A DNA stretch of 64,000 nucleotides. It comes from Escherichia phage vB_EcoM_ACG-C40. Positions 1 through 64,000 of this stretch are shown in pieces (positions within the stretch are counted from its first letter, which is position 1; the number at the start of each line of letters is the position of its first letter). The position numbers and the translations under genes are program-made. The stretch is taken from the sequence record NC_019399.1. One strand, 5' to 3'. Under the pieces are notes generated by a model. It searched no databases, was not told where the DNA came from, and saw nothing but the letters and a program-made list of their open reading frames with translations.

Positions 1-2178
1 TTAGGCCGCAAGGGCCTTCATAGTTTTAGCGATTTGAGAAACTTCATCATCACTTAAAGAGTTGCGATATCCGATGAAGTCGGAAACAATACGGAATTTC
101 TTGGTAAACTCAGCAACCATTTTATCACTGTTTTTTGAAGCATTATTTGATAATACATCAAAAAGATTAGTTACTGTCCAGATGTCATGACCGATGGTAT
201 CTTTTCCACCATTAAAATATACACCGCGCAATGAACTAACTATATTAGCGAGTCGTGTATATTCTTCAGAAACTTCATCTGTACTGAAGTACTTCATCAT
301 AAAATCTAGTTCAGGATACTTGATAATTTTATCAATATATCGTTGAGCTGAACTTGAATAACCTACGTACTTATCATAATCTACATCATCAAAAGCATCT
401 ACATATAAATCACGCAGAGTTTCAAAAATACATTGGCACTGACCGAGTTCTTTTACCTTTTTCTGCAAAAGCGGACGAATAACATAAAACTCATTAATGC
501 CAATAAGATTAGCCATACGAATCAAAATATTCATAGATGGATGACAAAGAGATGTAGTACCATCCATAGAGAAAATATCAGAACGATGCATATACGCTAC
601 ATACCCAGTAATTTCATCTGCTTCTGATGTGAGCGTAAATAATTCCTCTTTTTCCCAGCGCCCATCTTTAATTTCAAACTTAAATGCTGTAGCAGCTTTA
701 GGACGAGGAGCTTTACTTTTAACTACCTTTGGAATATAGCTTTTAACTAAAGCTTCGATTTCTGACAAATAATGAATGTTAACTTCATCACTTTCAAACA
801 TCGCCATAATATCAGGGAGTAAATCAATCTGCGATTCTACTTCTGGATTAATAAACAGAAGGCGTTCGTTGTGATGAATATTCAAAGTGTTATTAAATTC
901 ACTATCATCTAACGCATGTGCTAATCCACGGACAATATTAACACGATTTTTAATATTATCAATAACGATATTAATTTTTGTTGCATTAATACCAAACAGA
1001 CGATAACTTGATGCAACGGCTGAAGTTTCATGACTTTGCTTAATGCGCTTCAGTCGAGGGTCAAGATTTACTTCATACACAACTCCTGCATTGCATAACT
1101 TACTATCAGGTTCAAACATGCTTTGCATCTTCTTATATGACAGATTTTTAGTCGTAAATTTGACTGAATTACTAATCATATAATCTCGAGCAGAATACCC
1201 CATCTTCATCAATTCACGATATGTATGACGGGGAGATGTGGATTCTTTAAATCGTTTTACATCTTCATTAAATGCTTTCTCACTGAGTTCTTTAACTCGT
1301 TCAATAATATTTTTACGAGTACGATCATCCAGTGAAAGAGCCTCGCGAGATGGAGCAATATCAAGTGAACCCATTGGAAACTTAATGTAATTCACTTCAT
1401 TGCGAATGCTTAGCCAGTTACGGTCTCTAATAACACCATCGATAGGATAAACAATACCGCCATAGATAGCATATAATCCACCACGATCAGGCCAGTATCT
1501 TTCTGGATTTACACCGTAATAGTCATCAAAATCCGGAAAATAATCAATTTCGCGGTCAAGACCATTAATGATAGCCAAATCTTTGAACGGTCGCATGATA
1601 TAAGAAACTTCATAAGCAAAGTTTCTAAAGTCTTTTTCTTCAACTGGAACTACGATTTCAATACCAGTTTTATCATCTGGACCCATTTCTTTTACGAATG
1701 TAGGTTTAATCTGTGGACCATCACCATCCATGTAAGCTACATAACCACGAATTTCACCTTTATGATACGAAGTAATACTAAATGTATCAGTATAACTAAA
1801 CGGAGATTTAGAACCTAAACCAAATCCGCCAATAAAGTCATTAGATTCAGCTTTAGATGAACTGAAGTATGAATTATACAACCCAGGAGAATTATCATCA
1901 CCCTGAATATCAAAATCACTCATACCCGGACCAAAATCTCGACAAACAAATCGCGGATCTAATCGTCCTGGAACTTGTATGATAAATTTTTCAGGATTTC
2001 CATTAAGTGCATGGGCATCAATCATATTAGTAATTAATTCACGGACTACTGCACGAATCTTGTTTGTATACAAATCAGATGACAGAATTTTAAATACTTT
2101 AGGAGATGCTGTGATGCTAAATGCTTTTGATTTAGAACCATTGCCAAGAATTGTTTCTTTTTCAGTGGTGATAATCAT
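1..2178 (-). CDS. rIIA: rIIA membrane-associated protein (complete, 725 aa)
   Basis: ATG at 2178..2176, TAA at 3..1; N-terminal sequence and length match T4 rIIA as recalled. Confidence 0.93.
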
Positions 2179-2188
2179 AATTTCCTCA

Positions 2189-2392
2189 TTAATTCATATT
2201 ACGTTTAATAACTTCGGCAACTTCTAGTAATTCATCTTTAGTTGCGGTATCGGATTGAATTTTATCTCTAATATCCTTAAAGCGGTTTTTAAATTCTTCG
2301 GCTTCTCCCATATCGAAAAAGCGTTGAATGATTCTATATTCTCGATGAACTGCTTTATCAAAAAGTTCTAAATTTACTTTATATGATTTCAT
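2189..2392 (-). CDS. rIIA.1-like small protein (67 aa)
   Basis: ATG start; position immediately downstream of rIIA as in T4. Confidence 0.6.
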
Positions 2393-2417
2393 TTCAATAT
2401 CCTCATTTGCCCAATTA

Positions 2418-2447
2418 ATTATACCACATCCTTGTGGTAAAGTAAAC
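2418..2447 (-). promoter_or_regulatory. T4-type early promoter
   Basis: Minus strand GTTTAC -35, 18-bp spacer, TATAAT -10. Confidence 0.6.
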
Positions 2448-4264
2448 TACTGGCTCATCCATTCTTTACGAAGGTCAGCATTATCTCCCATGAGCATTTC
2501 AAAAAGCTCTTTCCAGTTCTCAGGAAGTTTAACAACATCATATACTGGATTTTGAATCATCTCACGATATTCAGATTTTTCCAAAGAGCCAAGTCCTTTA
2601 ATATAACGGATGCTATGTTTAGGTAGAGCATCTTTGGCACTCTCATATTCAGCGACTGTATAAAACCATTCTTGTTTTTTACCGACCTGAGCGATGATTA
2701 CAGGAGTTTTGACGAAGCGAATTCTTCCTTGTTCAAACAGTTCTGGCCAATTACTAAAAAATCCGAGCAGAGAAGGATAAATGCTTCCTAGACCATCATG
2801 GTCAGCATCAGTCATAATAGCGATATTATGATAATTCAAGTTTTCAGCTTTTTCACCGAGAACTAATCCAGTGATTGCGCAAATATCAAACAATTCTTTG
2901 TTTTTAAGCATATCAGCATATGACATACCCCAACTGTTGAGAACTTTACCGCGCAATGGATAACCACCATGAAGTTCTTTATCACGAACATCAATAAGAT
3001 ATCCGATAGCAGAATCACCCTCAGTCAAGAAAAGAGTAGTGTCAGCATCTTTACCGCAAAGATTCGCTTTAATGTGTTTATGAACCTTAGCTTTAGAAGC
3101 CTTTTTAGCTGCTTTAGTTTCTGCTGCCTTTTCTGCCGCCAATTTACGAGCCAAAGCAGCTTCAATAATCGGCATTAGAATTGCTTCATTATTTAGAATA
3201 GCACGTGAAATCTTTTTAGCATCAAGTTGAATATGACTACGGATTTCACCAAATGGAGAAGTCAAACGCTCTTTAGTTTGAGAATCAAATCGCATGTTTT
3301 TCATATCACGGACAAACATAACGATAGTCAAACATTCTTTAACGCGTGCTTTAGTCACATCAATTTTGAACTTACGTTTGATTTGTGGAATAAGGTCTTC
3401 ACAAATATCATCCATAACACAGTCAATGTGATGGCCACCATTCTTAGTGTGAATGTTATTCACATAAGTTAATTGACGAAAACCATCCGGTGAACGACCA
3501 ACCGCAATAGAGCAATTTTCTTGTTCTTGAACGATAGCATGTTCATCATATTGGCGTGCATATTTCTTAAAATTGCCCTGAACCTTTTTACCATTAAAGG
3601 TAAATTGAATATCAGGATAAACTACTGCAAGTGTCTGGAGACGATCTAGTGTAATGTCAAGATAAACTTGGGACAGCTCATTAGTTTCAAATGACATAAA
3701 ATCAGGAATGAAAGTAACACGAGTTCCTTTCCATTTTCCAGGAATATCTTCCCATGATTTATTTTCCATGCCATTTGAACAACGAACTACAATATTATTT
3801 TGACCATCACCAGTTTCACCGACAAACATCACAGAAAAAATGTTTGTCAAACTAGAACCAACACCATTCATACCGCCAGTGACACGTTCTTTATCATCAC
3901 CAAAGTTACCACCTGCTTTTGGAATAGTCCATGCAGCAACTGGACCAGGAATTTCTTCACCGGTAGGTGTTTTAACCATCGCTTGTGGAATACCGCGACC
4001 GTTATCTTCAACTGTTACCTGATTATTTTTAATGGTAACATTAATTTTATTTGCGAATTTAAACTTAGTACGAATACCTTCATCTACTGAGTTATCGATA
4101 ATTTCATCAATAAGCTTAACAAGACCAGGTACATACTGAACACTTTCCCATTTACCAAACAGAAAGCGCTCATGCATTTCATTAGCAGAAGAGCCAATGT
4201 ACATGCCACTACGCTTTTTGATATGTTCAATATCGCTCAGAATTTTAATTTCATTCTTAATCAT
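2447..4264 (-). CDS. 39: DNA topoisomerase II large subunit, fused gene 39+60 form (605 aa)
   Basis: Single ORF; C-terminal IAIMTDADHDGLGSIY...KEWMSQ is the part encoded by separate gene 60 in T4; ATG 4264 preceded by GAGGA; track start 4267 is GTG. Confidence 0.9.
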   Translation of the reverse strand: MIKNEIKILSDIEHIKKRSGMYIGSSANEMHERFLFGKWESVQYVPGLVKLIDEIIDNSVDEGIRTKFKFANKINVTIKNNQVTVEDNGRGIPQAMVKTPTGEEIPGPVAAWTIPKAGGNFGDDKERVTGGMNGVGSSLTNIFSVMFVGETGDGQNNIVVRCSNGMENKSWEDIPGKWKGTRVTFIPDFMSFETNELSQVYLDITLDRLQTLAVVYPDIQFTFNGKKVQGNFKKYARQYDEHAIVQEQENCSIAVGRSPDGFRQLTYVNNIHTKNGGHHIDCVMDDICEDLIPQIKRKFKIDVTKARVKECLTIVMFVRDMKNMRFDSQTKERLTSPFGEIRSHIQLDAKKISRAILNNEAILMPIIEAALARKLAAEKAAETKAAKKASKAKVHKHIKANLCGKDADTTLFLTEGDSAIGYLIDVRDKELHGGYPLRGKVLNSWGMSYADMLKNKELFDICAITGLVLGEKAENLNYHNIAIMTDADHDGLGSIYPSLLGFFSNWPELFEQGRIRFVKTPVIIAQVGKKQEWFYTVAEYESAKDALPKHSIRYIKGLGSLEKSEYREMIQNPVYDVVKLPENWKELFEMLMGDNADLRKEWMSQ

Positions 4265-4318
4265 CACTTATCCTCGTTTGGTTTCGGGAATATTATACTC
4301 CGGTAATCATAAAGCTAA

Positions 4319-4332
4319 AGGCCCGAAGGCCT
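4319..4332 (-). terminator. intrinsic terminator hairpin (UUCG loop)
   Basis: AGGCC-UUCG-GGCCU followed by U-rich tract. Confidence 0.55.
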
Positions 4333-4333
4333 T

Positions 4334-4594
4334 TTATTTAAAACGAATAGTTGAATCCTTAAAGAACAGCCCAGAACATACTGTTCCTTCTACTTTCTGC
4401 CCAGTAGGTCCAATAGCACGAAATCCAGTATGTTGGAAATCATTTTCAGAACAACCGAACCAGTTATATCCAGTGATTTCAATATTAGTAAAACCGCTTG
4501 AAGACAAAACTTTGGTTGCATTATCAGCATCAGTACATCCTACTAAAGACACTGCTAATACTAATGCCGCGATAGAACGATTAATATATTTCAT
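4334..4594 (-). CDS. putative lipoprotein
   Basis: ATG 4594 (track M at 4603 is GTG); signal peptide with LVGC lipobox. Confidence 0.55.
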   Translation of the reverse strand: MKYINRSIAALVLAVSLVGCTDADNATKVLSSSGFTNIEITGYNWFGCSENDFQHTGFRAIGPTGQKVEGTVCSGLFFKDSTIRFK

Positions 4595-4599
4595 AATTT

Positions 4600-4971
4600 T
4601 CACTTAAATTTAATGGCTTGAAGAAGACTAATAATTCTCAAGCGACTTCCTTCATCTTTAACTGTAAAAGAAAGAGGGTCACCAGATTTCATAGTGATAG
4701 TGCATTCAAAAGCAAAACCTTCGGGAACTTCTTCGAAGAAGTCAAATTCTTCATCATAAATTAGAACATTACTCTGAAAACTGTGAAGAATTTTTCCGTC
4801 ATTTCCAGATGCTGTACTAATCATTGTAACATTATTACCTTTCATATCTTCAACGATAAATTCGCTTGTAGATATTACAGCATTAATAGAACCATTCCTA
4901 TAAATAGCAGAAAATAGATATTTCTTTTCTTCACCTTCGCGAATGCGATATTTCTTACCGATTTTAAACAT
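4600..4971 (-). CDS. hypothetical protein (123 aa)
   Basis: ATG start, tightly packed in operon. Confidence 0.5.
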   Translation of the reverse strand: MFKIGKKYRIREGEEKKYLFSAIYRNGSINAVISTSEFIVEDMKGNNVTMISTASGNDGKILHSFQSNVLIYDEEFDFFEEVPEGFAFECTITMKSGDPLSFTVKDEGSRLRIISLLQAIKFK

Positions 4972-4973
4972 AA

Positions 4974-5156
4974 TTACCCTTTAAGTAAGTCGTAAAATCC
5001 GCCATTCACATGCTTAGGGGCAGAGACTAACCGAATAGCAATCCGATGACAATCAGGACATACATCAGTATCTCTTTCAGAAATTTTCTTGATTTTTTCG
5101 TATTCTTTTGCGCAGTCTTTTGATTGACATTTATAATCATAAAGCGGCATAATCAT
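4974..5156 (-). CDS. zinc-ribbon protein (two CxxC pairs)
   Basis: CQSKDC...CPDC motifs; ATGA overlap with upstream gene. Confidence 0.55.
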
Positions 5157-5566
5157 TCCTTAAAGTGAGCTTTCAACATCTGATACAAGGACCATGCCTG
5201 TTCATCATTTTCAATAGTAACTTTCATTACAGGGAATTTAGATTGATCAGTTATCGGTGCAGATTCTTCCTGCTCTTCAGCTGCCTGGTATGGATTTTCA
5301 ACTTCATTAAAGAATTCAGCTTCATTCGATGAAAGCCAAATAAAATCTTCATCCAAAATATCTTTACCAGAAGATAGTACTAAATTTCCAGCAAATGACA
5401 TAATTTTAATAGGACGCCCAAGAGCATCCACATCTAAAATTTTAAAAGGATGCATACCTAAACGGCGTGCATAGATTCCGTTATCAGTATGGTCTTTAAT
5501 AAAATTTTCTTGAGCTTGTTTATTTTTAAATTGATACCATTTATTAACTTCAAATTTAATAGCCAT
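5153..5566 (-). CDS. hypothetical protein (137 aa)
   Basis: ATG start; 1-nt overlap with upstream stop. Confidence 0.5.
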
Positions 5567-5781
5567 TAATAAATTTCCTTCCAGTAAGTTGTACCATCTT
5601 CAGTGATTTCACGAAATACACCGTAAATTGGTTGTTTATCCCCAACCTTTTCATACACATAAACCGAAGTCAAGTGAGTAAACTTAGCAGTGTGTTCCTT
5701 TTGAACTACTACCAAATCTGGATCGAATAACACATCTTCAAATTCGTCATTAGTGCAGTTCTGAACAATTTTACGTTTCAT
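5566..5781 (-). CDS. hypothetical protein (71 aa; size and position of T4 cef)
   Basis: ATG 5781; identity by synteny and length only. Confidence 0.45.
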
Positions 5782-5880
5782 TACAATTTCCTCGTTAATT
5801 GAACATTGGAGCGATGCGTTTCAGAAGAGTAGCAGCACCTTTGGCAAATTTTCCATTTTATTCTCCAAATTATTTTCTAT

Positions 5881-5923
5881 ATCAGTAGTTGATATTGATA
5901 TAGTACCATAATCAACTACTGAT
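5881..5923. repeat. perfect 13-bp inverted repeat with 17-nt loop
   Basis: ATCAGTAGTTGAT ... ATCAACTACTGAT; loop carries TGGTACTAT -10-like element. Confidence 0.7.
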
Positions 5924-5953
5924 GTATATAGTTTTATGAAAAAATTTTAAACT

Positions 5954-6445
5954 TTATGCATAGCGAGCTTTGCTGTAGTGTTTAATCCAACTTTCAGGAA
6001 TGACTTTGTATGTTCCTAAAAATACCACGTTGTATAACTTAACGCCATCTTCTACCCATTGATCAGTAATGTATGCACACATAGCACGAGTACGCCGAGG
6101 AAGTGGTTGTCCACCTTCGATAAATTCAAACTCATAAGGAGCAATGAACTTAATAGCTTGACCGAGTTTCCACTTAAAGTCTACACCTACATGCGAAGTA
6201 TCAATCGTTTCAATTCCTTTAGCGGGAACATCTTTCAAAAACGCAGATTCAAGAAATTTCGCGCGAACATAACCAAACTGAGGTTTAGACTTTCCATCTT
6301 TAGGAATGATACGCACTTTTACTTCAGAATCTTCATCTTTAACGCCGTGTTTAAGCTGAATGCTTACAATTTCGACCAATTTTCCTGCTGCTTTAGAACG
6401 GGATTTATCAGATACACGAGCAATTTCACCAATATTAATAATCAT
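5954..6445 (-). CDS. MotB-family protein, paralog 1 (163 aa)
   Basis: C-terminus ITDQWVEDGVKLYNVVFLGTYKVIP shared with next ORF; early promoter upstream. Confidence 0.55.
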   Translation of the reverse strand: MIINIGEIARVSDKSRSKAAGKLVEIVSIQLKHGVKDEDSEVKVRIIPKDGKSKPQFGYVRAKFLESAFLKDVPAKGIETIDTSHVGVDFKWKLGQAIKFIAPYEFEFIEGGQPLPRRTRAMCAYITDQWVEDGVKLYNVVFLGTYKVIPESWIKHYSKARYA

Positions 6446-6489
6446 AGTTATCTCTCACTTGTTAAAAAGATTTTATACTCCACAGGACC

Positions 6490-6519
6490 ATTATACTCTG
6501 GTCCCAAGAGTTTGTAAAC
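6490..6519 (-). promoter_or_regulatory. T4-type early promoter
   Basis: GTTTAC, 18-bp spacer, TATAAT. Confidence 0.65.
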
Positions 6520-7067
6520 TAGCTTACACGAACATTAATCACTGCGCTACGAGGAACTACAGAGTATTCTCCAGCATGAACTACGTTCAGAAGTTCAACG
6601 CCATCTTCAATCCACTGGTCTGTTACCCAACCACAGATAGGATTATCAAAAGGACGACGGATAGACACAGCAGCACACAACAGGTCTGTAGGGTCTTGTT
6701 CTTCAACTTCTTGGAACAGGATGAACTCATCTTCATAAACCAGGTTTTTCTTTATTTTGTTATTATCTAACCGGCGACCGTGGATGACGTAAGATTTGTC
6801 AAACCACTCACTTTTGGCAAATTCTTCAACAATAAATTCGCCTTCGCCAAAAACATCAGTCAGAGTTTTATGACCAGAAATCAAGGCATTAGTTTTAATT
6901 TTAGGTTCAACCAGTTTGTAGGTTTTGCCGATTTCAATAGCGGTAGTCATAGTAGGTTCCTTAATTTCCAGTGGTTTAACAGGGCATACATAAGTGCTTA
7001 CAACATCAAAATCAATCAGTTTAGCTACCGGATTTGGTATGTATTCAGGATTATAATTAAATTTCAT
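6519..7067 (-). CDS. MotB-family protein, paralog 2 (182 aa)
   Basis: C-terminus VTDQWIEDGVELLNVVHAGEYSVVP paralogous to 5954..6445. Confidence 0.55.
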   Translation of the reverse strand: MKFNYNPEYIPNPVAKLIDFDVVSTYVCPVKPLEIKEPTMTTAIEIGKTYKLVEPKIKTNALISGHKTLTDVFGEGEFIVEEFAKSEWFDKSYVIHGRRLDNNKIKKNLVYEDEFILFQEVEEQDPTDLLCAAVSIRRPFDNPICGWVTDQWIEDGVELLNVVHAGEYSVVPRSAVINVRVS

Positions 7068-7069
7068 AA

Positions 7070-7570
7070 TTATCTCATTTCAATAAAATCTACGAGTTCA
7101 GCATGCGATTTGCGGAACATTACTTGGTGCCCACCAATGATAACTTCATCTTCAGGAACTTCGTATACAGCGAGATAAAATCCTTTAGAAGATAATTCTT
7201 CCCGCTCTTCTCGTGTGAACCATCTCATCATATCATATTCACTAGCGAAAGCAAAATGATAAAGACCTATAAACCATCCTGGAATATGATATTCTACTCC
7301 AACATAATCTTTCTTGAACTTAGTATTAATTACTATATTAGCGTTTTTAACTAATAGTTTATCTTCGTGTGGTAAAGGAATTCTTTTATTATTATCGCTA
7401 TGATGCATAAAATTAGGTCTGTCATAACCTACGTGTAATAGCCACTCTTCGCTCCATGAATCTATTATACTCCTGTACGGCGTTATTTGAACACAAAGAT
7501 TTCGACGTATTGTTATAGCATCTTCATAATCAAGAATACTAAACGATGATTCAACACGATAAATTTTCAT
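7070..7570 (-). CDS. hypothetical protein (dexA.1/.2 position)
   Basis: Track start 7609 is TTG and lies inside the promoter; first ATG 7570 follows GAGGA. Confidence 0.5.
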   Translation of the reverse strand: MKIYRVESSFSILDYEDAITIRRNLCVQITPYRSIIDSWSEEWLLHVGYDRPNFMHHSDNNKRIPLPHEDKLLVKNANIVINTKFKKDYVGVEYHIPGWFIGLYHFAFASEYDMMRWFTREEREELSSKGFYLAVYEVPEDEVIIGGHQVMFRKSHAELVDFIEMR

Positions 7571-7597
7571 TTTATTATCCTCAGTAGCTATGGTGTT

Positions 7598-7627
7598 ATA
7601 ATACCACAACTAACCGAGGAAGTAAAC
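7598..7627 (-). promoter_or_regulatory. T4-type early promoter
   Basis: GTTTAC, 18 bp, TGGTATTAT; A-tract upstream. Confidence 0.6.
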
Positions 7628-7633
7628 AACTTT

Positions 7634-8317
7634 TTATCGTTTTGTTGGAAGAGATAGAGGATCGCATTCTTCCTCTGACGGAGCATCTTCAAGACCCATA
7701 GCATATCGCAAAGCATACTTCATCATCAGGATGTCTTTCGCACAGTCATGGATAGAATCATGCGCAACGAATCCATCTAAAGTTCCTTTTGGAAGAGGAC
7801 ACGTGGTCATATCACGAACAAGTAGAAGTGCTTCAATTCTGGTACGAATATCACGCTGATTCCAGAATTTACATGGTTCTAACTTAAATGTGTCAAGCTC
7901 ATTCTCAGAAACACCATTAAGACGTTGAATATCACGAATGAGATCGACTAAAATTGGAAAATCAAACGACATTCCACGGCACCAGCCTTGAGATTTCCAA
8001 GGATCGATATTATGTGCATTGATGTAATCATTAAATTTTGCAATACCATCGATAGTGCTTACATCTTCATCTGATGGTGCAATATTTTTTCGAGCTTCAG
8101 GAGATTGGTTCTTCCACCATTCAATAGTGCTTTTAGTAAAAAGACGATGTCCTTTTTGGCTTTTTAAATCAAATTTGATTTTAATGCCGCGTGAAACTAA
8201 TTCATCAAATGTTTCAACTACTTCTGGGTTAGGGTCAAAAGCAATTACAGCTAAATCAATAACAGCTGCCTTTTCGCCGCTTCCCATTGTTTCAAAATCT
8301 ATAATAAAATCAAACAT
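7634..8317 (-). CDS. dexA: exonuclease A (DnaQ-like 3'-5' exonuclease)
   Basis: 227 aa; N-terminal DFETMG exonuclease motif; T4 synteny. Confidence 0.8.
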   Translation of the reverse strand: MFDFIIDFETMGSGEKAAVIDLAVIAFDPNPEVVETFDELVSRGIKIKFDLKSQKGHRLFTKSTIEWWKNQSPEARKNIAPSDEDVSTIDGIAKFNDYINAHNIDPWKSQGWCRGMSFDFPILVDLIRDIQRLNGVSENELDTFKLEPCKFWNQRDIRTRIEALLLVRDMTTCPLPKGTLDGFVAHDSIHDCAKDILMMKYALRYAMGLEDAPSEEECDPLSLPTKR

Positions 8318-8559
8318 TAAATTTTCCTCGCTAAATCACGAATTTGACCTACAGTATAGTCTTGAATATAAACTTTATTGATAGGCTCATCAATAAATTT
8401 TGCCATAGATTCAATATCTTTTTGTATTTCTTCAAGACTGTATACTATCTTTAAAGCTTTTTCGCGAATAGTAATATTTTCAGGACCCGGATTTTCTTCA
8501 ATGACAGCTTTAACATTTGTCATAAGAGATTTAAATTGGTACCAACTTAATTCAATCAT
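8317..8559 (-). CDS. hypothetical protein (80 aa)
   Basis: ATG start; 1-nt overlap with dexA. Confidence 0.5.
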   Translation of the reverse strand: MIELSWYQFKSLMTNVKAVIEENPGPENITIREKALKIVYSLEEIQKDIESMAKFIDEPINKVYIQDYTVGQIRDLARKI

Positions 8560-8797
8560 TAATAATCGCCTTATAAAGATAGCTAATTTCGCCTAAAACG
8601 TAATCATTGATTGTAACAGTTTTAACTTCACCACAAAAGAATTCTAACGCAATTAAATCTCGTTCAATTTCTTCTAATTGAAGCATCAACTTACTAGATT
8701 CTATTTTTACAGTTTCACGATTTTTGCTATAAGCAATTTCATAAATTTCGCTTACTTTATCTTGAAGAAGATAAAACTGATCTTTAGTTATTTCCAC
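8552..8797 (-). CDS. hypothetical protein (81 aa, GTG start)
   Basis: Track start 8812 is TTG; GTG at 8797 sits 6 nt after GAGGAAG. Confidence 0.45.
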   Translation of the reverse strand: MEITKDQFYLLQDKVSEIYEIAYSKNRETVKIESSKLMLQLEEIERDLIALEFFCGEVKTVTINDYVLGEISYLYKAIIND

Positions 8798-8818
8798 GAA
8801 TAGCTTCCTCAAATTTAA

Positions 8819-10138
8819 TCATACATAAAACACATCATAACGACCACGGGTAACACCAACATAAAGAAGTTGTTGAGCCAATTCAGCATCTGCATAATGA
8901 ATACAAGGCGTATAAATGAAAGCACGGTCTACAGACATGCCCTGTGCTTTATGGAATGTTGATGCAGGAAGTGCTTTCACTTTACTAAACTGTGATTTAG
9001 CATCCCAAAAATCACTCCATGGAGCTTTTCCGCCTTTGTTCCAATTTTTATAAGTTTCTGCCGTTTTACCTAAAAATAGGTTAAACTTATACAGTTCTTC
9101 ATCAGATGAAATTATTTTAATCTTTTCACGATAATATTCATCATCGCCATAAGTTTCTACTGTTAAATCCCAATGACGAATTAAGTATTCTCCAGGAACA
9201 CCACGAGCTTTAACAAACGTCGATGTATACTCTGCTTCTATAATACGAACTAATTGTCCGTTATTAAAAATAATTTCTGACACAGGCTTTCCATCAATTT
9301 TATATGTTTTAATTAATGGTTCCTGCATTACAATAATTTCACCGACAATAAAATCTTTATCAGTTTCAAAAATCTTTTTACGAATAATGCTATTTAACTT
9401 GTCAACAGATTTATTCGTAAATGCCATTACGCGATTTTCAAACAAATCATCTAGTGATTTTACGATTGAAAAATAATTTACCATAAAATCGCGTAAAGCG
9501 GTATCACCTGTAAATCCACGTACTCCATGCCCGTCAACAATTTTATCATAAATCCACTTACCGTTACGAACGTCAGTAGCTACATCAATAATAGGAGCAT
9601 TACTGCGTTTAACTTCAGTAAGTTCACACTGATAAAAATCTTTGTGTGTAAAGAATGGACTGATATAAGCAGTGTTTTCTCCTGGGTCAACAGGTCTAAT
9701 CTGCTTATTATCACCTATTCCAATTATAGTACACCACGGCGGGATAGTTGAAAGCAGAATTTTAAATAGCTTTCTATCATACATTGACACTTCGTCGCAG
9801 ATTAATACCCTGCATTTAGCTAAATCTGGTACTTCCTTCTGTTCAAAAAGAACGTTTTCTTCATACGTAACTGGGTTAATTTTAAGAATGCTATGAATAG
9901 TACTTGCTTCTTTCCCTGATAGTTTTGAAAGAATCTTTTTAGCTGCATGTGTAGGAGCTGCCAAAATGATACCAGTTTCGCCTGTTGATATTAAAGCTTC
10001 AATGATGAACTTAGTAAGAGTAGTCTTACCAGTACCAGCAGGTCCATTAATAGTTACATGATGTTTCTTTTCTTTAATAGCCCTCATAACGATGTTAAAG
10101 GCATTTTTCTGGCCTTCGGTCAAATCATCAAATGTCAT
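8819..10138 (-). CDS. dda: Dda DNA helicase (SF1, 439 aa)
   Basis: Walker A GPAGTGKTT; length and N-terminus match T4 Dda. Confidence 0.9.
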   Translation of the reverse strand: MTFDDLTEGQKNAFNIVMRAIKEKKHHVTINGPAGTGKTTLTKFIIEALISTGETGIILAAPTHAAKKILSKLSGKEASTIHSILKINPVTYEENVLFEQKEVPDLAKCRVLICDEVSMYDRKLFKILLSTIPPWCTIIGIGDNKQIRPVDPGENTAYISPFFTHKDFYQCELTEVKRSNAPIIDVATDVRNGKWIYDKIVDGHGVRGFTGDTALRDFMVNYFSIVKSLDDLFENRVMAFTNKSVDKLNSIIRKKIFETDKDFIVGEIIVMQEPLIKTYKIDGKPVSEIIFNNGQLVRIIEAEYTSTFVKARGVPGEYLIRHWDLTVETYGDDEYYREKIKIISSDEELYKFNLFLGKTAETYKNWNKGGKAPWSDFWDAKSQFSKVKALPASTFHKAQGMSVDRAFIYTPCIHYADAELAQQLLYVGVTRGRYDVFYV

Positions 10139-10446
10139 CGTAAATTCCCTGCAATTGGTATACTAACAATACGCCCAGTATCTAAAATTCGCTGATATAA
10201 TCTTTGTGTGTCTACGTCAGGCTTAACATGTTTAACTTCTATTTTATTAAACCAAAACTTGCGTGGAGTCTCAACTAATCTTGGAATTCCCTTACCTAAA
10301 GCTAGTCGATACTGCTCTTTAAGAGTAGTAAATACTTTATCAGCAATATTCCATTCAAAAAATACAGCAGGACGATGTTCATCAAGCGGAACTGGCGCCG
10401 TAAATCCGTCTTTGTCTCGGTAAACTATCGCATATACATAAACCAT
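10135..10446 (-). CDS. hypothetical protein (dda.1 position, 103 aa)
   Basis: ATG start; 4-nt overlap with dda. Confidence 0.5.
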   Translation of the reverse strand: MVYVYAIVYRDKDGFTAPVPLDEHRPAVFFEWNIADKVFTTLKEQYRLALGKGIPRLVETPRKFWFNKIEVKHVKPDVDTQRLYQRILDTGRIVSIPIAGNLR

Positions 10447-10447
10447 A

Positions 10448-11194
10448 TTATCCTCGGATAAGTTTAAAAATTGAACAATTTAGCGGGTATCCTCTTTTTA
10501 ATTTGAGTTTATCAATAAATGACAAGTTTTGAAACCGCTCTACACCTTGAATAATTTTATCACACATATCATATTGCATTTCTGCTTCTGACAACTTTTT
10601 CACAGTTTTCCAATCCGATCCTTTAAGAAGAACGTTCAATTTAACAACTTCAGCGCCTTCTGCTATACGAGAACCATCAATACGAGCTTTGAGTGCTACA
10701 ATCGTTAGCTTAACGTCAGAGGTTTGTTTTGATTTAGAAAGCCGAGAAATGTGTTCAATTCGGTTTTCGCGTTTTTTCTGTATAGCTTTAATTTGATTAT
10801 AAGTCTTTTTGATTTTAGCCCATTTCTTTTCATCTAAATTTAGTTTATGAACTTTTTTCGCAGATGAACGACCAATTCGCAAAGCAAATAAATCACGCTT
10901 TTCAATCAGCTCTTCTAAAGTATAATCAGAACGAAATGTATTGTACTTTTTCTTTACTGCAATAACATTCCCTTTAATGTATCCAACGTTATTATCAAAA
11001 CGTTCTAATGATAATTTCTCTCCTTCAATACGATTATCAAAAGGTTCTCCCGAGTAAGCACAAACTTTTTGTTCTAAAATATTCTTAATATAATTGAAGT
11101 CTAAGTTAAAATCTTTAGAACGTCTTTTTGCAGATGCCTGAGTATGCTCTAGACGACGTTTAATTTTACGAATTTGGTTATTAGACAGCTTCAT
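10448..11194 (-). CDS. srd: Srd-like protein (248 aa)
   Basis: Position between dda and modA/modB and size; identity by synteny only. Confidence 0.4.
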   Translation of the reverse strand: MKLSNNQIRKIKRRLEHTQASAKRRSKDFNLDFNYIKNILEQKVCAYSGEPFDNRIEGEKLSLERFDNNVGYIKGNVIAVKKKYNTFRSDYTLEELIEKRDLFALRIGRSSAKKVHKLNLDEKKWAKIKKTYNQIKAIQKKRENRIEHISRLSKSKQTSDVKLTIVALKARIDGSRIAEGAEVVKLNVLLKGSDWKTVKKLSEAEMQYDMCDKIIQGVERFQNLSFIDKLKLKRGYPLNCSIFKLIRG

Positions 11195-11230
11195 ATTTTT
11201 CTCACATCTTACGGACGGTTAACTACTTAT

Positions 11231-11260
11231 ACTATAACATTTTTACCTTAACTTGTAAAC
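11231..11260 (-). promoter_or_regulatory. T4-type early promoter upstream of srd-like gene
   Basis: GTTTAC, 18 bp, TATAGT. Confidence 0.55.
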
Positions 11261-11317
11261 AACTTTATGTAAAAATGCTTTAAAACTTTCATGGTATAAT
11301 GAATCTAAGTCCTTCCA

Positions 11318-11920
11318 TTATAGATTAAATCCTTCAAAATCAAGAGTATAGATAGTGTATGTTGAATACTTTTTGTACTCATATCTATCTGCAATTCTAA
11401 ATACACTTCCAGCTGGTATCATTACTTCTTGTTCATCTGAAACTAATTCCATATTACGATAACGATGGCTATCCGGAAACTTAAAGTTTGGATTGTATTC
11501 TTTACAACGTAGAGCTTTTATAGCATACTCCTGGAAATTGAATACCATAGGAGCTTTGAATTCAAAAATAACTTGTGTGTTATACTCTAAACCGGAAGCA
11601 AAATGTAGAGCTATATTTTTATCATATGAAGCTGATACGACTTTATCAAATGTAATAATATCAATTCCTTGATTTAATACTTGCTTAGTCTCAGCTGGAA
11701 CACCTCTCCAAAGAGGTTTATCGTTTGGTTCCAAACGAGATTTGATTATTTCATTTAACCAAGTATGGTCATCTGGTTTATTAGTAATACAATGAATTAA
11801 AAGTTCAATTTCAGATAAATTAAACCCTTCAGAAAGTAATTCTTCACGAATAGAAGCACGCACCGATGCATCCATTGATTTTATTTTAAAATCTTTTAGT
11901 TGCATTACTGAGTATTTCAT
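11318..11920 (-). CDS. modA: ADP-ribosyltransferase ModA-like (200 aa)
   Basis: R...S-x-S...E-x-E ART motif pattern; size matches T4 ModA. Confidence 0.65.
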   Translation of the reverse strand: MKYSVMQLKDFKIKSMDASVRASIREELLSEGFNLSEIELLIHCITNKPDDHTWLNEIIKSRLEPNDKPLWRGVPAETKQVLNQGIDIITFDKVVSASYDKNIALHFASGLEYNTQVIFEFKAPMVFNFQEYAIKALRCKEYNPNFKFPDSHRYRNMELVSDEQEVMIPAGSVFRIADRYEYKKYSTYTIYTLDFEGFNL

Positions 11921-12540
11921 TCAACTACCTCAATATCATAAACTTTAAATGTTCCAAATGAATCGTGTAATTTTTCTTTTGAAATAGAAGTTATTCTATA
12001 CTTTCCAATTGGAATCATCCATTCTTGTTCACGCACAATCATCATTAAGTTATCAGTACGCTCTGAATCTAGCCCATCAGTATCTTCATACGTGTACTTA
12101 AACTCAGTATTAGGAGAAGAAAGTATAATATCGCTGATATGGTCAGAATAATTAAAAGCTTTATCAGTTTTTAAGCGAAATATTATTTCAGTGAAATACT
12201 CAACATAAGAAAAACCACATGCTGTGTGCAAACTAGTAGTAAATGAATCTACCCTATTCGTTGAAAACACTTCTCCAACTTGTAAATCTTTAATGAGTTC
12301 TTTTGTCGATTTTGATATACCACGATATAACTGATAAGGTGATTTAGTTAAATGCTTTTTAACGATTTTATTCAACTGCCGATGAAGAGCTTCATTCTTT
12401 TTAGCTTCCATACATTGCCAAAGAATTGACTGCTCAAAGTCAGTAAATTTTTCACAGACTTTTTTATACATATCATATTGAAAATCAACGCTTTCAGCTT
12501 TTATAGATAACTGTTCAACATCTGCAAGATTAATAATCAT
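11917..12540 (-). CDS. modB: ADP-ribosyltransferase ModB-like (207 aa)
   Basis: Paralog of preceding ORF; size matches T4 ModB. Confidence 0.65.
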   Translation of the reverse strand: MIINLADVEQLSIKAESVDFQYDMYKKVCEKFTDFEQSILWQCMEAKKNEALHRQLNKIVKKHLTKSPYQLYRGISKSTKELIKDLQVGEVFSTNRVDSFTTSLHTACGFSYVEYFTEIIFRLKTDKAFNYSDHISDIILSSPNTEFKYTYEDTDGLDSERTDNLMMIVREQEWMIPIGKYRITSISKEKLHDSFGTFKVYDIEVVE

Positions 12541-12566
12541 GATAGCCTCCGTATACTTCAGAAGCT

Positions 12567-12596
12567 ATCATATCATCGTTAGAAAGGAAAGTAAAC
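12567..12596 (-). promoter_or_regulatory. T4-type early promoter
   Basis: GTTTAC, 18 bp, TATGAT. Confidence 0.55.
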
Positions 12597-12607
12597 AACT
12601 TTTTGAA

Positions 12608-12790
12608 TTATTTTGCCCAGGGAGCCCAAGGCGGAGGGTCAAGATGGTATGAAGCTAGTTCTTCTAGAAGAGCATCTGGGGCTTCAATTCCATAATTCTG
12701 TAATACTATACGGTACTCTTTCTTATAATCACTAGAATCATTCTGGTTATTCGTAGAATGATTATCTTCTAACATCTCAAATAAATCCAT
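12608..12790 (-). CDS. hypothetical protein (60 aa)
   Basis: ATG start; early promoter upstream. Confidence 0.45.
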   Translation of the reverse strand: MDLFEMLEDNHSTNNQNDSSDYKKEYRIVLQNYGIEAPDALLEELASYHLDPPPWAPWAK

Positions 12791-12798
12791 ATTAATTC

Positions 12799-13269
12799 CT
12801 AGCGATAAAAACCAAATTGACGATTAGCTTCAATAATCTTTCTTTCTTCTTCGGACATTCTCCAACGTAGTCCAACATCAAAATGAGCCCAGACCATCTT
12901 AACAAATGCATTTATATCTTTAATATCTTCAATAATGAATGTTTTACTTTTAGAAGGTTGACTCACTAATTTAACTTTATCATCTTCAAACAGGTCAAAA
13001 AGACCATATTCATGAGCTCTTTTATAGCCTTTAATAGTTAAAGCTTCAGAAGAAGAAAACGGTGAATCTGTATTCTGCAAAATATCTTCAGTATGCTTTA
13101 TAATTAGAATAACATTTTCTGGATATTTTCTTTCTTTTATATCTTTAATTAAAAAATCCGGATTTTCTGCTAAAGGAATAATTAATGAGCATTTTTTACC
13201 AAGAGTATTTACTGATTTACCTTCTTTAGACATGAATTCTACTGAATAATGTTTTGCTACTTCAATCAT
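12799..13269 (-). CDS. hypothetical protein (156 aa)
   Basis: ATG start. Confidence 0.5.
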
Positions 13270-13426
13270 GTGATTTCCTTTTGCCTACTAATGGACCATC
13301 GGGAATTTTGTTTTCCTGGATATATTTCTCATTTTCTTCCATCATTTTACTGCCAATTTTAAGAAGCAAATCCAGTGCTTCATTTGCTTTTGCTTTAGCC
13401 TCTTCTAACGTTATATCTTTGTTCAT
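13262..13426 (-). CDS. small protein (54 aa), not in the ORF track
   Basis: ATG 13426 overlaps upstream TGA (ATGA); [25 protein letters not shown]...; fills a 150-nt gap. Confidence 0.5.
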
Positions 13427-13626
13427 GATTTATCACCATAGATGTCTCTCATCAATTTAAGCGCTGAGCGTTCTAATTTCTTTTCTTTCTCAGCACTAAT
13501 CATTGATTTCATCCATTCTTCCGATTCGTTCTGCATTTCTTTATTTGCTTGTTCAACCCAACCATCATCAATATACATCGAATTTGGTCTATTGAACCAT
13601 TCAAGCATCTTCTTCAGAGCTTTCAT
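13423..13626 (-). CDS. hypothetical protein (67 aa)
   Basis: ATG start. Confidence 0.5.
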
Positions 13627-14086
13627 TTGTTTTACCTAAAACAACAGTAGGAGCATCATCAAATTCATGAATTTTGAGCAAATTTGGATGTAAACTATTC
13701 CATACAGAAGAAATAAAGTATGATAAAGCATCTTCACTCGCAATTATAAATTTATTTCCTTTATCTATTTTCCAACTATATACTGAATCGTACGAATAAA
13801 AAGATAAAGGTTTATCATTATATTGTTCTGCGCTAACATTAATGTATTCTGATTTAGTAAATGCTTCAATTGCTCTAAACGGAATATTTGGTACAGTTTC
13901 AATAATACCAATCTTTTTAAGTTTTATTTCAGCATCTTCTGGAACTGGCATTGAAACGAAATTTTCTACGAGATACATTGGGTCACAATAACCCTTATCA
14001 ATCATTACTGCTACAGTAATTGGAACATCTTTAGCAAATGACAAACTATTACTGCTAATATACATTTCAAACAAAATCGCTTCCAT
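13601..14086 (-). CDS. hypothetical protein (161 aa)
   Basis: Track start 14098 is TTG; ATG 14086 follows GAGGAAA. Confidence 0.5.
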
Positions 14087-14094
14087 AATTTTCC

Positions 14095-14433
14095 TCAATC
14101 ACAAGATGTAGATGAACAACTAGAATCACAAGAACTTCCACATGAATCGCCCGTCCACACATGAACAGGAACATTAGTATCATATGAATCAGAACTAGAC
14201 TGTGTATTCTGCGTATTAGATGATGTAGGTGTTGACCAACGCCAAGGATTTTTATAATATTCCTGGGCTTCTTCATAAGTCATAGTAACTGCTTCTACTG
14301 TTCCATCTCCCATATAAACATATTCAACTACAGTTAAAGGAAGGTAGTCATTTGAAATAGGAACTACACCTTCTCCGGGAGTTGTAGAGAAAAAATCCGT
14401 AAAGAAACTTTTAAACCAATTAAAGATAAACAT
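14095..14433 (-). CDS. hypothetical protein with Cys/Ser-rich C-terminal tail
   Basis: C-terminus [18 protein letters not shown]. Confidence 0.5.
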
Positions 14434-14639
14434 TACAAAAAGCCTCTTTTGAATTCGACTTGCTTCTCGCCATAATCATATCGAATCTCTGCATTAAATT
14501 CGACAGAACCATCTGCGTACATCATAAATGAATGCACAACAACTTCTGTGGACCATGGCTGCAGTTCATATTTCTTCATTACATGCCGTGAAATGATAAT
14601 ATCTAAATCTTCATTTGGTTTAATCCAACGATTTAACAT
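14433..14639 (-). CDS. hypothetical protein (68 aa)
   Basis: ATG start; early promoter upstream. Confidence 0.5.
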   Translation of the reverse strand: MLNRWIKPNEDLDIIISRHVMKKYELQPWSTEVVVHSFMMYADGSVEFNAEIRYDYGEKQVEFKRGFL

Positions 14640-14665
14640 AGTGCTCTCCTCTATAAGATAATTCT

Positions 14666-14695
14666 ATTATACCATACTCATTTTGGAAAGTAAAC
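14666..14695 (-). promoter_or_regulatory. T4-type early promoter
   Basis: GTTTAC, 18 bp, TATAAT. Confidence 0.65.
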
Positions 14696-14710
14696 CGGTA
14701 AAATGAAAAA

Positions 14711-14730
14711 AGGACTCCCTAGGGAGTCCT
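14711..14730 (-). terminator. intrinsic terminator downstream of soc
   Basis: Perfect palindrome AGGACTCCCTAGGGAGTCCT, then UUUUUUCAUUU. Confidence 0.65.
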
Positions 14731-14737
14731 TGAATTA

Positions 14738-14974
14738 TTAACCACCTATTTTTGTAGGTGTAAACATTGCAGCATTCTTAGTTTTCCAAGTTGCTGCATC
14801 GGAAACTACATCAGAATAAGCTGCTTTTTCTGACGGAAAGATTTGATAATGAGAATCTGCAATACGGTGTTCATTTGAATATACATCAAATGCTACAGAA
14901 ACTTCCATACCTTTAACTTCTTTGCCTTCACCTGCTGGATGAGTAAAGGTCTTGATGTTAACGAAACCACCCAT
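14738..14974 (-). CDS. soc: small outer capsid protein Soc (78 aa)
   Basis: Motifs VNIKTF and YQIFPSEKAAYS match Soc as recalled; own late promoter, AAGGAG and terminator. Confidence 0.8.
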   Translation of the reverse strand: MGGFVNIKTFTHPAGEGKEVKGMEVSVAFDVYSNEHRIADSHYQIFPSEKAAYSDVVSDAATWKTKNAAMFTPTKIGG

Positions 14975-15005
14975 AATAAACTCCTTTATTGTTTAATTAC
15001 AATTG

Positions 15006-15013
15006 TATTTATA
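15006..15013 (-). promoter_or_regulatory. late promoter of soc
   Basis: Exact TATAAATA about 30 nt upstream of soc ATG. Confidence 0.7.
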
Positions 15014-15845
15014 AACCATTTTCAAACCTCTTTATCATATTTATATAGTTTTCATCGGGATAACCTAGACTAACTGCTAACTTTCTAAAATTGACATATT
15101 TAGGTTTGTTGTTATTAATCCATAATTCTCTAAGCTCTTTTTCATAATTCCATTTAAGTTGATTTCTGCGTGCAGTTTTGCTTAAAGTTTTTCCTTTAGC
15201 TTTTAAAGCCTTTTCGGATGACTGTTTTAATTTTTGAATATTTAAAACTTCTTCTATAGATAAATTATTTTCCTTTGAATACCTTATGCAAAAATCTTTT
15301 ACTACGGCTATTAGGCAATTTTTGTGAGTACCTAAAATTTCTGGATTATTTTCTTCAACTAAAATTCCCCAATATCTTCGGTAGCGAGGCATATCCCTTG
15401 AAATCCAGTCATTATACCAAAAATCAAAGTTGGAATACATGAAAGATTTTCTTTTGCGAAGAGTATCTTGGTTTATCCATTGCTCACGTTTATCAGCCCA
15501 TAACTTAATAGTAAAGTCTTTCTCTAAGTCAGAAAGCTTCTTAAATTGCAAGCTATTTACTGAGGTCATTCTCTGGAATGCATTCAGCAATCCAAATCTT
15601 CCAGTTGAACATAAGAGATAGTGAACATATATGTGTTGATATATTGGGAGATATACTCTATTCCAAGGATATATTTTAAAATCACTATACTCAGGAAATG
15701 CGCATTTAGGAAGTATATGATGGGCTTCTGTTTTAGATTTAATGTGAGTGTTTAACTTATACTTATCTATAATTTTTAAGTACTCATCTAAAAGTTCCCG
15801 CAATGGGAACTTTTCTTTAAGAGCAGATTTGAAATTAATATCCAT
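15009..15845 (-). CDS. HNH-type homing endonuclease-like protein
   Basis: EAHHILPK motif; very AT-rich; between soc and gene 56; ATG 15845 (track start 15860 is TTG). Confidence 0.5.
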   Translation of the reverse strand: MDINFKSALKEKFPLRELLDEYLKIIDKYKLNTHIKSKTEAHHILPKCAFPEYSDFKIYPWNRVYLPIYQHIYVHYLLCSTGRFGLLNAFQRMTSVNSLQFKKLSDLEKDFTIKLWADKREQWINQDTLRKRKSFMYSNFDFWYNDWISRDMPRYRRYWGILVEENNPEILGTHKNCLIAVVKDFCIRYSKENNLSIEEVLNIQKLKQSSEKALKAKGKTLSKTARRNQLKWNYEKELRELWINNNKPKYVNFRKLAVSLGYPDENYINMIKRFENGL

Positions 15846-16353
15846 TATCTTGACGTTCAAAATTATGTTTGTTCTTCAGATAATAAAGTTTAAAGATTTC
15901 TTCAGCTGTAAGACCAAGACCCTGGAACATATTCAGAACGAAATGAAGAATATCAATCATTTCAAATTTAATTTCTAACTGGTCTTGCGGAGACAAATCA
16001 GTAATCAGAGTTTCACGTCGTTCACCATGTTGAGCTTTCCAAGGCTTCCATACAGCAGATGCATCTTTTTCACCATTGCTCATACCACCAAGAGAAGTCA
16101 GAAGTTCGCGGAATTCATCATCAATATAATCTTTCTGATTACGCAGCCAATCAACAACTTCACCTGCAGTAGCCAAATCATCAGGATGACGGTTATATTC
16201 AGGTTTATCTTTAGCTAAACGAATCTGCAGAGATTTCTGCATGTCAAGCATTACCTGCAGCGGGTCTTTTTCATCACCGAGAATATCCCAATATTCATTT
16301 TGAGCTTTATCAGCGCCTTCGATCAGTTGACTACATTCGTTAAAGTAAGCCAT
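15835..16353 (-). CDS. 56: dCTP pyrophosphatase gp56 (172 aa)
   Basis: N-terminus MAYFNECSQLIEG as in T4 gp56; ATG 16353 after AAGGA; track start 16368 is TTG. Confidence 0.85.
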   Translation of the reverse strand: MAYFNECSQLIEGADKAQNEYWDILGDEKDPLQVMLDMQKSLQIRLAKDKPEYNRHPDDLATAGEVVDWLRNQKDYIDDEFRELLTSLGGMSNGEKDASAVWKPWKAQHGERRETLITDLSPQDQLEIKFEMIDILHFVLNMFQGLGLTAEEIFKLYYLKNKHNFERQDNGY

Positions 16354-16387
16354 TATTTTTCCTTTCAATTCATTAATAAGTTAAATA

Positions 16388-16413
16388 ATTATATCATTTG
16401 AGTATGTAAGCAA
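16388..16413 (-). promoter_or_regulatory. possible middle promoter upstream of gene 56
   Basis: TTGCTTAC box (5/7), 13-bp spacer, TATAAT. Confidence 0.3.
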
Positions 16414-17753
<1,340 letters not shown>

Positions 17754-17778
17754 TATATCATCCTCAGCAATTTATTTT

Positions 17779-17808
17779 ATAATACCATAACAAGCTGAGA
17801 AAGTAAAC
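17779..17808 (-). promoter_or_regulatory. T4-type early promoter
   Basis: GTTTAC, 18 bp, TGGTATTAT. Confidence 0.6.
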
Positions 17809-17852
17809 AAATTTATGAAATTTGTGATAAATATTAATTTAAAGGAGGACAT

Positions 17853-18053
17853 ATGGCACAAAAATTAATGGCACTTGTTAATGCCATCAAAGGTAATAAA
17901 AAGCGTATAGCTTTTACTATTTCTGCTATGGTAGGAATTTTACTCTGGAACTTTATTTTATCACCAATTGCAATTGCGCATGGTGTTAATATTCCAGTAG
18001 TTACTCTTGATACATTCGTAGATCTAGCATTTGCTTTAGTTGGGTTAATTTAA
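17853..18053 (+). CDS. small two-helix membrane protein (66 aa), plus strand
   Basis: AAGGAGG 5 nt before ATG; two hydrophobic segments; stop overlaps primase stop in TTAA. Confidence 0.5.
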   Translation: MAQKLMALVNAIKGNKKRIAFTISAMVGILLWNFILSPIAIAHGVNIPVVTLDTFVDLAFALVGLI

Positions 18054-19078
18054 ATCTTGGCATATTTAGATAACCGCATTTTAGCCATTAACCCCTGGGC
18101 AATATTATTTTTCATATATTCCATAATTTGTTCAGGGGTTGCACCTTCCTTTCTAATCATATCATTAACATCTTTTGATTTCCAGGGAGATTTATCCCAA
18201 AACATAACCCTTTCTCCTGCATCAACTAATTTAGTCATTCGCTTGATAGTGTCAGGGTGACGAGGTTCATTATCTAAAACCCACACTCGTCTATCTTTAA
18301 ATGGAACAACTTCTAGGTCTAATTGACCACCCGTAATAGCTATACCATTTTCAATAAAAAGTGAATCTATAGGTCCTTCTAGAACATATACATCACCATC
18401 TTTAACTCGTTCGACTCCATATATTTTTGTTGCCTCAGGATAAGCTTTGATGGTGATATATTTTTGAGGAGCATCTTTCTTTAATGCACGTCCTTGAAAA
18501 GACTCAGCTTTTCCGTTAGCATTATAAATTGGAATAACAAGACGAGGCTCAGGTGTTTCCTTTTTATATGTTCCTGGAGCTATACTATTAACTAATTTAG
18601 GCCATTCGGTTGTAAACCAAAGATATTTCCATTTATCCTTTGGAATACAACGAGCTTTTACATATTTTATAATTGGATGGTCTTCCGCCAGTTTATCTAA
18701 TCTAACACATGACGGAAGAGATTTAATTATTTTCTTCTCAGGATGTTTAGGAAGTTCTTTAGGTTTTTCTACTGGACGACTTTTACCTTTTTCTTTTCTT
18801 ATTTCAAAGATATACTCACGATATAAATCAGGTTCAAACTCCTTTAAATATATTCCGATTGGTGCATGATAGTTACAGTTATAACAATGAATATTTCCTT
18901 CATTATTATCGCCATAATACCATCCACGGGCTTTATTTTGATCGGTTTTTGAATCTCCACAAACGGGACATCTAAACCGTAATTTAAAAGTTGAACTATT
19001 ATTTACTTGTGTGAATTTAGGTAAATGAGCTAATGCACGATATGCAAACTCATTATCAATCCAAGCTATTGATGACAT
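18050..19078 (-). CDS. 61: DNA primase gp61 (342 aa)
   Basis: Zinc ribbon CPVCGDS...CYNC and length match T4 gp61. Confidence 0.9.
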   Translation of the reverse strand: MSSIAWIDNEFAYRALAHLPKFTQVNNSSTFKLRFRCPVCGDSKTDQNKARGWYYGDNNEGNIHCYNCNYHAPIGIYLKEFEPDLYREYIFEIRKEKGKSRPVEKPKELPKHPEKKIIKSLPSCVRLDKLAEDHPIIKYVKARCIPKDKWKYLWFTTEWPKLVNSIAPGTYKKETPEPRLVIPIYNANGKAESFQGRALKKDAPQKYITIKAYPEATKIYGVERVKDGDVYVLEGPIDSLFIENGIAITGGQLDLEVVPFKDRRVWVLDNEPRHPDTIKRMTKLVDAGERVMFWDKSPWKSKDVNDMIRKEGATPEQIMEYMKNNIAQGLMAKMRLSKYAKI

Positions 19079-19081
19079 TCT

Positions 19082-19246
19082 TTACTCTTCTTTTTCTTTA
19101 GATTCCTCTTTTTTCTTTTTAGGAATCTGTTCAGGACCTTTATTTACTACAGCACCTGATGTTGTTCCAGTAGAGATATTTTCAGGATTACCACCTGAAT
19201 CTCCAGCAACCATATCTTCTTTAATAAATTCTTTATATGTTTTCAT
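19082..19246 (-). CDS. small protein (54 aa) with capsid-targeting-like N-terminus, not in the ORF track
   Basis: MKTYKEFIKED...; GAGGT 5 nt upstream; fills the gap between 61 and next gene. Confidence 0.5.
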   Translation of the reverse strand: MKTYKEFIKEDMVAGDSGGNPENISTGTTSGAVVNKGPEQIPKKKKEESKEKEE

Positions 19247-19247
19247 A

Positions 19248-19874
19248 TTAACCTCTATTCATAAAAGCATTAAAAATTTGGTCATCAATAGAAACATCTA
19301 CTTTAGACTGTTTTTCTGATGGTAATTCATATCCACATATTACAATTTTGTGATCAATATCAAAATACACAGAAGCAATATGATTAATGATGTTTTCAGT
19401 AAAGTCTAAATCAACATCAATATCTTTTTGACCAAAGCCCAAAGGATAAATAATGCGAGTAATTCGATTATCTTTAACAAAGATTCCACCGACATACTCT
19501 GTACTGCGTTTAAAGTCTACACGCCGACGAAATGAAAAATATTCAGGCTCTTTATGAGCTCGGCTCATAGGGCACAACGAATAACTAGAATAAGAGATGT
19601 CAAATCCTACGCCTTCAATATGAGCCAAAGTATCATGATTAAACCAATTATAATCGTACGCCAAATCCATTAGATTATAATATGTGAAAGGCACCGGATT
19701 AACATCATTGGTCACAAGCATATAATTAGCAACTGCTATAATTTCATTATTTTTAACGAATACAAACCGTGATTGATGCGAATGGCCTGGACCTGCGTTT
19801 TCACGATTAATGATATAACACTGGGCACCTTTATATTTGTACGTGTCTTTACACTTGTGCATTTGATAGAGCAT
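19248..19874 (-). CDS. hypothetical protein (61.2 position, 208 aa)
   Basis: ATG start. Confidence 0.5.
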   Translation of the reverse strand: MLYQMHKCKDTYKYKGAQCYIINRENAGPGHSHQSRFVFVKNNEIIAVANYMLVTNDVNPVPFTYYNLMDLAYDYNWFNHDTLAHIEGVGFDISYSSYSLCPMSRAHKEPEYFSFRRRVDFKRSTEYVGGIFVKDNRITRIIYPLGFGQKDIDVDLDFTENIINHIASVYFDIDHKIVICGYELPSEKQSKVDVSIDDQIFNAFMNRG

Positions 19875-20167
19875 TATTCACCTACCACTTCAGCGATGAT
19901 ATTTTTATTATTAAAGTTTTTATCGCAATACAGAACATAATTATACTGCATTACACCACCAGATTTAAGTTGTTTTTGCACTTCAGCTTTCATTTCAGGA
20001 CGATCACGCTCAACGATATTCATAATATCCGCTTCAATTTGAATTTCAACTTCAGTCTGATCTGCAGTCATAGACCATTCGCACAAATCTTTGTCATAAC
20101 CCGCCATAGCAGGCTGAGCAGCGCAAGAAGATAAAGCAAAAATTGTAGCAAAGATAAATTTTTTCAT
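19874..20167 (-). CDS. sp: Spackle periplasmic protein (97 aa)
   Basis: Signal peptide MKKFIFATIFALSSCAAQPAMA; length and position match T4 Sp. Confidence 0.7.
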   Translation of the reverse strand: MKKFIFATIFALSSCAAQPAMAGYDKDLCEWSMTADQTEVEIQIEADIMNIVERDRPEMKAEVQKQLKSGGVMQYNYVLYCDKNFNNKNIIAEVVGE

Positions 20168-20195
20168 GATAATCTCCTCAGTAGTTTATGTTTAT

Positions 20196-20225
20196 ATAGT
20201 ATCTCAATTTCCAATAAAAGTAAAC
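20196..20225 (-). promoter_or_regulatory. T4-type early promoter upstream of sp
   Basis: GTTTAC, 18 bp, TACTAT. Confidence 0.55.
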
Positions 20226-20227
20226 AG

Positions 20228-20485
20228 TTATTTTAAAACTTCTGCATAATCACATGTTACAAACTGTTTCTCTAACTTGGCGATTTTACGAAAGTATCTT
20301 TTGCATTGACGAATCTGTCGCTTTGTAGGGCGCACAGCAAACTTAATAAATTCCACTCGACCAAATGGAGGGCTTTCTTCTGCCGGAATATCTAATACTA
20401 ATTCCCACGTATCTGCAATAAGTGCTTTGAATTGAGTATTTTTCCTGACATTATACGGAGTAGGTTTAAATAAAACGATATGCAT
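20228..20485 (-). CDS. hypothetical protein (61.4 position, 85 aa)
   Basis: Track start 20527 is TTG; ATG 20485 after GAGGA, 1 nt past dmd stop. Confidence 0.45.
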   Translation of the reverse strand: MHIVLFKPTPYNVRKNTQFKALIADTWELVLDIPAEESPPFGRVEFIKFAVRPTKRQIRQCKRYFRKIAKLEKQFVTCDYAEVLK

Positions 20486-20486
20486 A

Positions 20487-20669
20487 TTATCCTCGGCAAT
20501 CCACTTCACATACCTTCTTGTCATCAATGAAAGCTTTAACTAGTGCTTTATTAACTTCAGCATATTGAGTAGTAGCCCATTGAACGTCATCTTTCATCAT
20601 TGTGATCTCTTTAGTAAACATGCTTTCATTCTTAAACCACCCCATAAAAACTACCTTTACCAATTCCAT
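20487..20669 (-). CDS. dmd: Dmd-like antitoxin (60 aa)
   Basis: Size and position next to gene 41; sequence recalled as Dmd-like. Confidence 0.55.
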   Translation of the reverse strand: MELVKVVFMGWFKNESMFTKEITMMKDDVQWATTQYAEVNKALVKAFIDDKKVCEVDCRG

Positions 20670-20698
20670 AACAATCTCCTCATTTAACCAACAAGACT

Positions 20699-20728
20699 AC
20701 TATACCATAGTCTTGTCAGCTTGTAAAC
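20699..20728 (-). promoter_or_regulatory. T4-type early promoter upstream of dmd
   Basis: GTTTAC, 18 bp, TATAGT; overlaps gene 41 stop. Confidence 0.55.
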
Positions 20729-22155
20729 TAAAATTTTAATTCATTTGCCAAAGCATCTAACTGAGCTCGAGTCGATTCGTTTCTTTGATAGCGATTCTGC
20801 TCAGCTTGTATCTGTTGTGAACCTGCTACCTCACTCACTTCAGTTGGAGTAGAATCTTGTTCAATTTCTACCCATTTCTGATTTCCTTTTTGAACACCCA
20901 TCAAAAACTTATTCCATTTATTCTTATCACCGTATCGTGATTTGATTTGCTTAATGAGTTGTTGTTCAGCAGCTGCTAACTCCTCGGTTTCAATGACCGC
21001 AAGCATAAAATCAGCTGTTGCTGGAAGACCGGCAGATTCTGCAATATCGCTCATGTTAACATCAGAAGAATCCCAAGCTTGTTTACCAACCTGTGCTGCA
21101 GTCCAAAGAACAGTTTCGGTTTCAACAGCAAGAGCACGTAATTCCTCTGCAATGGCTTTAACAGTTGTGTAACTATTTTCTGAGTAAACTCTAATGCGGC
21201 AAGATTTACAAATACCCAGATAGTCGACAATAATGATTGTTGGAACAAAATTCTTCTTGAGCTTTAATTCGTTTAAAAGCGATCGAAATGTATTAGCATC
21301 TGCTCCACCAGTAGGATACTGTTTAACTATTAAACGACCGAGAGTAGATTTCTCGCGCCATTTTTCCATTTTTCCTTTATACTCAGCGTAAGAAATATGC
21401 CCGTCATCAATGTCATCAAGAGAAACATCAAGCATATTAGCATCAATACGTTTAGCACAGACTTCTTCTGCCATTTCCATGGAAATGTAAAGAACATTAT
21501 GTCCGAGCTGTAAATAATCTGCCGCTAATGAACACAATCCTAATGATTTACCAACGTTAACACCAGCCATTAAAACGTTCAGTGTTCCTGTCTCAGCTCC
21601 GCCTTTAGTAATTTTGTTTAGAATTCTGAGTTTAAATGGAACTTTACGAGCTTTATTCATATAAGATAGCCAGCGTGCTTCGTAGTCATCCATCCAATCA
21701 TGACCAACGTAGCTATCAAATGAAATTGATAATGCTTGACGCATGATATCAGGAATAGCACCTACATCTGGCATTTTCTTATTTCGTTTTTCCGGAGGAA
21801 GCTCAGCATTAGTTTGAATTTCGATTATTTTAGACGTAGCATTAAACATCGCCCTTTGCTGAACATATTTTTCTGTTTCTTTTACTAACCAACTGTGGTC
21901 TTCTGGAGAATCGGCTAGTTTTGAAATAAGTGTTTTTACACCAGAATATTCTGTTTCAGTAAATGAACTATTTTCTAATGCAACATTTAACGCATTAATA
22001 GATGGAACGCTATGGTACTCATTAACATGAGATTTAATTAATTTGAACGTATTTTTAGCTGGACCACTTTCAAAATATTCTGAATCCATATATGGCCAAA
22101 CTTTTGAAAAATAAGCTTGATCAAATATGAGATGAGAAAGAATAATTTCTACCAC
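20728..22155 (-). CDS. 41: replicative DNA helicase gp41 (475 aa)
   Basis: DnaB-family motifs; GTG start at 22155 preceded by AAGGAG. Confidence 0.93.
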   Translation of the reverse strand: MVEIILSHLIFDQAYFSKVWPYMDSEYFESGPAKNTFKLIKSHVNEYHSVPSINALNVALENSSFTETEYSGVKTLISKLADSPEDHSWLVKETEKYVQQRAMFNATSKIIEIQTNAELPPEKRNKKMPDVGAIPDIMRQALSISFDSYVGHDWMDDYEARWLSYMNKARKVPFKLRILNKITKGGAETGTLNVLMAGVNVGKSLGLCSLAADYLQLGHNVLYISMEMAEEVCAKRIDANMLDVSLDDIDDGHISYAEYKGKMEKWREKSTLGRLIVKQYPTGGADANTFRSLLNELKLKKNFVPTIIIVDYLGICKSCRIRVYSENSYTTVKAIAEELRALAVETETVLWTAAQVGKQAWDSSDVNMSDIAESAGLPATADFMLAVIETEELAAAEQQLIKQIKSRYGDKNKWNKFLMGVQKGNQKWVEIEQDSTPTEVSEVAGSQQIQAEQNRYQRNESTRAQLDALANELKF

Positions 22156-22164
22156 ACTTACTCC

Positions 22165-22509
22165 TTAAAAGAATTTAAACTTTTTCTTTGACCTTTTATT
22201 AAATGCATCTTGTAGTTGCATTGTAATACATTTTTCTACATGAGGAGCTAACTCAGCTTTTCTTTCTTGGTCAAGAACAGCAAAGTCCATTACGACTTTT
22301 CCATCAACCCAATCTAATTTTGTCACATACACAATGTGTGTAGAACCATCTTCTAGTTTAATGACAATCTCCTGGATAACATTTTCCATGGCAGATTTAA
22401 TTATCTTAAGAGATTCATTAAAAAGACGTTCTTTTCTTTCTTCTTCCCCCTCCGAAGAGGGGGATTCATCGATAATTTCTAGATCTAAGTCTAAATCATC
22501 TTTATTCAT
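22165..22509 (-). CDS. 40: gp40 head vertex assembly chaperone (114 aa)
   Basis: Position between 41 and uvsX; ATG 22509 (track start 22527 is GTG). Confidence 0.65.
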   Translation of the reverse strand: MNKDDLDLDLEIIDESPSSEGEEERKERLFNESLKIIKSAMENVIQEIVIKLEDGSTHIVYVTKLDWVDGKVVMDFAVLDQERKAELAPHVEKCITMQLQDAFNKRSKKKFKFF

Positions 22510-23683
22510 TAAATTCTTCCATATCACTTAACTGTTCGAGGTCAGTTTCTAAATCAGCAGCTGATTTACTTTTACTTTCTGGAGATTTAAATTTTTCAAC
22601 CTTTGAGTTAATCAATTCATCAACTTCAGCTTCAACAATTTCATTACTATCAATAGCACCTAACTGATAAGCACGTTTAATAGCATCTCGGAATGGTTGA
22701 TGCTTAAATAAAGGACCCCAGAATGTAGTGCAGTTAGTATCTTTTGCACGCCAAGATTTTTCTTCGCGAATCATCTCGCCGGTTTCTTCGTCAAGAAATT
22801 CACGAGCATACCAACCATTCTTAGGTTTTACTACAAATCCTAATTCTAGAGCCATATCTAACAATCCAGAATAAGGATCGATACCACCGTCAAATTTAAC
22901 ATCAATAAAGAATTTACTTTTTTCTTTAACGGTACGAGATTTTTCTACATTTAGAACAAATTGATACCCCTGAAGATCAGAACCATCTTTAATCTGACGT
23001 TTACCGATAATGAATACAGTATCAGCCGAATACATTACGCCTGTACCACCTGTCATCACGGTTTTACTAAACATTTCAATTGTTTCAATTGTATGGTTAA
23101 CCGCAACACACGGAATATTTTTAATGCTAAAATAAGGAGTAACGATACGGAATAATGACTTCAGTGATTTAGCACGAGTCATATCTGCCACAGATTTTTC
23201 ATTCAAGGCATCTTCCGTTTCTTTCTTAGAAGCCATATTACCAATTGAGTCGATGAATACTATAACCTTTTCACCACGCTCAATAGCTTCAAGCTGATTC
23301 ACCATATCAATTTTCAGCTGTTCAACTGATTGAATTGGCGTATGAATTACACGTTCCGGGTCAACTCCCATGGATCGCAAATAAGCTGGAGTAATACCAA
23401 ATTCGCTATCATAGAATAGACAAACCGCGTCAGGATATTTGTTCAAATATGCCGCAACCATAGTCAAAGACATATTTGATTTAAAGTGTTTAGAAGGCCC
23501 TGCGAAAATAGTTAAACCAGACTGCATACCGCCATCAATCGCACCAGAAATAGCAATATTCAGCATTGGAATTTTTGTACGGATTACATCCTTTTCATTA
23601 AAGAATTTAGATGTAGTCAGTTCAGCAGTCATTTTAGAAGTGGAAGCTTTAATCAAACGGGATTTTAAATCTGCAATAGACAT
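22502..23683 (-). CDS. uvsX: UvsX recombinase (RecA-like, 393 aa)
   Basis: Sequence matches T4 UvsX along its length as recalled. Confidence 0.93.
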   Translation of the reverse strand: MSIADLKSRLIKASTSKMTAELTTSKFFNEKDVIRTKIPMLNIAISGAIDGGMQSGLTIFAGPSKHFKSNMSLTMVAAYLNKYPDAVCLFYDSEFGITPAYLRSMGVDPERVIHTPIQSVEQLKIDMVNQLEAIERGEKVIVFIDSIGNMASKKETEDALNEKSVADMTRAKSLKSLFRIVTPYFSIKNIPCVAVNHTIETIEMFSKTVMTGGTGVMYSADTVFIIGKRQIKDGSDLQGYQFVLNVEKSRTVKEKSKFFIDVKFDGGIDPYSGLLDMALELGFVVKPKNGWYAREFLDEETGEMIREEKSWRAKDTNCTTFWGPLFKHQPFRDAIKRAYQLGAIDSNEIVEAEVDELINSKVEKFKSPESKSKSAADLETDLEQLSDMEEFNE

Positions 23684-23760
23684 TCATTTTTTCCATAGGC
23701 ATCATTATATTTTCCTCACTGGTTAAAGATAGAGTAATTATAACACAATAAATTTAGGCA

Positions 23761-24603
23761 TTAATCAACTGCTATTGGATGAATAGCATTAAACTTATGA
23801 AATGCTTCTGATTTTTCTTTACGTGAAACGCACATGCGAAGAACCTTTAATGGCTCGTCTTCTTCACCCAACGATTTTCGTTTTTCAATATTAGAAGTTT
23901 TCCAACGAGCTTGCTCTGGAAACTCTCTATTGATTTGCTCAAGCGCTCTATTATGTTTAGAATTACTACGAATTGAACTGCACCCGCCAGGAGCTTGTGC
24001 TTTTCCAGATACAACCAGATATTTGAACAAGGCCAAATGCGGATAACCTTGATTAATTAAATTGAGAAATGCATACATATCTTCGCACAAATCAATTTTT
24101 CCATACCCAATTTGTTCTGTCGTAAGTTTTCCAAGGTCATACCATGTATTCGTGAATCCATATGAATTTTCACGATAATTACCCCAAGATGAAGTAATTT
24201 TAAAAATAGGTAGACGAGCATGGCCATGATAATACCCGCAATCCATGGCATCTTCGACGTATTGAATCAATTCATAGAACTGTTCACGAGTTAATTGATT
24301 AATTTTATCTACGCGCCGTTTATCGTCTCTCTTTCGTATTGAACTCATACGGATAGTAGTATCATCGTCAATCATCCAGATTCGTTGACCTGCATACATA
24401 TCAGTAATTGCTTTACGAGTACCGGCAATTCCATTAACATCATCAGGAATAGTTACAATTTTAGCTCTAGACCCATAGGCATCATAATAAGCTTTTTCTT
24501 CGTGTTCACGCACTACAATATGGGGTTCATAATCAGTCGGAAACATATCAAGGGCAGAAACTGCCCCGACACGCTGATAACTTGGAATTACGAATTGAAT
24601 CAT
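23761..24603 (-). CDS. putative HMC-DNA glucosyltransferase at the beta-gt locus (280 aa)
   Basis: DXD motif WMIDDDTT; unlike 351-aa T4 beta-gt; T2/T6 ba-gt-like by locus. Confidence 0.5.
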   Translation of the reverse strand: MIQFVIPSYQRVGAVSALDMFPTDYEPHIVVREHEEKAYYDAYGSRAKIVTIPDDVNGIAGTRKAITDMYAGQRIWMIDDDTTIRMSSIRKRDDKRRVDKINQLTREQFYELIQYVEDAMDCGYYHGHARLPIFKITSSWGNYRENSYGFTNTWYDLGKLTTEQIGYGKIDLCEDMYAFLNLINQGYPHLALFKYLVVSGKAQAPGGCSSIRSNSKHNRALEQINREFPEQARWKTSNIEKRKSLGEEDEPLKVLRMCVSRKEKSEAFHKFNAIHPIAVD

Positions 24604-25241
24604 TTAAGTGCCTTACATTTGTCAAAATGGTATCTTGTCATATTTGGCCCACGTCCTTTTAGTCCGCAATGCGGACATATTTTTTCTATCAAATTATGAG
24701 GTTTTCCTTTACGATTTTTAGACATCGTTTCTTTAATTATTTTAGCTTTTTCTACGCCAAAAATTTCTTCATAAGTTTTACCAGAATTTTCCTTGGCTCG
24801 ATTTATAATTCCATATGCCTGCTCATTTTTACCATACATTGGATTACCTTCGCCTTTCATTCTTTTAGAATGATCAGGACGCTTGATTCCACGAAAGGCA
24901 TTTCCGCACTTATATCTTTCTTCTGGAGATAGTTTTTTACCGTACATTCCATTTAATTTGCCTGGAAAACTTCCTCCCCATGCTTCATTCTTTAAATTAT
25001 ATGAATCCGGACAATTAGCAGCATCTAAACAAGTTAAAATAATTTCTTCAACCTGTCTAAACATTGGTCCTTCATATAATATTTCTTTATTAAAGGATTT
25101 TATTCCATATTTCTTTTTAGCATGTTGCCAAACTACACCCGAACCATCATAATTCGGGTTGTGACCATCATGACTTCCTATATACCACTTTTTAGTTTTA
25201 GGATGTTTATACTTATAAACATGTGGCACATTTACTTCCAT
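24600..25241 (-). CDS. GIY-YIG homing endonuclease (Seg-like, 213 aa)
   Basis: VYKYKHP...KWYIGSH GIY-YIG motif, NUMOD-like repeats, C-terminal CPHCG...C zinc finger. Confidence 0.75.
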   Translation of the reverse strand: MEVNVPHVYKYKHPKTKKWYIGSHDGHNPNYDGSGVVWQHAKKKYGIKSFNKEILYEGPMFRQVEEIILTCLDAANCPDSYNLKNEAWGGSFPGKLNGMYGKKLSPEERYKCGNAFRGIKRPDHSKRMKGEGNPMYGKNEQAYGIINRAKENSGKTYEEIFGVEKAKIIKETMSKNRKGKPHNLIEKICPHCGLKGRGPNMTRYHFDKCKALK

Positions 25242-25972
25242 TTTCCAGTATAATCCTTTTTAGCAATATGAGTCTCACCGGTGTTCCACCAATGGTCAAC
25301 TAAATAAAACTGATTTTCGTACACATGAAGACTTCCAACGTTCCATATAATAGAACCTGCTTTATATTGCCGCGATGGGTCGCCTGCATTCAAATCAGAT
25401 ACTAATTTATCTAGTACGTATTTTTGCCAAGCATAATCATTACGATAGCCTGCCCAGCAATCATTGCTTCTCATGCTAACAACCGCATTGACTTTCTTAT
25501 CACGAATCAGGTACTGTACTGTATTAGTACACATGAAATCTGACATACCATCTTTATTGTAGTCAAATTGCATGGATGGACGAGTATAAATCATGATACC
25601 ACGTCGAGAATCAGGATTTTGACCAAGTTCAGCTAAACACATATCATACTGGGCATAGTTATCTTCTGACCAAATAGCCCAACCATAATTCGAGTTAATT
25701 TCGCCTTTAGAAGATGCTACCTGCTGCCAAATCTTTGGTGTTTCACCTGGAATATCTTTAACAAACAAGCTCTTAGATTTATACCATTCAAGTTCGCGCT
25801 GAATGTATTCATCATTAAGAGCGCCAAAAATAAACGGTTCATCTGCTATAAATGATGCGCCAATAATTTCAATAGTTTTAACGCCAGTTTTATCAACTAC
25901 GAAATCTTTTTCTTTTAATGCAAGCCCCAAATGAAGACGGATTTCTTCAACTGTCATAGAGTCATTAATCAT
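25232..25972 (-). CDS. 42: dCMP hydroxymethylase gp42 (246 aa)
   Basis: Thymidylate-synthase-like fold; length and sequence match T4 gp42. Confidence 0.9.
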   Translation of the reverse strand: MINDSMTVEEIRLHLGLALKEKDFVVDKTGVKTIEIIGASFIADEPFIFGALNDEYIQRELEWYKSKSLFVKDIPGETPKIWQQVASSKGEINSNYGWAIWSEDNYAQYDMCLAELGQNPDSRRGIMIYTRPSMQFDYNKDGMSDFMCTNTVQYLIRDKKVNAVVSMRSNDCWAGYRNDYAWQKYVLDKLVSDLNAGDPSRQYKAGSIIWNVGSLHVYENQFYLVDHWWNTGETHIAKKDYTGKWK

Positions 25973-25979
25973 TTAAACC

Positions 25980-26129
25980 TCAATTGATGCATTCATATTT
26001 AAATTGTAACAGTAATAAACCCCACCCTATGATAAGAGTTGGAATCATAGCAGGAACTGTTACGCTATAGTATATACTTATTATAACCATCAAGATTAAA
26101 AGCAATGCTGCTATAATTTTGCTTTTCAT
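25980..26129 (-). CDS. small membrane protein (49 aa), not in the ORF track
   Basis: ATG 26129 overlaps imm stop (ATGA); AAGGA upstream; MKSKIIAALLLILMVIISIYY... Confidence 0.45.
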   Translation of the reverse strand: MKSKIIAALLLILMVIISIYYSVTVPAMIPTLIIGWGLLLLQFKYECIN

Positions 26130-26377
26130 TCCTTCTCTCTGATGATAATTACCTGATTTGGCTGCGCAGACTTTTTAGTTTCACCTGCAATTGACCAAAT
26201 AAATGTAATAAACCAACCAATAATTGACCAGTTAAACAGCAAAGATGTGAAAAAGATTCCTACTGTCGATTTTGACCCACGCATCAAAGCAATAAACCAT
26301 GGAAGCATGTATATAATAATAGCCAACACACCTGAAACTAAAACCATAAAAATTGAACCTGCTACTAAAGTTTCCAT
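26126..26377 (-). CDS. imm: superinfection immunity protein Imm (83 aa)
   Basis: Two TM helices; size and position match T4 Imm. Confidence 0.75.
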   Translation of the reverse strand: METLVAGSIFMVLVSGVLAIIIYMLPWFIALMRGSKSTVGIFFTSLLFNWSIIGWFITFIWSIAGETKKSAQPNQVIIIREKE

Positions 26378-26384
26378 ATTTTCC

Positions 26385-26765
26385 TCACTTAGTCAAATTT
26401 TTTACACATGAATTATAAGAATTCACTACATACTCCATCGGAGCATTTTTACCAGTACGCCATTGGTAATTATTGGCCCAATTAGCCCAAAGCTCGGCGC
26501 AGTAGTTTTCAATTTTTTCTTCGCGTGTAATTACATCCGAATTACGATATGCTTGAGCAGATTCATCTGGACGAATAGCTTCGTCAAAATTCGCCTGCAT
26601 TTGTTCGACTGTTTGCTTTGGAGCTTCTTTATAACACTTGACATTAGGATTATAAAATTTGCTTGAACAGTTTACAATTTTTCCTGCATCAGACTGATTT
26701 ACTACCGGTCCTTGAGCTACACAACCAGTAAGACCTAATGCAATAACCAAAATAGCGATTTTCAT
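26385..26765 (-). CDS. putative lipoprotein (126 aa)
   Basis: Signal peptide with LTGC lipobox. Confidence 0.55.
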   Translation of the reverse strand: MKIAILVIALGLTGCVAQGPVVNQSDAGKIVNCSSKFYNPNVKCYKEAPKQTVEQMQANFDEAIRPDESAQAYRNSDVITREEKIENYCAELWANWANNYQWRTGKNAPMEYVVNSYNSCVKNLTK

Positions 26766-26775
26766 AATAATTTCC

Positions 26776-27012
26776 TCAAATGCAAGTAGTAATTACTCCA
26801 GTAGTGCTTATGCAGGTATTACCCATTTGCACACCTAAAGATCCATTTGTATTCACATGAAGATTATCATCAATTTTAACTGATATTTTACCATTAGTGT
26901 GAATAACAGTGCTAGATTCAATCACAGGTTGAGTATCATTTTCAACACTAACAAATGGAACTGCTGCTAATGCAACTAAACAAACTGCTAAGCAACCCAT
27001 AACAATTTTCAT
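26776..27012 (-). CDS. small secreted protein (78 aa)
   Basis: ATG 27012 after GGAG; track start 27069 lies between promoter -35 and -10. Confidence 0.5.
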   Translation of the reverse strand: MKIVMGCLAVCLVALAAVPFVSVENDTQPVIESSTVIHTNGKISVKIDDNLHVNTNGSLGVQMGNTCISTTGVITTCI

Positions 27013-27049
27013 TTTATTCTCCAAATCCGTATCAGTAGTTGATAGTTGT

Positions 27050-27079
27050 ATAGTACCATGGAAGAACATTCTTGTAAAC
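27050..27079 (-). promoter_or_regulatory. T4-type early promoter
   Basis: GTTTAC, 18 bp, TGGTACTAT; AAAATTTTCACAAAAC upstream element. Confidence 0.65.
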
Positions 27080-27166
27080 AGTTTTGTGAAAATTTTTTAG
27101 GGAATTCTAAATGTCCAGAATCATCTGTTTTTCATAAGTATAGATTTATATTACTTGTATGAAAAA

Positions 27167-27182
27167 GGGACCCGGAGGTCCC
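27167..27182 (-). terminator. intrinsic terminator downstream of gene 43
   Basis: GGGACC-UCCG-GGUCCC followed by UUUUUC. Confidence 0.6.
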
Positions 27183-27195
27183 TAGATTTATTCTA

Positions 27196-29892
27196 TCAGC
27201 CAAACAGGAAGTCTAACGAAGCTTTTTCTTCATAGTCCATACCAGCCGATTCACACATGCCCGCAAGCGGTTTAACAAACGATTTTTGGAACAAAGTTGA
27301 GTAGTCAATCCAAGATAGTACGTCAGAACGAATTTCTTTTGGAAGTTCTGTACCCGATGGCCAAGCAATGCACTTGTCACCAAATGGATTTCCTTCACGT
27401 AATGGAAGAACCATTACTTTATTTCCATCCAAAATTGGAGCTACACCCAGACCACTAACAGCTCGACGATAAGTTAGCACACCGCGAATATGGAACGGGC
27501 ATTTAAATCCTGGCCAACCTTTATCATCATATTTCGCTATATCGTTCGCAGTTTTTACTTCAGCAATAACTTTATAGTCGAGTTGACGATATTCTTTCTC
27601 GAAGTTCTTGTAATATTCTTGGACAGACTCTTCACCTTCCTGAAGAATACGACGAATACTTTCTTCGAGAGCTTCTTGTACTGCTTTTGGTGTTGAACTC
27701 TGTTGAGTTTCCATACCCATGATTTTTAGATGCGGTTCAGCAAATCGCTTATCTTCCATATCATAAACGTTCAGAGCATAACGCTTTTTCGCTTTCCAAA
27801 ATCCACCAACACCCTTTGAACCAAGTGGAGGGCAAGAAATAGCTTCACGGTCCATATGCATCAGATGCTCGCGGTTATTCATATAATCACATAACTCACG
27901 ATATGCAACATCAATCATAGGTTCCATCTTTTTCTTACCGAACTGATTCATAAATTCAACCAAATCGTTCTGCTCTTTGAATCGGTCAAGACCAACTTTT
28001 TCAATAACTTTATCTACACAAACATATACCGAATCAGTATCACCTGCTGCGATGAAATCTTCACCATTAGTTCCGCATACTTTATTCAGATATTCATTAA
28101 TTTTACGAGCAATCCACTGAATACCAACTTGGCCGAAAATTGTGATAGCAGTAGCATTTCGCAAATCATAGTAACGAAAATGAATATTACCAAGAGCACC
28201 GTAAAGACTGTTAATAAGAATTTTACGGTTCAGCTGATTTGTGTTAGCAAGTGTAGCTGCTTTTTCACATTCTTCAATCAAACTATTGAGAACAGATTCG
28301 GTGTAATTCGATAGTTCATTTAAGAAATCATCACTGAACTTAACATATCGTTCAACTTCAGGTTTAGTTGAACAAGACCCTGCGCCTTTCATAATAATCT
28401 TTTTAATAGCTTCGGCATTCATTTCTTCAGCGAACATTTTCTTTTTCCAGTCTTTACGCTGGAAAAATACTTTAGCGATTTCCTTTGGAATGATACCTTC
28501 TTGATGCTTATCATACATCCATCCATTCGGAGAACAAGAATATTCATCACTTGGTTTAGGAGCTGTTCCTGCGATATATTCATGAATTGGATGAACTTTA
28601 AACTGACCACGAATAGTCTCAGGACTAATGTTAACCTGACGAATAATGCTAGGATATAGAGACGTCAAGTCAAAACTCATAATATATCGACGAGCAATTG
28701 GTTTAGGTTCAAACACAAATGCACCCGGAAAACTCTGTTTAACGTGCGAACCTTGTTGAGGAATAACCTTATGTTCACCTTTCAATGAGTTAAAAATAAT
28801 AGCATCCCAAGTTTTAATAGGACTCATTACACCAGAAAAAGGCATTTTAGCATAATAAGACATACTTAAAACTAGATCGATAAACCCGCGAATTTTATCA
28901 ATTGCTTGAACTGATTCTACGTCAATGATGTTATAACTAATGTATCGTTGATGATTAGTCTCACGAAGTTTATTAATAGGACCATCATACGGTAATTTAC
29001 CTTTTTTGGTTTCATGTTGAGCAACTGATTCCAAAGAGAATGACGGCAAATTAGTAAAAGCGAATTTCTTGTACAAATCTAAATAATCAAGAATAGATAC
29101 GCCATCAATAGAATAAATTTCTTTGCTACCGTACATATTTTGAATTAGTTTAGATTTTACTCGACCGATTGGAGAGAAGCGTTTCATACTACGTTCACCG
29201 AGAACCATTTTAACACGATTCATGATATACGGAACGTCAAATCCCTCAATATTCCAACCAGTAAAAATAGCAGGTCGTTTCTGTTCCCAGAGATTGATAT
29301 ATTCCATGAGCATATCACGCTCATTATCGAATGGCATATAAATTACTCGGTCAAGAATTTCTTGAGGAACTTCATCACCACCTTCACAGTCAAGCTTAGC
29401 AGCTAACTTTGCATCCCATTTTGATACTGAACCGTACATTGAATTCAAAAGGTCGAAAACATAAAAACGATCATCAATTGAATCATAATGAGTGATAGCA
29501 TCAATTTCATATTCTGCTTTCATTGGGTCAGGAAATTTATCGCCAGTAACCTCAATGTCACAGTTAGCTACACGAACAAATTTTCGGTCATAAACAATTT
29601 CTGAACCGTATGTATCACTGATATAAGCGAGTTTAAAATCGTTCATACCGAGAGCTTCGAGACCGATGTCTTCCATTCGCTTCATCCAATCTCGAGCATC
29701 TTTCATTGATTGAAATTTTTGAGGAGCGCAGTTTTTACCATAGATGTCTTTGTATTTTGACTCTTCCTTACAATGTCTAAACATAGTTGGAAGATATTCT
29801 ACTTCACGAGTACGTTCCTTTCCGTTTTCATCAATATAACGTTCAACAATGTTATTTCCGACTGTTTCAATAGAGATATAAAATTCTTTCAT
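27196..29892 (-). CDS. 43: DNA polymerase gp43 (family B, 898 aa)
   Basis: Exonuclease and polymerase motifs (YGDTDS); length identical to T4 gp43. Confidence 0.97.
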   Translation of the reverse strand: MKEFYISIETVGNNIVERYIDENGKERTREVEYLPTMFRHCKEESKYKDIYGKNCAPQKFQSMKDARDWMKRMEDIGLEALGMNDFKLAYISDTYGSEIVYDRKFVRVANCDIEVTGDKFPDPMKAEYEIDAITHYDSIDDRFYVFDLLNSMYGSVSKWDAKLAAKLDCEGGDEVPQEILDRVIYMPFDNERDMLMEYINLWEQKRPAIFTGWNIEGFDVPYIMNRVKMVLGERSMKRFSPIGRVKSKLIQNMYGSKEIYSIDGVSILDYLDLYKKFAFTNLPSFSLESVAQHETKKGKLPYDGPINKLRETNHQRYISYNIIDVESVQAIDKIRGFIDLVLSMSYYAKMPFSGVMSPIKTWDAIIFNSLKGEHKVIPQQGSHVKQSFPGAFVFEPKPIARRYIMSFDLTSLYPSIIRQVNISPETIRGQFKVHPIHEYIAGTAPKPSDEYSCSPNGWMYDKHQEGIIPKEIAKVFFQRKDWKKKMFAEEMNAEAIKKIIMKGAGSCSTKPEVERYVKFSDDFLNELSNYTESVLNSLIEECEKAATLANTNQLNRKILINSLYGALGNIHFRYYDLRNATAITIFGQVGIQWIARKINEYLNKVCGTNGEDFIAAGDTDSVYVCVDKVIEKVGLDRFKEQNDLVEFMNQFGKKKMEPMIDVAYRELCDYMNNREHLMHMDREAISCPPLGSKGVGGFWKAKKRYALNVYDMEDKRFAEPHLKIMGMETQQSSTPKAVQEALEESIRRILQEGEESVQEYYKNFEKEYRQLDYKVIAEVKTANDIAKYDDKGWPGFKCPFHIRGVLTYRRAVSGLGVAPILDGNKVMVLPLREGNPFGDKCIAWPSGTELPKEIRSDVLSWIDYSTLFQKSFVKPLAGMCESAGMDYEEKASLDFLFG

Positions 29893-29930
29893 AGATATTC
29901 CTTAGTTTATAGCCCGAGTTATTAGGCTCT
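29893..29930 (-). promoter_or_regulatory. putative gp43 translational operator
   Basis: RNA AGAGCCUAAUAACUCGGGCU hairpin followed by AAGGAA and AUG, as in the T4 gene 43 operator as recalled. Confidence 0.5.
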
Positions 29931-29952
29931 TGATATATTATACTCCAAATAA

Positions 29953-29966
29953 GGGGCCGAAGCCCC
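29953..29966 (-). terminator. terminator-like UUCG hairpin
   Basis: GGGGC-UUCG-GCCCC followed by UUAUUUGG. Confidence 0.5.
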
Positions 29967-29970
29967 TTGC

Positions 29971-30192
29971 TTAAATTAGTACTATTTGCCGGGTGAAAAT
30001 TGTCAATCCATCTGCATTAATTGACTTAACGACTGTGGTAAAGTGTTTTTGTTCTGGATGAACTAGTTTTTGAAATTCTACCTGAAATTTTAGTTGGAGG
30101 TTTTCTGGTAAATCAAAAAGTGTTTCTGTTGCAGAAAGATTATATTTTTCTTTAAGAGACGCCATGTATTCTTGCGGAGTTATAGCAGTCAT
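29971..30192 (-). CDS. hypothetical protein (73 aa) between regA and gene 43
   Basis: ATG 1 nt after regA stop; no clear Shine-Dalgarno. Confidence 0.35.
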   Translation of the reverse strand: MTAITPQEYMASLKEKYNLSATETLFDLPENLQLKFQVEFQKLVHPEQKHFTTVVKSINADGLTIFTRQIVLI

Positions 30193-30193
30193 A

Positions 30194-30562
30194 TTAATTA
30201 CCAATCGTATATTTAGGAACGAGTTTCCATTCATGTTTTTGTTTAAAAGAAATAACTCGGAAGTTATTAGTTAAATCTTTCATAAAAGTTCTTTGACCAG
30301 GAACGATTTCAATCAGTCCCCAATCTTCTAATAGCCATGCAATCGAATCACGACGAACTTCATCTTCTTCTGTCATTTCAACTTGGCGACCATCCATACG
30401 AAGCATTTCTTTAAAATGAACGATATAGTATAGTCCTTTTTTCTGAAGAATATGACAGGACTGATACAGAACTTTATCTTTATTATTAGCAATTCCCATA
30501 CGAGTCAAAGTTTCTTTTACTTTCAGAAAATCTTCAGGTTTTTTAAGAGTAATTTCAATCAT
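30194..30562 (-). CDS. regA: translational repressor RegA (122 aa)
   Basis: Length and sequence match T4 RegA. Confidence 0.9.
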   Translation of the reverse strand: MIEITLKKPEDFLKVKETLTRMGIANNKDKVLYQSCHILQKKGLYYIVHFKEMLRMDGRQVEMTEEDEVRRDSIAWLLEDWGLIEIVPGQRTFMKDLTNNFRVISFKQKHEWKLVPKYTIGN

Positions 30563-30563
30563 T

Positions 30564-31127
30564 TTACCATTCCAATGCTAGTTTTTTGAGTTGTTTCTGT
30601 TCTTTTACGTTCTTAGTCACTTCTTTCAAAAAATCATCCGTGACTAAACCTTTTAGTTCTTTTAATACTAAAGGAAGTTTTCCATTTTTAGTAAGAATTG
30701 ATTTATAGTTAATTGCATCATTTGTATTAACTTGATACCGTTTAGCAAGTAACTTAATAATCAATACTTCAGTGGAATCTTCAACCAGTTTTGCCCATTT
30801 ACCATATCTTTTACCACGAGGAACTGCAGCCATCAGATAATTAAAATGAGCTTCATCACTTAAGCCTGATCCAATTAAATTCATAGCATATACAGCTGGC
30901 ATGCATTCAGGAAATTGTGATAATGCATTCTCAACCATGTATTTTGAATAATCTTTTTGAGCAATAGAGCATTTAGTTTTATTATTAATAGCTCCAATTA
31001 TTTCAAAAAATTCATTTTCAGCTTTTTCCTTGAAAGAATCAGCAGCGGATTGGACAGCTGTCCAATCTTTTGAATACCAAGCAACTTGATGCTCGTTTAA
31101 TTGAATATCATCTTCAAATAAGCTCAT
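30564..31127 (-). CDS. 62: clamp loader small subunit gp62 (187 aa)
   Basis: Starts MSLFEDD at ATG 31127; track start 31148 is GTG. Confidence 0.88.
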
Positions 31128-31128
31128 A

Positions 31129-32088
31129 TCACTTCCACTGCATTTCACATGCCAATTGAATGAAAAGATATGCTAAATGTAATTCAGTATTAGCCGCAAT
31201 TCCATGATACTGGTTATTTTCGCCGACAATTTCATACATACGAATAATACTTTGCGGAGTTACGCGTGTATAGATTTCTTCGGCAAGTTTACCTACGAAC
31301 CACGAATAATCAGCTGCATATTTTGGTGCTAAAGCTCTGAGTTGTTTAACATCTTTATTTTTGAGAGACTCAAGAACATCATCAATAGCACCACGATCGT
31401 TAGTAACCAGTGATAAAATACCAGCATCCAAAACACCTTTAGATGAATAACTATCGAGCTCGCCAATAGTTTTACGAAAATCAGGAAAATTCTTTTTAAC
31501 CAAAGCTGCTACAACTTTCATATCAGCTATAGCAATTCCTTCACGCTTGCAAATTTCAGTCAATCGACGAATCATCTGCTTCATCATTTCAATTTTATCT
31601 TCATCGGTCGGTTGACCGAATGTAATAACTCGGCAGCGTGACTGAAGCGGTTTAATAATACCATCAATATTGTTAGCAGTAATAATAATACTACAGTTTG
31701 AGCTATAAGCTTCCATAAAGGAACGAAGATGTCGCTGAGACTCTGCTAACCCTGAGCGGTCAAATTCATCAATAACAATTACTTTTTGACGACCATCAAA
31801 TGAAGCGGCGCTGGCAAAATTAGTCAAAGGACCACGAACGAAATCAATTTTACAATCTGATCCGTTCACAAACATCATATCAGCATTTACATCATGACAC
31901 AATGCTTTTGCTACAGTTGTTTTACCTGTTCCTGGAGAAGGAGAATGAAGAATAATATGTGGAATCTTACCTTTACTTGTAATAGATTTAAAGGTTTCTT
32001 TATCAAAGGCGGGAAGAATACATTCATCGATAGTAGATGGACGATATTTCTGTTCAAGAATGTGTTCTTTTTCATTTACGGTAATCAT
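31129..32088 (-). CDS. 44: clamp loader ATPase gp44 (319 aa)
   Basis: Walker [11 protein letters not shown]; starts MITVNEKEH at ATG 32088; track start 32103 is TTG. Confidence 0.93.
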
Positions 32089-32120
32089 AATTTCCTCATT
32101 CAAGTTTTAGTGTAAATTAT

Positions 32121-32138
32121 AAAGGGCCGAAGCCCTTT
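32121..32138 (-). terminator. intrinsic terminator downstream of gene 45
   Basis: AAAGGGC-UUCG-GCCCUUU followed by AUAAUUU. Confidence 0.6.
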
Positions 32139-32139
32139 A

Positions 32140-32826
32140 TTAAAAATCGTGGGTAGAATCAGCTTCAAGAGCTACCACATAATTCGCGTGTTCACCTTCA
32201 AATTTAGCAGCACCTTGTTTACCTTTTGCCCAGAGCAGAAGTTTATAATTTCCTGGTTGCATTTTCATATTTGCCATATTGATAATGAAATTAAATGTAT
32301 TTTCACCATCATAATCACCAAGAGTCAAAGAATATTTAACACGGGTCAGAGCAGAATCTTCTACTTTATTAAAACCGTTAATTACGATTTTACCTTCTTT
32401 TACCGTGATAGCAATTGTATCAATTTGCAGACCACGAGATACACGCAACAGTTGTTGAAGGTCTTCAGCTTTAATTTCAGTAACAACAGATGCTACCGGG
32501 AATGGAATTGGTTTATTAGGAGCAACTACTGTACTCGGATCGGCTGCTGGCCAAAAAATTGTTGAGCGGGCATCAGCAATTTTAATATTTCCATCTTCTG
32601 ACTGGGAAATTTCTGCATCATCATTAACTAGAGACAGAATACCGAGAAAACCGTTCAAATCGTAAATTGCTACATCAAAATCAATAACGTCAGAAATATT
32701 TGCTTCCGCATAAGTTGTACCATTAACTGCGCGAGTCATAATAAATTGACCGGATTTAAGCATAATGCCAGAGTTAATAGTAGCGAAATTTTTAAGCAGA
32801 GCAGTAGTATCTTTAGACAGTTTCAT
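32140..32826 (-). CDS. 45: sliding clamp gp45 (228 aa)
   Basis: Length and sequence match T4 gp45; middle promoter upstream, terminator downstream. Confidence 0.93.
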   Translation of the reverse strand: MKLSKDTTALLKNFATINSGIMLKSGQFIMTRAVNGTTYAEANISDVIDFDVAIYDLNGFLGILSLVNDDAEISQSEDGNIKIADARSTIFWPAADPSTVVAPNKPIPFPVASVVTEIKAEDLQQLLRVSRGLQIDTIAITVKEGKIVINGFNKVEDSALTRVKYSLTLGDYDGENTFNFIINMANMKMQPGNYKLLLWAKGKQGAAKFEGEHANYVVALEADSTHDF

Positions 32827-32855
32827 GTAATTTCCTTCAATTCAAATGAGATTTA

Positions 32856-32881
32856 ATTTTATAACTAATTAAATAAAGCAA
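32856..32881 (-). promoter_or_regulatory. MotA-dependent middle promoter upstream of gene 45
   Basis: MotA box TTGCTTTA, 12-bp spacer, -10 TAAAAT. Confidence 0.6.
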
Positions 32882-33271
32882 TTAACGATTAAAATCAGCT
32901 GCGATTGTTTCGGCAACAATTTGAGCAGCAACAATCAGACGTTCATCTGCATTGCCGCAATATTCATCTTCAAGGCGTTCACCACATGAAGTCATAATAA
33001 ATTTAGCACCGGCGTTTAGAGATTCTGTAGTATGTTTGCGCATTAGTTCAATCCATTTATTACTTACTTCACGATCGATAGCTTCATAATACGCATGACG
33101 AGCAGGTGCAGATTTAATTTTGTTCTGAATAACTTCCATTGCGTTATCAGAAAGAGACAAAACCCATGCTCGACGAATTTTATTTTGGTTTTGTGGATTT
33201 GATTCAGAACGCACGTGTTTTGGCTGAATATCTTTTACATCAACAGTATAATTCACAGTAATTTTAGTCAT
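32882..33271 (-). CDS. rpbA: RNA polymerase binding protein RpbA (129 aa)
   Basis: Size and position upstream of gene 45. Confidence 0.7.
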
Positions 33272-33280
33272 AATACACCT

Positions 33281-33469
33281 TTAGTCATAATAATCAGTAA
33301 CAGTCCAAGCTTCATTTCTATTGGACATTATTTTTGTATATTCTGATTTAAATGCATTCCTAAGCATAGATTCAGTAACTATATGCTCTTCATTAGAAAA
33401 ATTATTTCTCAGAATATATCGTTTTATTTCAGGAATAGTTAATAGATGCTGTCCAGTTGAATATTCCAT
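33281..33469 (-). CDS. hypothetical protein (62 aa)
   Basis: ATG after GGAGGA; middle promoter upstream. Confidence 0.5.
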   Translation of the reverse strand: MEYSTGQHLLTIPEIKRYILRNNFSNEEHIVTESMLRNAFKSEYTKIMSNRNEAWTVTDYYD

Positions 33470-33486
33470 GTTTTTCCTCCATAGAG

Positions 33487-33511
33487 ATTATACTCTAATA
33501 AATTAAAGCAT
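33487..33511 (-). promoter_or_regulatory. MotA-dependent middle promoter upstream of 33281..33469
   Basis: MotA box ATGCTTTA, 11-bp spacer, -10 TATAAT. Confidence 0.55.
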
Positions 33512-33524
33512 AATCTCTTATAAA

Positions 33525-35207
33525 TTAAACCATTACAGTAAATCGACCAACTTTCTTCATTTGAAGATGCTGACCATATTCTTGCGGGTCATGGTCTTTA
33601 TGCGAAATTATAAAAACATTAGTGTTTTTCATTGAATTTATAATATTAGCTACACCTTTAATACCTTCGGCATCAAATGACCCATCAAACACTTCATCAA
33701 GAATTAATGTACTAATACTAACACCAGATACGATAGAAGCAATATCACGCCAAGTAAATAAAAGAGCAATATCAATTCGTGCCTTTTCACCTTCACTAAA
33801 TGAAGCATAACTAAAATCTTCACGACCACGGGATTTAATTGTCTCATTAAATTCTTCATCTAATGTAAACACATAATCCGCTTCCATTATTTTAAGATAA
33901 TGGTTAATCTGCTTATTAAATAATGGAATGTACTTTTTAATAATAGCACCTTTAATACCAGAATCTTTGAGCATATCAGTCAAAATTCCTCGGTGGTATT
34001 TTTCCATTACTAAATTAGTTTTTGTCTTAACAATTTTATCAAGTTCTTCTTGAAGCAGTGCTATTTCATCAGCATGGTCAATAAACTCAGAAGATGCTTT
34101 TTCTATAGCCGCTTTAACCTTTTTAGCTTTATCTACTGCTGCGATCAGAGATTGCTTTTTATTGCGAATATCATTTGCCAACGACTGTTGGGTTTTAATA
34201 TTATCTCGGTATTCATCAACAAGAACTTTTAAATTATCACGGTGTGTTGAAAGCTGTTCAAACGAATGCGTACATTCAGAAACTTTATCTTTAATTTTAG
34301 AAACAACTTTATCACCGGAACTCAATTGTGACAAACAGGTTGGACATAATCCACCTTCGTGATACATATTAATGACTTTATTATACGAGTCAATTTTTGA
34401 TTTAATTAAAACTGCTTCTTGACCGATTTTATTAAATGCATCAGTCGGGTCTTCATCTAAAACAATATTAACTAATCTTTCATTAGCTTTTTCTATTTCC
34501 GATTTTAGCGTTCTAGCTTCTTTTGCCAAATCATCATACATATTTTGCAGACGAGTAAGATTGTCACCCGTTAATTTTTTCTGGCGTTCAACGTTATCAT
34601 TATATATTTTAATTTGTTGGATAATACTATCTTTTTTAACTTCAAGCACTTGGTTTTGTGAATTTAATTCACGTATTAGTGCTTTATTAAGCTTATCCAT
34701 TTCAGCTAATGTTCCTACCTCAAGCAGGTCTTCCACAAGCTTTCTTCGCGCAGGGGTCGACAAACCCATGAAAGGGGTATACCCTGCTGTACCAAGGACA
34801 ACAATCTGCTTGAAACTGGCATATGACATTCCGATAAGCTGTTCAAATTCTGCTTGGAAATCTTTACTGCTGGCAGATTCATTAAGACGTGTACCGTTAA
34901 CGGTGATTTCGAAAACGTTTGGTTTTTGTCCTCTTTTGATATAGTACTTTTTCTCATCATATTCCATCCACAGTTCAACTAAAAGTTCTTTCTTATTTGT
35001 GCTGTTTATTAATTGACCTTTCTTTACATCACGAAATGGCTTGCCAAAAAGCCCAAATGTGATGGCTTCTAGCATAGTAGACTTACCACCGCCATTTCGT
35101 CCAGTAATAAGAGTTTTTTGAACCTTATCTAATTGAATGTCAATCCCATTTTGACCAACTGACATTATATTTTTATATTTTACTCTATTAAGTTTAAAAT
35201 TCTTCAC
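33525..35207 (-). CDS. 46: recombination endonuclease subunit gp46 (Rad50/SbcC-like, 560 aa)
   Basis: Walker A GRNGGGKST, coiled coil, CPTC zinc hook; GTG start after AAGGAA. Confidence 0.9.
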   Translation of the reverse strand: MKNFKLNRVKYKNIMSVGQNGIDIQLDKVQKTLITGRNGGGKSTMLEAITFGLFGKPFRDVKKGQLINSTNKKELLVELWMEYDEKKYYIKRGQKPNVFEITVNGTRLNESASSKDFQAEFEQLIGMSYASFKQIVVLGTAGYTPFMGLSTPARRKLVEDLLEVGTLAEMDKLNKALIRELNSQNQVLEVKKDSIIQQIKIYNDNVERQKKLTGDNLTRLQNMYDDLAKEARTLKSEIEKANERLVNIVLDEDPTDAFNKIGQEAVLIKSKIDSYNKVINMYHEGGLCPTCLSQLSSGDKVVSKIKDKVSECTHSFEQLSTHRDNLKVLVDEYRDNIKTQQSLANDIRNKKQSLIAAVDKAKKVKAAIEKASSEFIDHADEIALLQEELDKIVKTKTNLVMEKYHRGILTDMLKDSGIKGAIIKKYIPLFNKQINHYLKIMEADYVFTLDEEFNETIKSRGREDFSYASFSEGEKARIDIALLFTWRDIASIVSGVSISTLILDEVFDGSFDAEGIKGVANIINSMKNTNVFIISHKDHDPQEYGQHLQMKKVGRFTVMV

Positions 35208-35467
35208 AAAAGATTCCTTTTAATGTATCTTTTAGACCATTCTATCATATCATCATAATCTAAAAAGTATTCATCAAATTCAGCCATGCAAACAACACCT
35301 TGTGCTGTTTTTGATGTAATATAAATTATTCCAACATATCTAGAATCTTCTTCGGTATAATCAATGTTTGCTATGAATTCATCGTTAATGTCAAATGTCG
35401 AAAACTTCACAGTATGCATCCTTAATACAAGATACAGCCATATCTCGTAATGATTTAGGTGTGTCAT
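35204..35467 (-). CDS. hypothetical protein (46.1 position)
   Basis: ATG start; overlaps next ORF by 77 nt, start uncertain. Confidence 0.4.
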   Translation of the reverse strand: MTHLNHYEIWLYLVLRMHTVKFSTFDINDEFIANIDYTEEDSRYVGIIYITSKTAQGVVCMAEFDEYFLDYDDMIEWSKRYIKRNLL

Positions 35468-35654
35468 TATCTAAAATGTTGAAGTTAAAAGATACAGCCC
35501 AGTCAGTGCAGACCGTGACCTTTTTAATACAATTATCTTCAACTTCTAGTGGTTCAAACCAATATTCAATAATTTCTTTATGCCCAATATCATCTTTTAC
35601 TTCGCATTCAAAATGCTGACTCATCATAACATTTTTAAATTCATCAAAAGTCAT
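35391..35654 (-). CDS. hypothetical protein (46.2 position)
   Basis: ATG start; 4-nt overlap with gene 47. Confidence 0.45.
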   Translation of the reverse strand: MTFDEFKNVMMSQHFECEVKDDIGHKEIIEYWFEPLEVEDNCIKKVTVCTDWAVSFNFNILDNDTPKSLRDMAVSCIKDAYCEVFDI

Positions 35655-36670
35655 TGTGTTGCCTCTACATATAACTGATTTGCATATTGAATAAGTGCTT
35701 CACGGTCAGAATCGGTGATGTCTGGAATTGCATTAATGTATTCTTCCATCAATGTCTGAAGCGATTGAACTTCAACTTCTTCACTGTCATCTGACTCGAC
35801 AGAGTTATCAATCTTTGACACAACTCGTAATGAATGCACAACTTTTTCTAGTTCAGATTCGAACTTCGTCAGATTTTTGTCTACTTCAGTTACTATAACA
35901 CGTACTGATAGATTTGTAAAATCTTTATAGTCAATTTTTCCTTTAAATGGATAATGAATTCTACGATGCCAGGTAGTATTGTTTGGAATAAATTCCATTC
36001 GTTCTGTTTCTGTATCAAACATCCAGAACCCACGAGGGTCATTCTCGTCACCTGCTGTTAGTGTCCATGGTGTCCCAATATATCTGACGTTAGCAGCCTC
36101 AGAAATAGTATGGAAGTGACCAGACCACACTTCTTTATAAGTCTTAAGGAAATCAGGTTCAAGACCATGAGATTTCATTCCTTTATAAAAATAAAATCCA
36201 TTCAGTTCCCAGTGACCAACACAAAAAGAAGCAGATGAAGTTTTGATATGCTCAAGAATTTCACCAGTATTTTCTTCGCACATCCAAGGAATCAAATCAA
36301 TCAAACATCCGTCAAAATCTACTGTAGTAGGCTTATCATATACTTTAACATTAGGATATTTAGCCAAAAGCTCAGTAGAGGCATTTGGATGCATTACATT
36401 TTTGTAGTGAAGATCGTGATTTCCTACAATAGTATGTAATGTGATTCCAGCACCATCAAGCATTTGAACTATTTCACGGGCAAACTCCATAGTTTTATGC
36501 GTGATTGCTTTTCGCACATCAAAAATATCACCGTATTGAATCCAGGTAGTAATTCCATTTTTCTTAGAATATTCTATTGCTTGTTTAATTCCATCAATTT
36601 GAATACCGCGAATCCACTCATCATCAGCTTTAACGCCTAAATGCCAATCACCTAAATTTAAAATTTTCAT
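35651..36670 (-). CDS. 47: recombination nuclease subunit gp47 (Mre11/SbcD-like, 339 aa)
   Basis: Phosphoesterase motifs GDWH, GNHD; length matches T4 gp47. Confidence 0.9.
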   Translation of the reverse strand: MKILNLGDWHLGVKADDEWIRGIQIDGIKQAIEYSKKNGITTWIQYGDIFDVRKAITHKTMEFAREIVQMLDGAGITLHTIVGNHDLHYKNVMHPNASTELLAKYPNVKVYDKPTTVDFDGCLIDLIPWMCEENTGEILEHIKTSSASFCVGHWELNGFYFYKGMKSHGLEPDFLKTYKEVWSGHFHTISEAANVRYIGTPWTLTAGDENDPRGFWMFDTETERMEFIPNNTTWHRRIHYPFKGKIDYKDFTNLSVRVIVTEVDKNLTKFESELEKVVHSLRVVSKIDNSVESDDSEEVEVQSLQTLMEEYINAIPDITDSDREALIQYANQLYVEATQ

Positions 36671-36807
36671 ATATCAAGAACCGTCATTGAAATGCAAAAT
36701 AAAATTATTGAAATAAATCCATCTGGAGTGCTAAAGAACCCAATCCAACATGCTCTAGTGAATAGATAAAATGCAAGAAAAAGTATCACATATCCAAGAA
36801 ATATCAT
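36667..36807 (-). CDS. small membrane protein (46 aa), not in the ORF track
   Basis: ATG 36807 after GGAG; TGA overlaps gene 47 ATG; MIFLGYVILFLAFYLF... Confidence 0.45.
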   Translation of the reverse strand: MIFLGYVILFLAFYLFTRACWIGFFSTPDGFISIILFCISMTVLDI

Positions 36808-36830
36808 TATATCAAACTCCGTATAAAGCT

Positions 36831-36848
36831 AAAGGGCCGAAGCCCTTT
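36831..36848 (-). terminator. intrinsic terminator downstream of alpha-gt
   Basis: Same 21-nt hairpin as at 32121; overlaps alpha-gt stop codon. Confidence 0.6.
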
Positions 36849-38049
36849 ATTTTGTAATAATGTCAAACTGTTCTTTAAAGCAGAAGCTTGAATCTTGATG
36901 CTGATACAAAAATTCATATGCTTTTTCTCGCTCACGGTCATAAAGAGCTCGGTCAGATGACAGTTCTTTAATACGTTCAAATGTTGATTCCATGTCATTT
37001 TCATCAAACCAAATGATACCGCTATCATGCGAGGTCAAAGGAGTATTATCAACACGGAATTTTAAATTTTCGCCAGTAGATTTCCAGAAAACAGGAATTG
37101 TACCGCAAGCACCTAATTCAAGATGAGTATATTCTAAAGAACGTTGTAGATATTTTTTATCCAACTTACTCAACTGATAACCAAAACCGGATTTACTCAT
37201 ACGTTCAAGCATTTCGCTATTTACATAACGGTCAAGAATTTGCGTTGGCAAATTAGGAGCAATTTTAATTTGGTCTACTTGATGAAGACGATAATACTCG
37301 TATGGAATTCCTTTTTCTTTAATAAGAATGAACGCTGGAGAACGTTCCAGACCTTCCATAATAGTACTTAGTCCTGCAGGTTTAAGATGTTTTTCATGAA
37401 AATCAAACATCTGATAAAAACCTTTCCATGTAGTCGTACGACCAATCCAACGGTTGATATTCATGTTAATTTCAGAAACATCTTTCCAGTAGGTTGACCG
37501 AACCTTCGCAATATCCATAGGAGGCTGAAAGTTATATACTGTCGGTGCTTCTTCAATATCATCAAACAGAGAAACAGTTTCTGGATACCATTCTTTCATC
37601 AGAACTTTATTAAAATCACCATTATCAGAATGACTAAAAATAACATCAGCTCGACGAACAGTTTCTTCTAATCCCAAATTTCGACGCAAAGAAAGAGAAG
37701 AATGGTCATGTTGATAAACTACAACACGAATAGAAGGTTTAATATTATCTAAAAGTTTTTTATAGTTATTAATCGTGGCTTCTTGAACGGAAGTAGCAGG
37801 AACAGAATTAATAATTAGAATATCACAATCATTAATCAGTTTAAGTGCTTTATCGTATTCTTTAGCTAAAATAACTGGAATTGAAAATGATTTGTGGTCA
37901 TGAGAACTTGTACGAGTAAATGATTTATCTTTAGCATAAACCAAAGTTACTTCATGACCATTTTTAATAAACCAATCACGTTGCTCGAGTGAGAATTTTG
38001 TTACACCACAACCTTCAAGACCCCGAGCCAGAAAAATGCATACTTTCAT
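36847..38049 (-). CDS. a-gt: HMC-DNA alpha-glucosyltransferase (400 aa)
   Basis: N-terminus MKVCIFLARGLEGCGVTKFSLEQRDWF matches T4 alpha-gt as recalled. Confidence 0.88.
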   Translation of the reverse strand: MKVCIFLARGLEGCGVTKFSLEQRDWFIKNGHEVTLVYAKDKSFTRTSSHDHKSFSIPVILAKEYDKALKLINDCDILIINSVPATSVQEATINNYKKLLDNIKPSIRVVVYQHDHSSLSLRRNLGLEETVRRADVIFSHSDNGDFNKVLMKEWYPETVSLFDDIEEAPTVYNFQPPMDIAKVRSTYWKDVSEINMNINRWIGRTTTWKGFYQMFDFHEKHLKPAGLSTIMEGLERSPAFILIKEKGIPYEYYRLHQVDQIKIAPNLPTQILDRYVNSEMLERMSKSGFGYQLSKLDKKYLQRSLEYTHLELGACGTIPVFWKSTGENLKFRVDNTPLTSHDSGIIWFDENDMESTFERIKELSSDRALYDREREKAYEFLYQHQDSSFCFKEQFDIITK

Positions 38050-38073
38050 TTAATATCCTCTTTGTTTTGGTTT

Positions 38074-38098
38074 ATTTTACCAAAAATTTATAAAGCAA
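38074..38098 (-). promoter_or_regulatory. MotA-dependent middle promoter upstream of alpha-gt
   Basis: MotA box TTGCTTTA, 11-bp spacer, -10 TAAAAT. Confidence 0.55.
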
Positions 38099-38102
38099 TA
38101 TA

Positions 38103-38116
38103 GGAGCCGAAGCTCC
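38103..38116 (-). terminator. terminator-like UUCG hairpin
   Basis: GGAGC-UUCG-GCUCC directly upstream of the alpha-gt middle promoter. Confidence 0.5.
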
Positions 38117-38292
38117 TATCCACATAATACGCCATACAAAGGCTCATTAGAGCTTCTAAATTTTCTGCGCCTATATGTTATAGTTCCTTCTGCTTTAGCT
38201 TTATCGTAAGACTCTTTAAAGCGTCTCATCATTTCTACTTTAGAGGAACGAATTTTATTATAATCTATTTCAGAAGTCTGGGTGTTCATCTT

Positions 38293-38496
38293 TCATAACT
38301 GCCACCATTTTTTGACTTGATAAGAATCAACCCACACTTTCATATTAGGGTCTGCTCTTACAATAGGAGGATTAACTTCTTTAATTGAACTATCATGGTA
38401 TTCTTTTTCAGAAATTTTCACACAAAGATGACCATTCAAAGATTCAGTAAATCCTGCATTAATTTTAAGACGCTTGAATTTTACGTGTGTAAGCAT
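38293..38496 (-). CDS. hypothetical protein (67 aa)
   Basis: ATG 38496 after GAGGA; track start 38499 is TTG. Confidence 0.45.
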   Translation of the reverse strand: MLTHVKFKRLKINAGFTESLNGHLCVKISEKEYHDSSIKEVNPPIVRADPNMKVWVDSYQVKKWWQL

Positions 38497-38782
38497 CAAT
38501 CATATCCTCAATTTGCGATCTAGTAGTCTTCCAAAGAATACTGATGAGTTCATCGTTATATGGCTGTTTTAGAATATCCCGACTTTTCTTGATAGCATAT
38601 TCGTATTGAGCAAAATTATTGTTTTCAGCTGCAATCTGAGCGTGCTTATAAAGACGATTCAGTTCGCGTTTGTTTTTAGACAATAACTTATTTGCTTTTC
38701 TTTCTGCTTCAAGACGGTTCTTTTCTTCAATAGAAGAAATAAGCTTTTCCACTTCATCATTAATTTCGGGTTTATCAGTCAT
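38465..38782 (-). CDS. hypothetical protein (105 aa)
   Basis: ATG start. Confidence 0.5.
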   Translation of the reverse strand: MTDKPEINDEVEKLISSIEEKNRLEAERKANKLLSKNKRELNRLYKHAQIAAENNNFAQYEYAIKKSRDILKQPYNDELISILWKTTRSQIEDMIDAYTRKIQAS

Positions 38783-38783
38783 A

Positions 38784-39002
38784 TTATTTCTCTAATATAA
38801 AATAAAAATCATCATCTGTTAAATGATACCGATAGTTTAATTCTACACCATTAGATTTAAAAGCGGTATCATACGGATTTTCTGGGTCAATATCAATGTC
38901 AAGAGCTAAAACTTCCCTGAGATACATTTTAAGTAAATAGGGAATAGCTTCAACTTCAGGTATTTCTTCCAAGAATCCGGAGAGGTTAATCGTTAGCCTC
39001 AT
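38784..39002 (-). CDS. hypothetical protein (72 aa)
   Basis: ATG start. Confidence 0.5.
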
Positions 39003-39543
39003 ATAAAAAATCCAAACTAGGAGAATCGTCTACAACACTTTTCTTTTCAGCCCCCGGTGTTCTATAGGTTGATTCTTCGTAATGCGTCATTTTATCGTAG
39101 ATGTCTTGAATAAAAGTTTCATCTACTAACGCAACCATATCGTCGTCACGACTGTCATAGACATTGTGAACGAAGTAACTATATTTCTTTGCAACTTCCT
39201 TACGTTCTTTTTTAATACGTTGGACGAATGCATTAAAACAAGCTTGAGTTATATATGCATGTGGGTTTTTATATTTCGTTTCATCAAAATTATGAAGCCC
39301 CTTAATAGAAGCTTCTATACCATCTGCAATCATTTCTTGTTTCCAAGACTGGGTGTATCCTGAAAAGTTGAAACGTTTAGATAAGCCTTCTGCAATAAGC
39401 ATAATGGCTAATCCGATAGTATCATTCTGACGAACTACTTTATTTGGGTCTTTATTATTTGCTAATTCTGTTTTCCAATCAATAATAGCTTGTAAAAGCT
39501 CTTTATTGTTTACGTAATTATATTTAGGCTTAGTTTCTGACAT
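38986..39543 (-). CDS. 55: late-transcription sigma factor gp55 (185 aa)
   Basis: Starts [20 protein letters not shown] at ATG 39543 as in T4 gp55; track start 39549 is GTG. Confidence 0.9.
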
Positions 39544-39621
39544 TTTCACCTCTTAGCTCAATTCATAGATCTATTATATCATAATATTTGAAGATCTATC
39601 TTAAAGCATAGAGGATATCAG

Positions 39622-39891
39622 TTATCTAAGTAAGCAGTATGCTTGGAACACTTTCTCCATCATCTTTTTAAATTCATGAATATCTATGTAATGATCAGTA
39701 ATATCAGCGCGACGTAAAAAGTCTAAAAACTTTTTATGGGTGTTAGAATATGCGCTTTCATTTAATTCAGAAACATGACTTTCCCAATATCCAACACCAG
39801 TCTTATTTGGGAAAAATGAAATTCTCATGTATTGGTTAACATAGAAAATACCAAAATTTTCAATAGCAATAGAAATATCAATTAATTTCAT
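39622..39891 (-). CDS. hypothetical protein (89 aa)
   Basis: ATG start. Confidence 0.5.
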   Translation of the reverse strand: MKLIDISIAIENFGIFYVNQYMRISFFPNKTGVGYWESHVSELNESAYSNTHKKFLDFLRRADITDHYIDIHEFKKMMEKVFQAYCLLR

Positions 39892-40103
39892 ACATTCATC
39901 AACTTAGCCGCTTCAAGAGCTGCATCTAGTGAATCAAATTGGTCAACATATTCAATCAATTCGCCATAATTGGCATATAACCACCATTGGCTAAATTCAT
40001 ACTCAAGGATGAATCCGTTTCCTTCAATTTGAGTTAAACCAATGCCATTTGTATTTACTTCATACCCAGCAAGACGTAAATCGTTAATAAGAGCTTCGTT
40101 CAT
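39888..40103 (-). CDS. hypothetical protein (71 aa)
   Basis: ATG start. Confidence 0.5.
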   Translation of the reverse strand: MNEALINDLRLAGYEVNTNGIGLTQIEGNGFILEYEFSQWWLYANYGELIEYVDQFDSLDAALEAAKLMNV

Positions 40104-40105
40104 AA

Positions 40106-40432
40106 TTATACCTTAGTAATTTTCAGGTCTGCAAATTTTTTCTTGCGTTGATTTTTCATACGACGAATAGTTTTATCGGAAATTTCATGCTTTTGATAAG
40201 CTTTAGATTCTACACCAAAAGCTTTAACATCAAATTCTGACAAGATATATTGAACCAACAATTCACGGACAGTATTGCGTCCAATCTTCTGATCATTCTG
40301 TTTCATCATTTGATGAAGATCTTTTTCCCATTTATCCAAAATTTGAGGAGTTACAATATCGCCTTTTTCTAGCAAAGAAACTACTTTATCATATGCGTAA
40401 GAATTAATGACGTTTTTAATTTGAATAGTCAT
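40106..40432 (-). CDS. hypothetical protein (108 aa)
   Basis: ATG start. Confidence 0.5.
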   Translation of the reverse strand: MTIQIKNVINSYAYDKVVSLLEKGDIVTPQILDKWEKDLHQMMKQNDQKIGRNTVRELLVQYILSEFDVKAFGVESKAYQKHEISDKTIRRMKNQRKKKFADLKITKV

Positions 40433-40470
40433 ACATTATCCTCAATTACGTTAAAATTTTATTATCCAAA

Positions 40471-40486
40471 AAGGGCCGAAGCCCTT
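40471..40486 (-). terminator. terminator-like UUCG hairpin
   Basis: AAGGGC-UUCG-GCCCUU followed by U-rich tract. Confidence 0.5.
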
Positions 40487-40685
40487 AGCTAAACTTTTTG
40501 GCACCCTTCCAGCCTTCGTACATCATTGCGGCTGATATTAATATTGCTCCTGAGCAACTTGAATATTTGTGATTCCAAAACCAGTTTAGAAAAACTTCGT
40601 CATCAATACCTTGTGCTATCATATTTTCAAAGAACTGACGACGAGCTTCAGCAATTCGCTGCGATAATTTAGATTCAGGATTCAT
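40485..40685 (-). CDS. hypothetical protein (66 aa)
   Basis: ATG start; last codons run through the terminator hairpin. Confidence 0.45.
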   Translation of the reverse strand: MNPESKLSQRIAEARRQFFENMIAQGIDDEVFLNWFWNHKYSSCSGAILISAAMMYEGWKGAKKFS

Positions 40686-40817
40686 TTAAATTTCCCAATT
40701 GCCATTTTCATCAATGAATTTAATCCAGTCATTTACTGACCACTTAGTTGTATCGCCTTTTGGAGTAACATTTAAAGTATATAGCCCTTGCTTAAAAAGC
40801 ATTCGTTTGATATTCAT
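40686..40817 (-). CDS. small protein (43 aa)
   Basis: Track ORF trimmed to ATG 40817 after GAGGAAA to remove overlap. Confidence 0.4.
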   Translation of the reverse strand: MNIKRMLFKQGLYTLNVTPKGDTTKWSVNDWIKFIDENGNWEI

Positions 40818-40824
40818 ATTTTCC

Positions 40825-41118
40825 TCAGCTGTAACGATAACACTCATTTGATTTACGTTTAGCAACTCGTTGAGAAGTATTATAATCAAAATCATCGTCA
40901 ATGTAAACAGATTTTTTCAACTTTCTTACTTCACCACGTAATTGACGATTTAGCTCATCTTTAACTTCTGAATCAATGCCTTTCATTCTACGCCATTTAT
41001 CTGAGCGAAAAATGTTTTCAACCATATCTTTATGACTTACCCCATCAGGAGCTTTACGCTTTCCGAAATAGTCATAATCACGCACTTTTAAGTCTTTACG
41101 ACGATACGTTTTACCCAT
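40825..41118 (-). CDS. hypothetical basic protein (97 aa)
   Basis: Track start 41157 is GTG; ATG 41118 after AAGGAAA. Confidence 0.45.
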   Translation of the reverse strand: MGKTYRRKDLKVRDYDYFGKRKAPDGVSHKDMVENIFRSDKWRRMKGIDSEVKDELNRQLRGEVRKLKKSVYIDDDFDYNTSQRVAKRKSNECYRYS

Positions 41119-41293
41119 GGAGTTTAATTTCCTTAGCAATTGAACTAAATGCAGCACGATCGCAAATCATGCGTTTATGTAACTTGAGTATAATATAGCA
41201 AACTTCAAAACTATTTACATGAGTAACACGAACAGCATTACCATTCACGAGATAATACTGTCCCTTTTTAATTTCTTTATCAACCACAACCAT
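41111..41293 (-). CDS. hypothetical protein (60 aa)
   Basis: ATG start; early promoter upstream. Confidence 0.45.
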   Translation of the reverse strand: MVVVDKEIKKGQYYLVNGNAVRVTHVNSFEVCYIILKLHKRMICDRAAFSSIAKEIKLHG

Positions 41294-41323
41294 ATCAATT
41301 CCTCAAAGGTAATTCATGTGTTA

Positions 41324-41353
41324 ATAATACCACAGTTTGAGCTCGTTGTAAAC
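41324..41353 (-). promoter_or_regulatory. T4-type early promoter
   Basis: GTTTAC, 18 bp, TGGTATTAT; A/T-rich upstream element. Confidence 0.6.
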
Positions 41354-41434
41354 AACTTTGTGAAAATTATTTTAGGGAATGATAAGAAGGGAACGATAGC
41401 TTAAAATGATAATATACAGAATGTAAGAAAGAAA

Positions 41435-41448
41435 GGCCCAGAGGGCCC
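41435..41448 (-). terminator. intrinsic terminator downstream of nrdH
   Basis: GGGCCC-UCU-GGGCC followed by UUUCUUUCUU. Confidence 0.55.
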
Positions 41449-41451
41449 GTC

Positions 41452-41760
41452 TTAGTCTTCTATGATATCCCTATCATATCCAAGTGAAATGAGAGTTTCT
41501 TTGAAGTGTTTAATGTTCTTTTGTCTAGAATCATTAATGAAAATGACTGGATAACGAATGTTAAGAGATGTGAATCCAGCGCGTTTAGCAAGAGATACAA
41601 TCAGTGGACGATCATACTCAATCTTACCATTATTTGTAAGAACCTTATAGAAAGTAAAAGGAGCATTGAGCTCCTTTAGAAGTTTTGTAACTGATTGACA
41701 TCCAGGACAACGACCAACTTCATCTGGAATTCCATAGACTTCAATCTTATTTTGTTTCAC
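41452..41760 (-). CDS. nrdH: glutaredoxin-like protein NrdH (102 aa)
   Basis: CPGC redox motif; GTG start after AAGGA. Confidence 0.8.
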   Translation of the reverse strand: MKQNKIEVYGIPDEVGRCPGCQSVTKLLKELNAPFTFYKVLTNNGKIEYDRPLIVSLAKRAGFTSLNIRYPVIFINDSRQKNIKHFKETLISLGYDRDIIED

Positions 41761-41762
41761 AA

Positions 41763-41975
41763 CTATTCCTTACTAAGAGCAGCATTCAGTTTGTTAGTAA
41801 TTTTATCCAGACGCTCATTGAACTCACTAGAAGATAAGCCCTTTTCTGGAGAAATTAAACTAATCACGAAAAATATAGCAATAAAAGGAATAAGGAAAAT
41901 AGCTCCAACTGCCATAAACAGAAAGAATGTTACAGTTGTAAGAAAATCAGCTAAACCTTTACGAAATTTATACAT
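41763..41975 (-). CDS. small membrane protein (70 aa)
   Basis: ATG start; central hydrophobic helix. Confidence 0.5.
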   Translation of the reverse strand: MYKFRKGLADFLTTVTFFLFMAVGAIFLIPFIAIFFVISLISPEKGLSSSEFNERLDKITNKLNAALSKE

Positions 41976-42090
41976 ATTTTACCCTTAATTGATTAACCAA
42001 GCATTGATAAGCACTAAACTATACTGCGAATAAAATTCTGGACCAAAATGAAAAATCATATCATTTATAGTATCCATAATGTAATTCAAT

Positions 42091-42561
42091 TTAATCATGT
42101 TTCCACACCCCATCGGTATTTGACCAAAGCCGCTGATTATCTGATCCTCGCCACAGCTTTTTGGTCGGAAGATTTTTCTCATACTTCCCATCAATAATAA
42201 CATCAACATATTTAAGCATTTCTAGTTGTTTAATATCTTCAAACTTATATCCTGTCCACAACCAAATGCTTTTATTGGGATAAAGATTTTTTACTGTTTG
42301 AACAATGCAATGAATAACATCTCGGTTATCAGGATAGAGAGGGTCTCCTCCAGTTATAGTTAATCCTTCTATATAATCATTATTCAAACATTCAATCAAT
42401 TGTTCTAGTGTTTCACCAGTGAATGGAATACCATTTCTAGCATTCCATGTTGATTTATTATAACACCCTTCACATTTATGCAAACAACCTGTAACGAAAA
42501 GAACTGTCCTGCATCCAGGACCATTAACAAAGCAGCACGGGTATATTCTGTCATAATTCAT
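42091..42561 (-). CDS. nrdG: anaerobic ribonucleotide reductase activase NrdG (156 aa)
   Basis: Radical-SAM cysteine motif CxxxCxxC; ATG 42561 (track start 42582 is TTG). Confidence 0.88.
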   Translation of the reverse strand: MNYDRIYPCCFVNGPGCRTVLFVTGCLHKCEGCYNKSTWNARNGIPFTGETLEQLIECLNNDYIEGLTITGGDPLYPDNRDVIHCIVQTVKNLYPNKSIWLWTGYKFEDIKQLEMLKYVDVIIDGKYEKNLPTKKLWRGSDNQRLWSNTDGVWKHD

Positions 42562-43388
42562 AATAATATCCAATTTTTCCAAGCTTCATCAGTAGAATTA
42601 CAGCGTTTTAGTATAAGATGTCTAGAAACTTTTATGGCATTTGAGCACTTTTTAATTGAATCATATTTAATACCGTCAACTGAAACGGTTTTGCTAGTTG
42701 GAGAAATTTTTCCATACATTGGATTTTTTGAACCAACTTGAAGTCCTTTTAAAGCTTTTGAAAGCTTTTGTCTAGATTCCAATGACATGGGAGAATTCTT
42801 TTTACCTTCAATAATTCGCTTGCGATGAAGTTCGCGTTCTTCTTCACTCAAAGAATTGTAATATTTTTTAACACCGTTTGATATAGATAATTTATCTTTC
42901 TCAGACCGCTCTCCAGCTAATTTACTTCTAACATCTTTTCGCTTCATAGCTATGCTTACGGCTTTATTTAAATTTGCTTGATGCTCTGGCGTACGTTTAT
43001 ATTTCTTTAAAGCACGTGAAATAGCTATTTTAGTTTCTTCTGTTCTCTTTTTACCTTTATTTGCTAAACTATTTTTGCGGCGATGTTCAAGTGTCTGTTC
43101 ATAGGCAGTTCCACCTTTTCCACCAGGTTTAATATTATATGTATTTTCTTTTAGACAATACTCTTCGGTTACAAGTTCAGCTTCTTTATCATACATCTGT
43201 TTTTCATTATCAAAAACATGTAAAATTTCTTTATTAAAATTTTTTCTACCATATTTTAATAAAGCGGCACGAATCAATGTTCCTGACCCCATATAACCGT
43301 CATTTATGTTATCGGTGCTATGCGCACCGATATATTCCTTTGAATTAATTATATTTGTTATTTTATAAATTATATAATACCTATGCAT
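42558..43388 (-). CDS. GIY-YIG homing endonuclease (276 aa) between nrdG and nrdD
   Basis: YIIYKITNIINSKEYIGAHS GIY-YIG motif plus NUMOD-like repeats; ATGA overlap with nrdG. Confidence 0.75.
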   Translation of the reverse strand: MHRYYIIYKITNIINSKEYIGAHSTDNINDGYMGSGTLIRAALLKYGRKNFNKEILHVFDNEKQMYDKEAELVTEEYCLKENTYNIKPGGKGGTAYEQTLEHRRKNSLANKGKKRTEETKIAISRALKKYKRTPEHQANLNKAVSIAMKRKDVRSKLAGERSEKDKLSISNGVKKYYNSLSEEERELHRKRIIEGKKNSPMSLESRQKLSKALKGLQVGSKNPMYGKISPTSKTVSVDGIKYDSIKKCSNAIKVSRHLILKRCNSTDEAWKNWILL

Positions 43389-45198
43389 GTTTTACTCGTT
43401 TTACCATTTCTTTCATTTTACCTAAATTCCATGGAACAACGCTAGGAGTTCCAAGATATCCGCATGTTCTTCTTATTGTATTCATCTTTTTAGGATCAGT
43501 TTCTCCACAAATAGAACAAATAAATCCGTTTTCAGTAGGAGTCATTTCATGGGTGCTTCCGCATGTAAAACATTTATCTACTGGCATATTAACACCAAAA
43601 TAATCTAAATGTTGTGCAGCATAATCCCATACGGCCTCAAGACCCTTTAAGTTATTTTTCATATCAGGAAGTTCAACATAAGAAATGTGACCACCTGTCG
43701 CAATGAAATGATATGGTGCTTCTCGAGAAATCTTTTCAAACGGAGTAATATTTTCTTCTACTGAAACATGGAAACTGTTAGTGTACCAGCCTTTATCAGT
43801 AACATCTTTTACACTTCCATATTTTTCAGTATCAAGTTTACAGAAGCGATAACAAAGGTTTTCAGCGGGAGTAGAATACAAGCTAAAAGCAAAACCGGTT
43901 CTTTCAGTCCACTGTTTAAGACGAGCATTCATTTTAGTTAAAATTTCCTGTCCAATATCACGACCGACAAGAATATTCAATTCGTGAATACCAATGTATC
44001 CTAGGGACACTGAACTTCTACCGTTTTTAAATAACTCAATTATATCGTCATCAGGTTTAAGACGAACCCCGAATGCACCTTCTTGGTAAAGAATAGGAGC
44101 AACAGTAGCTTTAACTCCTTTTAAGGAACTAATTCTACACATCAAAGCTTCAAAACACAAATCCATACGTTCATTGAATAATTCAACAAATTTCTGTTCG
44201 TTAAATTGTGTTCCAATATAAGAATCTAATGCAATACGAGGAAGATTCAGTGTTACAACACCAAGATTATTACGTCCATCAAGAATTTCATTACCAGTCG
44301 AATCTTTCCATACGCTCAAGAAACTACGGCAACCCATTGGAGAAACAGGAACAGATGAACCAGTGATAGCTTTATTGTTCTTAGCTGAAATAATATCAGG
44401 ATACATCCTTTTGCTTGCACACTCTAGAGCAAGCTGCTTAATATCATAGTTCGGATCGTCTTTGTAAAGATTAACACCTTCTTCAACGAACATAACAAGC
44501 TTAGGGAAAATAGGAGTTATCCCATCACGACCGAGACCTTTAATACGATTTTTCAGAATTGCTTTCTGAATCATTCGTTCAGTCCAGTCAGTTCCTGTAC
44601 CAAATGTAATTGTTACAAAAGGCGTTTGTCCGTTTGAACTAAAGAGAGTATTTACTTCATATTCATAAGCTTGGAATGCATCGTATACATCTTTTTCTGT
44701 TTTAGATTGAGCATAATTCAACGCATCAGCGATTTGCCATTTTTCTGCATCCTCAATATGTTTTGCATAGGTGCGTTTAACATAAGGAGAAAGTACTTTA
44801 TCTACATTCGCAAAAGTCGTTCCGCCGTATTGGTGGGAAGCAACTTGCGCAGTAATTTGTGCCATAATTGCAGTAGCAACACCGATTGATTTAGGAGTTT
44901 CAATCTGTGCATTACCGAGCTTAAATCCGTTCTCAAGCATTCCTTTTAAATCTACTAAACAACAATTAGTAAATGGAAGAGCAGGGGAATAATCAATATC
45001 GTGGAAATGGATAATTCCGCTTTCATGCGCTTTCATAATAAAAGACGGGACCATATTTTTGGCAATGTGTTTAGACACAATACCAGCCATAAGGTCCCGT
45101 TGAGTTGGAAAAACACGAGAATCTTTATTAGCATTCTCGTTTAAAAGGTCTTTATTAGTTTTATGAATCAATCCTTCAATTTCTTTTTCAATTGTCAT
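43381..45198 (-). CDS. nrdD: anaerobic ribonucleoside-triphosphate reductase NrdD (605 aa, uninterrupted)
   Basis: Glycyl-radical C-terminus RRTCGYLG; single ORF, no intron. Confidence 0.93.
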   Translation of the reverse strand: MTIEKEIEGLIHKTNKDLLNENANKDSRVFPTQRDLMAGIVSKHIAKNMVPSFIMKAHESGIIHFHDIDYSPALPFTNCCLVDLKGMLENGFKLGNAQIETPKSIGVATAIMAQITAQVASHQYGGTTFANVDKVLSPYVKRTYAKHIEDAEKWQIADALNYAQSKTEKDVYDAFQAYEYEVNTLFSSNGQTPFVTITFGTGTDWTERMIQKAILKNRIKGLGRDGITPIFPKLVMFVEEGVNLYKDDPNYDIKQLALECASKRMYPDIISAKNNKAITGSSVPVSPMGCRSFLSVWKDSTGNEILDGRNNLGVVTLNLPRIALDSYIGTQFNEQKFVELFNERMDLCFEALMCRISSLKGVKATVAPILYQEGAFGVRLKPDDDIIELFKNGRSSVSLGYIGIHELNILVGRDIGQEILTKMNARLKQWTERTGFAFSLYSTPAENLCYRFCKLDTEKYGSVKDVTDKGWYTNSFHVSVEENITPFEKISREAPYHFIATGGHISYVELPDMKNNLKGLEAVWDYAAQHLDYFGVNMPVDKCFTCGSTHEMTPTENGFICSICGETDPKKMNTIRRTCGYLGTPSVVPWNLGKMKEMVKRVKHA

Positions 45199-45668
45199 TT
45201 TAAACTCTTTCTAAGCTGCTTCTTAAATGAAGCTATTAATTGTGTTTTGGTGTCAGATTCATTATATTCAAATCCTCTTTGAAGCATCTCGGCCATCATT
45301 TCCTCTTTTCCTAAACGAGAAAATTCCTTTGATTTATCTCCAACGAAGTTAGGGTGAATATTATTTTGGGTGTAATCGGATTTTAAATAAGTAAGTAAAT
45401 TTTCTAACCATTCAAGATAATCAACACCTTGTCCCTTTAAGCCAGAACGATTAAATTTGTGCTTCATTTGACCTTCTGCGGCATTGCATAGATTACAAAG
45501 CAATCCACGTACCTTTCCTGCTTTTGGTCCATTTAATTCATGGTCATGATCGAGGTGATTAGCTTGAACATCAGGATTTAGTTCTCGTTGGCAAATTAAG
45601 CATTTACCATTTTGTGCATCATAAAATTTCTGTTTTTCTTCTTTATATAATTTGCCAGTCAATAACAT
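45195..45668 (-). CDS. 49: endonuclease VII gp49 (157 aa)
   Basis: Zinc and HNH-like motifs CLICQ...HLDHDHE...CNLCN; length matches T4. Confidence 0.9.
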   Translation of the reverse strand: MLLTGKLYKEEKQKFYDAQNGKCLICQRELNPDVQANHLDHDHELNGPKAGKVRGLLCNLCNAAEGQMKHKFNRSGLKGQGVDYLEWLENLLTYLKSDYTQNNIHPNFVGDKSKEFSRLGKEEMMAEMLQRGFEYNESDTKTQLIASFKKQLRKSLK

Positions 45669-45673
45669 AATAA

Positions 45674-45698
45674 ACCCTTACCTTAAATAGATAAGGGT
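45674..45698 (-). terminator. hairpin upstream of gene 49 (terminator or translation-control structure)
   Basis: 7-bp stem ACCCTTA/TAAGGGT with 11-nt loop, then U-rich tract. Confidence 0.35.
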
Positions 45699-45705
45699 AT
45701 TTATT
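45698..45705 (-). promoter_or_regulatory. possible late promoter upstream of gene 49
   Basis: AATAAATA, one mismatch to TATAAATA, next to a hairpin. Confidence 0.3.
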
Positions 45706-45709
45706 ATTT

Positions 45710-46195
45710 TCAAGTATTGTAAAACATTTGATTCAATCGCTTATATTGCCGAATCTTTTGGTCAGAAAAAGAAATTTGAGTTTCAAGCCATTCAATGTAC
45801 TCTGCGGCAGCTTGCATCAGGTTACCTTCATAGCCATCGTTATTTTCTTGTGCAGCTAATTTAGCTAATGCGTATGAAATACGTTCACCTTGAAAATCGG
45901 CTTTAGGTATTTGAACATCTTGACTAGTTCGCTCTACAACTTCTTCAATTTCGCCATTTTCGACTGATTCAGTATTCCACAAACACCAATACGTAATTGG
46001 CTTATCGTAGATGTTAATAATCTTTCCGTCGGAAAGTTCAATTTCAATAATTCCAGTATCAGGTTCTATATCATCTTCACATTCTTTTGCAAGTTCACGA
46101 ACTTTAAAGACAGTACCTGCACTAAGTTCCGGCCAGTAATTACACAGCCCTATATCAGCACGATTAATTCTAAACCACTTATCTACTGTAATCAT
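45710..46195 (-). CDS. pin: Pin-like protease inhibitor (161 aa)
   Basis: Position upstream of gene 49 and size; ATG 46195 after GGAG (track start is TTG). Confidence 0.5.
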   Translation of the reverse strand: MITVDKWFRINRADIGLCNYWPELSAGTVFKVRELAKECEDDIEPDTGIIEIELSDGKIINIYDKPITYWCLWNTESVENGEIEEVVERTSQDVQIPKADFQGERISYALAKLAAQENNDGYEGNLMQAAAEYIEWLETQISFSDQKIRQYKRLNQMFYNT

Positions 46196-46235
46196 GTCCC
46201 ATCTCCATATCAATTAAGTCATTTATTGTAGGTTC

Positions 46236-46265
46236 ATTATATACTGTTTCTTCATCAGTGTAAAC
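46236..46265 (-). promoter_or_regulatory. T4-type early promoter upstream of pin-like gene
   Basis: GTTTAC, 18 bp, TATAAT. Confidence 0.55.
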
Positions 46266-46285
46266 CGGTTCTTTCGGCTCTGGCT

Positions 46286-46489
46286 CTACAGTTTCCCATC
46301 TAACCGCCCACCAGGGTTTAACCCCCGAAGCTTATTAAGTTCTTCATAATCAATCCAGGATTCTAGTCCTGATGGCAAATCAGATTCAATTTCCCAAAGA
46401 AGTTCTTCAATTTTATGAAGACGATCTAATTCTTCAGCTGGAATAGTAACCATTGATGGAGTTCTTGATACACTAATATCGTAAATCAT
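46286..46489 (-). CDS. hypothetical protein (67 aa)
   Basis: Track start 46528 is GTG; ATG 46489 after GGAG. Confidence 0.45.
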   Translation of the reverse strand: MIYDISVSRTPSMVTIPAEELDRLHKIEELLWEIESDLPSGLESWIDYEELNKLRGLNPGGRLDGKL

Positions 46490-46491
46490 AT

Positions 46492-46707
46492 TTACTCCAG
46501 TTTGACCATACAATCGCCGTATTTCCACTTAGAAATAGACTTTTCGCCATTAGAATAATAAACTTCAAGTTTAGCACGGTTATTTTTAATTTGAATAACC
46601 TTGGCTGTCATCAAAGTTCCATACCCATAGTAAACTGCAACTTCATCACCTACATATACCGCGCTTCCGCGGTAGTCATGGATATAATCAGTTCCTTCGA
46701 GCATCAT
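46492..46707 (-). CDS. hypothetical protein (71 aa)
   Basis: ATGA overlap with nrdC. Confidence 0.5.
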   Translation of the reverse strand: MMLEGTDYIHDYRGSAVYVGDEVAVYYGYGTLMTAKVIQIKNNRAKLEVYYSNGEKSISKWKYGDCMVKLE

Positions 46708-46967
46708 TTGAAGTATTCCCGCAATTGGTCAAATCCACCAATATGACTTCTATCAGGAGCAAATACCTGAGGCATTGTCAAGCCGATTTGAGTATCACGA
46801 CCTAGTTTAGTCAGAAGCTCAGCAATTTTCTCATCATCAAAAACACCTTTTTCCGGCATAATGTTGATAAATTCAAATGGCTGTTTCTTCACGGTCAAAA
46901 GACGTTTTGCATTATCGCAATACACGCATTTATGGATGTTGCTATCATAACCATATACTTTAAACAT
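46704..46967 (-). CDS. nrdC: thioredoxin/glutaredoxin NrdC (87 aa)
   Basis: CVYC redox motif; size matches T4 NrdC. Confidence 0.8.
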   Translation of the reverse strand: MFKVYGYDSNIHKCVYCDNAKRLLTVKKQPFEFINIMPEKGVFDDEKIAELLTKLGRDTQIGLTMPQVFAPDRSHIGGFDQLREYFK

Positions 46968-46968
46968 A

Positions 46969-47211
46969 TTATTCCTTAATTCCTAGTACTTGTTTAAAAG
47001 TCTCGTCGTAATCAAGACTTTGGCCCGTTTGTTCTTTATGTTTGTATATAATATCACTTACTTCTGATAGCATATTTTTATATGAACGAGTTAAAGCAGA
47101 TTTAAGCACGCTGTATCTATCAGGAAATTTACCATGTTCATTATAATAAGCTATTGCTAATTCACGGACTGCCTTTTCAGCAGTCTCCATATATTCTTTA
47201 CGCTTTGTCAT
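46969..47211 (-). CDS. hypothetical protein (80 aa)
   Basis: Track start 47226 is TTG; ATG 47211 used. Confidence 0.45.
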
Positions 47212-47512
47212 TTTCTTCTCGGTCAAATCGGTGTTTACAATGGCGACATTTATAACGAAGAATACTAGTCTGCCAATGAATCAATTGAACCTGTTCAGTT
47301 CCACATTCAGGGCAATTAGGAACGTTTTTAGAAGCCCTTTCACGACGTTCAACCATGACCATTACAGAATCCCAATTAACAGGAGGGCTATAATCATCAC
47401 AACCATAAATCTTTCCACGCATTTCCAAATTGTCTTCTTCACCAGCCATAATAATTTTAATTAGACTAGAATTACTTGAAGCTGCAATGTCTTCTAATAA
47501 ACGCTTTTTCAT
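47198..47512 (-). CDS. zinc-ribbon protein (104 aa)
   Basis: CPECG...CRHCKH motif. Confidence 0.5.
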
Positions 47513-47739
47513 TTCAATACCTCAATAGCATTACGTAAACCATTTGCTTTTGCATTAAGAGCTTTTAACAATTTGGTGTGTTCTGCAATTTGGGCTTCAA
47601 CTTCAATCAAACGGGCATTGAGATATTCACGTTCTTCACTCAGATTATCAACCTTTTCTACTTTAGGCTCTTTTACAACTGTCTTATATGTATTAGGGTT
47701 CTTCAGTTTAATTAGAATGCGTGAGCTGTTCGCGAGCAG
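47509..47739 (-). pseudogene. start-less 76-codon ORF, probable frameshifted continuation of 47708..47923
   Basis: Open frame LLANSSRILIKLKNPNTYKTVVKEPKVEK... with no in-frame ATG/GTG/TTG; TGA overlaps next ATG. Confidence 0.35.
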
Positions 47740-47923
47740 TCATTTGCGTAATATATCCAGCTTTATCAAAATGTCGCAGCCATTCACTGCTATTCATATA
47801 CTTAAAGTGAATGGAACTATTAACTCTATCAGGGTCTAAATTATTTTCGCACAAAAATGTCATAGCATCACGAGTATAGCTGGCATTACGAACCATATCT
47901 TCAATTTGAGAACGAGTTTTCAT
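47708..47923 (-). CDS. hypothetical protein (71 aa), possibly N-terminal part of a frameshifted gene
   Basis: ATG start; followed in +1 frame by the start-less ORF. Confidence 0.45.
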   Translation of the reverse strand: MKTRSQIEDMVRNASYTRDAMTFLCENNLDPDRVNSSIHFKYMNSSEWLRHFDKAGYITQMTAREQLTHSN

Positions 47924-47931
47924 GGTGTTCC

Positions 47932-48819
47932 TTAAGATTTAAGTAAATCAACAATTTTAATTAACTTTTCACGCTCAGATTTAGCTTTACTACTCAATCC
48001 AGATAGTCTAAAAATTTCATCATCATATTGTTGAATAGAAATATTCAGCTCTTCAATCTGTTTATTAAAATAATCAATTTGTTCAGAATGTTTTTCGTTA
48101 CTACGAACTGGTACAGGTTTTGTAGGCAATGTAGTTGAACTGGATTCATTCGGGCGATAAATTAAAATACAACTTGAACCAATAGGGCATTTTGCACCAG
48201 ATGAATATTCTAATGTTCCAGCTTCTTTTAAAACTTCAAAAGCTAAACAGAGATGATGCCCCATATTAACATAATCTGTAGAGTGAGCTCTGATGTAATA
48301 ATCATCGCCACGAATACTAAATTTAAAGCATTTAAGGTCTTCTGTATTATTGGTCTTAAAAATCATTTGTTTATCTAGACCTTTAGCTAATCGAGCACCT
48401 AATGCTAATAATCGTCGTTGATTTTCCCACAAATCTGCGATCATTTGGTCAAATGATAATTTCGGCATTAGTCGACCATAAAGGTCATATCCTTTATTAT
48501 AATTGCGAAGGATTTCACTCGCATTAATACGAGACAACGCTCCAATTTTATTAAGGGCTTTCATGATGCGATTAGATAAAAGCATTCCAGACCCGTTTGT
48601 TCGTTGTAAATGTTTTTCTAATCCAAATCCAATATCAACTTTAAACTTATCTAAAATTTCGGCGTGAACATCTCTGTCAATAACATTCAAATCCAAAGTT
48701 GGGTTAAATCTATGAAAAAATTTATCTGGCTCTCCACGACGAAGTACAGTCCATTCATTTAATTTTTTATTAACTAAAGATTTAATTACTGCATTGACAT
48801 TATTAATTACTACTGACAT
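47932..48819 (-). CDS. hypothetical protein (295 aa)
   Basis: ATG 48819 (track start 48834 is TTG). Confidence 0.5.
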   Translation of the reverse strand: MSVVINNVNAVIKSLVNKKLNEWTVLRRGEPDKFFHRFNPTLDLNVIDRDVHAEILDKFKVDIGFGLEKHLQRTNGSGMLLSNRIMKALNKIGALSRINASEILRNYNKGYDLYGRLMPKLSFDQMIADLWENQRRLLALGARLAKGLDKQMIFKTNNTEDLKCFKFSIRGDDYYIRAHSTDYVNMGHHLCLAFEVLKEAGTLEYSSGAKCPIGSSCILIYRPNESSSTTLPTKPVPVRSNEKHSEQIDYFNKQIEELNISIQQYDDEIFRLSGLSSKAKSEREKLIKIVDLLKS

Positions 48820-48830
48820 ATTTTTCTCAC

Positions 48831-49235
48831 TCAATTTTCAATTTTACTAAATACACAGAATATGATGGAAAAGACTATATAAGCACCGCATACAGATTGA
48901 ACTAATACCATTCCAAAGAACCAAACAATATTATCAAACAATGTCTGTTTTACGTCGAAAGGACGTAAACTTACAGTAATATTATCGCCTTTTTCTATTG
49001 ATGAATACATCTCTGGTGAAATATATTCACTAAATCTATAACCGTCTTTGAGTTCATATACAGCAATAAATGATAAACTAGACCCCTTTCCTTGAGTTCC
49101 TGTAAGGGTATTAACTACAGTAACATCATAATCTTTATAATGCATATAATCATTAATTGCGTAATAACCATATGCAACTACTACACATAAACAACATATC
49201 AATAAATTCAATCTTTTAATTATCAACTGTTTCAT
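48831..49235 (-). CDS. membrane protein (134 aa)
   Basis: Two hydrophobic helices; middle-type promoter upstream. Confidence 0.5.
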   Translation of the reverse strand: MKQLIIKRLNLLICCLCVVVAYGYYAINDYMHYKDYDVTVVNTLTGTQGKGSSLSFIAVYELKDGYRFSEYISPEMYSSIEKGDNITVSLRPFDVKQTLFDNIVWFFGMVLVQSVCGAYIVFSIIFCVFSKIEN

Positions 49236-49264
49236 AATAATCTCAGTTAAAAGGGCTTAGAACC

Positions 49265-49288
49265 ATTATACCATCCTTGGTATAAAGC
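49265..49288 (-). promoter_or_regulatory. possible middle promoter (degenerate MotA box)
   Basis: CGCTTTA box, 11-bp spacer, TGGTATAAT extended -10. Confidence 0.35.
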
Positions 49289-49290
49289 GG

Positions 49291-49818
49291 TTATGCGAGT
49301 ACCGTCTTTAACCGTTCTTCAAACTTCCGAAGAGTATTTTGGCGTTCAGCTCTTTGCTTTTTGTAAGTTTCAATACGCTCTGAAATGAGAGCGTATCGTT
49401 CATTTACTGATTCTTTCATAAAATCAGGAATTTCACGAGAAGCTTTAATCTCGTCAAATTTATCAATAACAGCTTGCTCTTCAGCAATTAAGTTATCATA
49501 CATCAAAATATCTTTCTTGATGAACTCAATATCTTCTTGAGTTACACGAGATAATTTAGATGCTTTATCCTTTTTGTACTGTTCGTTAGTATCACGAGAC
49601 CAGTGTAATGTACGATTTTTATTCGTATTCTTGTAAATTTCTACAATACCAATCTCATCGATAATAACGATCCAATTCCAACGGGATTTGTAAATTTGTC
49701 CTCCATCAACAGTGATTTCACCTCCGATTGAGATGTCATTAAAGAACTTGCTTTGTGCTTCAGATTTAAATTTACCATCGTTGTAATTTACCAAGTTGAA
49801 AATATCTTTAGCGTTCAT
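49291..49818 (-). CDS. hypothetical protein (175 aa)
   Basis: ATG start; early promoter upstream. Confidence 0.5.
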   Translation of the reverse strand: MNAKDIFNLVNYNDGKFKSEAQSKFFNDISIGGEITVDGGQIYKSRWNWIVIIDEIGIVEIYKNTNKNRTLHWSRDTNEQYKKDKASKLSRVTQEDIEFIKKDILMYDNLIAEEQAVIDKFDEIKASREIPDFMKESVNERYALISERIETYKKQRAERQNTLRKFEERLKTVLA

Positions 49819-49845
49819 TTTTGTTCCTCCGTAGTTGATAGTTGT

Positions 49846-49875
49846 ATAGTACCACAGAGGAACGGTCTTGTAAAC
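49846..49875 (-). promoter_or_regulatory. T4-type early promoter
   Basis: GTTTAC, 18 bp, TGGTACTAT. Confidence 0.65.
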
Positions 49876-49877
49876 AA

Positions 49878-50192
49878 CTAAAAGAAACTTCTTTCACAAT
49901 TTTTTCCACTGAACCAAGCGCTCACTGCTTTCTTAGTCTCAGGAGCAGTGTTATCCATAAACCATTCAAAGGCAGCCTTTTTATGATTCTGGAGGGCTTC
50001 TCGGGCTTTAATCTGCTCACGGTCTATTAACACTAACATATGAGCCTTTCTTGTCACCATGGGCTTCTTATGATTTTTTGAATATTCCCAATCATTTGTC
50101 CATCGCATCGTTGTTGCGAATTGAAGTACAGCTTCTTTAATCTTAGTTTCGTAAATTTCACGAGCCTTTGAGTATAACATCATTACCTCCAT
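49878..50192 (-). CDS. hypothetical protein (104 aa)
   Basis: ATG start. Confidence 0.5.
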   Translation of the reverse strand: MEVMMLYSKAREIYETKIKEAVLQFATTMRWTNDWEYSKNHKKPMVTRKAHMLVLIDREQIKAREALQNHKKAAFEWFMDNTAPETKKAVSAWFSGKNCERSFF

Positions 50193-50282
50193 TTACCAGT
50201 TTAATTCTAGTCATCTTTTTGATGGCAGTCCATATAATCTATTTCTGAACTGCCTTTTTGTCTTAGAAGTCCTCTTATGAAT

Positions 50283-51251
50283 TTATTTCAGAAGAGTAAC
50301 CTCAGCAATTTCTTCCCAACCGTTTTTGTCGGTCATAATAAAGTCAGCAAGATAAAGAGCAGTACGCAGTGAAACATTACGTAAACGGTTAACATTGACT
50401 TTCATCCATGATAATGCTTTATAAGTTTCTTCATCAGAAAGACCGCGCTTTTGCATCATGTCGGTTGAAAGAATAACATCTTCAACCCTGACCATAATTT
50501 CTTCATTAGTGTGAACACCCAAATCTAAATAAACTGAGCGGGACACTAATGCTTGTAAATGTGGAGCAAGTTTAGTACCACGGTCTAATTCGCGGTCAAT
50601 GTCAACGTTTGTGATAAAAACAATCGTTCCTTTAAATTCAAACTCACGCTCAATGCCTTTTTCTTCTAAGTAAGAAGATGCAGTGCTCCAGCAGACTTTA
50701 CGGGTCTCTCCAGTGTCCAGAGCAGCTTTCAGAAGATTAAGAATGTCCATATCAGAGAAAACATCCACATCATCAATCAAAAGGACAGAATTCTCTTCAC
50801 GATTATTCCAAAGCTGCTCATAAAGACCAATACCAGAGATTTTACCATTAATGCTTTTATATTCAATGTATCCATTATCATTTGCTTTATTTAAAGCTTT
50901 ATCTAAAGAATACGTTTTACCAATACCCGCCGCACCAGAGATAATTAATGAACGAATGTTTCCGTTAATAATACCATTCGTCATCATTCCCATAACATTA
51001 AATCTTTTATTAATGCGGGTTTTCATATCTTCATATGATTCTTTAACTTCTTCAACTTTTACACCATCATATGAAATGTCTGATTTGTAAACCCAAACAC
51101 CGCGACGCTTACCGTCAATTTCAACAAAAACTTTACCATCTCCTTGTGCATCTACCGGAGCATTATCTGGGAACCATTCGCCTAAGAGCTCAAAAGTTCC
51201 AGAGATTTCTTTACCAAAGTAGATACCCTTATTGATAGTTACAGTTTTCAT
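50283..51251 (-). CDS. AAA-type P-loop ATPase (322 aa)
   Basis: Walker A GAAGIGKT, Walker B LLIDDVD; ATG 51251 after GGAG (track start is GTG). Confidence 0.6.
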   Translation of the reverse strand: MKTVTINKGIYFGKEISGTFELLGEWFPDNAPVDAQGDGKVFVEIDGKRRGVWVYKSDISYDGVKVEEVKESYEDMKTRINKRFNVMGMMTNGIINGNIRSLIISGAAGIGKTYSLDKALNKANDNGYIEYKSINGKISGIGLYEQLWNNREENSVLLIDDVDVFSDMDILNLLKAALDTGETRKVCWSTASSYLEEKGIEREFEFKGTIVFITNVDIDRELDRGTKLAPHLQALVSRSVYLDLGVHTNEEIMVRVEDVILSTDMMQKRGLSDEETYKALSWMKVNVNRLRNVSLRTALYLADFIMTDKNGWEEIAEVTLLK

Positions 51252-51287
51252 TTTATTCTCCAATTTCACATTTGTTTTGATAGGGTA

Positions 51288-51317
51288 ATAGTATCACACT
51301 ACTACCCTGCTGTAAAC
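51288..51317 (-). promoter_or_regulatory. T4-type early promoter upstream of ATPase gene
   Basis: GTTTAC, 18 bp, TACTAT; conserved leader CATTTTATTCTCCAA follows. Confidence 0.6.
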
Positions 51318-51320
51318 AAT

Positions 51321-51584
51321 TTATTTTAATGTTTGCCAAATTTTTACTGCTTCGCGACGAGATACTTCTACAGCTCCAAGTTCTACAGCTTTTTGGCGTC
51401 GCCGAGCGTGTAAGTCATAATGTTTAATGCGTTTATCTTGAAACCAAGAACGTTTCATTCCTATTGCTTCTGCCATTTCGTGAAGCTCTTCAATATCTCC
51501 ATCAGTGAACATATGACAATTTTTAGTTGGATGACCGCGAAGTTTCCATCCATGATTCATTAAAACATCTACGTAAACTGTCAT
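51321..51584 (-). CDS. hypothetical protein (87 aa), GC-richer than surroundings
   Basis: ATG start; compositionally distinct. Confidence 0.5.
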   Translation of the reverse strand: MTVYVDVLMNHGWKLRGHPTKNCHMFTDGDIEELHEMAEAIGMKRSWFQDKRIKHYDLHARRRQKAVELGAVEVSRREAVKIWQTLK

Positions 51585-51730
51585 TGATTCTTCTCCAAAT
51601 AAGTTTCGATAATTTTCTGGGCGAGATAAACCGCGTTATCTTCAGTTGCGTCTTCTAAGAAACTTTCAAAACACTCTGAAATTTCTTCTGTATCAATCAA
51701 CTTTTTTACTTCAATTGGTGTAATTTTCAT
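51581..51730 (-). CDS. small acidic protein (49 aa), not in the ORF track
   Basis: ATG 51730; TGA overlaps next ATG (ATGA); MKITPIEVKKLIDTEEISECFESFLED... Confidence 0.45.
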   Translation of the reverse strand: MKITPIEVKKLIDTEEISECFESFLEDATEDNAVYLAQKIIETYLEKNQ

Positions 51731-51766
51731 TTTGTTTTCCGTTTAAGTGTTTGTTTTGATAGTTGT

Positions 51767-51796
51767 ATAGTACCATAAAGCTTTATGCTTGTAAAC
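51767..51796 (-). promoter_or_regulatory. T4-type early promoter
   Basis: GTTTAC, 18 bp, TGGTACTAT; part of duplicated 37-nt cassette. Confidence 0.65.
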
Positions 51797-51825
51797 AATT
51801 TTGTGAAAAATTTTTGAAATAAAAA

Positions 51826-51845
51826 AGGGGACCTCTAGGGCCCCC
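51826..51845 (-). terminator. intrinsic terminator
   Basis: Imperfect GC-rich hairpin with A-run on plus strand upstream. Confidence 0.45.
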
Positions 51846-51854
51846 TTTATGCTT

Positions 51855-52340
51855 TTATTCCATTTCTATTATATGCATGCTCTTTTTGCTATCAAAATAT
51901 ATGTTTTTAACTGTTAACTCCGAATTAATTGGCAATAAAAACTCTCTTTCATAATCCACCATAGAAAGATTATCATAAAGCTTATTAAGCTTATCATCAT
52001 CAATCTGGCCAGATTCTTCAATTGCGATTAAATTTTCTAAAATTTCAATCATAGCAGTTGAATAGTCAAAAACGTTTGCATTTTTTAACACTATTAAAAC
52101 ATTAGTCATATAGCGTTCTGCTGCAAATGTTTCAGCTATATGAGATTCACTACTAAAGGAAGTTATTCTTTTAAATTTGATTCTCCTATTAACTTCAAAC
52201 TTATGAGATAGTACTTCCTCTATTGCAAGTCCTCTAAAAAGCATGTCTTTAATCTCAAGTTTGTCTTTAATGTAATCATTAACACGCTTATGATTAAAAT
52301 CATTAATTTTGTTGCCAAGGCATTTCATTAAAATATGCAT
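51855..52340 (-). CDS. hypothetical protein (161 aa)
   Basis: ATG 52340 (track start 52355 is TTG). Confidence 0.5.
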   Translation of the reverse strand: MHILMKCLGNKINDFNHKRVNDYIKDKLEIKDMLFRGLAIEEVLSHKFEVNRRIKFKRITSFSSESHIAETFAAERYMTNVLIVLKNANVFDYSTAMIEILENLIAIEESGQIDDDKLNKLYDNLSMVDYEREFLLPINSELTVKNIYFDSKKSMHIIEME

Positions 52341-52387
52341 TGTGTTTCTCTTCAATTTTTAAAGAACGATTAATTAACTACAAATAT

Positions 52388-52417
52388 ATTATAATATGCT
52401 TTATGATAGAAGTAAAC
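52388..52417 (-). promoter_or_regulatory. T4-type early promoter
   Basis: GTTTAC, 18 bp, TATAAT; part of duplicated 37-nt cassette. Confidence 0.65.
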
Positions 52418-52449
52418 AATTTTGTGAAAAATTTTTGAAATAAAAAAGA

Positions 52450-52463
52450 GAGCCCGAAGGCTC
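52450..52463 (-). terminator. intrinsic terminator downstream of nucleotidyltransferase-like gene
   Basis: GAGCC-UUCG-GGCUC followed by U-rich tract. Confidence 0.6.
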
Positions 52464-52467
52464 CCTA

Positions 52468-53481
52468 TCATTTATAATAACTTCGGTGGTTTTCAAGATA
52501 AACCCTCTCAAGGAAGTCATCCCAAAAACCCATGTCTACTTTTTGCTGCATACCGTTCTTAGAAGCTTCAGTAGATGCTGCTTCTACTTGATCGACCACA
52601 TCTTCCAAAAACTCTTGAACCGTTTTAAATGGATGTTTACCCAACTTCACGTCGAGAATAAATGGAGCATCTTGGAGTGGATAAACCAAGTCACCAGTTT
52701 TGTAAATTTCCAATAGTTGGAGTCCACCACGGCAAGCATGACTCAGAGCTTTCCAGTCAATACCTTCATTGGCTTCGGCCTTACGAGCACGTTCACCGTA
52801 TTCAGCATCTAATTTGTTCAGTGACTGCTTAAGCTCAATAAGAGAAAGCGTTGTCTGATATTTACGACCCAACACTGTGTAGAACGTCTGTGGGCCTGTT
52901 TTCTCATGATTATGGAACACCCATTCACAGAATTCGTTTTCTGGAAGACGATGCTTAATATCTTCAACTTTAGTACGACGCTGCTTAATAGAACCATCTT
53001 CTTGGTAATCAACCCATTGCTCAGGGATTTGATTAACTACTTTCAATACATCACGTAATGCAGCCAAACGAGAACCCTTAACGCCGTATTTAGAAGCTTG
53101 CTTACGGACATATCCTAAATAGGATTTCATGTTAGTCGTATAAAAACGAGAACGGTTGTCTTGAATAAACTTCCACACATCAGGCAAATCAGATTTAACC
53201 ACTAGTTCAGGTGGAGTGTGAAGCATATCCAATGCTACAGTTTCACCATCTGCTGCTAATTTAAAGAAATACTTAAGACTATACAATTCGTGGTCAATAT
53301 CATCTTTAGTGTTTTTAGATGATGTGTTGTTAGTGTTTTTACTCATGTGCTCTTTAACATTTCCGATAAGAATATCACGAGCAGGAGGAACAAAGATTTC
53401 TTTAAAATCTACATCAGATTCTGGGGTAGAAGTTCCATAAAGATGACTACCAAAATAGCTTTTCATTACTGTTTTCATCAT
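52468..53481 (-). CDS. pol-beta-superfamily nucleotidyltransferase-like protein (337 aa)
   Basis: N-terminal GSHLYGTSTPESDVD fits the GS-x(9-13)-DxD nucleotidyltransferase signature. Confidence 0.5.
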   Translation of the reverse strand: MMKTVMKSYFGSHLYGTSTPESDVDFKEIFVPPARDILIGNVKEHMSKNTNNTSSKNTKDDIDHELYSLKYFFKLAADGETVALDMLHTPPELVVKSDLPDVWKFIQDNRSRFYTTNMKSYLGYVRKQASKYGVKGSRLAALRDVLKVVNQIPEQWVDYQEDGSIKQRRTKVEDIKHRLPENEFCEWVFHNHEKTGPQTFYTVLGRKYQTTLSLIELKQSLNKLDAEYGERARKAEANEGIDWKALSHACRGGLQLLEIYKTGDLVYPLQDAPFILDVKLGKHPFKTVQEFLEDVVDQVEAASTEASKNGMQQKVDMGFWDDFLERVYLENHRSYYK

Positions 53482-53939
53482 TCAGCCTTATATTCAATAA
53501 CAGGACATACTTTAGCTTTACGAGCTTTTAAAAATTCAACGATAATCGATTTCTTGGGTTGAATAGGAGGTAAACCTTTATACGCCCTATCAATATTTTC
53601 TACGTGTAAAGCATAATCCTTTTTCCATTTATAATCTTTATATTTTTCACGCAGTTGTGCAGGAATAACAAATGAACCGATAATAAGTAAAACAAGCAAA
53701 ATGGCAAGTATAAATGCTGATGGAATAAGAGTCCATAAACTACCAAAAATAAGCCATTTCTGTATGATTTCTGCGCAGATGATAGTTAGACCTACGAGTA
53801 TAGTACATCCGAAAAAAGAAACGAAAAATGTAGGGATAACAATAGACCAAAAGTATGCGCACAGCGTCTTAGGTCGTTGCCATTCATCGTTAAACAATTT
53901 GAATAATTTATAGTGCCAAGAGTTTTCATTAATAATCAT
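53478..53939 (-). CDS. membrane protein (153 aa)
   Basis: Three predicted TM helices; ATGA-type overlap with neighbour. Confidence 0.5.
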   Translation of the reverse strand: MIINENSWHYKLFKLFNDEWQRPKTLCAYFWSIVIPTFFVSFFGCTILVGLTIICAEIIQKWLIFGSLWTLIPSAFILAILLVLLIIGSFVIPAQLREKYKDYKWKKDYALHVENIDRAYKGLPPIQPKKSIIVEFLKARKAKVCPVIEYKAE

Positions 53940-53941
53940 AA

Positions 53942-54463
53942 TTATCCTTTCATTGAAGGCGTAACGGTTGTTAAATACTTAATCATAGCTTCAGCTTCTG
54001 ATTTTGACAATGAAATTTCTCCATTGTTTTGACGAATAGAAATAAAATCCGGATGACGGTCACCACCAGCTTTTAAAACACACATATAAGTATCAACTTC
54101 GCCTTCAATATTTGAAATGATTGAAGCAGTTCCACATGAATGTGGTTTTTGATAAATCAATACAGCTTTTCTTCCACCGTTTGACTGTTCATAAACTTTT
54201 AATACATCAAACAAATCACTTCTTTTATCAATAGCTAAAATGTTATTTTCATCTTCAATGTTAAATCCTTCGGATACTTCATAAAGTGTCACCCATAAAT
54301 CGCCAATATCAATAACAGCGTTCACTTTTCCATGACTTTCAAGAGCATGACAAATTTTCTTGATTTCGTCATAACTCATTTTAATAATATCATCTCCTTG
54401 AATAAGGAAGATGTCATTTTTAAATTCAACACGAATTAAACCACTTCCACTTGAAATAAACAT
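53942..54463 (-). CDS. hypothetical protein, paralog A (173 aa)
   Basis: C-terminus SEAEAMIKYLTTVTPSMKG resembles next ORF. Confidence 0.5.
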   Translation of the reverse strand: MFISSGSGLIRVEFKNDIFLIQGDDIIKMSYDEIKKICHALESHGKVNAVIDIGDLWVTLYEVSEGFNIEDENNILAIDKRSDLFDVLKVYEQSNGGRKAVLIYQKPHSCGTASIISNIEGEVDTYMCVLKAGGDRHPDFISIRQNNGEISLSKSEAEAMIKYLTTVTPSMKG

Positions 54464-54469
54464 ATTTCC

Positions 54470-55003
54470 TCACTTTGAAATCATAGTTGGAATGACAGAA
54501 TCGAGATAAGTCTTTAGCGCAATAGCTTCGTCTTTGGTAAATGTGACAATATACGATCGAAAATCATCAATTTGACGAATAGTTAAGACATCACCATCTT
54601 CATAGCATTTTGATACGTTTAAAACAGTTTCATCATTCTGATTGCAAGCGTTAGTAATAATAGCATTGCAATTTTTGAGCCATTTTAAACTATGTTTTCT
54701 TTCATTAGAATAATAAAAATATTTAATCTTATCTATAAAACTATCCCAATGGATAACTGATAAACACATTGACTCACTTTTAATATTAAATCCTGGGCAT
54801 GAAGAATAAAAATGAATTTTGTGCTCATCATTGATGCTTACTATTTTATCAGTATAAGGATATTCAATTTGGGTTAAATGAATGATTTCACTAGGCGTAA
54901 AATATAGCATATCGTCTTCTTGCGTCAAACGATACATGTTATTTACTTTTTCTATAGCCAATTCACCAAAAAGCGGACTAACTTCTAATACTAATCGTTT
55001 CAT
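54470..55003 (-). CDS. hypothetical protein, paralog B (177 aa)
   Basis: C-terminus DEAIALKTYLDSVIPTMISK; ATG 55003 after AAAGGA (track start is GTG). Confidence 0.5.
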   Translation of the reverse strand: MKRLVLEVSPLFGELAIEKVNNMYRLTQEDDMLYFTPSEIIHLTQIEYPYTDKIVSINDEHKIHFYSSCPGFNIKSESMCLSVIHWDSFIDKIKYFYYSNERKHSLKWLKNCNAIITNACNQNDETVLNVSKCYEDGDVLTIRQIDDFRSYIVTFTKDEAIALKTYLDSVIPTMISK

Positions 55004-55004
55004 A

Positions 55005-55271
55005 TTAATCCTTTTTATTGGCACGAATTTGTTCTAAAATTTTAGAATATTCCTTTGTATCAGATTTACGTACAATTGATACACTATAAGGCATACTATC
55101 GGTGTCTTTTATAAAGCGTTCCAAATGACACTCTAACAAAATTTCTGGATTATAAATCGTGTACATCAAATTACCTGTTGCTCCACGATATTGGCAGATT
55201 TCTACTGATTGAACACCATTCCATAATTTTGTTAAAACTAAATCACCTACTTCTAATTTAGGAAAGCCCAT
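55005..55271 (-). CDS. hypothetical protein (88 aa)
   Basis: ATG 55271 (track start 55283 is TTG). Confidence 0.45.
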   Translation of the reverse strand: MGFPKLEVGDLVLTKLWNGVQSVEICQYRGATGNLMYTIYNPEILLECHLERFIKDTDSMPYSVSIVRKSDTKEYSKILEQIRANKKD

Positions 55272-55272
55272 G

Positions 55273-55458
55273 TTATTCACCAATTAAAGTTTCAATATAA
55301 GAATCAAGATTTACTTTAGCTTCTTCCATAAGAGTTTTGTATTTAATCTTGTTAGCATGTCCGGAGAAAGCTGATTCATCAATAATTGTTGATGTATGAA
55401 CAGCTTTACTATACGTCTCAATTAATTCTCTTAATTTAAAAGCCTGCTCACTTGTCAT
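55273..55458 (-). CDS. hypothetical protein (61 aa)
   Basis: ATG start. Confidence 0.45.
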   Translation of the reverse strand: MTSEQAFKLRELIETYSKAVHTSTIIDESAFSGHANKIKYKTLMEEAKVNLDSYIETLIGE

Positions 55459-55590
55459 TACATACTCCTTTGAATAATATCAATAATGTTGTTCACCAGA
55501 TTATAAGTAAACATTGGGTAATTATATTGAATCATCACATACACAACAAACAAAACTTTCATTCTCTTCTCCTTGGCAGTCGACAAGATT

Positions 55591-55620
55591 ACTATACCAT
55601 AACCTTGCCAACTTGTAAAC
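55591..55620 (-). promoter_or_regulatory. T4-type early promoter
   Basis: GTTTAC, 18 bp, TGGTATAGT. Confidence 0.55.
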
Positions 55621-55622
55621 CA

Positions 55623-55796
55623 TTAAATGACGTTTTCGATAAAATTCTGAAGCTTTGTATGAGCATCAACCATGATTTTCATTTCTTCCTTTGCGAAAGC
55701 TGTACCTCTTTCCCGAGCAGAATACTCATAGTCAGAAACTGCATTAGCATATTCTTCAATTAGCTTCATTAAAAACATCTGCTTTTCAGTTTTCAT
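55623..55796 (-). CDS. small protein (57 aa), not in the ORF track
   Basis: ATG 55796 after AGGTGG; MKTEKQMFLMKLIEEYANAVSDYEYSARERG... Confidence 0.45.
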   Translation of the reverse strand: MKTEKQMFLMKLIEEYANAVSDYEYSARERGTAFAKEEMKIMVDAHTKLQNFIENVI

Positions 55797-55980
55797 TATT
55801 CCACCTAATCATTTCAAGATATTGAACTAACTTAGCTTTGGATTTATCCAAATCCTTTTTAGCTGCTTCTATACCGTCGTATGAATATCCTTCACAATGC
55901 TCAACTGCTAATTGGTATGAATCTATTTCAATATCACGTGCTAATTTAATAATTTTTTCAAACTGTTCACGTGTTAGCAT
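55786..55980 (-). CDS. hypothetical protein (64 aa)
   Basis: ATG start. Confidence 0.45.
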   Translation of the reverse strand: MLTREQFEKIIKLARDIEIDSYQLAVEHCEGYSYDGIEAAKKDLDKSKAKLVQYLEMIRWNNEN

Positions 55981-55982
55981 AA

Positions 55983-56186
55983 TTAAACTCTCGTATTATG
56001 ATCGATAATTTCATCAAGAAACATATCTAACGCTTCTAAAGCATTATCAACTTTAGCTTCAAATTTTTCAATACCTTTATTTGCAATGCCTGCCGAAAAC
56101 CAAGCAAAGTCACTAAGTTCCTCATCTGCTTTGCGAATTAAAGCTACCAATTCTTTAATTTTATCTGCTTGTTCAATTCTAGTCAT
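55983..56186 (-). CDS. hypothetical protein (67 aa)
   Basis: ATG 56186 after GGTGG (track start 56222 is GTG). Confidence 0.45.
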   Translation of the reverse strand: MTRIEQADKIKELVALIRKADEELSDFAWFSAGIANKGIEKFEAKVDNALEALDMFLDEIIDHNTRV

Positions 56187-56374
56187 TATTCCACCACATA
56201 TGAAAGAGAGAATATTGCACACGCCATATGAGTTGCAGCTTCATCACACATATCATAACGTTTCTTAAGAAGTTCTACAAGTTCTTCACTAGTAACTTCA
56301 TCCATGTCGACGAAAAAATCACCATTAATGATGACGTAGATATTTCCTTCTTGATTAAGTGCTTCAATTTTCAT
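56186..56374 (-). CDS. hypothetical protein (62 aa)
   Basis: ATG 56374 after AGAGGAGAA, downstream of the promoter (track start is TTG). Confidence 0.45.
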
Positions 56375-56402
56375 GATGTTCTCCTCTTTATCCGATAGTT
56401 GT

Positions 56403-56432
56403 ATAGTATCACAGCTCAAATGGAAAGTAAAC
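56403..56432 (-). promoter_or_regulatory. T4-type early promoter
   Basis: GTTTAC, 18 bp, TACTAT. Confidence 0.6.
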
Positions 56433-56447
56433 CGGTAAAATGAAAAA

Positions 56448-56465
56448 AGTCTCCCGAAGGAGACT
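56448..56465 (-). terminator. intrinsic terminator
   Basis: AGTCTCC-UUCG-GGAGACT followed by UUUUUUCAUUUUACC. Confidence 0.6.
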
Positions 56466-56469
56466 AATG

Positions 56470-56856
56470 TTATTCGAGGGAAAGAAGATACTTACTCTGG
56501 TAAAACATTCCAGTAATATCATCTATCGTGCTTTGAATAGCTGGAGGCATTTCTTTGTAAATTCTGTTAGATTGGTCTAGTATGCGATCAATCATTTTAA
56601 TTGTGTCGGTAGGAAGTTTACTGGCATCTGGAATTGAAGGTGTGTATTTTCTACCAGAATACCCCAAATATTGCTCACCAAATTTATCAATCAAATCTGG
56701 CAACTCGGAGAAAATAAAATCGTATGCTTTGTGTCTAGCATAACTTTTAGTTTCAAAATGTGCAGAATGAAAATAAGCTTGTGCAGCCATTAATAAACCC
56801 AAGTATTCATCTGCCTTTGAAGGTTTTCCACTTTGTGAAAAGTCGCTGAATTTCAT
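56470..56856 (-). CDS. hypothetical protein (rI.1 position, 128 aa)
   Basis: ATG start; terminator downstream. Confidence 0.5.
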
Positions 56857-57146
56857 TCAGTCTCCAATTTAATGTTCATAATTCTAGCGTATGATTGTGC
56901 CATCTCCGCGCCTCGTTCTATACATTCAAAATCAGAAGAGCACGGGTCATTTTTATAGGTCGTTCTCATAAAACTATAGAATTGTTCAGACGATTCTACG
57001 CTTTTATTTTCAAAAAGCATATAAACGCGCCTAATACCAGATTCCATAAATTTATCAAAATGAGGATCGACATTCGCTTCAATCGATGGAGATAAAACAA
57101 ATGACAATCCTAGCATGGCAAATAGTGCCGTTGCTTTTAAGGCCAT
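56853..57146 (-). CDS. rI: lysis inhibition regulator RI (97 aa)
   Basis: N-terminal signal-anchor; size and position upstream of tk side; AGGAGG RBS. Confidence 0.7.
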   Translation of the reverse strand: MALKATALFAMLGLSFVLSPSIEANVDPHFDKFMESGIRRVYMLFENKSVESSEQFYSFMRTTYKNDPCSSDFECIERGAEMAQSYARIMNIKLETE

Positions 57147-57158
57147 AAAGGCCTCCTA

Positions 57159-57371
57159 TCATTTTTGCCCTGTATTTACTTTATGCCGATGCACGGCCTT
57201 AACTTTATCAAGGTATTTTTCAAAATTTCGCAATCTAGTATAGTCTGCCGGAGATTGGTTGAGTGATACTTCTCGACGCAAAGCTGAAATGATATTTCCA
57301 ACTTCCCTACGAATTTCATCTAATTGAAGAACAGTAAGATTGCGAAGTTGCTTTTCAGTTAATTGTAGCAT
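57159..57371 (-). CDS. hypothetical protein (rI.-1 position, 70 aa)
   Basis: ATG start; late promoter and AAGGGG upstream. Confidence 0.5.
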
Positions 57372-57396
57372 ATATACCCCTTTAGTTAGATAAACC

Positions 57397-57404
57397 TATT
57401 TATA
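57397..57404 (-). promoter_or_regulatory. late promoter
   Basis: Exact TATAAATA about 25 nt upstream of ATG 57371. Confidence 0.55.
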
Positions 57405-57413
57405 ACTTTTGCA

Positions 57414-57995
57414 CTAACCAAGCTTTTTAGTTAATTCATTCCAATGTTTTCTACACAAAGAAACATAAATTTCATCACCAATACAGATTTGATTACCTTC
57501 TTTAACTGGTGTTCCATCTTCCATTAATCGAGCTGTCATAATCGCTTTTTTACCACAATGACAAACTGCCTTTAGTTCAATAAGTTTATCTGCAATCGCT
57601 AAAAGTTCTTTAGAACCTTCAAACAATTTTCCGGCGAAATCAGTCCTTAATCCATAAGCCATAACAGGAACATTATATGTATCAACAATTCGACTCAATT
57701 GATGCACTTGTTCAGTTTTTAAAAACTGAGCTTCATCTACAAATACGCAATGAATATCTTTTTGTGCTTCAGCCCATTTATAGAACTCGAAAATATCCAT
57801 ATCATCTGTAATAATATTCGCTTCCTGTTTAATTCCAATGCGAGAAACGACTTCGCAGACAGAATCGCGAGTATCAATAGCAGGCTTAAGAACTAATACA
57901 CTCATTCCACGTTCTTTATAATTATGTGCAGCAGTCAAAAGAGAAGCAGATTTTCCAGCATTCATTGCTGCATAAGTAAAAATTAAACTCGCCAT
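57414..57995 (-). CDS. tk: thymidine kinase (193 aa)
   Basis: P-loop MNAGKS, C-terminal CxxC...C zinc site; matches T4 Tk. Confidence 0.93.
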   Translation of the reverse strand: MASLIFTYAAMNAGKSASLLTAAHNYKERGMSVLVLKPAIDTRDSVCEVVSRIGIKQEANIITDDMDIFEFYKWAEAQKDIHCVFVDEAQFLKTEQVHQLSRIVDTYNVPVMAYGLRTDFAGKLFEGSKELLAIADKLIELKAVCHCGKKAIMTARLMEDGTPVKEGNQICIGDEIYVSLCRKHWNELTKKLG

Positions 57996-58004
57996 ATCAC
58001 CTTC

Positions 58005-58190
58005 TTAAAGCGTATTCACATAAGCTATTAATTCATTTTCTTTCTTATCAAACCGATCAGCAAATTCTTCCTGCTGTTCGGGAGATAACGGGCCGTATTC
58101 ATCATAAAAGGTGTTTGCTTCTGTATGCTCATCTAGAAGTTCATGGATAAGCTCAAATAATTTATCTTTTTGTTCTTTACTCAGACTCAT
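58005..58190 (-). CDS. hypothetical protein (61 aa)
   Basis: ATG start. Confidence 0.45.
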   Translation of the reverse strand: MSLSKEQKDKLFELIHELLDEHTEANTFYDEYGPLSPEQQEEFADRFDKKENELIAYVNTL

Positions 58191-58360
58191 ATATTAATTT
58201 CCAAAAGTTTTAAAATAATTCGCTTTTGCTTAAATATTTCCACAGTTAAATGATCAGTATCTTTTTGACCAATTCCAATGGCAAAACCTTTATTAACAGC
58301 GAGTTCAATTAAATTATCAAGCTCACGTAACACTTCATACTGTAACTCAAAACTATTCAT
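58187..58360 (-). CDS. small protein (57 aa), not in the ORF track
   Basis: ATG 58360 overlaps upstream TGA; own TGA overlaps downstream ATG. Confidence 0.45.
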   Translation of the reverse strand: MNSFELQYEVLRELDNLIELAVNKGFAIGIGQKDTDHLTVEIFKQKRIILKLLEINI

Positions 58361-58563
58361 TTCGGTTTACCTTCTTTAACGAAATCTGGATAAGGATAAA
58401 ATCCCGAATAAAATCCTTCACCTTTATGATTGATGCATCCTTTATTAGAACAATAGCACCAATAATCGAAATCACAAGCCATTTCATCGTTGCATAAAGC
58501 AAAAACAACTGGCCATTTACACTTTTCACAATGGGCATTTTTAAGAATACTAGTTTGGCTCAT
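58357..58563 (-). CDS. cysteine-rich small protein (68 aa)
   Basis: ATG 58563 in ATGA overlap with upstream gene; 10 Cys. Confidence 0.45.
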   Translation of the reverse strand: MSQTSILKNAHCEKCKWPVVFALCNDEMACDFDYWCYCSNKGCINHKGEGFYSGFYPYPDFVKEGKPK

Positions 58564-58772
58564 AACCATGTAACCTTTAAGCAGTATTCTTCTACATGCT
58601 GTTTACGACCTTTCTTATCAATAAAGGTATATTCAACGAATGTTCCAATGTAGTCTTTATCTACATCATGTAGGCTATTAATTGGGCATTTAGTACGGCA
58701 AATGCGTTCCCATTGACGAATAATTACTGCCTTATTCTTTGGGTCATATGGATGTGGATAATGTATATTCAT
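58560..58772 (-). CDS. hypothetical protein (70 aa)
   Basis: ATG 58772 in ATGA overlap with macro-domain gene (track start is TTG). Confidence 0.45.
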   Translation of the reverse strand: MNIHYPHPYDPKNKAVIIRQWERICRTKCPINSLHDVDKDYIGTFVEYTFIDKKGRKQHVEEYCLKVTWL

Positions 58773-59236
58773 AATAACGGTTCCCAATCAACAATCACAA
58801 TTTCTAATTTAGAGGAATATGTATCTAAAATCCCCTCAATAATATCCCAGTTCCCTTTACCTATGCCTGCACCAATCCTAGGCATATAGATTGTAGGTTT
58901 AATCAGTTTATTTTCACCAAACTCATTTAATTCTAACATACAATTCATTAAAGCGGAATACTCAAAATTTGGCCCTGGTTGAAATTGAGTATAAAGGTTG
59001 AAGCAATACGCTTTATGAGTCCTAAAGTATTTTTCATAGACTGAGTAAGAACCGAGTTTAGTTACATCACCCCATTCAGTCTGTAATTTATCAGCTTCCA
59101 AAATTTTAGGGAAAGCTTTGGTTAATTGACCCGCTACGCCTGAACCCATAGTATGAAAACAATTGCATCCATGCGCAATATTTTTACCTTCAGCGAAAAG
59201 GGCGACAATATCGCCCTTGATATATTTTACAATCAT
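58769..59236 (-). CDS. macro-domain protein (155 aa)
   Basis: GDIVALFAEGKNIAHGCNCFHTMGSGVAGQL resembles the macro-domain ADP-ribose-binding core. Confidence 0.55.
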   Translation of the reverse strand: MIVKYIKGDIVALFAEGKNIAHGCNCFHTMGSGVAGQLTKAFPKILEADKLQTEWGDVTKLGSYSVYEKYFRTHKAYCFNLYTQFQPGPNFEYSALMNCMLELNEFGENKLIKPTIYMPRIGAGIGKGNWDIIEGILDTYSSKLEIVIVDWEPLL

Positions 59237-59574
59237 CTAGTACTCAATCCTCGATTATAAGAATCTACCAAACGGTCAACCATTGAATGACAAGCGGCTT
59301 TATCTTTCTCCTCCGCAACTGAACATTCTAAGGTATTCCACTTTTTAGCATATCGTTTTAATAATGTATCGTTTTTGTATCTGCTTGATTTATCTCTTTC
59401 TCCGTCTTTATATGCATATATTAATTTCTGTGCAAATTCAGCTTGGCATGCTTTATTTTTCCCACAATAATCTGCCGCAGTGCGGTTTACATATTCTCTA
59501 ATTTCAGTATATGATGTATCTGCTAACGCAGAAAATGAAATTAATCCTATACATAAAACCAAAATTTTAGTCAT
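59233..59574 (-). CDS. secreted protein (113 aa)
   Basis: Signal peptide MTKILVLCIGLISFSALA. Confidence 0.5.
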   Translation of the reverse strand: MTKILVLCIGLISFSALADTSYTEIREYVNRTAADYCGKNKACQAEFAQKLIYAYKDGERDKSSRYKNDTLLKRYAKKWNTLECSVAEEKDKAACHSMVDRLVDSYNRGLSTR

Positions 59575-59577
59575 TTA

Positions 59578-60111
59578 CTATTCCAAAAGTTTATTATTTT
59601 TAAGGTAATTAGCCTTTTCTAGGACTTCAGAAGCATATTTAGAACCTGCTTTAACATTCCATCCCGAATTATAAGAGGATATTGCTTTTCTTATATCGCC
59701 CTTATGTATATTTAACCAATAAGAAAGTTCAATGTACGCCCAGGAAGCTGAATTGGATCGTTTATTCAACATTCTTTTTATTTCAGCATCGGTCATATTA
59801 TAACCAAGTTCCTTAACTCTTGCTCGCATAGTAGGCAAATAATTTTGGAACATTCCATAAGCGTGATGCTTTGGTTTAGATTTTAAATTAACTCCGCCAG
59901 AGCTTTCTTGCCATAAAATAGCAGCCATTATATGACCTAATCCGCTCTTGTGGATATTTTTGTGTGTTTTATATTTTCCATCCTTAGAAAATTGTTCCCC
60001 GAATTGATACGCGTAACGCATGTTATCGAGTTGGACATTACTGAAAGTATGCTCGGAGCTATGTGCCATCATTGAAATGGCCAATAGACCAGCGAGTAGT
60101 GCTTTTCTCAT
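59578..60111 (-). CDS. lytic transglycosylase-like secreted protein (177 aa)
   Basis: Signal peptide; SLT-like motifs WQESSGG, AYGMFQ, YNSG. Confidence 0.55.
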   Translation of the reverse strand: MRKALLAGLLAISMMAHSSEHTFSNVQLDNMRYAYQFGEQFSKDGKYKTHKNIHKSGLGHIMAAILWQESSGGVNLKSKPKHHAYGMFQNYLPTMRARVKELGYNMTDAEIKRMLNKRSNSASWAYIELSYWLNIHKGDIRKAISSYNSGWNVKAGSKYASEVLEKANYLKNNKLLE

Positions 60112-60118
60112 GCTTACC

Positions 60119-60580
60119 TCATTGAGTTTTAATTACTGCTTTAGAAGCCTTTCCTGGTAAACGACGACTGTTGATAATTGCCATCCTGCATTGAAGTGAC
60201 GGGTTTTTGAACTTCTCATTAGGCTTACAAACCGTAAATCCAAGCCAAAGATTTCCATCTGTGATTTCTAAACGTCCAGGACGATATTCAACCCCATCAA
60301 TAAAATCCTCGTCAATGTCAGGACGCGGAGGCATACTCAGGAATTCATTAACTTCTAAAACATGGTCTTTTATTTTATGGAATAATTCAAAAACATATGT
60401 CTCATCAATCTCCCGTTGAATTGCACGATCAAGAAGATGCTGAGAATATTTTAGATGAAACGATGAGACCCCTGCTGCTTTTGATGCCTCACGAATCTCA
60501 TTGTTAATTTGACGAAACTCCGACTCAAAGTGACGACGAAGCTTATTTCTACGGATAAAAACTTCTGTATTGATAGTCAT
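60119..60580 (-). CDS. regB: endoribonuclease RegB (153 aa)
   Basis: Length and sequence match T4 RegB as recalled. Confidence 0.85.
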   Translation of the reverse strand: MTINTEVFIRRNKLRRHFESEFRQINNEIREASKAAGVSSFHLKYSQHLLDRAIQREIDETYVFELFHKIKDHVLEVNEFLSMPPRPDIDEDFIDGVEYRPGRLEITDGNLWLGFTVCKPNEKFKNPSLQCRMAIINSRRLPGKASKAVIKTQ

Positions 60581-60607
60581 GTTATTCTCCTCTTAACTGA
60601 TAGAAAA

Positions 60608-60637
60608 ATTATACCACAGTCAAGAGGAAAAGTAAAC
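60608..60637 (-). promoter_or_regulatory. T4-type early promoter upstream of regB
   Basis: GTTTAC, 18 bp, TGGTATAAT. Confidence 0.65.
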
Positions 60638-60639
60638 AG

Positions 60640-60918
60640 TTATTCTTTAAATCTAATCAATTTATTCATAGACTTTGTAACTTCTGCACGAACCTCATGT
60701 AAGTTTTTAAGCTGTTCAAGACGTTGCTCATAGTAAGCAATTTCATCTTCTTCGAGGCAGTCCTGTGAATCTTCTTTAAGATAACGTGCATAGTCCTGGA
60801 AAGCTTTACGGACTACTTCCTGGAAGTCATCAAGACTTTGAATTTTCTTAGGAGCAACAGATACACGACGAGGGGCAGTATAATACTCATAACCAAACCC
60901 TGCGCTTAATTGAGCCAT
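60640..60918 (-). CDS. hypothetical protein (92 aa)
   Basis: ATG 60918 after GAGGAAAA (track start 60960 is GTG). Confidence 0.45.
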
Positions 60919-61184
60919 TAGTATTTTTCCTCTGGTTGGAACACTGCGCGACAAGCCCACATACTGGCTTCTTTGAGTTTCATTTTAGCAATAGTTAACT
61001 GATCGAGGCTTTCGGCGTAATTCTTCGCGAGTTCATCATCTTCACAGCTATCAAATGCTTCCCAGAATTCATCATATAAAGCATCAAAGATAAGCCCTAA
61101 ACGAACTTCAGCATCTTTGATAGCATTCACTTTACTGATTTTATCGTCAGTATGTGGTTTATAACCTTTAATGTCTTCAATCAT
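60918..61184 (-). CDS. hypothetical protein (88 aa)
   Basis: ATG start. Confidence 0.5.
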
Positions 61185-61398
61185 ATTTTACTTCCTCACC
61201 TGTTCCCAAATCATATTCAACTAAACGAATAGGTTCATGAATGCCATATCCTTGAACAGAAATTTCTGTCGTAGGATAAATTCCATTAATATCACCCATG
61301 TTCCATGCTTCGTTAAATTGCTGTTCGCCTGAATTACTAAACCACTCGGCGAAAGCATTTAGCACATCTTCAGAACCTTCAATAATTATCTTTGCCAT
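61177..61398 (-). CDS. hypothetical protein (73 aa)
   Basis: ATG start. Confidence 0.5.
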   Translation of the reverse strand: MAKIIIEGSEDVLNAFAEWFSNSGEQQFNEAWNMGDINGIYPTTEISVQGYGIHEPIRLVEYDLGTGEEVKYD

Positions 61399-61760
61399 TA
61401 CAAACTCTCGGTGAAGGTACGAGCGATAACGTCGCGCTGCTGTTCCGGAGTCAGAGAGTTAAAGCGAACTGCATAACCGGATACACGGATGGTCAGCTGC
61501 GGATATTTTTCCGGATGCTTAACTGCATCTTCCAGAGTTTCACGACGCAGAACGTTAACGTTCAGGTGTTGACCACCTTCAATTTTAACTGTAGGCTGTT
61601 GCTCAATTTCAATTTCACGGGCATGCAAACCATAGAAAATTTCTGGGTCTACAAAAGAGTCCTCTTTAAAGGTTTTAGAGACAATAATTCGTGCTTGAAT
61701 ACCATCTTCAAAATAAATAGTACCTTTATGTGTGCCTTCAAGAATTTGATATGCTTTCAT
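61398..61760 (-). CDS. autonomous glycyl-radical cofactor, GrcA/YfiD-like (120 aa)
   Basis: C-terminal [29 protein letters not shown] glycyl-radical motif; GC-rich, host-like composition. Confidence 0.85.
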
Positions 61761-61766
61761 ATAACC

Positions 61767-62147
61767 TCAATTAGAAAATAAATTTATCCAAGATTGTTCT
61801 TTAATTAAAAATGGCTCAGAATCATATGCCATTAAACTCTGTGTGATTAGTCCTTTAAAAGGCCCATCAATAAATTCCATGGTAAAATATGGAATTTTAT
61901 TCATTAGCCGTGCATTAGGAGCCGTGCACAAAACTCTGCATCCTTTGAATACGCCTTTTTGTAATTTGTATTGCTTGGGATAAAATTCGCTCAAAATGTT
62001 ATTATTTGCTAAAATTTCAAAATGATTCACCAATTTATTTTTAATAGTTTTTGGTGAAAAATAAAGATATTCGAAAAGCTGAGTGTCTGTCATCATTGCA
62101 TTCCAATCACAAAAAATTGAGGACGAGTAATACCACCAATACAGCAT
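61767..62147 (-). CDS. hypothetical protein (126 aa)
   Basis: ATG start. Confidence 0.45.
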   Translation of the reverse strand: MLYWWYYSSSIFCDWNAMMTDTQLFEYLYFSPKTIKNKLVNHFEILANNNILSEFYPKQYKLQKGVFKGCRVLCTAPNARLMNKIPYFTMEFIDGPFKGLITQSLMAYDSEPFLIKEQSWINLFSN

Positions 62148-62683
62148 TTACTATTGCAGCAATATTGCACAGTTTCAATATGGACACTATAAATCTTATC
62201 CATATCAGGAGATTTAACAGGCTCATCGATTATATACAAAATTCGAGAAAGCGATAAACCTCTGAACTTGCTACCTCTATTACCAACAAAACTACGGACA
62301 GAATCAGTAAATAAACGGAATCGAATATCATCGCTAGAATAACGAGAAAATTCTTTTTTAATGCGGCCCACAGAAATTTTAGCGTAAGCTGAAGTATTAG
62401 AAAGAACAATAACTGTTCCACCATCATACAACCAATTAGCGGCAAAATTAGTTACTGCAGTTGATTTACCGGATTGTCTGCCACCATCTAAACGAAGTGT
62501 ACAATATTCTTTAAATAAATACGACGAATCAGGTACATAAAATCCACTATTACAAATTTCTTCTACTCTAGCGTCAGAATGGTGTGTAAAAGCATTCATC
62601 AGGGATAGATAAGGACCAGTTAAAAATGTTCTCATTTTATTCTCTCTAAATTTGGGCCATTCCATGGCGCATGAATTGTCCAT
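62093..62683 (-). CDS. P-loop NTPase-like protein (196 aa)
   Basis: Walker A GGRQSGKST; start uncertain (ATG 62683 or 62635); overlaps previous ORF. Confidence 0.45.
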   Translation of the reverse strand: MDNSCAMEWPKFRENKMRTFLTGPYLSLMNAFTHHSDARVEEICNSGFYVPDSSYLFKEYCTLRLDGGRQSGKSTAVTNFAANWLYDGGTVIVLSNTSAYAKISVGRIKKEFSRYSSDDIRFRLFTDSVRSFVGNRGSKFRGLSLSRILYIIDEPVKSPDMDKIYSVHIETVQYCCNSKCCIGGITRPQFFVIGMQ

Positions 62684-62776
62684 TTCTGTATTTACCCATT
62701 ACCGCACTTGGGCTCGACCTTATTACAGGTTGGCGGGAATCCCTCACAGAATCATGAGGTCCAGCTTGTTCCCATA

Positions 62777-63250
62777 TTATTTGAACGATTTAACGTACTG
62801 AATAGAACCTTTACTATTTACAAAGGCAATTTTACCATTTTTATTATACATGGTAGCAGTACGCTGATAGCCATAAGTTTGCTTACCAGATTGATAACCA
62901 ACTAATGCAAAATTATCTTCACCCATTTTATTCTGTTTAGCGCGAATGCGTTCATGACCATGTGCCATAAGAACCTTAGCATCACCAGTTACAATGGATC
63001 GACGAGTTTTTTCATCTTCAACTGTATTAACAAAGTCGTCAAATGAATCAAATTTAGCATGAGATTTATTATACAGTTTTCCATCTACTGCATAATTATA
63101 TCCCTGTACATCCATCTCAACTTCTGTACCATCATCCAATACAGCAGTAATTTTCTGTCCTTTTTTAAATTTCAAAAGATCAGTAAAAGATTCAGCAATA
63201 ATTTGAGAATTAATAGCTGCTTCAGTGATAAATTCTTGATATGTTTTCAT
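62777..63250 (-). CDS. internal protein family member with capsid-targeting sequence (157 aa)
   Basis: N-terminus MKTYQEFITEA matches the T4 internal-protein targeting sequence as recalled. Confidence 0.65.
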   Translation of the reverse strand: MKTYQEFITEAAINSQIIAESFTDLLKFKKGQKITAVLDDGTEVEMDVQGYNYAVDGKLYNKSHAKFDSFDDFVNTVEDEKTRRSIVTGDAKVLMAHGHERIRAKQNKMGEDNFALVGYQSGKQTYGYQRTATMYNKNGKIAFVNSKGSIQYVKSFK

Positions 63251-63304
63251 ATGTTTCCTTTAAATATTTTAATTAGTAATTTGTCTCTTCAAGCAACTGT
63301 GAAT

Positions 63305-63334
63305 ATACTATCACAATTCTAGGAGAAAGTAAAC
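63305..63334 (-). promoter_or_regulatory. probable early promoter
   Basis: GTTTAC present; -10 region TAGTAT is a poorer match. Confidence 0.4.
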
Positions 63335-63338
63335 AACT

Positions 63339-63884
<546 letters not shown>

Positions 63885-64000
63885 TCATTATTCGGTAAAG
63901 TGAAGGACCCATCACATATTGCCACTGAGTACGAGGAATAAGAGCAAAAGCATCCATCTCTGGAATCATGACGCCATCTTTATTTTCAAAATAAGACTCG

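Follow-up and report, generated by a model that had tools for sequence, protein, structure and literature searches.

The gap between motB and cef in this T4-like phage probably holds an early promoter/stem-loop cassette of the T4 type (PeSL) whose stem overlaps the -10 element of the promoter, and we hold the mechanism that we propose for it below with the same degree of confidence. At the sequence level the element appears to have all that characterises a PeSL apart from a consensus -35 hexamer, and since this is so we regard it as a further PeSL and not as a new kind of system. The hairpin appears to be under constraint, being invariant within the genus and, across genera, kept as a stem with compensatory changes. 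Compensatory changes have preserved the hairpin of this junction in eight genera or more, which indicates that selection acts on the stem-loop part of such cassettes as a structure, most likely one of RNA.

Hairpin and probable promoter in the motB-cef gap

The window, by which we mean the whole 64-kb stretch of DNA that was analysed, follows the standard T4 map in its coordinates (starting at rIIA), and the 3-kb stretch around the hairpin is 99% identical to Tequatrovirus (T4-like) genomes. The minus strand is the coding strand for all genes at the motB-cef locus, and the element is therefore read on that strand throughout. As a preliminary description of this DNA had it, there is a 172-bp gap between two genes; these are motB and cef, and some annotation pipelines place a spurious 'hypothetical protein' between them. 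The features of the locus are the following, with positions given in window coordinates:

5566..5781, minus strand: cef, modifier of suppressor tRNAs (phrog_1354, E=1.6e-38; annotations)
5782-5953, 172 bp: gap between the ORFs 5566-5781(-) and 5954-6445(-), that is, between cef and motB
5793-5789, minus strand: Shine-Dalgarno sequence of cef, GAGGA, directly after the original TAA of the deleted 89-codon gene
5795..5820, minus strand: out-of-frame 3' end of the deleted gene, down to its original stop TAA at 5797-5795 (alignment)
5821..5856, minus strand: 11-codon ORF, MENLPKVLLLF-stop, with its ATG at 5856-5854; frameshifted stump of the 89-codon gene
5856..5866, minus strand: Shine-Dalgarno region GGAGAATAAAA, an 11/11 match to the optimal RegB/S1 site GGAGAAUAAAA
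5881..5893, minus strand: 3' arm of the hairpin, ATCAACTACTGAT, predicted 5' end of the promoter-initiated RNA
5900..5908, minus strand: extended -10, TGG TACTAT (TGn 5908-5906, hexamer 5905-5900), inside the 17-nt loop
5911..5923, minus strand: 5' arm of the hairpin, ATCAGTAGTTGAT, occupying the spacer between -35 and -10; its reverse complement is the initial transcribed sequence of this same promoter
5923..5928, minus strand: -35 slot, TATACA, 17 nt upstream of the -10; 4/6 to TTGACA, the T4 early consensus being GTTTAC
5930..5953, minus strand: A/T-rich UP-like tract aaagtttaaaattttttcataaaact, common to the cassette at 27 kb (alignment, position weight matrix)
5954..6445, minus strand: motB, MotB-like transcriptional regulator (phrog_1671, E=2.5e-76; annotation of near-identical phages)
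6518..6490, minus strand: early promoter of motB, TTTACA-17-TATAAT (promoter scan)

On the minus strand, the motB stop codon (5954-5956) is followed by the A/T tract aaagtttaaaattttttcataaaact, ATATAC, the 5' arm ATCAGTAGTTGAT, the loop and the 3' arm ATCAACTACTGAT, and then by atagaaaataattt GGAGAATAAA ATG and the 11-codon ORF. The perfect 13-bp stem around the -10 element that had been described earlier is indeed present (5881-5893 pairing with 5911-5923), and its 17-nt loop, tatgg TACTAT atcaat on the minus strand, contains the -10 hexamer TACTAT. The hairpin lies about 30 nt past the motB stop codon. No second perfect inverted repeat of 13 bp or longer (loop 3-40) exists in the 64 kb, and Markov-1 simulations put the chance expectation for such repeats at about 0.1 per 64 kb and about 0.0003 per 172-bp gap. 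Folded alone, it reaches -19.4 kcal/mol as RNA and -11.1 kcal/mol as DNA. The fold z-score of the motB-cef cassette is -4.8, compared with +0.4 for the copy of the cassette at 27 kb, and the hairpin also appears in the minimum-free-energy fold of the 191-nt gap RNA (z = -2.4). When scanned against Rfam for a curated RNA family, the element gave only a chance-level match, to PK-PYVV (E=0.52; 21 bits, where the gathering score is 65).

A stem-loop in an intercistronic position some 30 nt past the motB stop codon might be expected to be an intrinsic (rho-independent) terminator of motB transcription. Consistent with such a role, the stem-loop of PeSL211/210 acted like a strong terminator in lowering reporter expression, according to Arbiol et al. 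(2010, PMC2839356). Nevertheless, we rejected this candidate as scarcely credible: the stem is A/U-rich with a 17-nt loop, the tail that follows it (AUAGAAAAUAAUUUGG) has no U tract, and the terminator scan was negative at the hairpin, while upstream of the cassette at 27 kb there is, by contrast, a separate terminator that is canonical and G+C-rich. The terminator scan found no terminator-like site from the motB stop codon to the hairpin, and transcripts from motB's own early promoter can be inferred to read into the gap. Masking of the Shine-Dalgarno sequence by the hairpin was considered as well and was rejected, given that the Shine-Dalgarno sequence, which starts at 5866, is outside the stem, whose 3' arm ends at 5881. 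The energy of the duplex between spacer and Shine-Dalgarno sequence is ordinary for cassettes of the cef type.

T4 early promoters are UP/-35/TGn/-10 promoters (Hinton 2010, PMC2988021), and we scored the gap with a position weight matrix whose training set was 18 early promoters of the GTTTAC type, all on the window's gene strand. The UP part scores 11.9 bits against a training mean of 9.7, and the block comprising TGn, -10 and initial transcribed sequence scores 21.4 bits, compared with a leave-one-out mean of 12.0 and a background 99.9th percentile of 7.4; the -35 part reaches only 1.4 bits against a training mean of 12.2. The extended -10 of the cassette is TGGTACTAT. It had been proposed that the inverted arm had replaced GTTTAC at -35, which the alignment contradicts: the -35 slot holds ATATAC(A), and the 5' arm takes the place of the 17-nt spacer, overlapping the -35 hexamer by its last base only.

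With so poor a -35, the promoter could be weak or silent. One reading, akin to the decayed copy of the preliminary description, is that the promoter is dead: the -35 was overwritten, promoter function was lost and only a structural hairpin, of RNA or DNA, is left in a non-coding gap. Besides the low score of the -35 slot (1.4 bits, where bona fide promoters have 12.2), it draws on a simple sigma-70 scan, which does not call the promoter (8/12 hexamer matches, with a threshold of 9), and on the downstream ORF being a stump in this phage. However, the UP tract, TGn, -10 and initial transcribed sequence all score at or above the level of the window's bona fide early promoters, and the promoter is thus not obviously dead. 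Furthermore, TATACA or TGTACA is found at -35 of cef-upstream and other early-type promoters in IME08, L031, RB69 and MHG19, with TATACA in the -35 slot of the cef promoter of IME08 and TGTACA in that of RB69. We infer that the promoter in the gap is functional, if possibly weaker, and consider a dead promoter unlikely. The papers that we searched on MotB and DksA and those by Hinton, Uzan-Miller and Nolan make no mention of a T4 promoter, 5' end or RegB cut at the gap; a literal literature search with the arm sequences returned unrelated primers only, and our literature search found no genome-wide study of transcription start sites in T4.

The leader between hairpin and ORF contains the Shine-Dalgarno region GGAGAATAAAA, and the cassette ends, on its 3' side, in a Shine-Dalgarno sequence and start codon reading GGAGAATAAAATG. 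[quoted passage not shown] (2006, PMC1702504), where the legend to Figure 3A places cleaved sites at putative Shine-Dalgarno sequences of very small ORFs; the optimal site is also given in a review (PMC3014915). RegB is predicted to cut here between G5865 and A5864 (GG^AG). The site is unpaired in the fold of the isolated cassette and weakly paired in the 191-nt minimum-free-energy fold.

The gene stump, related cassettes and conservation within Tequatrovirus

The ATG at 5856 does open an ORF of only 11 codons, as had been noted, and this ORF ends at 5821 on the minus strand. Alignment with T2 and RB51 reveals a 208-nt deletion inside an 89-codon gene, located between the microrepeats GGAAAA and GTAAAA and common to this phage and T4; since 208 nt is not a multiple of three, the frame shifts and a stop follows after 11 codons. 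The 89-codon gene is T2_009 / RB51ncORF009c (phrog_3720, E=2.6e-46), of unknown function. T4 (AF158101, complement 6582-6624) has an identical hairpin and a similar stump. In T2, RB51, CrRp10 and the IMG/VR contig L007, the intact gene is found behind the same hairpin, promoter and leader, and there it ends just before the cef Shine-Dalgarno sequence. By hand tally of an evenly spaced sample of Tequatrovirus matches, the gene is intact in 33/57 and deleted in 24/57, and the stump itself carries further indels (L006 and PEC04 lack one A, and L003 has 3 nt inserted).

Since the same hairpin stands in front of an intact gene in T2-type relatives, it predates the decay and was not made by it. The 89-codon gene, which T2-type phages have kept intact, appears to be the one that the cassette originally drove; with that gene reduced to a stump, the first intact gene to follow is cef, presumably the one that the promoter in the gap now serves. 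Of the decayed remnant that the preliminary description saw here, the remnant stands, in the form of the gene stump, but it is not the promoter cassette that decayed, as the intact gene behind the same cassette in T2, RB51, CrRp10 and L007 makes clear. Nor was the cassette 'repurposed as an RNA or DNA hairpin': the hairpin is old, identical in T4 and placed in front of an intact gene in T2, RB51 and CrRp10, an arrangement that also argues against a dead promoter. The same description had named an active promoter with a normal downstream gene, as seen by transcript mapping, as evidence that would tell against it and, in spirit at least, the intact gene of the relatives is such evidence.

The cassette has paralogues in the window, among them:

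27007..27112, minus strand: paralogous cassette, with UP-like tract, GTTTAC-N17-TGGTACTAT, ATCAACTACTGAT and TTGGAGAATAAAATG

That the gap element belongs to the same repeated family of promoter-leader cassettes as this copy was recognised from the outset and holds true. The match between 5851..5908 and 27007..27058 is real and longer than originally noted, extending further upstream: in the alignment of the minus strands, similarity runs from the A/T tract AAAATTTT..CAyAAAACT through TGGTACTATA, ATCAACTACTGATA and TTGGAGAATAAAATG. Copies of the cassette, with similarity over about 100 bp, are located at 27007, 49817 and 51246 (27.0, 49.8 and 51.2 kb); TTGGAGAATAAAATG recurs at 27010 and 51249, and the initial transcribed sequence ATCAACTACTGAT is found again behind the promoters at 27079 and 49875 and behind the cef promoter of Jiaodavirus GF. 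The spacer of the motB-cef cassette has no similarity to the spacers of the paralogous cassettes in the alignment. The 27 kb copy is a textbook PeSL, driving a 78-aa secreted-type ORF (phrog_4189) and preceded by the terminator-like hairpin gggacctccgggtccc with a T run, which is separate from the cassette, G+C-rich and canonical; no stem brackets the -10 in this copy. For the 27 kb gene, no name could be taken from the annotation of phage Elenatom at 26.3-27.5 kb, where the coordinates diverge.

We compared three 63-nt segments with the phage collection, namely the hairpin (5871-5933), the stump (5786-5848) and the 3' end of motB (5954-6016). Among the records covering at least 80% of the query, at least 494/496 are at least 95% identical to the hairpin segment; the same identity is reached by 220/492 records for the adjacent stump and by 430/447 for the 3' coding end of motB. 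Most hairpin records are one base off, and in the sequences that we read (T4, T2, RB51 and PEC04) this base lies outside the stem; in PEC04, the single variant inspected, the further difference is in the loop only. It thus appears that the stem does not vary among about 500 Tequatrovirus genomes, whereas the remnant next to it has drifted. This comparison of the gap in related phages had been suggested beforehand, with loss of the hairpin in relatives as the outcome that would count against it, and the hairpin proved to be conserved. Being invariant, the stem offers no covariation within the genus, and invariance of both arms is equally compatible with a sequence-specific reader.

Could the inverted repeat act, or have arisen, at the level of DNA only, with no role in RNA, either as a cruciform or recombination hotspot for PeSL-type shuffling of modules or as a by-product of template switching (a quasipalindrome)? 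The region is certainly plastic: relatives vary at this locus in their content of the 89-codon ORF and of MotB-like genes, an extra one of which lies upstream of the cassette in RB51 and CrRp10. PeSLs have been proposed as recombination sites, with one crossover mapped within a loop (PMC2839356), and a spacer unlike those of the paralogous cassettes is consistent with one templated event. On the other hand, the stump arose by a deletion within the ORF, with GGAAAA and GTAAAA at its ends, and not at the cassette; a DNA hairpin would be worth only -11 kcal/mol; the substitutions compatible with G.U pairing are biased to the sense strand (see the next section); and purifying conservation that is strong in comparison with the DNA around it speaks for a function and not for a passive scar. 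We give a purely DNA-level explanation a slim chance.

Stems upstream of cef in other genera

Homologues of cef are present in about 1,000 phage records. In representatives of at least eight other genera, an early promoter stands immediately in front of cef, and its -10 is enclosed by a stem that differs in sequence from that of Tequatrovirus:

RB69 (Mosigvirus): GGTCTAT / ATAGACC, 7 bp
IME08 (Dhakavirus): TAGGGTA / TACCCTA, 7 bp, with L031 likewise having 7 bp
Karamvirus and Moonvirus: AGGGCTAT / ATAGCCCT
CGG4-1 (Gelderlandvirus): AGGGTTAT / ATAACCCT, differing from Karamvirus by a compensatory change
MHG19: 11 bp
L014: 12 bp
Marfa (Marfavirus): 10 bp
L015: 11 bp, one of them a G.U pair

The canonical GTTTAC coexists with -10-bracketing stems in other genera, a further point against a promoter that died by the overwriting of its -35. 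The architecture varies: Gaprivervirus retains a hairpin with no -10 in its loop, Jiaodavirus GF has the leader ATCAACTACTGA and no bracketing stem, and in an RB49-like contig (L019) the stem is around the -35.

Applied to a plain MAFFT alignment of 13 cassettes, RNAalifold returned an 8-pair hairpin around the -10, in which 5 pairs show compensatory change. Paired cells make up 88.5%, compared with 75.2% in shuffles (a level that 0/500 of them reach) and 36-47% with slid partners, the slide control being the fairer of the two because the 13 aligned sequences are related and the shuffle control overstates significance; the covariation score is 0.505 versus 0.228. By a hand count of pair types, the wobbles comprise 8 G.U cells on the sense strand versus 2 A.C cells, and this bias would favour sense-strand RNA as the molecule that folds. 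The stem of Tequatrovirus is longer than the cross-genus consensus hairpin and in another register (17-nt loop versus about 6 nt); it is best described as a putative lineage-specific version of the same architecture, and orthology of the stems is likewise putative.

Among early promoters, -10-bracketing stems of at least 7 bp are enriched in RB69 (3 versus 0.42 expected), and the early promoters of Marfa have 4 -10-bracketing stems versus 0.07 expected. Examination of 31 promoter-like sites in the window detected no general enrichment, with stems of at most 6 bp occurring about as in shuffles, and among early-promoter stems the 13-bp stem is an outlier in Tequatrovirus. As a separate observation, the promoter spacer pairs with the cognate Shine-Dalgarno sequence at the window promoters 60637, 49875, 7627 and 17808 and at the RB69 promoters 7429 and 20523.

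The cross-genus comparison also bears on the possibility that the repeat is an operator, the two 13-bp half-sites being bound by a dimeric phage or host DNA-binding protein that represses or times the promoter. A perfect 13-bp inverted repeat centred on the -10 has the classic geometry of such a site, both arms are fully invariant in about 500 genomes, and the mechanism by which early promoters are shut off is unknown according to the Hinton review (PMC2988021). Yet the arms have entirely different sequences from genus to genus, and the stem persists through compensatory and G.U changes, as structure would predict and sequence recognition would not. Moreover, many T4-type early promoters share the 3' arm as their initial transcribed sequence, a second perfect half-site exists in the 64 kb only in the leader of the paralogous copy at 27 kb, where it is unpaired, and no protein emerged as a candidate for binding; an operator is accordingly very unlikely. 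Each of the rival explanations agrees less well than the PeSL reading with the promoter scores, with the sequence context or with the covariation seen across genera.

Proposed mechanism and comparison with known systems

Read as a PeSL, the element would work through the position of its transcription start. Judging from spacing, RNA polymerase at the gap promoter would start at about A5893, 7 nt after the -10, and this is the first base of the 3' arm; RNA initiated at the promoter could not fold the stem, because it would begin with the 3' arm and the 5' arm would be absent. The read-through RNA from the motB promoter would hold both arms and fold into the -19 kcal/mol hairpin, which would mark and insulate read-through transcripts, whereas the embedded promoter would re-initiate an unstructured message for the downstream gene or genes. 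In doing so the hairpin might attenuate the read-through RNA, or it might shield the 3' end of the motB message from 3'-exonucleases; the barrier role would matter most after a RegB cut at GG^AG, 15 nt downstream of the hairpin. We favour the insulator role for the hairpin.

More tentatively, the -10-bracketing stem may be a conserved RNA device that separates transcript isoforms across Tevenvirinae (a 'promoter-embedded insulator'), with a sister version in which the spacer pairs with the Shine-Dalgarno sequence; we consider this generalisation possible but more likely wrong than right. Since the transcription start lies inside the stem, only read-through RNA would fold, and such RNA would meet another fate, be it blocked translation, protection of its 3' end or altered access of RegB or other RNases. 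In that case, the stem-loops of PeSLs would be post-transcriptional isoform switches rather than terminators, and part of the unexplained conservation of T4 early-promoter spacers would be accounted for.

Irrespective of this generalisation, the motB-cef gap of T4 is not an empty spacer: it holds a conserved cassette of promoter, hairpin and RegB site together with the stump of a gene that is still present in about half of T4's close relatives, and the logic by which this much-copied locus is annotated is corrected accordingly. Selection of the stem-loop as a structure is a testable refinement of the PeSL idea and implies no new kind of system.

PeSLs (promoter-early stem-loops) were defined in RB49/phi1; they combine an A/T tract and an early promoter with a stem-loop, and an accessory ORF contributes its Shine-Dalgarno sequence and ATG (Arbiol et al. 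2010, PMC2839356). In that paper, five stem positions are distinguished, the commonest being between -35 and -10 or overlapping the -10, and terminator-like as well as promoter activity is reported for the PeSLs tested. They were extended to T4/PST and KVP40/nt-1 by Comeau et al. (2014, PMC4122927), and the published T4/PST consensus is TTTACW-N17-TAYWAT. Just as in these PeSLs, the gap element begins at the stop codon of the upstream gene, is intergenic and consists of an A/T tract, a putative sigma-70-type early promoter, a stem-loop, a Shine-Dalgarno sequence and the ATG of a small accessory ORF; it likewise exists in repeated copies and at a locus with gene presence/absence polymorphism, and a stem-loop overlapping the -10 is one of the five geometries described. 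Compared with the T4/PST consensus, TACTAT, TGn and N17 are present in the gap promoter, but the -35 is TATACA and not TTTACW. Unlike the T4/PST PeSLs of the 2014 paper, the stem-loops of which lie just upstream of the promoter, the stem here brackets the -10, as described for RB49/phi1. It differs from PeSLs also in that the stem is A/T-rich, not polyG/polyC, in its non-consensus -35 and in that the local indel does not result from recombination between PeSLs.

Three further systems invite comparison. With T4 early promoters (PMC2988021) the gap promoter shares the UP-like tract, TGn, the -10 TACTAT, the 17-nt spacing and the initial transcribed ATCAAC, but it has ATATAC in place of GTTTAC at -35 and a spacer that is self-complementary to the initial transcribed sequence. 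As in the hairpins of T4 e, soc, 49 and I-TevI (PMC3014915), the promoter is inside the structure and only upstream transcripts hold both arms. In those four genes, however, it is the Shine-Dalgarno sequence or start codon that the 3' arm ties up, and a late or middle promoter is found inside, whereas at motB-cef an early promoter takes that place and 14 nt separate the 3' arm from the Shine-Dalgarno sequence after it. Finally, the Shine-Dalgarno region resembles targets of RegB/S1 (PMC1702504) in being exactly GGAGAAUAAAA, unstructured and intergenic, cleavage being predicted here. All in all, the element is ordinary for T4-type phages; what is mildly new is the conservation of structure across genera and, elsewhere, the complementarity between spacer and Shine-Dalgarno sequence.

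Shine-Dalgarno complementarity in promoter spacers

Complementarity to the cognate Shine-Dalgarno sequence is seen in the spacer, immediately 3' of the -35 element, of some early promoters. Examples from the window and from RB69 are as follows:

60637-60608, minus strand, window promoter; spacer TTTTCCTCTTG pairs with TAAGAGGAGAA (-19 kcal/mol)
49875-49846, minus strand, window promoter; spacer GTTCCTC pairs with GGAGGAAC (-20 kcal/mol)
7627-7598, minus strand, window promoter
17808-17779, minus strand, window promoter
7429, RB69 promoter; spacer TTCTCCTCTGGTT pairs with AACCAGAGGAGAA (13 bp)
20523, RB69 promoter

Pairing is stronger for cognate than for non-cognate combinations, with permutation p values of ~0.03 for the window and ~0.005 for RB69. 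Only in read-through RNA, i.e. in transcripts that originate at an upstream promoter, would the Shine-Dalgarno sequence be masked by such pairing.

Other stems and hairpins in the window

The motB promoter (6490-6519, minus strand) has its own -10 element, TATAAT, bracketed by a 6-bp stem, GGACCA...TGGTCC, and the promoter at 51317 has the stem AGGGTA...TACCCT, which reaches 8 bp when extended with one G.U pair. Both are short forms of the -10-bracketing geometry, and neither goes beyond chance expectation. Among the perfect inverted repeats of the window, the second longest, of 12 bp, lies at 43229-43264 (CTTTATTAAAAT, a 12-nt loop, ATTTTAATAAAG). The 27 kb early promoter, a paralogous cassette, has a terminator hairpin ~80 nt upstream:

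27150-27185, minus strand, G+C-rich hairpin of a canonical terminator; gggacctccgggtccc, then ttttt

The 27 kb promoter drives an ORF of 78 aa (phrog_4189) whose N-terminus resembles a signal peptide.

The motB-cef region in relatives and its annotation

In some Tequatroviruses a further MotB-like paralogue separates motB from the hairpin cassette (the probable early promoter whose -10 is bracketed by a 13-bp stem), and the upstream neighbour of the cassette is therefore variable:

378-797 in RB51, MotB-like paralogue
414-833 in CrRp10, MotB-like paralogue

In RB69 the upstream neighbour of cef is motB.2. Upstream of cef in Gaprivervirus EAWsc9 (~395-430) there is a hairpin, GATAGGG tttttg CCCTATC, with a 3' arm, CCCTATCAA, that also occurs in other genera; the -10 is absent from its loop and no -35 is recognisable. 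This looks like a hairpin that was kept once the promoter had been lost.

Some deposited annotations, e.g. PP925844 (Elenatom), have a 'hypothetical protein' that spans the region of the hairpin and the stump (window 5821-5944), the stump being the 11-codon gene remnant downstream of the hairpin. Here the remnant has probably been over-called.

Topoisomerase II large subunit

vB_EcoM_ACG-C40 has a fused topoisomerase II large subunit: one 606-aa ORF (2447-4267, minus strand) occupies the place of the T4 split genes 39 and 60, and the phage is therefore without the gene-60 insertion or bypass. In this it resembles RB69 (60plus39) and differs from T4, with its split 39/60.

Follow-up and report, generated by a model that had tools for sequence, protein, structure and literature searches.

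A conserved small gene convergent on the primase gene of T4-like phages and its predicted late, single-span membrane protein

Opposite the primase gene 61 of Escherichia phage vB_EcoM_ACG-C40, a member of the genus Tequatrovirus, lies an ORF of 66 codons which, judging from comparison of sequences, is a genuine gene: it is conserved, syntenic and under purifying selection, all three of which bear out an earlier sequence-only reading that had called it one. That it is real, is driven by a late promoter and encodes a small bitopic protein of the inner membrane is, taken jointly, very probable. The fuller reading favored here, in which this gene of the PHROG 2024 family would give rise to a late-made membrane protein, N-in/C-out in orientation, with a partner at the periplasmic face, is assigned a probability of about 0.45. 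Listed as "hypothetical" in hundreds of genomes and already classified as a PHROG, it is an ordinary, uncharacterized gene that has been overlooked in T4. Positions given below are those of the window, i.e. the whole 64,000-nucleotide stretch of DNA that was analyzed. Over the 1 kb around the ORF, the window shares 99.8% identity with fFiEco06, JB75 and YUEEL01, to give three examples.

Locus, promoter and the overlap with primase

The genes around the small ORF follow a T4-type order: soc, a homing-endonuclease-like ORF, 56, dam, a 186-aa ORF, the small plus-strand ORF, 61, 61.1, 61.2, sp, 61.4, dmd and 41. Starting with the ATG at 17853 and ending with the TAA at 18051-18053, the small ORF encodes the 66-aa protein MAQKLMALVNAIKGNKKRIAFTISAMVGILLWNFILSPIAIAHGVNIPVVTLDTFVDLAFALVGLI on the plus strand (Table 1), and its neighbors are dam, the 186-aa ORF, which is nuclease-like (restriction-enzyme-like), and the primase gene; sp (19874-20167) is 1.8 kb away, while e, which starts near 63830 on the minus strand, is some 45 kb distant. 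It had been described as the lone plus-strand gene of a minus-strand region, and this holds: the other plus-strand ORFs between 13.6 and 22 kb are all of 77 aa or less and nearly all are enclosed in longer minus-strand genes (soc, 56, dam, 61, 61.1, 61.2, sp, dmd and 41). The palindrome TTAA was also correctly recognized as common to both stops, the primase ORF occupying 18050-19078 on the minus strand. The slot directly upstream of the small ORF is, on comparison of the genomes, an accessory-gene hotspot: it is filled by the nuclease-like ORF in the window, by a deletion scar in T4 (where only a 3' remnant of the 186-aa ORF is left) and by a homing endonuclease in fPS-90, while in RB69 gene 56 follows directly.

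Table 1. Positions of the small gene, its predicted protein segments and the adjoining elements in the window
Feature	Position	Strand	Basis
GATAAATA, T4 late-promoter-like element (consensus TATAAATA)	17826..17833	+	sequence; core conserved
Shine-Dalgarno AAGGAGG	17842..17848	+	4 nt before ATG; GGAG/AGGAGG in 11 of 11 representatives
CDS, 66-aa small membrane protein (predicted)	17853..18053	+	PHROG 2024; orthologue of RB69ORF029w; conservation and selection evidence
Hairpin of 11 bp with 4-nt loop, then UUUUUGU; candidate intrinsic terminator of the primase (61) transcript	17855..17890	-	scan and folding
Codons 2-18, N-terminal amphipathic helix and basic cluster KGNKKR, predicted cytoplasmic	17856..17906	+	AlphaFold2, charge
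Codons 19-42, single robust transmembrane helix (predicted), invariant W32, N33, P38	17907..17978	+	hydropathy, AlphaFold2, insertion energy, invariant columns
Codons 43-66, predicted periplasmic tail: H43-G44, P48...L52-D53 loop, short acidic/hydrophobic helix 52-63	17979..18050	+	AlphaFold2, charge
TTAA, overlapping stops of the small ORF (+) and primase 61 (-)	18050..18053	.	sequence and ORF list
Primase gene 61, 342 aa, convergent neighbor	18050..19078	-	phrog_47 (DNA primase); T4-like gene order

The near-consensus late promoter said to lie about 25 nt upstream is present as GATAAATA, at 19 nt from the ATG counted from the end of the motif and 27 nt counted from its start, so that the figure was a fair one; in T4 the same element is at 17709-17716. 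The ORF with AAGGAGG ahead of its ATG likewise stands as described, except that the spacer is 4 nt rather than 5. Among 11 representatives of the family, an ATAAATA core lies 12-23 nt before the ATG in all except CkP1, which has TTAAATA (10/11), the first base of the octamer being variable (G, A, C or T); the lineages otherwise show no relationship in their upstream DNA, yet the ATAAATA and a GGAG-type Shine-Dalgarno persist. The motif appears to be more than a chance occurrence, because ATAAATA is four-fold depleted in the window (10 sites on both strands, compared with 41 +/- 7 in shuffled sequences) and because half of those 10 sites are followed by a Shine-Dalgarno and an ATG; these five precede soc, gene 49, rI.-1/rI, e and the small ORF. 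The first four are genes with known late transcription. An 8-bp plus-strand promoter is annotated at the homologous site in the Lutter record. Further upstream (17734-17761, plus strand) is a sigma-70-like 9/12 match, of a kind about as frequent in the region as chance would predict (12 seen, 11.2 expected). Late transcription of the small gene thus appears well supported by comparison, and it is predicted to be exclusively late since no other plus-strand promoter serves this block of early genes. A close parallel is the T4 gene soc (in the window at 14738-14974; promoter motif at 15006-15013), which also has its own TATAAATA-type promoter and Shine-Dalgarno within an early-gene block; soc, however, is on the same strand as its early neighbors and encodes a capsid decoration protein, whereas the small gene is read from the other strand, for a predicted membrane protein.

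Embedded in codons 1-13 of the small ORF, on the other strand, is a hairpin (dG -12.4 kcal/mol, z -2.6) that together with its U-run probably terminates the primase transcript; the fPS-90 record has a minus-strand terminator annotated at the same place, and the T4 version has 8 bp (-8.9 kcal/mol, z -2.4). Since this hairpin was absent from the six other genera examined, it would seem to be a Tequatrovirus overlay and not a feature of the family. A scan of the window found no plus-strand intrinsic terminator downstream of the small ORF. The 4-nt overlap of the two stops recurs in T4, RB69, CkP1 and Marfa, and extends to 21 nt in PM2, while JD18 and EAWsc9 (Gaprivervirus) have a hairpin-containing gap between the convergent genes in place of an overlap. 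With overlapping stops, any late mRNA of the small gene would be complementary to the 3'-terminal part of the primase message, and a side effect on primase mRNA at the RNA level is possible, though the selection seen at the protein level argues that this is not the main reason for conservation of the ORF.

Conservation, family and selection

The ORF is neither missing nor disrupted in close relatives: it is found in T4, T2, T6 and practically all Tequatrovirus records. Of phage records, 501 carry a primase segment with 95% or more identity to that of the window; the DNA of the ORF matched 502 records, 501 of them covering at least 80% of the query, and its protein (tblastn, at least 80% identity) also gave 501. 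The near equality of the primase-segment and ORF counts (about 501 each) indicates that the small gene is effectively universal in Tequatrovirus. Identical 66-aa proteins are annotated in PYps14T, KK4, TOPO13 and AV121. The protein matches phrog_2024 over its full length (E 1.6e-31, residues 3-66 aligned with positions 2-65 of the 65-position profile), a family without assigned function that includes RB69ORF029w and RB32ORF030w.

In each of the seven genera for which the context was checked, the gene lies tail-to-tail with primase. Plus-strand homologues convergent on primase, with 27-68% identity, were found in RB69 (Mosigvirus), EAWsc9/VR20 (Gaprivervirus), CkP1 (Karamvirus), JD18 (Jiaodavirus), Marfa (Marfavirus) and PM2 (Mosugukvirus), and tblastn matches at the same map position were obtained in S16/STML-198-like, Moon-like and Dhaka-like phages as well as in phages of Enterobacter, Edwardsiella and Hafnia. 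A word-indexed protein search with the single sequence returned close relatives only, while an alignment query and an exhaustive profile search reached further; the latter, covering 1.84 billion cluster representatives, gave 11 clusters with the common pattern W-N-[FYL]-x3-P...G...P...[LI]-[DE]. On these sequences, the family seems to be narrow, phage-specific and confined to enterobacterial T4-like phages.

Estimates of dN/dS (Nei-Gojobori) were mostly 0.12-0.22 within Tequatrovirus (0 to 0.6 for pairs with very few substitutions), 0.10-0.13 within Mosigvirus and 0.35-0.63 within Gaprivervirus; these values come from few substitutions per pair, though their direction is consistent, and from few sequences, as a scan of IMG/VR gave 10 loci only. 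Between genera dS is saturated, with dN at about 0.45.

Predicted architecture of the protein

The AlphaFold2 model, built on a 10-sequence alignment, has a pLDDT of 78 and consists of helices at residues 2-14 and 16-42, a loop at 43-51 and a further helix at 52-63. The sequence-only reading had taken the product for a small membrane protein with two hydrophobic helices. Hydropathy, the AlphaFold2 helix and the insertion energy agree in predicting a membrane protein, with a single span at residues ~19-42, so that one of the two helices stands; the other does not, as the C-terminal segment, a helix of 12-15 residues with two Asp in a protein ending ...DLAFALVGLI, is too short and polar, with an unfavorable insertion energy, to form a normal span. 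The insertion energies, computed with the Hessa scale, are crude; as a position-independent sum, the span scores +0.4 kcal/mol (-2.4 to +3.5 across the family), compared with +6.5 kcal/mol for the best 19-residue window of the C-terminal segment (+5 to +14 across the family). The tails carry charges of +5/-0 at the N-terminal side and +0/-2 at the C-terminal side, from which the positive-inside rule predicts an N-in/C-out topology, a call that draws only on this charge bias and the crude hydrophobicity sum. LMALVNAIK is the one tryptic peptide of convenient properties, what remains being a single, very hydrophobic peptide.

Invariant or nearly invariant across the family are W32, N33, P38, G44, P48, L52 and D/E53 (and, less clearly, A42 and H43), with W32, N33, P38 and G44 invariant. 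These positions map to the outer-leaflet half of the helix and the predicted periplasmic tail, while the cytoplasmic N-terminus is the least conserved region and has been swapped wholesale between subfamilies. Searches beyond the family gave nothing relevant in Pfam (E cutoff of 1 for the ORF, and of 10 for ten members of the family), only noise in NCBIfam for ten diverse members (P13 porin, NSm), no PADLOC match for the small ORF, and noise alone in a PDB sequence-profile search (E ~1.8). Foldseek with the AlphaFold2 model returned at significant E-values its own family alone among viral structures, and nothing in the PDB.

Possible roles and the gap in the T4 reference

In the favored reading, the gene would be transcribed only late, by the phage's own late machinery of the gp55/gp33 type, and its product would be inserted into the inner membrane N-in/C-out and there bind another membrane protein as its partner on the periplasmic side. 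Partner binding is suggested by where the invariant residues lie, on the outer-leaflet side of the span and in the predicted periplasmic tail, including a polar Asn within the span; a conserved Asn inside a span is a classic determinant of helix-helix association. Rather than form a hole by itself, the protein would most likely tune a late envelope or lysis-stage process. Modulation of such a process through a partner at the periplasmic face takes the largest share among the possible roles, though it is proposed only tentatively, and each of the others (holin or antiholin, exclusion or anti-defense, assembly, an effect at the RNA level) is judged unlikely or worse. MgrB, AcrZ and MgtS, single-pass proteins of fewer than 70 aa that act by binding a larger membrane protein, are offered as an analogy of working only: they are likewise small and single-pass, with conserved residues in or near the transmembrane helix, but have no homology to the small phage protein. 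The extensive hunts for rapid-lysis mutants of T4 are not known to have recovered genes other than rI, rII, rIII, rIV (sp) and rV (t). Loss of the small gene therefore probably has no strong lysis-inhibition phenotype; a strong role in lysis inhibition is unlikely, and a subtle one possible. (The identity of rIV with sp follows Abedon's review.)

That the small protein might itself be a holin or pinholin, or an antiholin, and so set the timing of lysis, is improbable; a holin or an antiholin-like factor had been suggested from the sequence. At 66 aa and with a predicted transmembrane segment at ~19-42 it is small and has at least one such segment, as expected of a holin; it is predicted to be membrane-embedded and is apparently late; the Gly/Ala/Ser/Thr fraction of its transmembrane segment is 0.23-0.42 across the family, as compared with 0.43 for the signal-anchor-release domain of RI; and, while many records call the ORF "hypothetical protein" or "putative membrane protein", a few name it "holin" and a few "head morphogenesis protein". 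These latter two names are uncurated labels on PHROG 2024 family members. None of 10 diverse members matched Pfam or NCBIfam, holin families included; only one span is robust; the C-terminus is hydrophobic and acidic (+0/-2, no basic residues) and thus supplies no charged cytoplasmic tail; and the gene sits among replication genes, unlinked to e, t or the spanin genes. T4, moreover, already has a well-defined holin, T. With no family match, no charged C-terminal tail and no adjoining lysis genes, the holin label is not supported. Class II holins and pinholins (S21 of the lambdoid phage 21, and the dual-start paradigm of lambda S) resemble the protein in being small inner-membrane proteins made late, as is predicted here, but differ from it in family match, charged tail, second transmembrane segment and lysis cassette, none of which it has. 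The Met1...Lys4...Met6 of Tequatrovirus members superficially recalls the dual start of lambda S. A dual start at Met1 and Met6, giving holin and antiholin, was nonetheless rejected, because Met6 is not conserved outside the genus and, at 19 nt from the Shine-Dalgarno, has none of its own. The antiholin label fares no better, the protein being unrelated to RI: hhalign against T4 RI gave a probability of 1.3% over 7 aligned columns. As predicted for the small protein, RI is anchored in the membrane by its N-terminus and has its C-terminal part in the periplasm, and in the window rI too follows a TATAAATA motif, via rI.-1; RI, though, has a globular periplasmic domain of ~70 residues as against a tail of ~24, and there is no homology. 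A likeness of "F[VI]LSP" to the RI anchor was considered and put down to coincidence, homology being rejected by hhalign.

A membrane protein for superinfection exclusion or anti-defense, blocking entry of the DNA of other phages or a membrane-acting host defense, is an unlikely reading, though the protein is a predicted small inner-membrane one, the exclusion-related sp (19874-20167) is a neighbor, and the slot directly upstream, an accessory-gene hotspot, holds a restriction-enzyme-like ORF in the window and, in fPS-90, a homing endonuclease. In T4, exclusion by imm and sp is required early and the proteins are produced early, whereas the only promoter recognized for the small gene is of late type; its near-universality in Tequatrovirus and synteny across genera are unlike those of typical accessory or defense genes; and there was neither a PADLOC match nor a paralogue among the ORFs of the window: when its 937 ORF fragments, sp included, were searched with the profile, only the small ORF itself matched. 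In view of the late-type promoter and the lack of a paralogue, the exclusion label given from the sequence is not supported. Imm and Sp are also small envelope proteins of T-even phages; they differ in being early proteins, and sp shows no profile similarity. Most T4 late genes are morphogenetic, and a membrane-bound assembly factor, acting for instance when proheads or baseplates are initiated at the inner membrane, would agree with the universal conservation, which is that of core morphogenesis genes, and with the label "putative head morphogenesis protein" in the T6 and BW-1 records. Those labels, however, are uncurated; the conserved residues are predicted to face the periplasm, while heads are assembled on the cytoplasmic side, where the N-terminal part of the protein is the least conserved across genera; and true assembly genes span all T4-like phages, whereas this family seems limited to the enterobacterial ones, so that this reading too is improbable. 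Still less likely, indeed very improbable, is a function mainly at the RNA level, in which late antisense RNA would shut down primase mRNA and the DNA would double as the primase terminator, with the peptide secondary. It would agree with the conserved overlap of the stops in several genera, the lack of a plus-strand terminator after the small ORF in the window and the candidate minus-strand terminator within it; against it, protein conservation persists where synonymous sites are saturated, dN/dS is below 1, the Shine-Dalgarno is conserved everywhere, the hairpin-containing gap of JD18 and Gaprivervirus would limit antisense overlap, and the minus-strand hairpin is confined to Tequatrovirus. 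That the ORF arose by chance in the 3' untranslated region of primase, as its omission from the T4 reference annotations might suggest, is effectively refuted by the evidence of conservation, synteny, selection and expression signals.

The preferred reading of a late partner-binding membrane protein has a bolder extension, given only a small chance of being right, in which the gene would supply a piece still missing from the T4 envelope and lysis program, for example a periplasmic-face partner of holin T, of RI or of a spanin, or a keeper of membrane energization until lysis, with a transcript that is perhaps a late antisense brake on primase mRNA. Its omission from the T4 reference annotation would then explain how a conserved late gene could go unnoticed through six decades of T4 genetics and in all omics work that relies on that reference. 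T4 carries the ORF intact at 17738-17938, between dam and 61 and in the same gene order, and 63 of its 66 residues are identical to those of the window protein; neither AF158101.6 nor NC_000866.4 has any feature annotated in the 309-bp gap between dam and 61. No paper was found that mentions RB69ORF029w or RB32ORF030w, and the literature on T4 transcript maps, unannotated ORFs and ribosome profiling yielded nothing on the locus. In a time-resolved omics study of T4, reads were counted only on NC_000866.4 features (PMC9697503), so that this data set is blind to the small ORF. Peptide searches and designs of knockouts or CRISPRi guides built on AF158101.6 or NC_000866.4 would likewise miss it.

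T4 is the reference organism of the group, yet a gene found in essentially all Tequatrovirus records has no feature in its reference. To a specialist this is otherwise one more uncharacterized small phage membrane protein, and no surprise. Adding it to the T4 reference would be a cheap correction, and would provide a candidate for late, membrane-linked T4 phenotypes that are so far unexplained.

Putative nuclease genes and a variable slot upstream of the small ORF

The slot between dam or gene 56 and the small ORF is a gene-turnover hotspot: a nuclease-like ORF occupies it in the window, a deletion scar in T4 and a homing endonuclease in fPS-90, and it is empty in RB69, where gene 56 directly abuts the small ORF; the small ORF and its late-promoter core are constant across all of these variants.

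The 186-aa ORF ends in a stop codon that shares 1 nt with the dam start codon, and about 144 of 502 Tequatrovirus records carry this ORF; only a 3' remnant is found in T4 (3140-3202 of L001, the T4 locus). It matched REase_II in PADLOC (E 9e-5, sub-threshold) and two Pfam models, both under their curated cut-offs: DpnII (E 0.0045) and BanI (E 0.009). A PDB sequence search gave no relative. One record names it a "putative restriction endonuclease"; a GATC-type nuclease carried by the phage, with Dam as its partner, is one possible identity. The 283-aa ORF shares 26 nt with the 3' end of gene 56. T4 SegF, at 224 aa, is shorter, and an NCBIfam search gave no match for the 283-aa ORF; it is probably a homing endonuclease other than SegF.

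Features of the window and of the comparison loci
Feature	Location	Strand	Remarks
283-aa ORF	window 15009-15860	-	T4 segF position, between soc and gene 56
186-aa ORF, phrog_8706	window 17193-17753	-	type II restriction-enzyme matches, sub-threshold
Slot, dam/56 to small ORF	window 17754-17825; L016 1-541; L001 (T4) 3127-3209
46-aa second paralogue	L014 (phage VR20, Gaprivervirus) 2759-2899; L004 2759-2830	+ (L014)	begins MGFLTLDVFLWNLLVVPIAAIQGVHLPQVTMEH

The small ORF in T4, Shinka and Gaprivervirus

Both canonical T4 records, AF158101.6 and NC_000866.4, have a 309-bp gap between dam and 61 (17626-17934) without any annotated feature, even though it contains an intact copy of the conserved 66-aa ORF (17738-17938); a T4 omics study whose reads were counted per NC_000866.4 gene is therefore blind to this ORF. 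It is likewise unannotated in phage Shinka (MZ502379.1), where it is found at 17309-17505 with 100% identity, split into two tblastn pieces; the Shinka record may therefore contain a frameshift or an error of sequencing.

In VR20 the 46-aa paralogue lies in tandem, after the 65-aa gene and before the primase gene, with overlap between its stop codon and that of primase. Its similarity is to the Marfa/PM2 subfamily, which gives the small-ORF family two subtypes. A decayed copy of this paralogue seems to be present in EAWsc9.

Depletion of the late-promoter core

Over both strands of the whole window, ATAAATA is 4-fold rarer than expected, with 10 sites as against 41 +/- 7. Half of these 10 are followed by a Shine-Dalgarno sequence and an ATG, namely those of soc, 49, rI.-1, e and the small ORF. 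The depletion suggests that stray late promoters are selected against.

Follow-up and report, generated by a model that had tools for sequence, protein, structure and literature searches.

Gene 61.1 of T4-like phages may encode a prohead-targeted peptide that resembles the N-terminal arm of the major capsid protein

The head assembly pathway of bacteriophage T4 is among the best studied, and the inventory of its prohead components has for many years been regarded as complete. For IPIII, one of the internal proteins (IPs) that bear a capsid targeting sequence (CTS), the N-terminal ten residues are enough to direct encapsidation. Positions 4 and 7 of the CTS are important for targeting, whereas processing depends on positions 8 and 10, and the protease gp21 cleaves behind the Glu of an L/I-x-E motif (PMC9026906). 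In the T4 record (NC_000866), we confirmed that IPII and IPIII both start MKTYQEFIAE|A, and that IPI starts MKTFKEFTST and runs on to ITE|A, its full leader being MKTFKEFTSTTTPVSTITE|A. The major capsid protein gp23 is itself matured at LTE65|A66. Residues 66-105 of gp23 are disordered inside the unexpanded head, where they probably touch the core, and later make the N-arm/N-fist and part of the Soc site; the head-length mutations A66D, A94V, and G97S map to the same segment (PMC9546572).

Here we compare gene 61.1 with these systems. The DNA that we analysed, referred to below as the window, is a stretch of 64,000 nucleotides from Escherichia phage vB_EcoM_ACG-C40 (NC_019399.1), a Tequatrovirus and close relative of T4. 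Gene 61.1 is already annotated as a gene, in T4 under the name 'gp61.1 hypothetical protein', and it is the function of this gene that is at stake. To our knowledge, gp61.1 is not among the classical T4 head components, and in the literature that we searched we found no link of 61.1 to either the CTS or gp23. Our analysis suggests a new combination, in which a leader of the CTS/gp21 type is joined to a conserved copy of the capsid arm.

Position and identity of gene 61.1

The initial annotation described a 54-aa ORF at 19082-19246, beside the primase gene, without giving its strand. We find this ORF, the ortholog of gene 61.1, on the minus strand (19082..19246), where it comprises an ATG start, 54 codons, and a TAA stop (19082..19084), and the translation that we read from the sequence is identical to the one quoted there. 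The ribosome-binding site that had been proposed, GAGGT, is likewise present (19251..19255, minus strand), 4 nt before the ATG and within the last codons of 61.2, whose stop lies 1 nt before the same ATG. Gene 61, encoding the DNA primase (18050..19078, minus strand), starts at 19078, 3 nt past the 61.1 stop, and the purine-rich DNA of the 61.1 tail codons doubles as the gene 61 translation start region. The ORF therefore lies between 61.2 and gene 61 on the same strand, within the minus-strand gene order 41, dmd, 61.4, sp, 61.2, 61.1 ORF, 61. This is the order found in T4, and the ORF does occupy the position of T4 gene 61.1, as had been suggested; its product is identical to T4 gp61.1 (NP_049649) at 52 of 54 residues.

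The 600 bases around the ORF are 98.5-98.7% identical to many T4-type phages. The ORF matched the phrog_1823 profile along its whole length (E 7e-34, spanning 1-54/54); phrog_1823 and phrog_2086, both of unknown function, were its only PHROG matches, and neither the ORF nor the locus gave a match in Pfam, NCBIfam, or Rfam. A scan of the operon for sigma-70-type promoters and terminators found it no richer in these than shuffled sequence.

Other features were observed in the neighbourhood of the operon. A 66-aa hydrophobic ORF (phrog_2024; 17853..18053, plus strand) is located between a 186-aa ORF and primase gene 61, and a terminator-like hairpin on the minus strand (17890..17865) directly follows gene 61. 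The 186-aa ORF (17193..17753, minus strand) belongs to phrog_8706 (unknown function) and occurs in 179 records of T4-type phages. It adjoins the gene for the Dam (GATC) methylase (16414..17193) at the start of that gene, base 17193 being common to both ranges; at this site T4 has only a 309-bp gap. The product of the 186-aa ORF matched the DpnII (GATC) family of restriction endonucleases weakly and below threshold (PF04556, E 0.0045), and may act as a nuclease together with the phage Dam. The ORF of 61.4/tifA (DUF7279; 20228..20527, minus strand) encodes 99 aa when read from a TTG start and overlaps the end of dmd. T4 annotates 85 aa, and the true start is probably an internal codon.

Leader, cleavage junction and gp23-like core

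The leader of the window gp61.1, MKTYKEFIKE (codons 1-10; 19217..19246, minus strand), is CTS-like and ends in a gp21-type I-K-E. The initial annotation had likened it to MKTYQEFIAE, and the comparison is well founded: the two share 8 of 10 residues and 26 of 30 nucleotides with IPII and IPIII as the reference, and all four critical CTS positions are kept (Tyr4, Phe7, Ile8, and Glu10). In T4 itself, the gp61.1 leader MKTFKEFIKE is identical to ipI over its first 7 residues and first 22 nt. We scored the N-termini of 966 ATG-initiated ORFs of at least 25 aa in the window, and only two exceeded 4/10, namely 61.1 (8/10) and the internal-protein homolog (phrog_3155 'internal virion protein' / DUF7412; 62777..63250, minus strand), which, as had been noted previously, opens with the same motif (MKTYQEFITE, 9/10). 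Because these are the only two such ORFs, and because their first ten codons have 27 of 30 nt in common, the leader resemblance is far beyond chance.

The stretch of gp23 that aligns with the leader, AQAFGSFLTE, is only ~3/10 like it. The pN/pS of the leader is 0.35. In the AlphaFold (AF2) prediction, the leader forms a short helix and the remainder of the protein has no fold (pTM 0.18). Among 36 distinct short leaders from very divergent phages, 26 are CTS-like in having an aromatic residue followed by hydrophobics at +3/+4. In the whole RB49-type genome of Escherichia phage kaaroe, no other ORF fits a generic CTS pattern, and no internal-protein gene bearing the local 61.1 leader was found. 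The best match there to the kaaroe 61.1 leader, MIGFKQFVEE, is a UvsW.1-like 78-aa ORF (L028:2605-2841, minus strand) that starts MISFKRFLVE|AA (6/10), and the resemblance of this ORF to the CTS and to the 61.1 leader is probably a coincidence.

The leader ends at the junction I8-K9-E10|D11, which fits the gp21 motif L/I-x-E. The predicted gp21 cut falls between codon 10 (19217..19219) and codon 11 (19214..19216) on the minus strand, and the predicted mature part of 61.1 has no further [LI]xE. A Glu located 1-2 residues before the MVAGD core is found in 173 of 174 distinct family members, and 157 of those 173 (91%) have a hydrophobic residue (L, I, F, M, or V) at P3 of this junction.

Members of the family have one of two architectures. 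Short forms are 50-70 aa in length with a leader of 4-18 residues, and in long forms, of ~155 aa (phrog_2086), the leader is replaced by a helical N-domain of ~105 residues for which we detected no relatives of known function. Homologs that lack MKTY..E have either this ~105-aa N-domain or leaders such as MTLLEKYKQSLSE or MKSFMEVSGRKKGKIDE. The initial annotation had named homologs lacking MKTY..E as a ground for refutation, and many homologs do lack it. Even in those where other parts of the leader are replaced, the Glu junction with its hydrophobic P3 is kept. The conserved features are the cleavage motif and the gp23-like core rather than the T4 CTS. In the long forms, another site is conserved ~14 residues upstream of the junction ([I/L]-[T/N/S]-E95|S/A, 35/37), and their [LI]xE motifs cluster in those 20 pre-junction residues and are rare elsewhere. 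This double site resembles the multiple-site propeptides of processed head proteins (PMC5694885). As the second site lies outside the gp23-like segment, gp23 mimicry alone does not explain it.

Downstream of the junction are the conserved core, DMVAGDSGGNPENISTGTTSGAVVNKGPEQIP (codons 11-42; 19121..19216, minus strand), and a Lys/Glu-rich tail of variable sequence, KKKKEESKEKEE (codons 43-54; 19085..19120, minus strand). From Asp11 on, the residues read DMVAGDSGGNPENIS[T/I]GTTSGAVVNK. The product had been described as low-complexity, a description that we do not uphold: residues 11-42 form its best conserved part (pN/pS 0.26), with homology to the ~28 residues at the start of mature gp23*, that is, to the N-terminal arm/N-fist segment (gp23 66-93). 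Using BLASTP, residues 2-38 of 61.1 aligned with residues 57-93 of T4 gp23 (37 residues, 43% identity, E 1e-8) in a register that places Glu10|Asp11 of 61.1 exactly on the gp23 maturation cut, Glu65|Ala66. The two proteins have in common the pattern G-D-x-G-x-N-x-x-N-I-x-x-G-x-T-S-G-A-V-x-x-x-G-P.

Profile comparisons gave the same relationship. A family profile built from 153 non-redundant cores was searched against six-frame ORFs of at least 40 aa from a complete RB49-type genome, two T4 loci, and the window, and its sole non-61.1 matches were to gp23 (E 1.2e-14 and 2.3e-14), with the next match at E 0.5. In a PDB-wide search of 177,635 distinct sequences, T4 gp23 chains were the only matches (E 1.2e-5), and hhalign against a mixed gp23 alignment returned a probability of 86%. 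An intermediate sequence, P0130 (LGE|AEVAGDSGYNAQNIASGLTSGAVTNKGP), bridges the 61.1 core and gp23. A profile search of 1.84 billion proteins recovered family members only and no gp23-length protein, because the match is short. When 61.1 was compared by eye with the cognate gp23 arm in the few genome-matched pairs (T4, kaaroe, L013/L036, and EcS1), no consistent pattern of co-variation or gene conversion was seen.

Several database records name 61.1 homologs 'major capsid (domain-containing) protein'. We considered and rejected gp61.1 as a capsid protein, as only 37 residues align, there is no Pfam match, and AF2 gives no fold; these names are over-annotations.

The 61.1 core was identified by tblastn in 1492 phage records, from phages of Escherichia, Klebsiella, Shigella, Aeromonas, Acinetobacter, Enterobacter, Vibrio, and other hosts, and clustering of the family at 50% identity gives 50 groups. 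Records in which the gp23 arm shares at least 60% identity with that of T4 number ~1496, and the counts per host genus closely match those of 61.1. A Kyanoviridae (cyanophage-type) relative whose gp23 arm differs has an N-domain homolog and no 61.1 peptide. Codon analysis gave a pN/pS of 0.35 overall, 0.26 for the core, and 0.55 for the tail at near-saturated synonymous divergence; gene 61.1 is under purifying selection, with the core (11-42) best conserved. A Lys-rich run follows GPE in the members examined. The linkage of 61.1 to gene 61 is retained in Krischvirus (RB49-type), Aeromonas, Acinetobacter, and Vibrio phages. At the loci of T4, Acinetobacter, and Vibrio phages, 61.1 immediately precedes 61, and at those of RB49-type and Aeromonas phages a single ORF stands between the two.

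The N-domain is far more widespread than the gp23-like peptide and is found alone in HTVC008M and phiN3. In Sinorhizobium phage phiN3, the N-domain homolog (L033:2995-3420) lies two genes ahead of the primase gene, and its C-terminal end is a degenerate peptide with a Lys-rich tail; the homolog in Pelagibacter phage HTVC008M (L032:2992-3597) has a different C-terminal part. In some metagenomic relatives (P0040, P0054, and P0058), the 61.1 core and Lys tail continue, within one protein, into a second CTS-like stretch (MNEVSNFKQFVEGLE...) and a domain of ~100 residues, as though 61.1 had been joined to a CTS-bearing gene that lay downstream of it.

Possible functions of gp61.1

We put at roughly an even chance the reading that gp61.1 is targeted to the prohead and cleaved by gp21, and that the resulting peptide is a mimic of the gp23* N-terminal arm. 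From the leader, the junction, and the core we infer how targeting and cleavage might proceed, and what the fate and role of the product might be. The 10-residue leader would act as a T4 CTS and bring gp61.1 to the scaffolding core during prohead assembly; the N-domain may take over this task in other genera, and the gp23-like segment may help. As the prohead matures, gp21 would cut at I8-K9-E10|D11 to give a product of 44 residues (4.6 kDa, pI ~5), in which the first ~28-30 residues would copy the mature gp23* N-terminus and be followed by the Lys/Glu tail. The peptide would bind the partners of the gp23 arm, which are the core as long as it is uncleaved and, once it has been cut, the gp23/gp24 lattice or DNA.

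If this is true, a fourth gene with an internal-protein leader would extend the prohead list, and gene 61.1 would gain a testable function. The gp23 segment that 61.1 copies is that of the head-length mutations and the Soc-binding N-fist. It would also follow that the CTS is exchangeable for another N-terminal module in evolution, which is relevant to T4-based protein-delivery engineering.

The initial annotation had interpreted gp61.1 as a peptide packaged in the capsid and injected with the DNA. The CTS-like leader and the fit of I-K-E10 to the gp21 motif survive from that interpretation; the low complexity does not. We think that a role in assembly or maturation is likelier than that of an injected, host-directed effector, because 61.1 is near-universal and is found together with the T4-type gp23 arm, whereas the injected internal proteins are hypervariable.

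The data on expression and virion content bear on the same question. Using the exact 8-mer TATAAATA, a search that would miss variants, we found no late promoter on the minus strand over the ~42 kb from 15045 to 57397. The same promoter is present at 63860..63867 (minus strand), upstream of gene e, and the internal-protein homolog lies downstream of it. With 5 matches in the window, TATAAATA is rarer than in shuffled sequence (mean 11). The T4 IP RNAs are also classed as 'early' (PMC9697503), like the 61.1 RNA, and a head role is therefore compatible with the early transcription of 61.1. Among the entries listed in a T4 infected-cell time-course proteome, which include Dmd (60 aa), 61.4, Sp, and 61.2, gp61.1 (P39228) does not appear, although the N-terminus of a gp21-cut gp61.1 would be semi-tryptic. 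No chain in the PDB entries searched, including the T4 head entries that match as gp23, has the gp61.1 sequence, and the supplement of a T4 head mass-spectrometry study lists coverage for IPII, IPIII, and Alt only (PMC5694885). We take the lack of a late promoter, the absence from the proteome entries, and the lack of a PDB chain as mild counter-indications to packaging and injection. Small cleavage products mostly exit the prohead through pores (PMC9546572, PMC9026906), which makes retention of the 61.1 product doubtful. Further observations count against the prohead model: the linkage to the primase gene, which a head role does not explain; the P1' residue, which is Asp in T-even 61.1 and Ala or Ser at the known T4 sites examined; and the knock-down of 61.1 in T4, which carries no fitness cost in the laboratory.

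A bolder version, which we regard as tentative and rather unlikely, is that gp61.1 would be a protease-freed, trans-acting copy of the capsid arm that enters the prohead by means of a borrowed leader or, in other genera, of the ~105-residue domain, and that rivals or replaces the gp23 arm on the core and the expanding lattice. Such a peptide would tune head-size determination, the timing of cleavage or expansion, or vertex stability. If true, it would be a capsid-arm accessory without a described counterpart in any tailed phage, near-universal in Straboviridae and overlooked in T4.

The resemblance to gp23 could instead serve in the cytoplasm, where gp61.1 would be an early decoy or anti-defence peptide that mimics the gp23 N-terminus together with its cleavage junction and occupies a binder of nascent gp23, such as a defence sensor, chaperone, or protease. 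A 61.1 RNA of the early class, a late promoter that was not found, and the disorder of gp61.1 (AF2 pTM 0.18), as expected of a linear-motif mimic, are all consistent with this proposal. The Gol segment of gp23 (~93-122), which triggers Lit, begins where the 61.1 homology ends, and we count this in favour of a decoy. In addition, gp23 triggers CmdTAC via a SecB-like chaperone (PMC11618068), the early dmd-61.4-sp-61.2-61.1-61 operon has been termed an 'anti-TA island' (bioRxiv 10.1101/2022.04.14.488369), and 61.1 is dispensable in the laboratory host, its knock-down in T4 having no fitness effect (score -0.84, 'Not Fit'; PMC11879866 supplement). The anti-toxin proteins Dmd, TifA (61.4), and AdfA (61.2) are, like gp61.1, small, early, laboratory-dispensable products of the same transcription unit. 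However, they have no sequence similarity to gp61.1, and the link between them is one of operon co-location only. Known anti-defence genes, these three included, are patchy and host-specific in distribution, whereas nearly all phages of this type have 61.1, whether their host is Escherichia, Klebsiella, Acinetobacter, Aeromonas, or Vibrio. A decoy also leaves unexplained why the leader keeps CTS determinants that are absent from gp23 (AQAFGSFLTE, ~3/10) and why the second L/I-x-E of the long forms lies outside the gp23-like part, and gp61.1 has no similarity to any known anti-defence protein. We consider a decoy function a real rival, though rather unlikely on this evidence; if it proved true, a capsid mimic directed against capsid-sensing immunity would also be new.

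The position of 61.1 next to gene 61 invites a further explanation, which we find quite doubtful. Gene 61.1 might be a coupling ORF that delivers ribosomes to a weak gene 61 start, or might encode a replication-linked protein, such as a primase/helicase accessory with a DNA-binding Lys tail, and the gp23 and CTS resemblances would then be relics of gene assembly. This accords with the 3-nt gap from stop to start, with the overlap of the purine-rich tail codons and the gene 61 initiation region, and with the Lys-rich tail of the members examined. It also accords with the gene arrangement, as 61.1 adjoins 61 (T4, Acinetobacter, and Vibrio) or is one ORF off (RB49-type and Aeromonas), and the phiN3 N-domain homolog is two genes upstream. 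Yet RB49-type and Aeromonas phages retain the peptide despite the intervening ORF, purifying selection acts on the amino acids and is strongest in the gp23-like core rather than at the 3' end, and this explanation does not say why the Glu should be invariant and its P3 hydrophobic.

Lastly, that the gene is a chance product or relic, a non-functional recombinant of an internal-protein leader and a gene 23 fragment, might be suggested by its very short length, its lack of a Pfam or NCBIfam match, its disorder, and the absence of a knock-down phenotype, but this reading is effectively refuted by conservation, given 1492 phage records and 50 clusters at 50% identity, a pN/pS of 0.26-0.35 at saturating synonymous divergence, and gene order and motifs that are conserved across genera. 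Taken together, the prohead, decoy, replication-linked, and relic readings account for most of our confidence, and the remainder is left for explanations outside them.

Comparison with known systems

An analogy to the prohead-peptide model is offered by the pre-Mu/pX core peptides of adenovirus, which are co-assembled and then trimmed in the capsid by the viral protease, leaving a short, charged product that stays with the genome. The virus, protease, and sequence are unrelated to those considered here, and the predicted 61.1 product is net acidic (pI ~5) rather than a basic, DNA-condensing peptide.

In comparison with gp23, the HK97-fold body, with its A and P domains, is absent from 61.1. 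The 61.1 leader is of the internal-protein type and not a gp23 propeptide, and 61.1 has a Lys/Glu tail where gp23 has ...MGMVRRAIPNL. The long forms (phrog_2086), found in CC31, KP15/KP27, Acj61, and KVP40-type Vibrio phages, have the core, the Lys-rich tail, the Glu junction, and the site upstream of the primase as in 61.1.

The CTS-bearing T4 IPs have nearly the same leader as 61.1 (8/10), the same L/I-x-E end, the same codons, and the same minus-strand orientation. Unlike the IPs, 61.1 is found in the early primase operon, without a late promoter and outside the IP locus, its P1' residue is Asp and not Ala, and its presence in the head is a prediction. The cargo also sets the two apart: that of the IPs is hypervariable, whereas that of 61.1 would be a disordered peptide of 44 residues, homologous to gp23 and conserved across Straboviridae.

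Follow-up and report, generated by a model that had tools for sequence, protein, structure and literature searches.

SegA of phage T4 is a free-standing endonuclease encoded between uvsX and beta-gt, and it cuts uvsX. GIY-YIG endonucleases are also found in introns, as is the case for I-TevI and I-BmoI. In T4, free-standing endonucleases introduce a break at a distance of hundreds of bp from the gene encoding them. The cut usually lies in functionally critical coding sequence of a neighboring essential gene in an endonuclease-lacking phage, and repair uses the carrier genome as template, with the DNA in between being co-converted (PMC2988022). SegA is listed as an active enzyme, while intronless homing and the marker exclusion of T2 genes 32 and 56 are described for SegG and SegF (PMC2988022). 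This review of the T4 mobile elements lists no endonuclease at the junction of gene 42 and the glucosyltransferase gene (PMC2988022), and our full-text literature search found no study characterizing the endonuclease gene described here. Its GenBank labels vary among 'homing endonuclease', 'site-specific intron-like DNA endonuclease' and 'SegD', most copies being annotated as hypothetical.

The window, a stretch of 64,000 nt of Escherichia phage vB_EcoM_ACG-C40 (NC_019399.1), is a segment of a Tequatrovirus (T-even) genome. At the gene 42/glucosyltransferase junction it contains a previously uncharacterized member of the Seg family of free-standing homing endonucleases, with predicted cleavage activity (Table 1). 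An earlier note, made from the sequence of the window, had described a 213-aa ORF in tight overlap with both neighbors, and this description holds. The ORF is present in the ORF list, its first 10 nt are shared with the end of the upstream gene 42, and its TGA overlaps by 4 nt the ATG of the downstream beta-alpha-glucosyltransferase (ATGA). There is an alternative start candidate, a GTG at codon 5; phage PE37 has GCG at this codon, which makes the ATG the safer start call. The 2-nt center of the palindrome close to the start (Table 1) is inverted in phage fPS-2.

Table 1. Features of the endonuclease locus and its surroundings in the window, with the domains of the endonuclease protein.
Feature	Position	Strand	Remarks
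Gene 41	20728-22155	-	
Gene 40	22165-22527	-	
uvsX	22502-23683	-	
Beta-glucosyl-HMC-alpha-glucosyltransferase, 280 aa	23761-24603	-	PHROG 842, E 7e-89; Pfam TAGT
Seg-like free-standing homing endonuclease gene, 213 aa	24600-25241	-	ATG-started ORF, intact
9-bp perfect palindrome, ATGTTTATA-AG-TATAAACAT	25204-25223	-	Endonuclease codons 7-13
Gene 42, dCMP hydroxymethylase, 246 aa	25232-25972	-	Pfam Thymidylat_synt and PHROG 160; aligned with T4 gp42
Endonuclease-linked gene 42 end, last ~245 bp, codons about 164-246	25242-25484	-	Carrier/non-carrier divergence
Densest divergent patch, codons about 164-176, just upstream of Asp179	25445-25484	-	Carriers SNDCWAGY, non-carriers SNDVVFGF
42.1, imm, imm.1	25980-26765	-	
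Gene 43	27196-29892	-	
GIY-YIG domain	about aa 7-90		
NUMOD3-like repeats	about aa 95-180		
CCHC zinc finger	aa 186-209		

According to the earlier note, T4 has no gene at this place. In the comparison with T4, the gene order is 42, only 23 non-coding bp, b-gt, segA and uvsX; the 42/b-gt junction thus contains no gene, and segA lies on the other flank of b-gt, the uvsX side. The neighbor called a glucosyltransferase is indeed one, but the assignment can be refined, being of the T2/T6 type (beta-alpha-gt) and unrelated to the 351-aa b-gt of T4.

No late promoter (TATAAATA) was found near the ORF, the sigma-70-like matches around it are at chance level, and RNA structure in the start region is no better than in shuffled sequence (z -1.1). 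Several T4 endonuclease genes have their own promoter or RBS hairpin, whereas neither a dedicated middle promoter nor an RBS-masking hairpin was found for this one. The endonuclease is probably expressed from gene 42 transcripts that read through into it.

When the protein is searched alone, neither PF01541 nor PF19835 is found at E<=0.1, NUMOD3 scores 18 bits (cut-off 20.4) and TIGR01453 of NCBIfam 24 bits (cut-off 56), and phmmer against PDB sequences gives no meaningful match. Since the single-protein Pfam and NCBIfam results were only sub-threshold, family membership needed profile and structure evidence. The protein matches PHROG 314 'homing endonuclease' (E 2e-31). Among 5.8 billion proteins searched, 70 homologues were retrieved with E values from 2e-143 to 1e-4, about 60 of them with 42-71% identity to the window protein. 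Among 42 aligned homologues, Pfam matches were obtained to PF19835 SegE_GIY-YIG (15), PF01541 (7) and NUMOD3 (26). The alignment has invariant Y20, G22, G46, N82, C189, C192, R203, H205, F206 and C209, with Y9, Y31, G33, S34, G35, K44 and E65 conserved in at least 90%. The family profile matches T4 SegA with a probability of 98.8% in hhalign (E 7e-17, 37% identity over 113 columns), and the window protein itself shares 32% identity with SegA by BLASTP (E 4e-9).

The AlphaFold model (pLDDT 88.3) shows the alpha/beta GIY-YIG fold, a three-stranded sheet flanked by helices. Its top three Foldseek matches in PDB are the I-TevI catalytic domain (1MK0/1LN0; probability 0.99-1.0, TM 0.60-0.66, rmsd about 3 A), and the family profile matches the same PDB chains (E 0.002), with Y9, Y20, E65 and N82 paired with Y6, Y17, E75 and N90 of I-TevI. 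The I-TevI segment containing Arg27 has no counterpart in the family profile and is likewise missing in T4 SegA. At the C-terminus, the motif C189-x2-C192-x12-H205-x3-C209 is invariant across the 42 homologues and forms a strand-strand-helix (beta-beta-alpha) in the model, a finger that would bind metal. Its spacing is that of a classical zinc finger, with Cys as the last ligand. Structural matches of this region are weak (Rad18 UBZ, Foldseek probability 0.35, and CTCF fingers). Together, the SegA and PHROG 314 matches, the I-TevI fold and the Pfam matches within the family agree with the call of a Seg-like GIY-YIG endonuclease made in the earlier note, and the invariant CCHC motif with its modeled fold agrees with the C-terminal zinc finger proposed there.

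The protein is under purifying selection, with dN/dS of 0.17 and 0.11 in comparisons with the orthologues of the Klebsiella phage and of Yersinia phage MHG19, respectively, and of 0.02 with the Tequatrovirus copy that diverges most (dS 0.10); the overall range is 0.02-0.24.

From 505 Tequatrovirus records matching the region, 477 of them with the gene 42/beta-alpha-gt junction, 76 carry the ORF (GenBank/RefSeq duplicates included), all at the identical junction and at least 95% identical. Carriers make up ~15% of the T4-like coliphages. Alignment of carrier and non-carrier junctions reveals an exact 638-bp difference; where the ORF is missing, the stop codon of gene 42 and the start codon of the glycosyltransferase overlap (AAATGA). 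About 9 kb of flanking sequence is 95-99% identical to the window, with carriers and non-carriers interleaved, and the nearest backbone relatives of the window, U115 (99.1/98.8/98.7%) and e11/2, are both devoid of the ORF. This is the pattern of the Seg type: a free-standing ORF between conserved genes, sporadic in close relatives, with precise presence or absence. The patchiness, the precise insertion and the empty nearest relatives all favor the likely mobile element suggested in the earlier note. The picture that would speak against it, of relatives all carrying the gene with no sign of mobility, is not seen, as only these 76 records carry it.

The carriers also differ from the non-carriers next to the ORF. 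Consistent differences are confined to positions 25241-25484 of the window, where gene 42 is 76-84% identical between carriers and non-carriers, against 95-100% elsewhere, with 96-99% in the flanks. The substitutions fall in four clusters, the densest (Table 1) affecting 26 of 40 nt. Eight substitutions are fixed between carriers and non-carriers, all of them within 23 bp at the very end of gene 42 (25241-25263), and no carrier-specific substitutions were found on the glycosyltransferase side. All 76 carriers have the carrier-type gene 42 allele and none the T2 type. In gp42, carriers have SNDCWAGY, GDPS, YENQF and IAKKDYTGKWK, where T2, T6, T4 and U115 have SNDVVFGF, GDST, YSRHF and IVKKDYNGEWK, respectively. 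We conclude that the ORF does not move alone: the mobile unit also includes a divergent gene 42 3' end of about 245 bp. As the nuclease gene always travels with its own gene 42 end, we regard it as a genuine mobile element, though a fairly ordinary one. Ordinary homologous recombination of the linked block could yield the same distribution in the absence of current nuclease activity.

The carrier-type allele occurs in about 84-89 records overall, and roughly 8-13 of these therefore have no ORF. Two such allele-positive non-carriers were examined, T4_ev151 and BYEP01. Both lack the nuclease gene but have the CWAGY...ENQF portion of the allele, and they return to non-carrier sequence before the gene 42 end, with crossover points at nt 699-710 of gene 42 in T4_ev151 and at nt 677-690 in BYEP01. 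The gene 42 tract is co-inherited with the endonuclease gene as a co-conversion tract, the SNDCWAGY allele presumably being resistant to cleavage. In a search for the donor of the carrier gene 42 tail, the non-carrier alleles proved at least as close in DNA as anything outside Tequatrovirus. The gp42 proteins of Gelderlandvirus and Jiaodavirus have the CWAG and NQF states, yet are only 70-75% identical.

The same association is found in a second genus. About 10 of about 130 records of Klebsiella Jiaodaviruses carry a 70%-identical gene at the identical position, and these have their own gene 42 3' allele, with which the about 120 non-carriers share 76-81% identity. KP185, a carrier, and JD18, a non-carrier, diverge in gene 42 from nt about 504, which is the same codon at which divergence starts in Tequatrovirus (nt about 502). 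The CWAG/VVFG and NQF/RHF contrasts are also seen between Jiaodavirus carriers and non-carriers, and direct comparison shows that the non-carrier patch is nearly identical in sequence between Tequatrovirus and JD18. An endonuclease remnant in Klebsiella phage GF was considered as a case of decay and set aside, as it may be an assembly artefact: the deletion also truncates the essential gene 42 in a record of a 'partial genome'.

Seven further homologues at 44-65% identity were traced to their contigs, and all of them lie directly downstream of a Thymidylat_synt-family gene, while their downstream neighbors vary (T4-type beta-gt, beta-alpha-gt-like, IMPDH-like, helicase and NTP-transferase). 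The contigs of these seven range from T4-like to 378 kb. An x-WAG motif at the gene 42-type segment is present in six of nine carrier contexts, the three distant ones having LVFG, LVLG or QILG. One non-carrier Gelderlandvirus also has a CWAG gp42. Since this non-carrier has the patch and three distant carrier contexts do not, CWAG is not a universal immunity marker. The ENQF versus SRHF patch (codons 219-221) is a less likely immunity determinant, because the carrier contig L021 has SRHF.

We consider it likely that the ORF encodes an active free-standing Seg-type GIY-YIG homing endonuclease of the T-even phages, which cuts gene 42 at a distance. That the protein cleaves, where it does so and the direction of transfer are what we infer from these comparisons. 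The linked gene 42 end suggests that cleavage would take place within gene 42 and not at the junction. The candidate target is the non-carrier sequence of codons about 167-176, where both the far edge of the linked tract, identical in the two genera, and the densest substitution patch are located; the corresponding carrier patch may act as an immunity patch. The candidate codons are 3-12 codons upstream of Asp179. T4 gp42 has Cys at position 148 and Asp at position 179, which we take to be the catalytic residues.

In a mixed infection with a phage lacking the gene, the enzyme would use its NUMOD3 repeats and zinc finger for DNA binding and would make a double-strand break in gene 42 of the other phage, in or near the SNDVVFGF coding sequence, about 205-245 bp from the position of the endonuclease gene. 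Resection and repair by the phage recombination machinery, with the carrier genome as template, would copy in the cleavage-resistant gene 42 end (SNDCWAGY...) and, if the tract is long enough, the endonuclease gene. Short tracts would produce resistant phages without the nuclease gene. Partial tracts such as those of T4_ev151 and BYEP01 would be expected because the break would be distal to the endonuclease gene.

A broader version of this proposal is that the ORF belongs to a Seg lineage specialized on the thymidylate synthase fold, distributed across T4-like phages up to contigs of 130-380 kb, which would cut the gene 42 segment that codes for the active site and is homologous to the intron site of td/thyA, where I-TevI and I-BmoI have their recognition site. 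The MRSNDVVFGF segment of gp42, at which the carrier-linked divergence begins, has its homologous counterpart in the last residues of T4 td exon 1 (...QRSVDVFLG); the td intron follows there, in the neighborhood of the I-TevI homing site. Under this version, free-standing and intron-encoded GIY-YIG enzymes would have converged on, or share descent at, one spot of the fold, and the gene would bracket the glucosyltransferase cassette together with SegA, promoting swaps of the DNA-glucosylation type. We put it forward as a tentative extension, more doubtful than probable.

An active homing endonuclease could instead cut at or near the 42/glucosyltransferase junction, in the manner of intron-encoded enzymes, with the gene 42 tail as passenger DNA of the original donor. 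In favor of this, the eight strictly fixed differences at the end of gene 42 lie right at the insertion point, and the insertion itself alters the junction sequence. However, T4_ev151 and BYEP01, which combine the carrier allele upstream with a non-carrier junction and no nuclease gene, are awkward for a junction cut, as is the left edge of divergence falling on the same codon in two genera, and cleavage at a distance is typical of free-standing endonucleases (PMC2988022). We regard junction cutting as unlikely.

The protein could also be a relic or a domesticated protein that does not home, its patchiness resulting from recombination and vertical descent of the linked block, and its retention perhaps due to a role in DNA binding, regulation or exclusion of competitors. 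Purifying selection is compatible with any useful function. The missing Arg27-bearing helix of I-TevI and the lack of an own promoter or RBS hairpin count against active homing and suit this explanation. On the other hand, the catalytic Tyr/Tyr/Glu/Asn positions are conserved across the 42 homologues, the architecture is that of SegA, an active enzyme, and the linkage with the variant neighboring gene is complete in two genera. Adjacency to genes of the thymidylate synthase family across unrelated contexts would also be hard to obtain without target-directed mobility. A relic seems quite improbable to us. Lastly, the ORF might have arisen by chance, the genome being AT-rich. The only sign in favor of this is the lack of a strong Shine-Dalgarno sequence, and it is refuted by homology and selection data (70 homologues, a confident structure model and dN/dS far below 1).

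Returning to the homing endonuclease that would cut gene 42 at a distance, the new elements here are the linked tract and the recurrence of the pattern in a second genus, as well as the association with thymidylate-synthase-fold genes and the specific target prediction. An apparently still-spreading homing endonuclease is added to the best-studied phage model group, and public genomes already hold a natural pair of filled and empty sites (the window phage and U115) as well as natural partial-conversion products. The predicted target would lie inside an essential DNA-modification gene, beside the presumably catalytic Asp179. If the prediction is true, there would be a link between free-standing and intron-encoded GIY-YIG enzymes, their sites being homologous and lying in paralogous genes. 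It would also help to explain the mosaicism of the hydroxymethylase/glucosyltransferase module, which sets how T-even DNA evades host restriction. For phage cocktails, a biased inheritance of markers would be expected in co-infections with carriers.

Compared with the known systems, the protein resembles SegA in being a Seg-type GIY-YIG enzyme with the signature Y-x-GSG...A-x-KKYG...NF and no I-TevI-style Arg27 helix, of similar size, with a NUMOD3-like middle, free-standing and adjoining a glucosyltransferase gene, although on the opposite flank. They are not orthologues: identity is low, the insertion site is another, and the target would be gene 42 instead of uvsX. The C-terminal CCHC finger of the window protein has no match in SegA in hhalign or BLASTP. 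Among the T4 paralogues, SegC scores best in tblastn (35% identity over aa 7-138, E 2e-7), but the similarity covers only the N-terminal two thirds, and segC differs in its locus (between 5.1 and 5.3) and its target. The GenBank record of PE37 notes a similarity to SegC.

I-TevI has the same catalytic fold, and its host and target gene, thymidylate synthase, is a paralogue of gene 42. It differs in being encoded in an intron, in having the Arg27 helix and in its DNA-binding domain, and its pairwise similarity to the window protein is undetectable (E 0.56). I-TevI cuts within about 25 bp of its insertion site (PMC2988022). The orthologues from Jiaodavirus (e.g. the 'endonuclease' of KP185) and Yersinia phage MHG19 are 65-70% identical and stand directly after gene 42, with the difference that in MHG19 the downstream gene is a T4-type beta-gt.

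SegG and SegF are the closest mechanistic model, with the gene beside an essential gene, cleavage hundreds of bp away and co-conversion (PMC2988022). They show no above-threshold similarity to the window protein in tblastn, and they were characterized biochemically and in crosses, the window endonuclease by comparison of sequences and models. Its 245-bp linked tract and the partial-tract recombinants fit the SegG/SegF model.

Two phages without the endonuclease gene, T4_ev151 and BYEP01, carry in gene 42 most of the divergent 3' allele typical of phages that have it, including both the CWAGY and ENQF motifs (see table). Upstream of the stop codon the gene returns to the non-carrier sequence, with a crossover point that differs between the two. 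These segments look like partial conversion tracts. In Klebsiella phage vB_KpnM_GF, about 630 bp present in the Klebsiella carrier KP185 are missing at about 3990-4100. Gene 42 is truncated there by the loss of its last ~100 nt, and the endonuclease gene is reduced to its zinc-finger end. Since the record is a 'partial genome', the deletion may stem from faulty assembly and not from genuine decay of the endonuclease gene.

For the uvsX homologue of BYEP01 (3705-5285), the annotation gives a shortened 'RecA' ORF and, after it, a 'NUMOD3 motif protein'; in a metagenomic contig (L022, 5220-6645) the RecA_N and UvsX_C domains are separate ORF calls. Both arrangements could represent additional cases in which uvsX has been disrupted in association with an endonuclease. 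In two other metagenomic contigs (L025 and L026, from 133-378 kb contigs), the endonuclease homologue comes after a TS-family gene, and a second NUMOD3-containing ORF lies ~1 kb downstream of it (4743-5390), which suggests an endonuclease gene cluster in the nucleotide-metabolism module.

Within the endonuclease gene itself there is a perfect 9-bp palindrome. In phage fPS-2, the central dinucleotide of its equivalent is inverted from AG to CT, which replaces Lys10 with Thr; hairpin-mediated template switching would be expected to give such an inversion. The terminator-like hairpin of the neighboring beta-alpha-gt is common to carriers and non-carriers; the fPS-2 annotation also records it as a terminator.

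Features at the gene 42 junction and in the glucosyltransferase slot
Feature	Record	Position	Strand	Context
Palindrome ATGTTTATA-AG-TATAAACAT	window	25204-25223	-	codons 7-13 of endonuclease gene
Hairpin GGGGCAG-TTT-CTGCCCT, then T-rich tail	window	24551-24567	-	first 50 nt of beta-alpha-gt coding sequence
Most of carrier-type gene 42 3' allele	T4_ev151	5397-5640		endonuclease gene absent
Most of carrier-type gene 42 3' allele	BYEP01	2540-2788		endonuclease gene absent
Slot: beta-gt + segA	T4	3571-5456
Slot: beta-alpha-gt	window	23684-24603
Slot: both gt types	Gelderlandvirus STP4-a			tandem

Elsewhere in the window, the alignment of 14 phages revealed two hypervariable spots, at 26776-27195 and 19394-19870. 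The content of the imm.1/gene 43 interval is different or absent in the other aligned phages, and in the 61.2/sp region the alleles share just ~55% identity. A 97-aa ORF occupies 26776-27069 of the imm.1/gene 43 interval in the window.

The interval between uvsX and gene 42 is a glucosyltransferase slot, and endonuclease genes are found on either of its flanks. Glucosyltransferase cassettes may be exchanged via breaks in uvsX and gene 42. The genes in the slot are unrelated from phage to phage, as seen when T4 is compared with the window.
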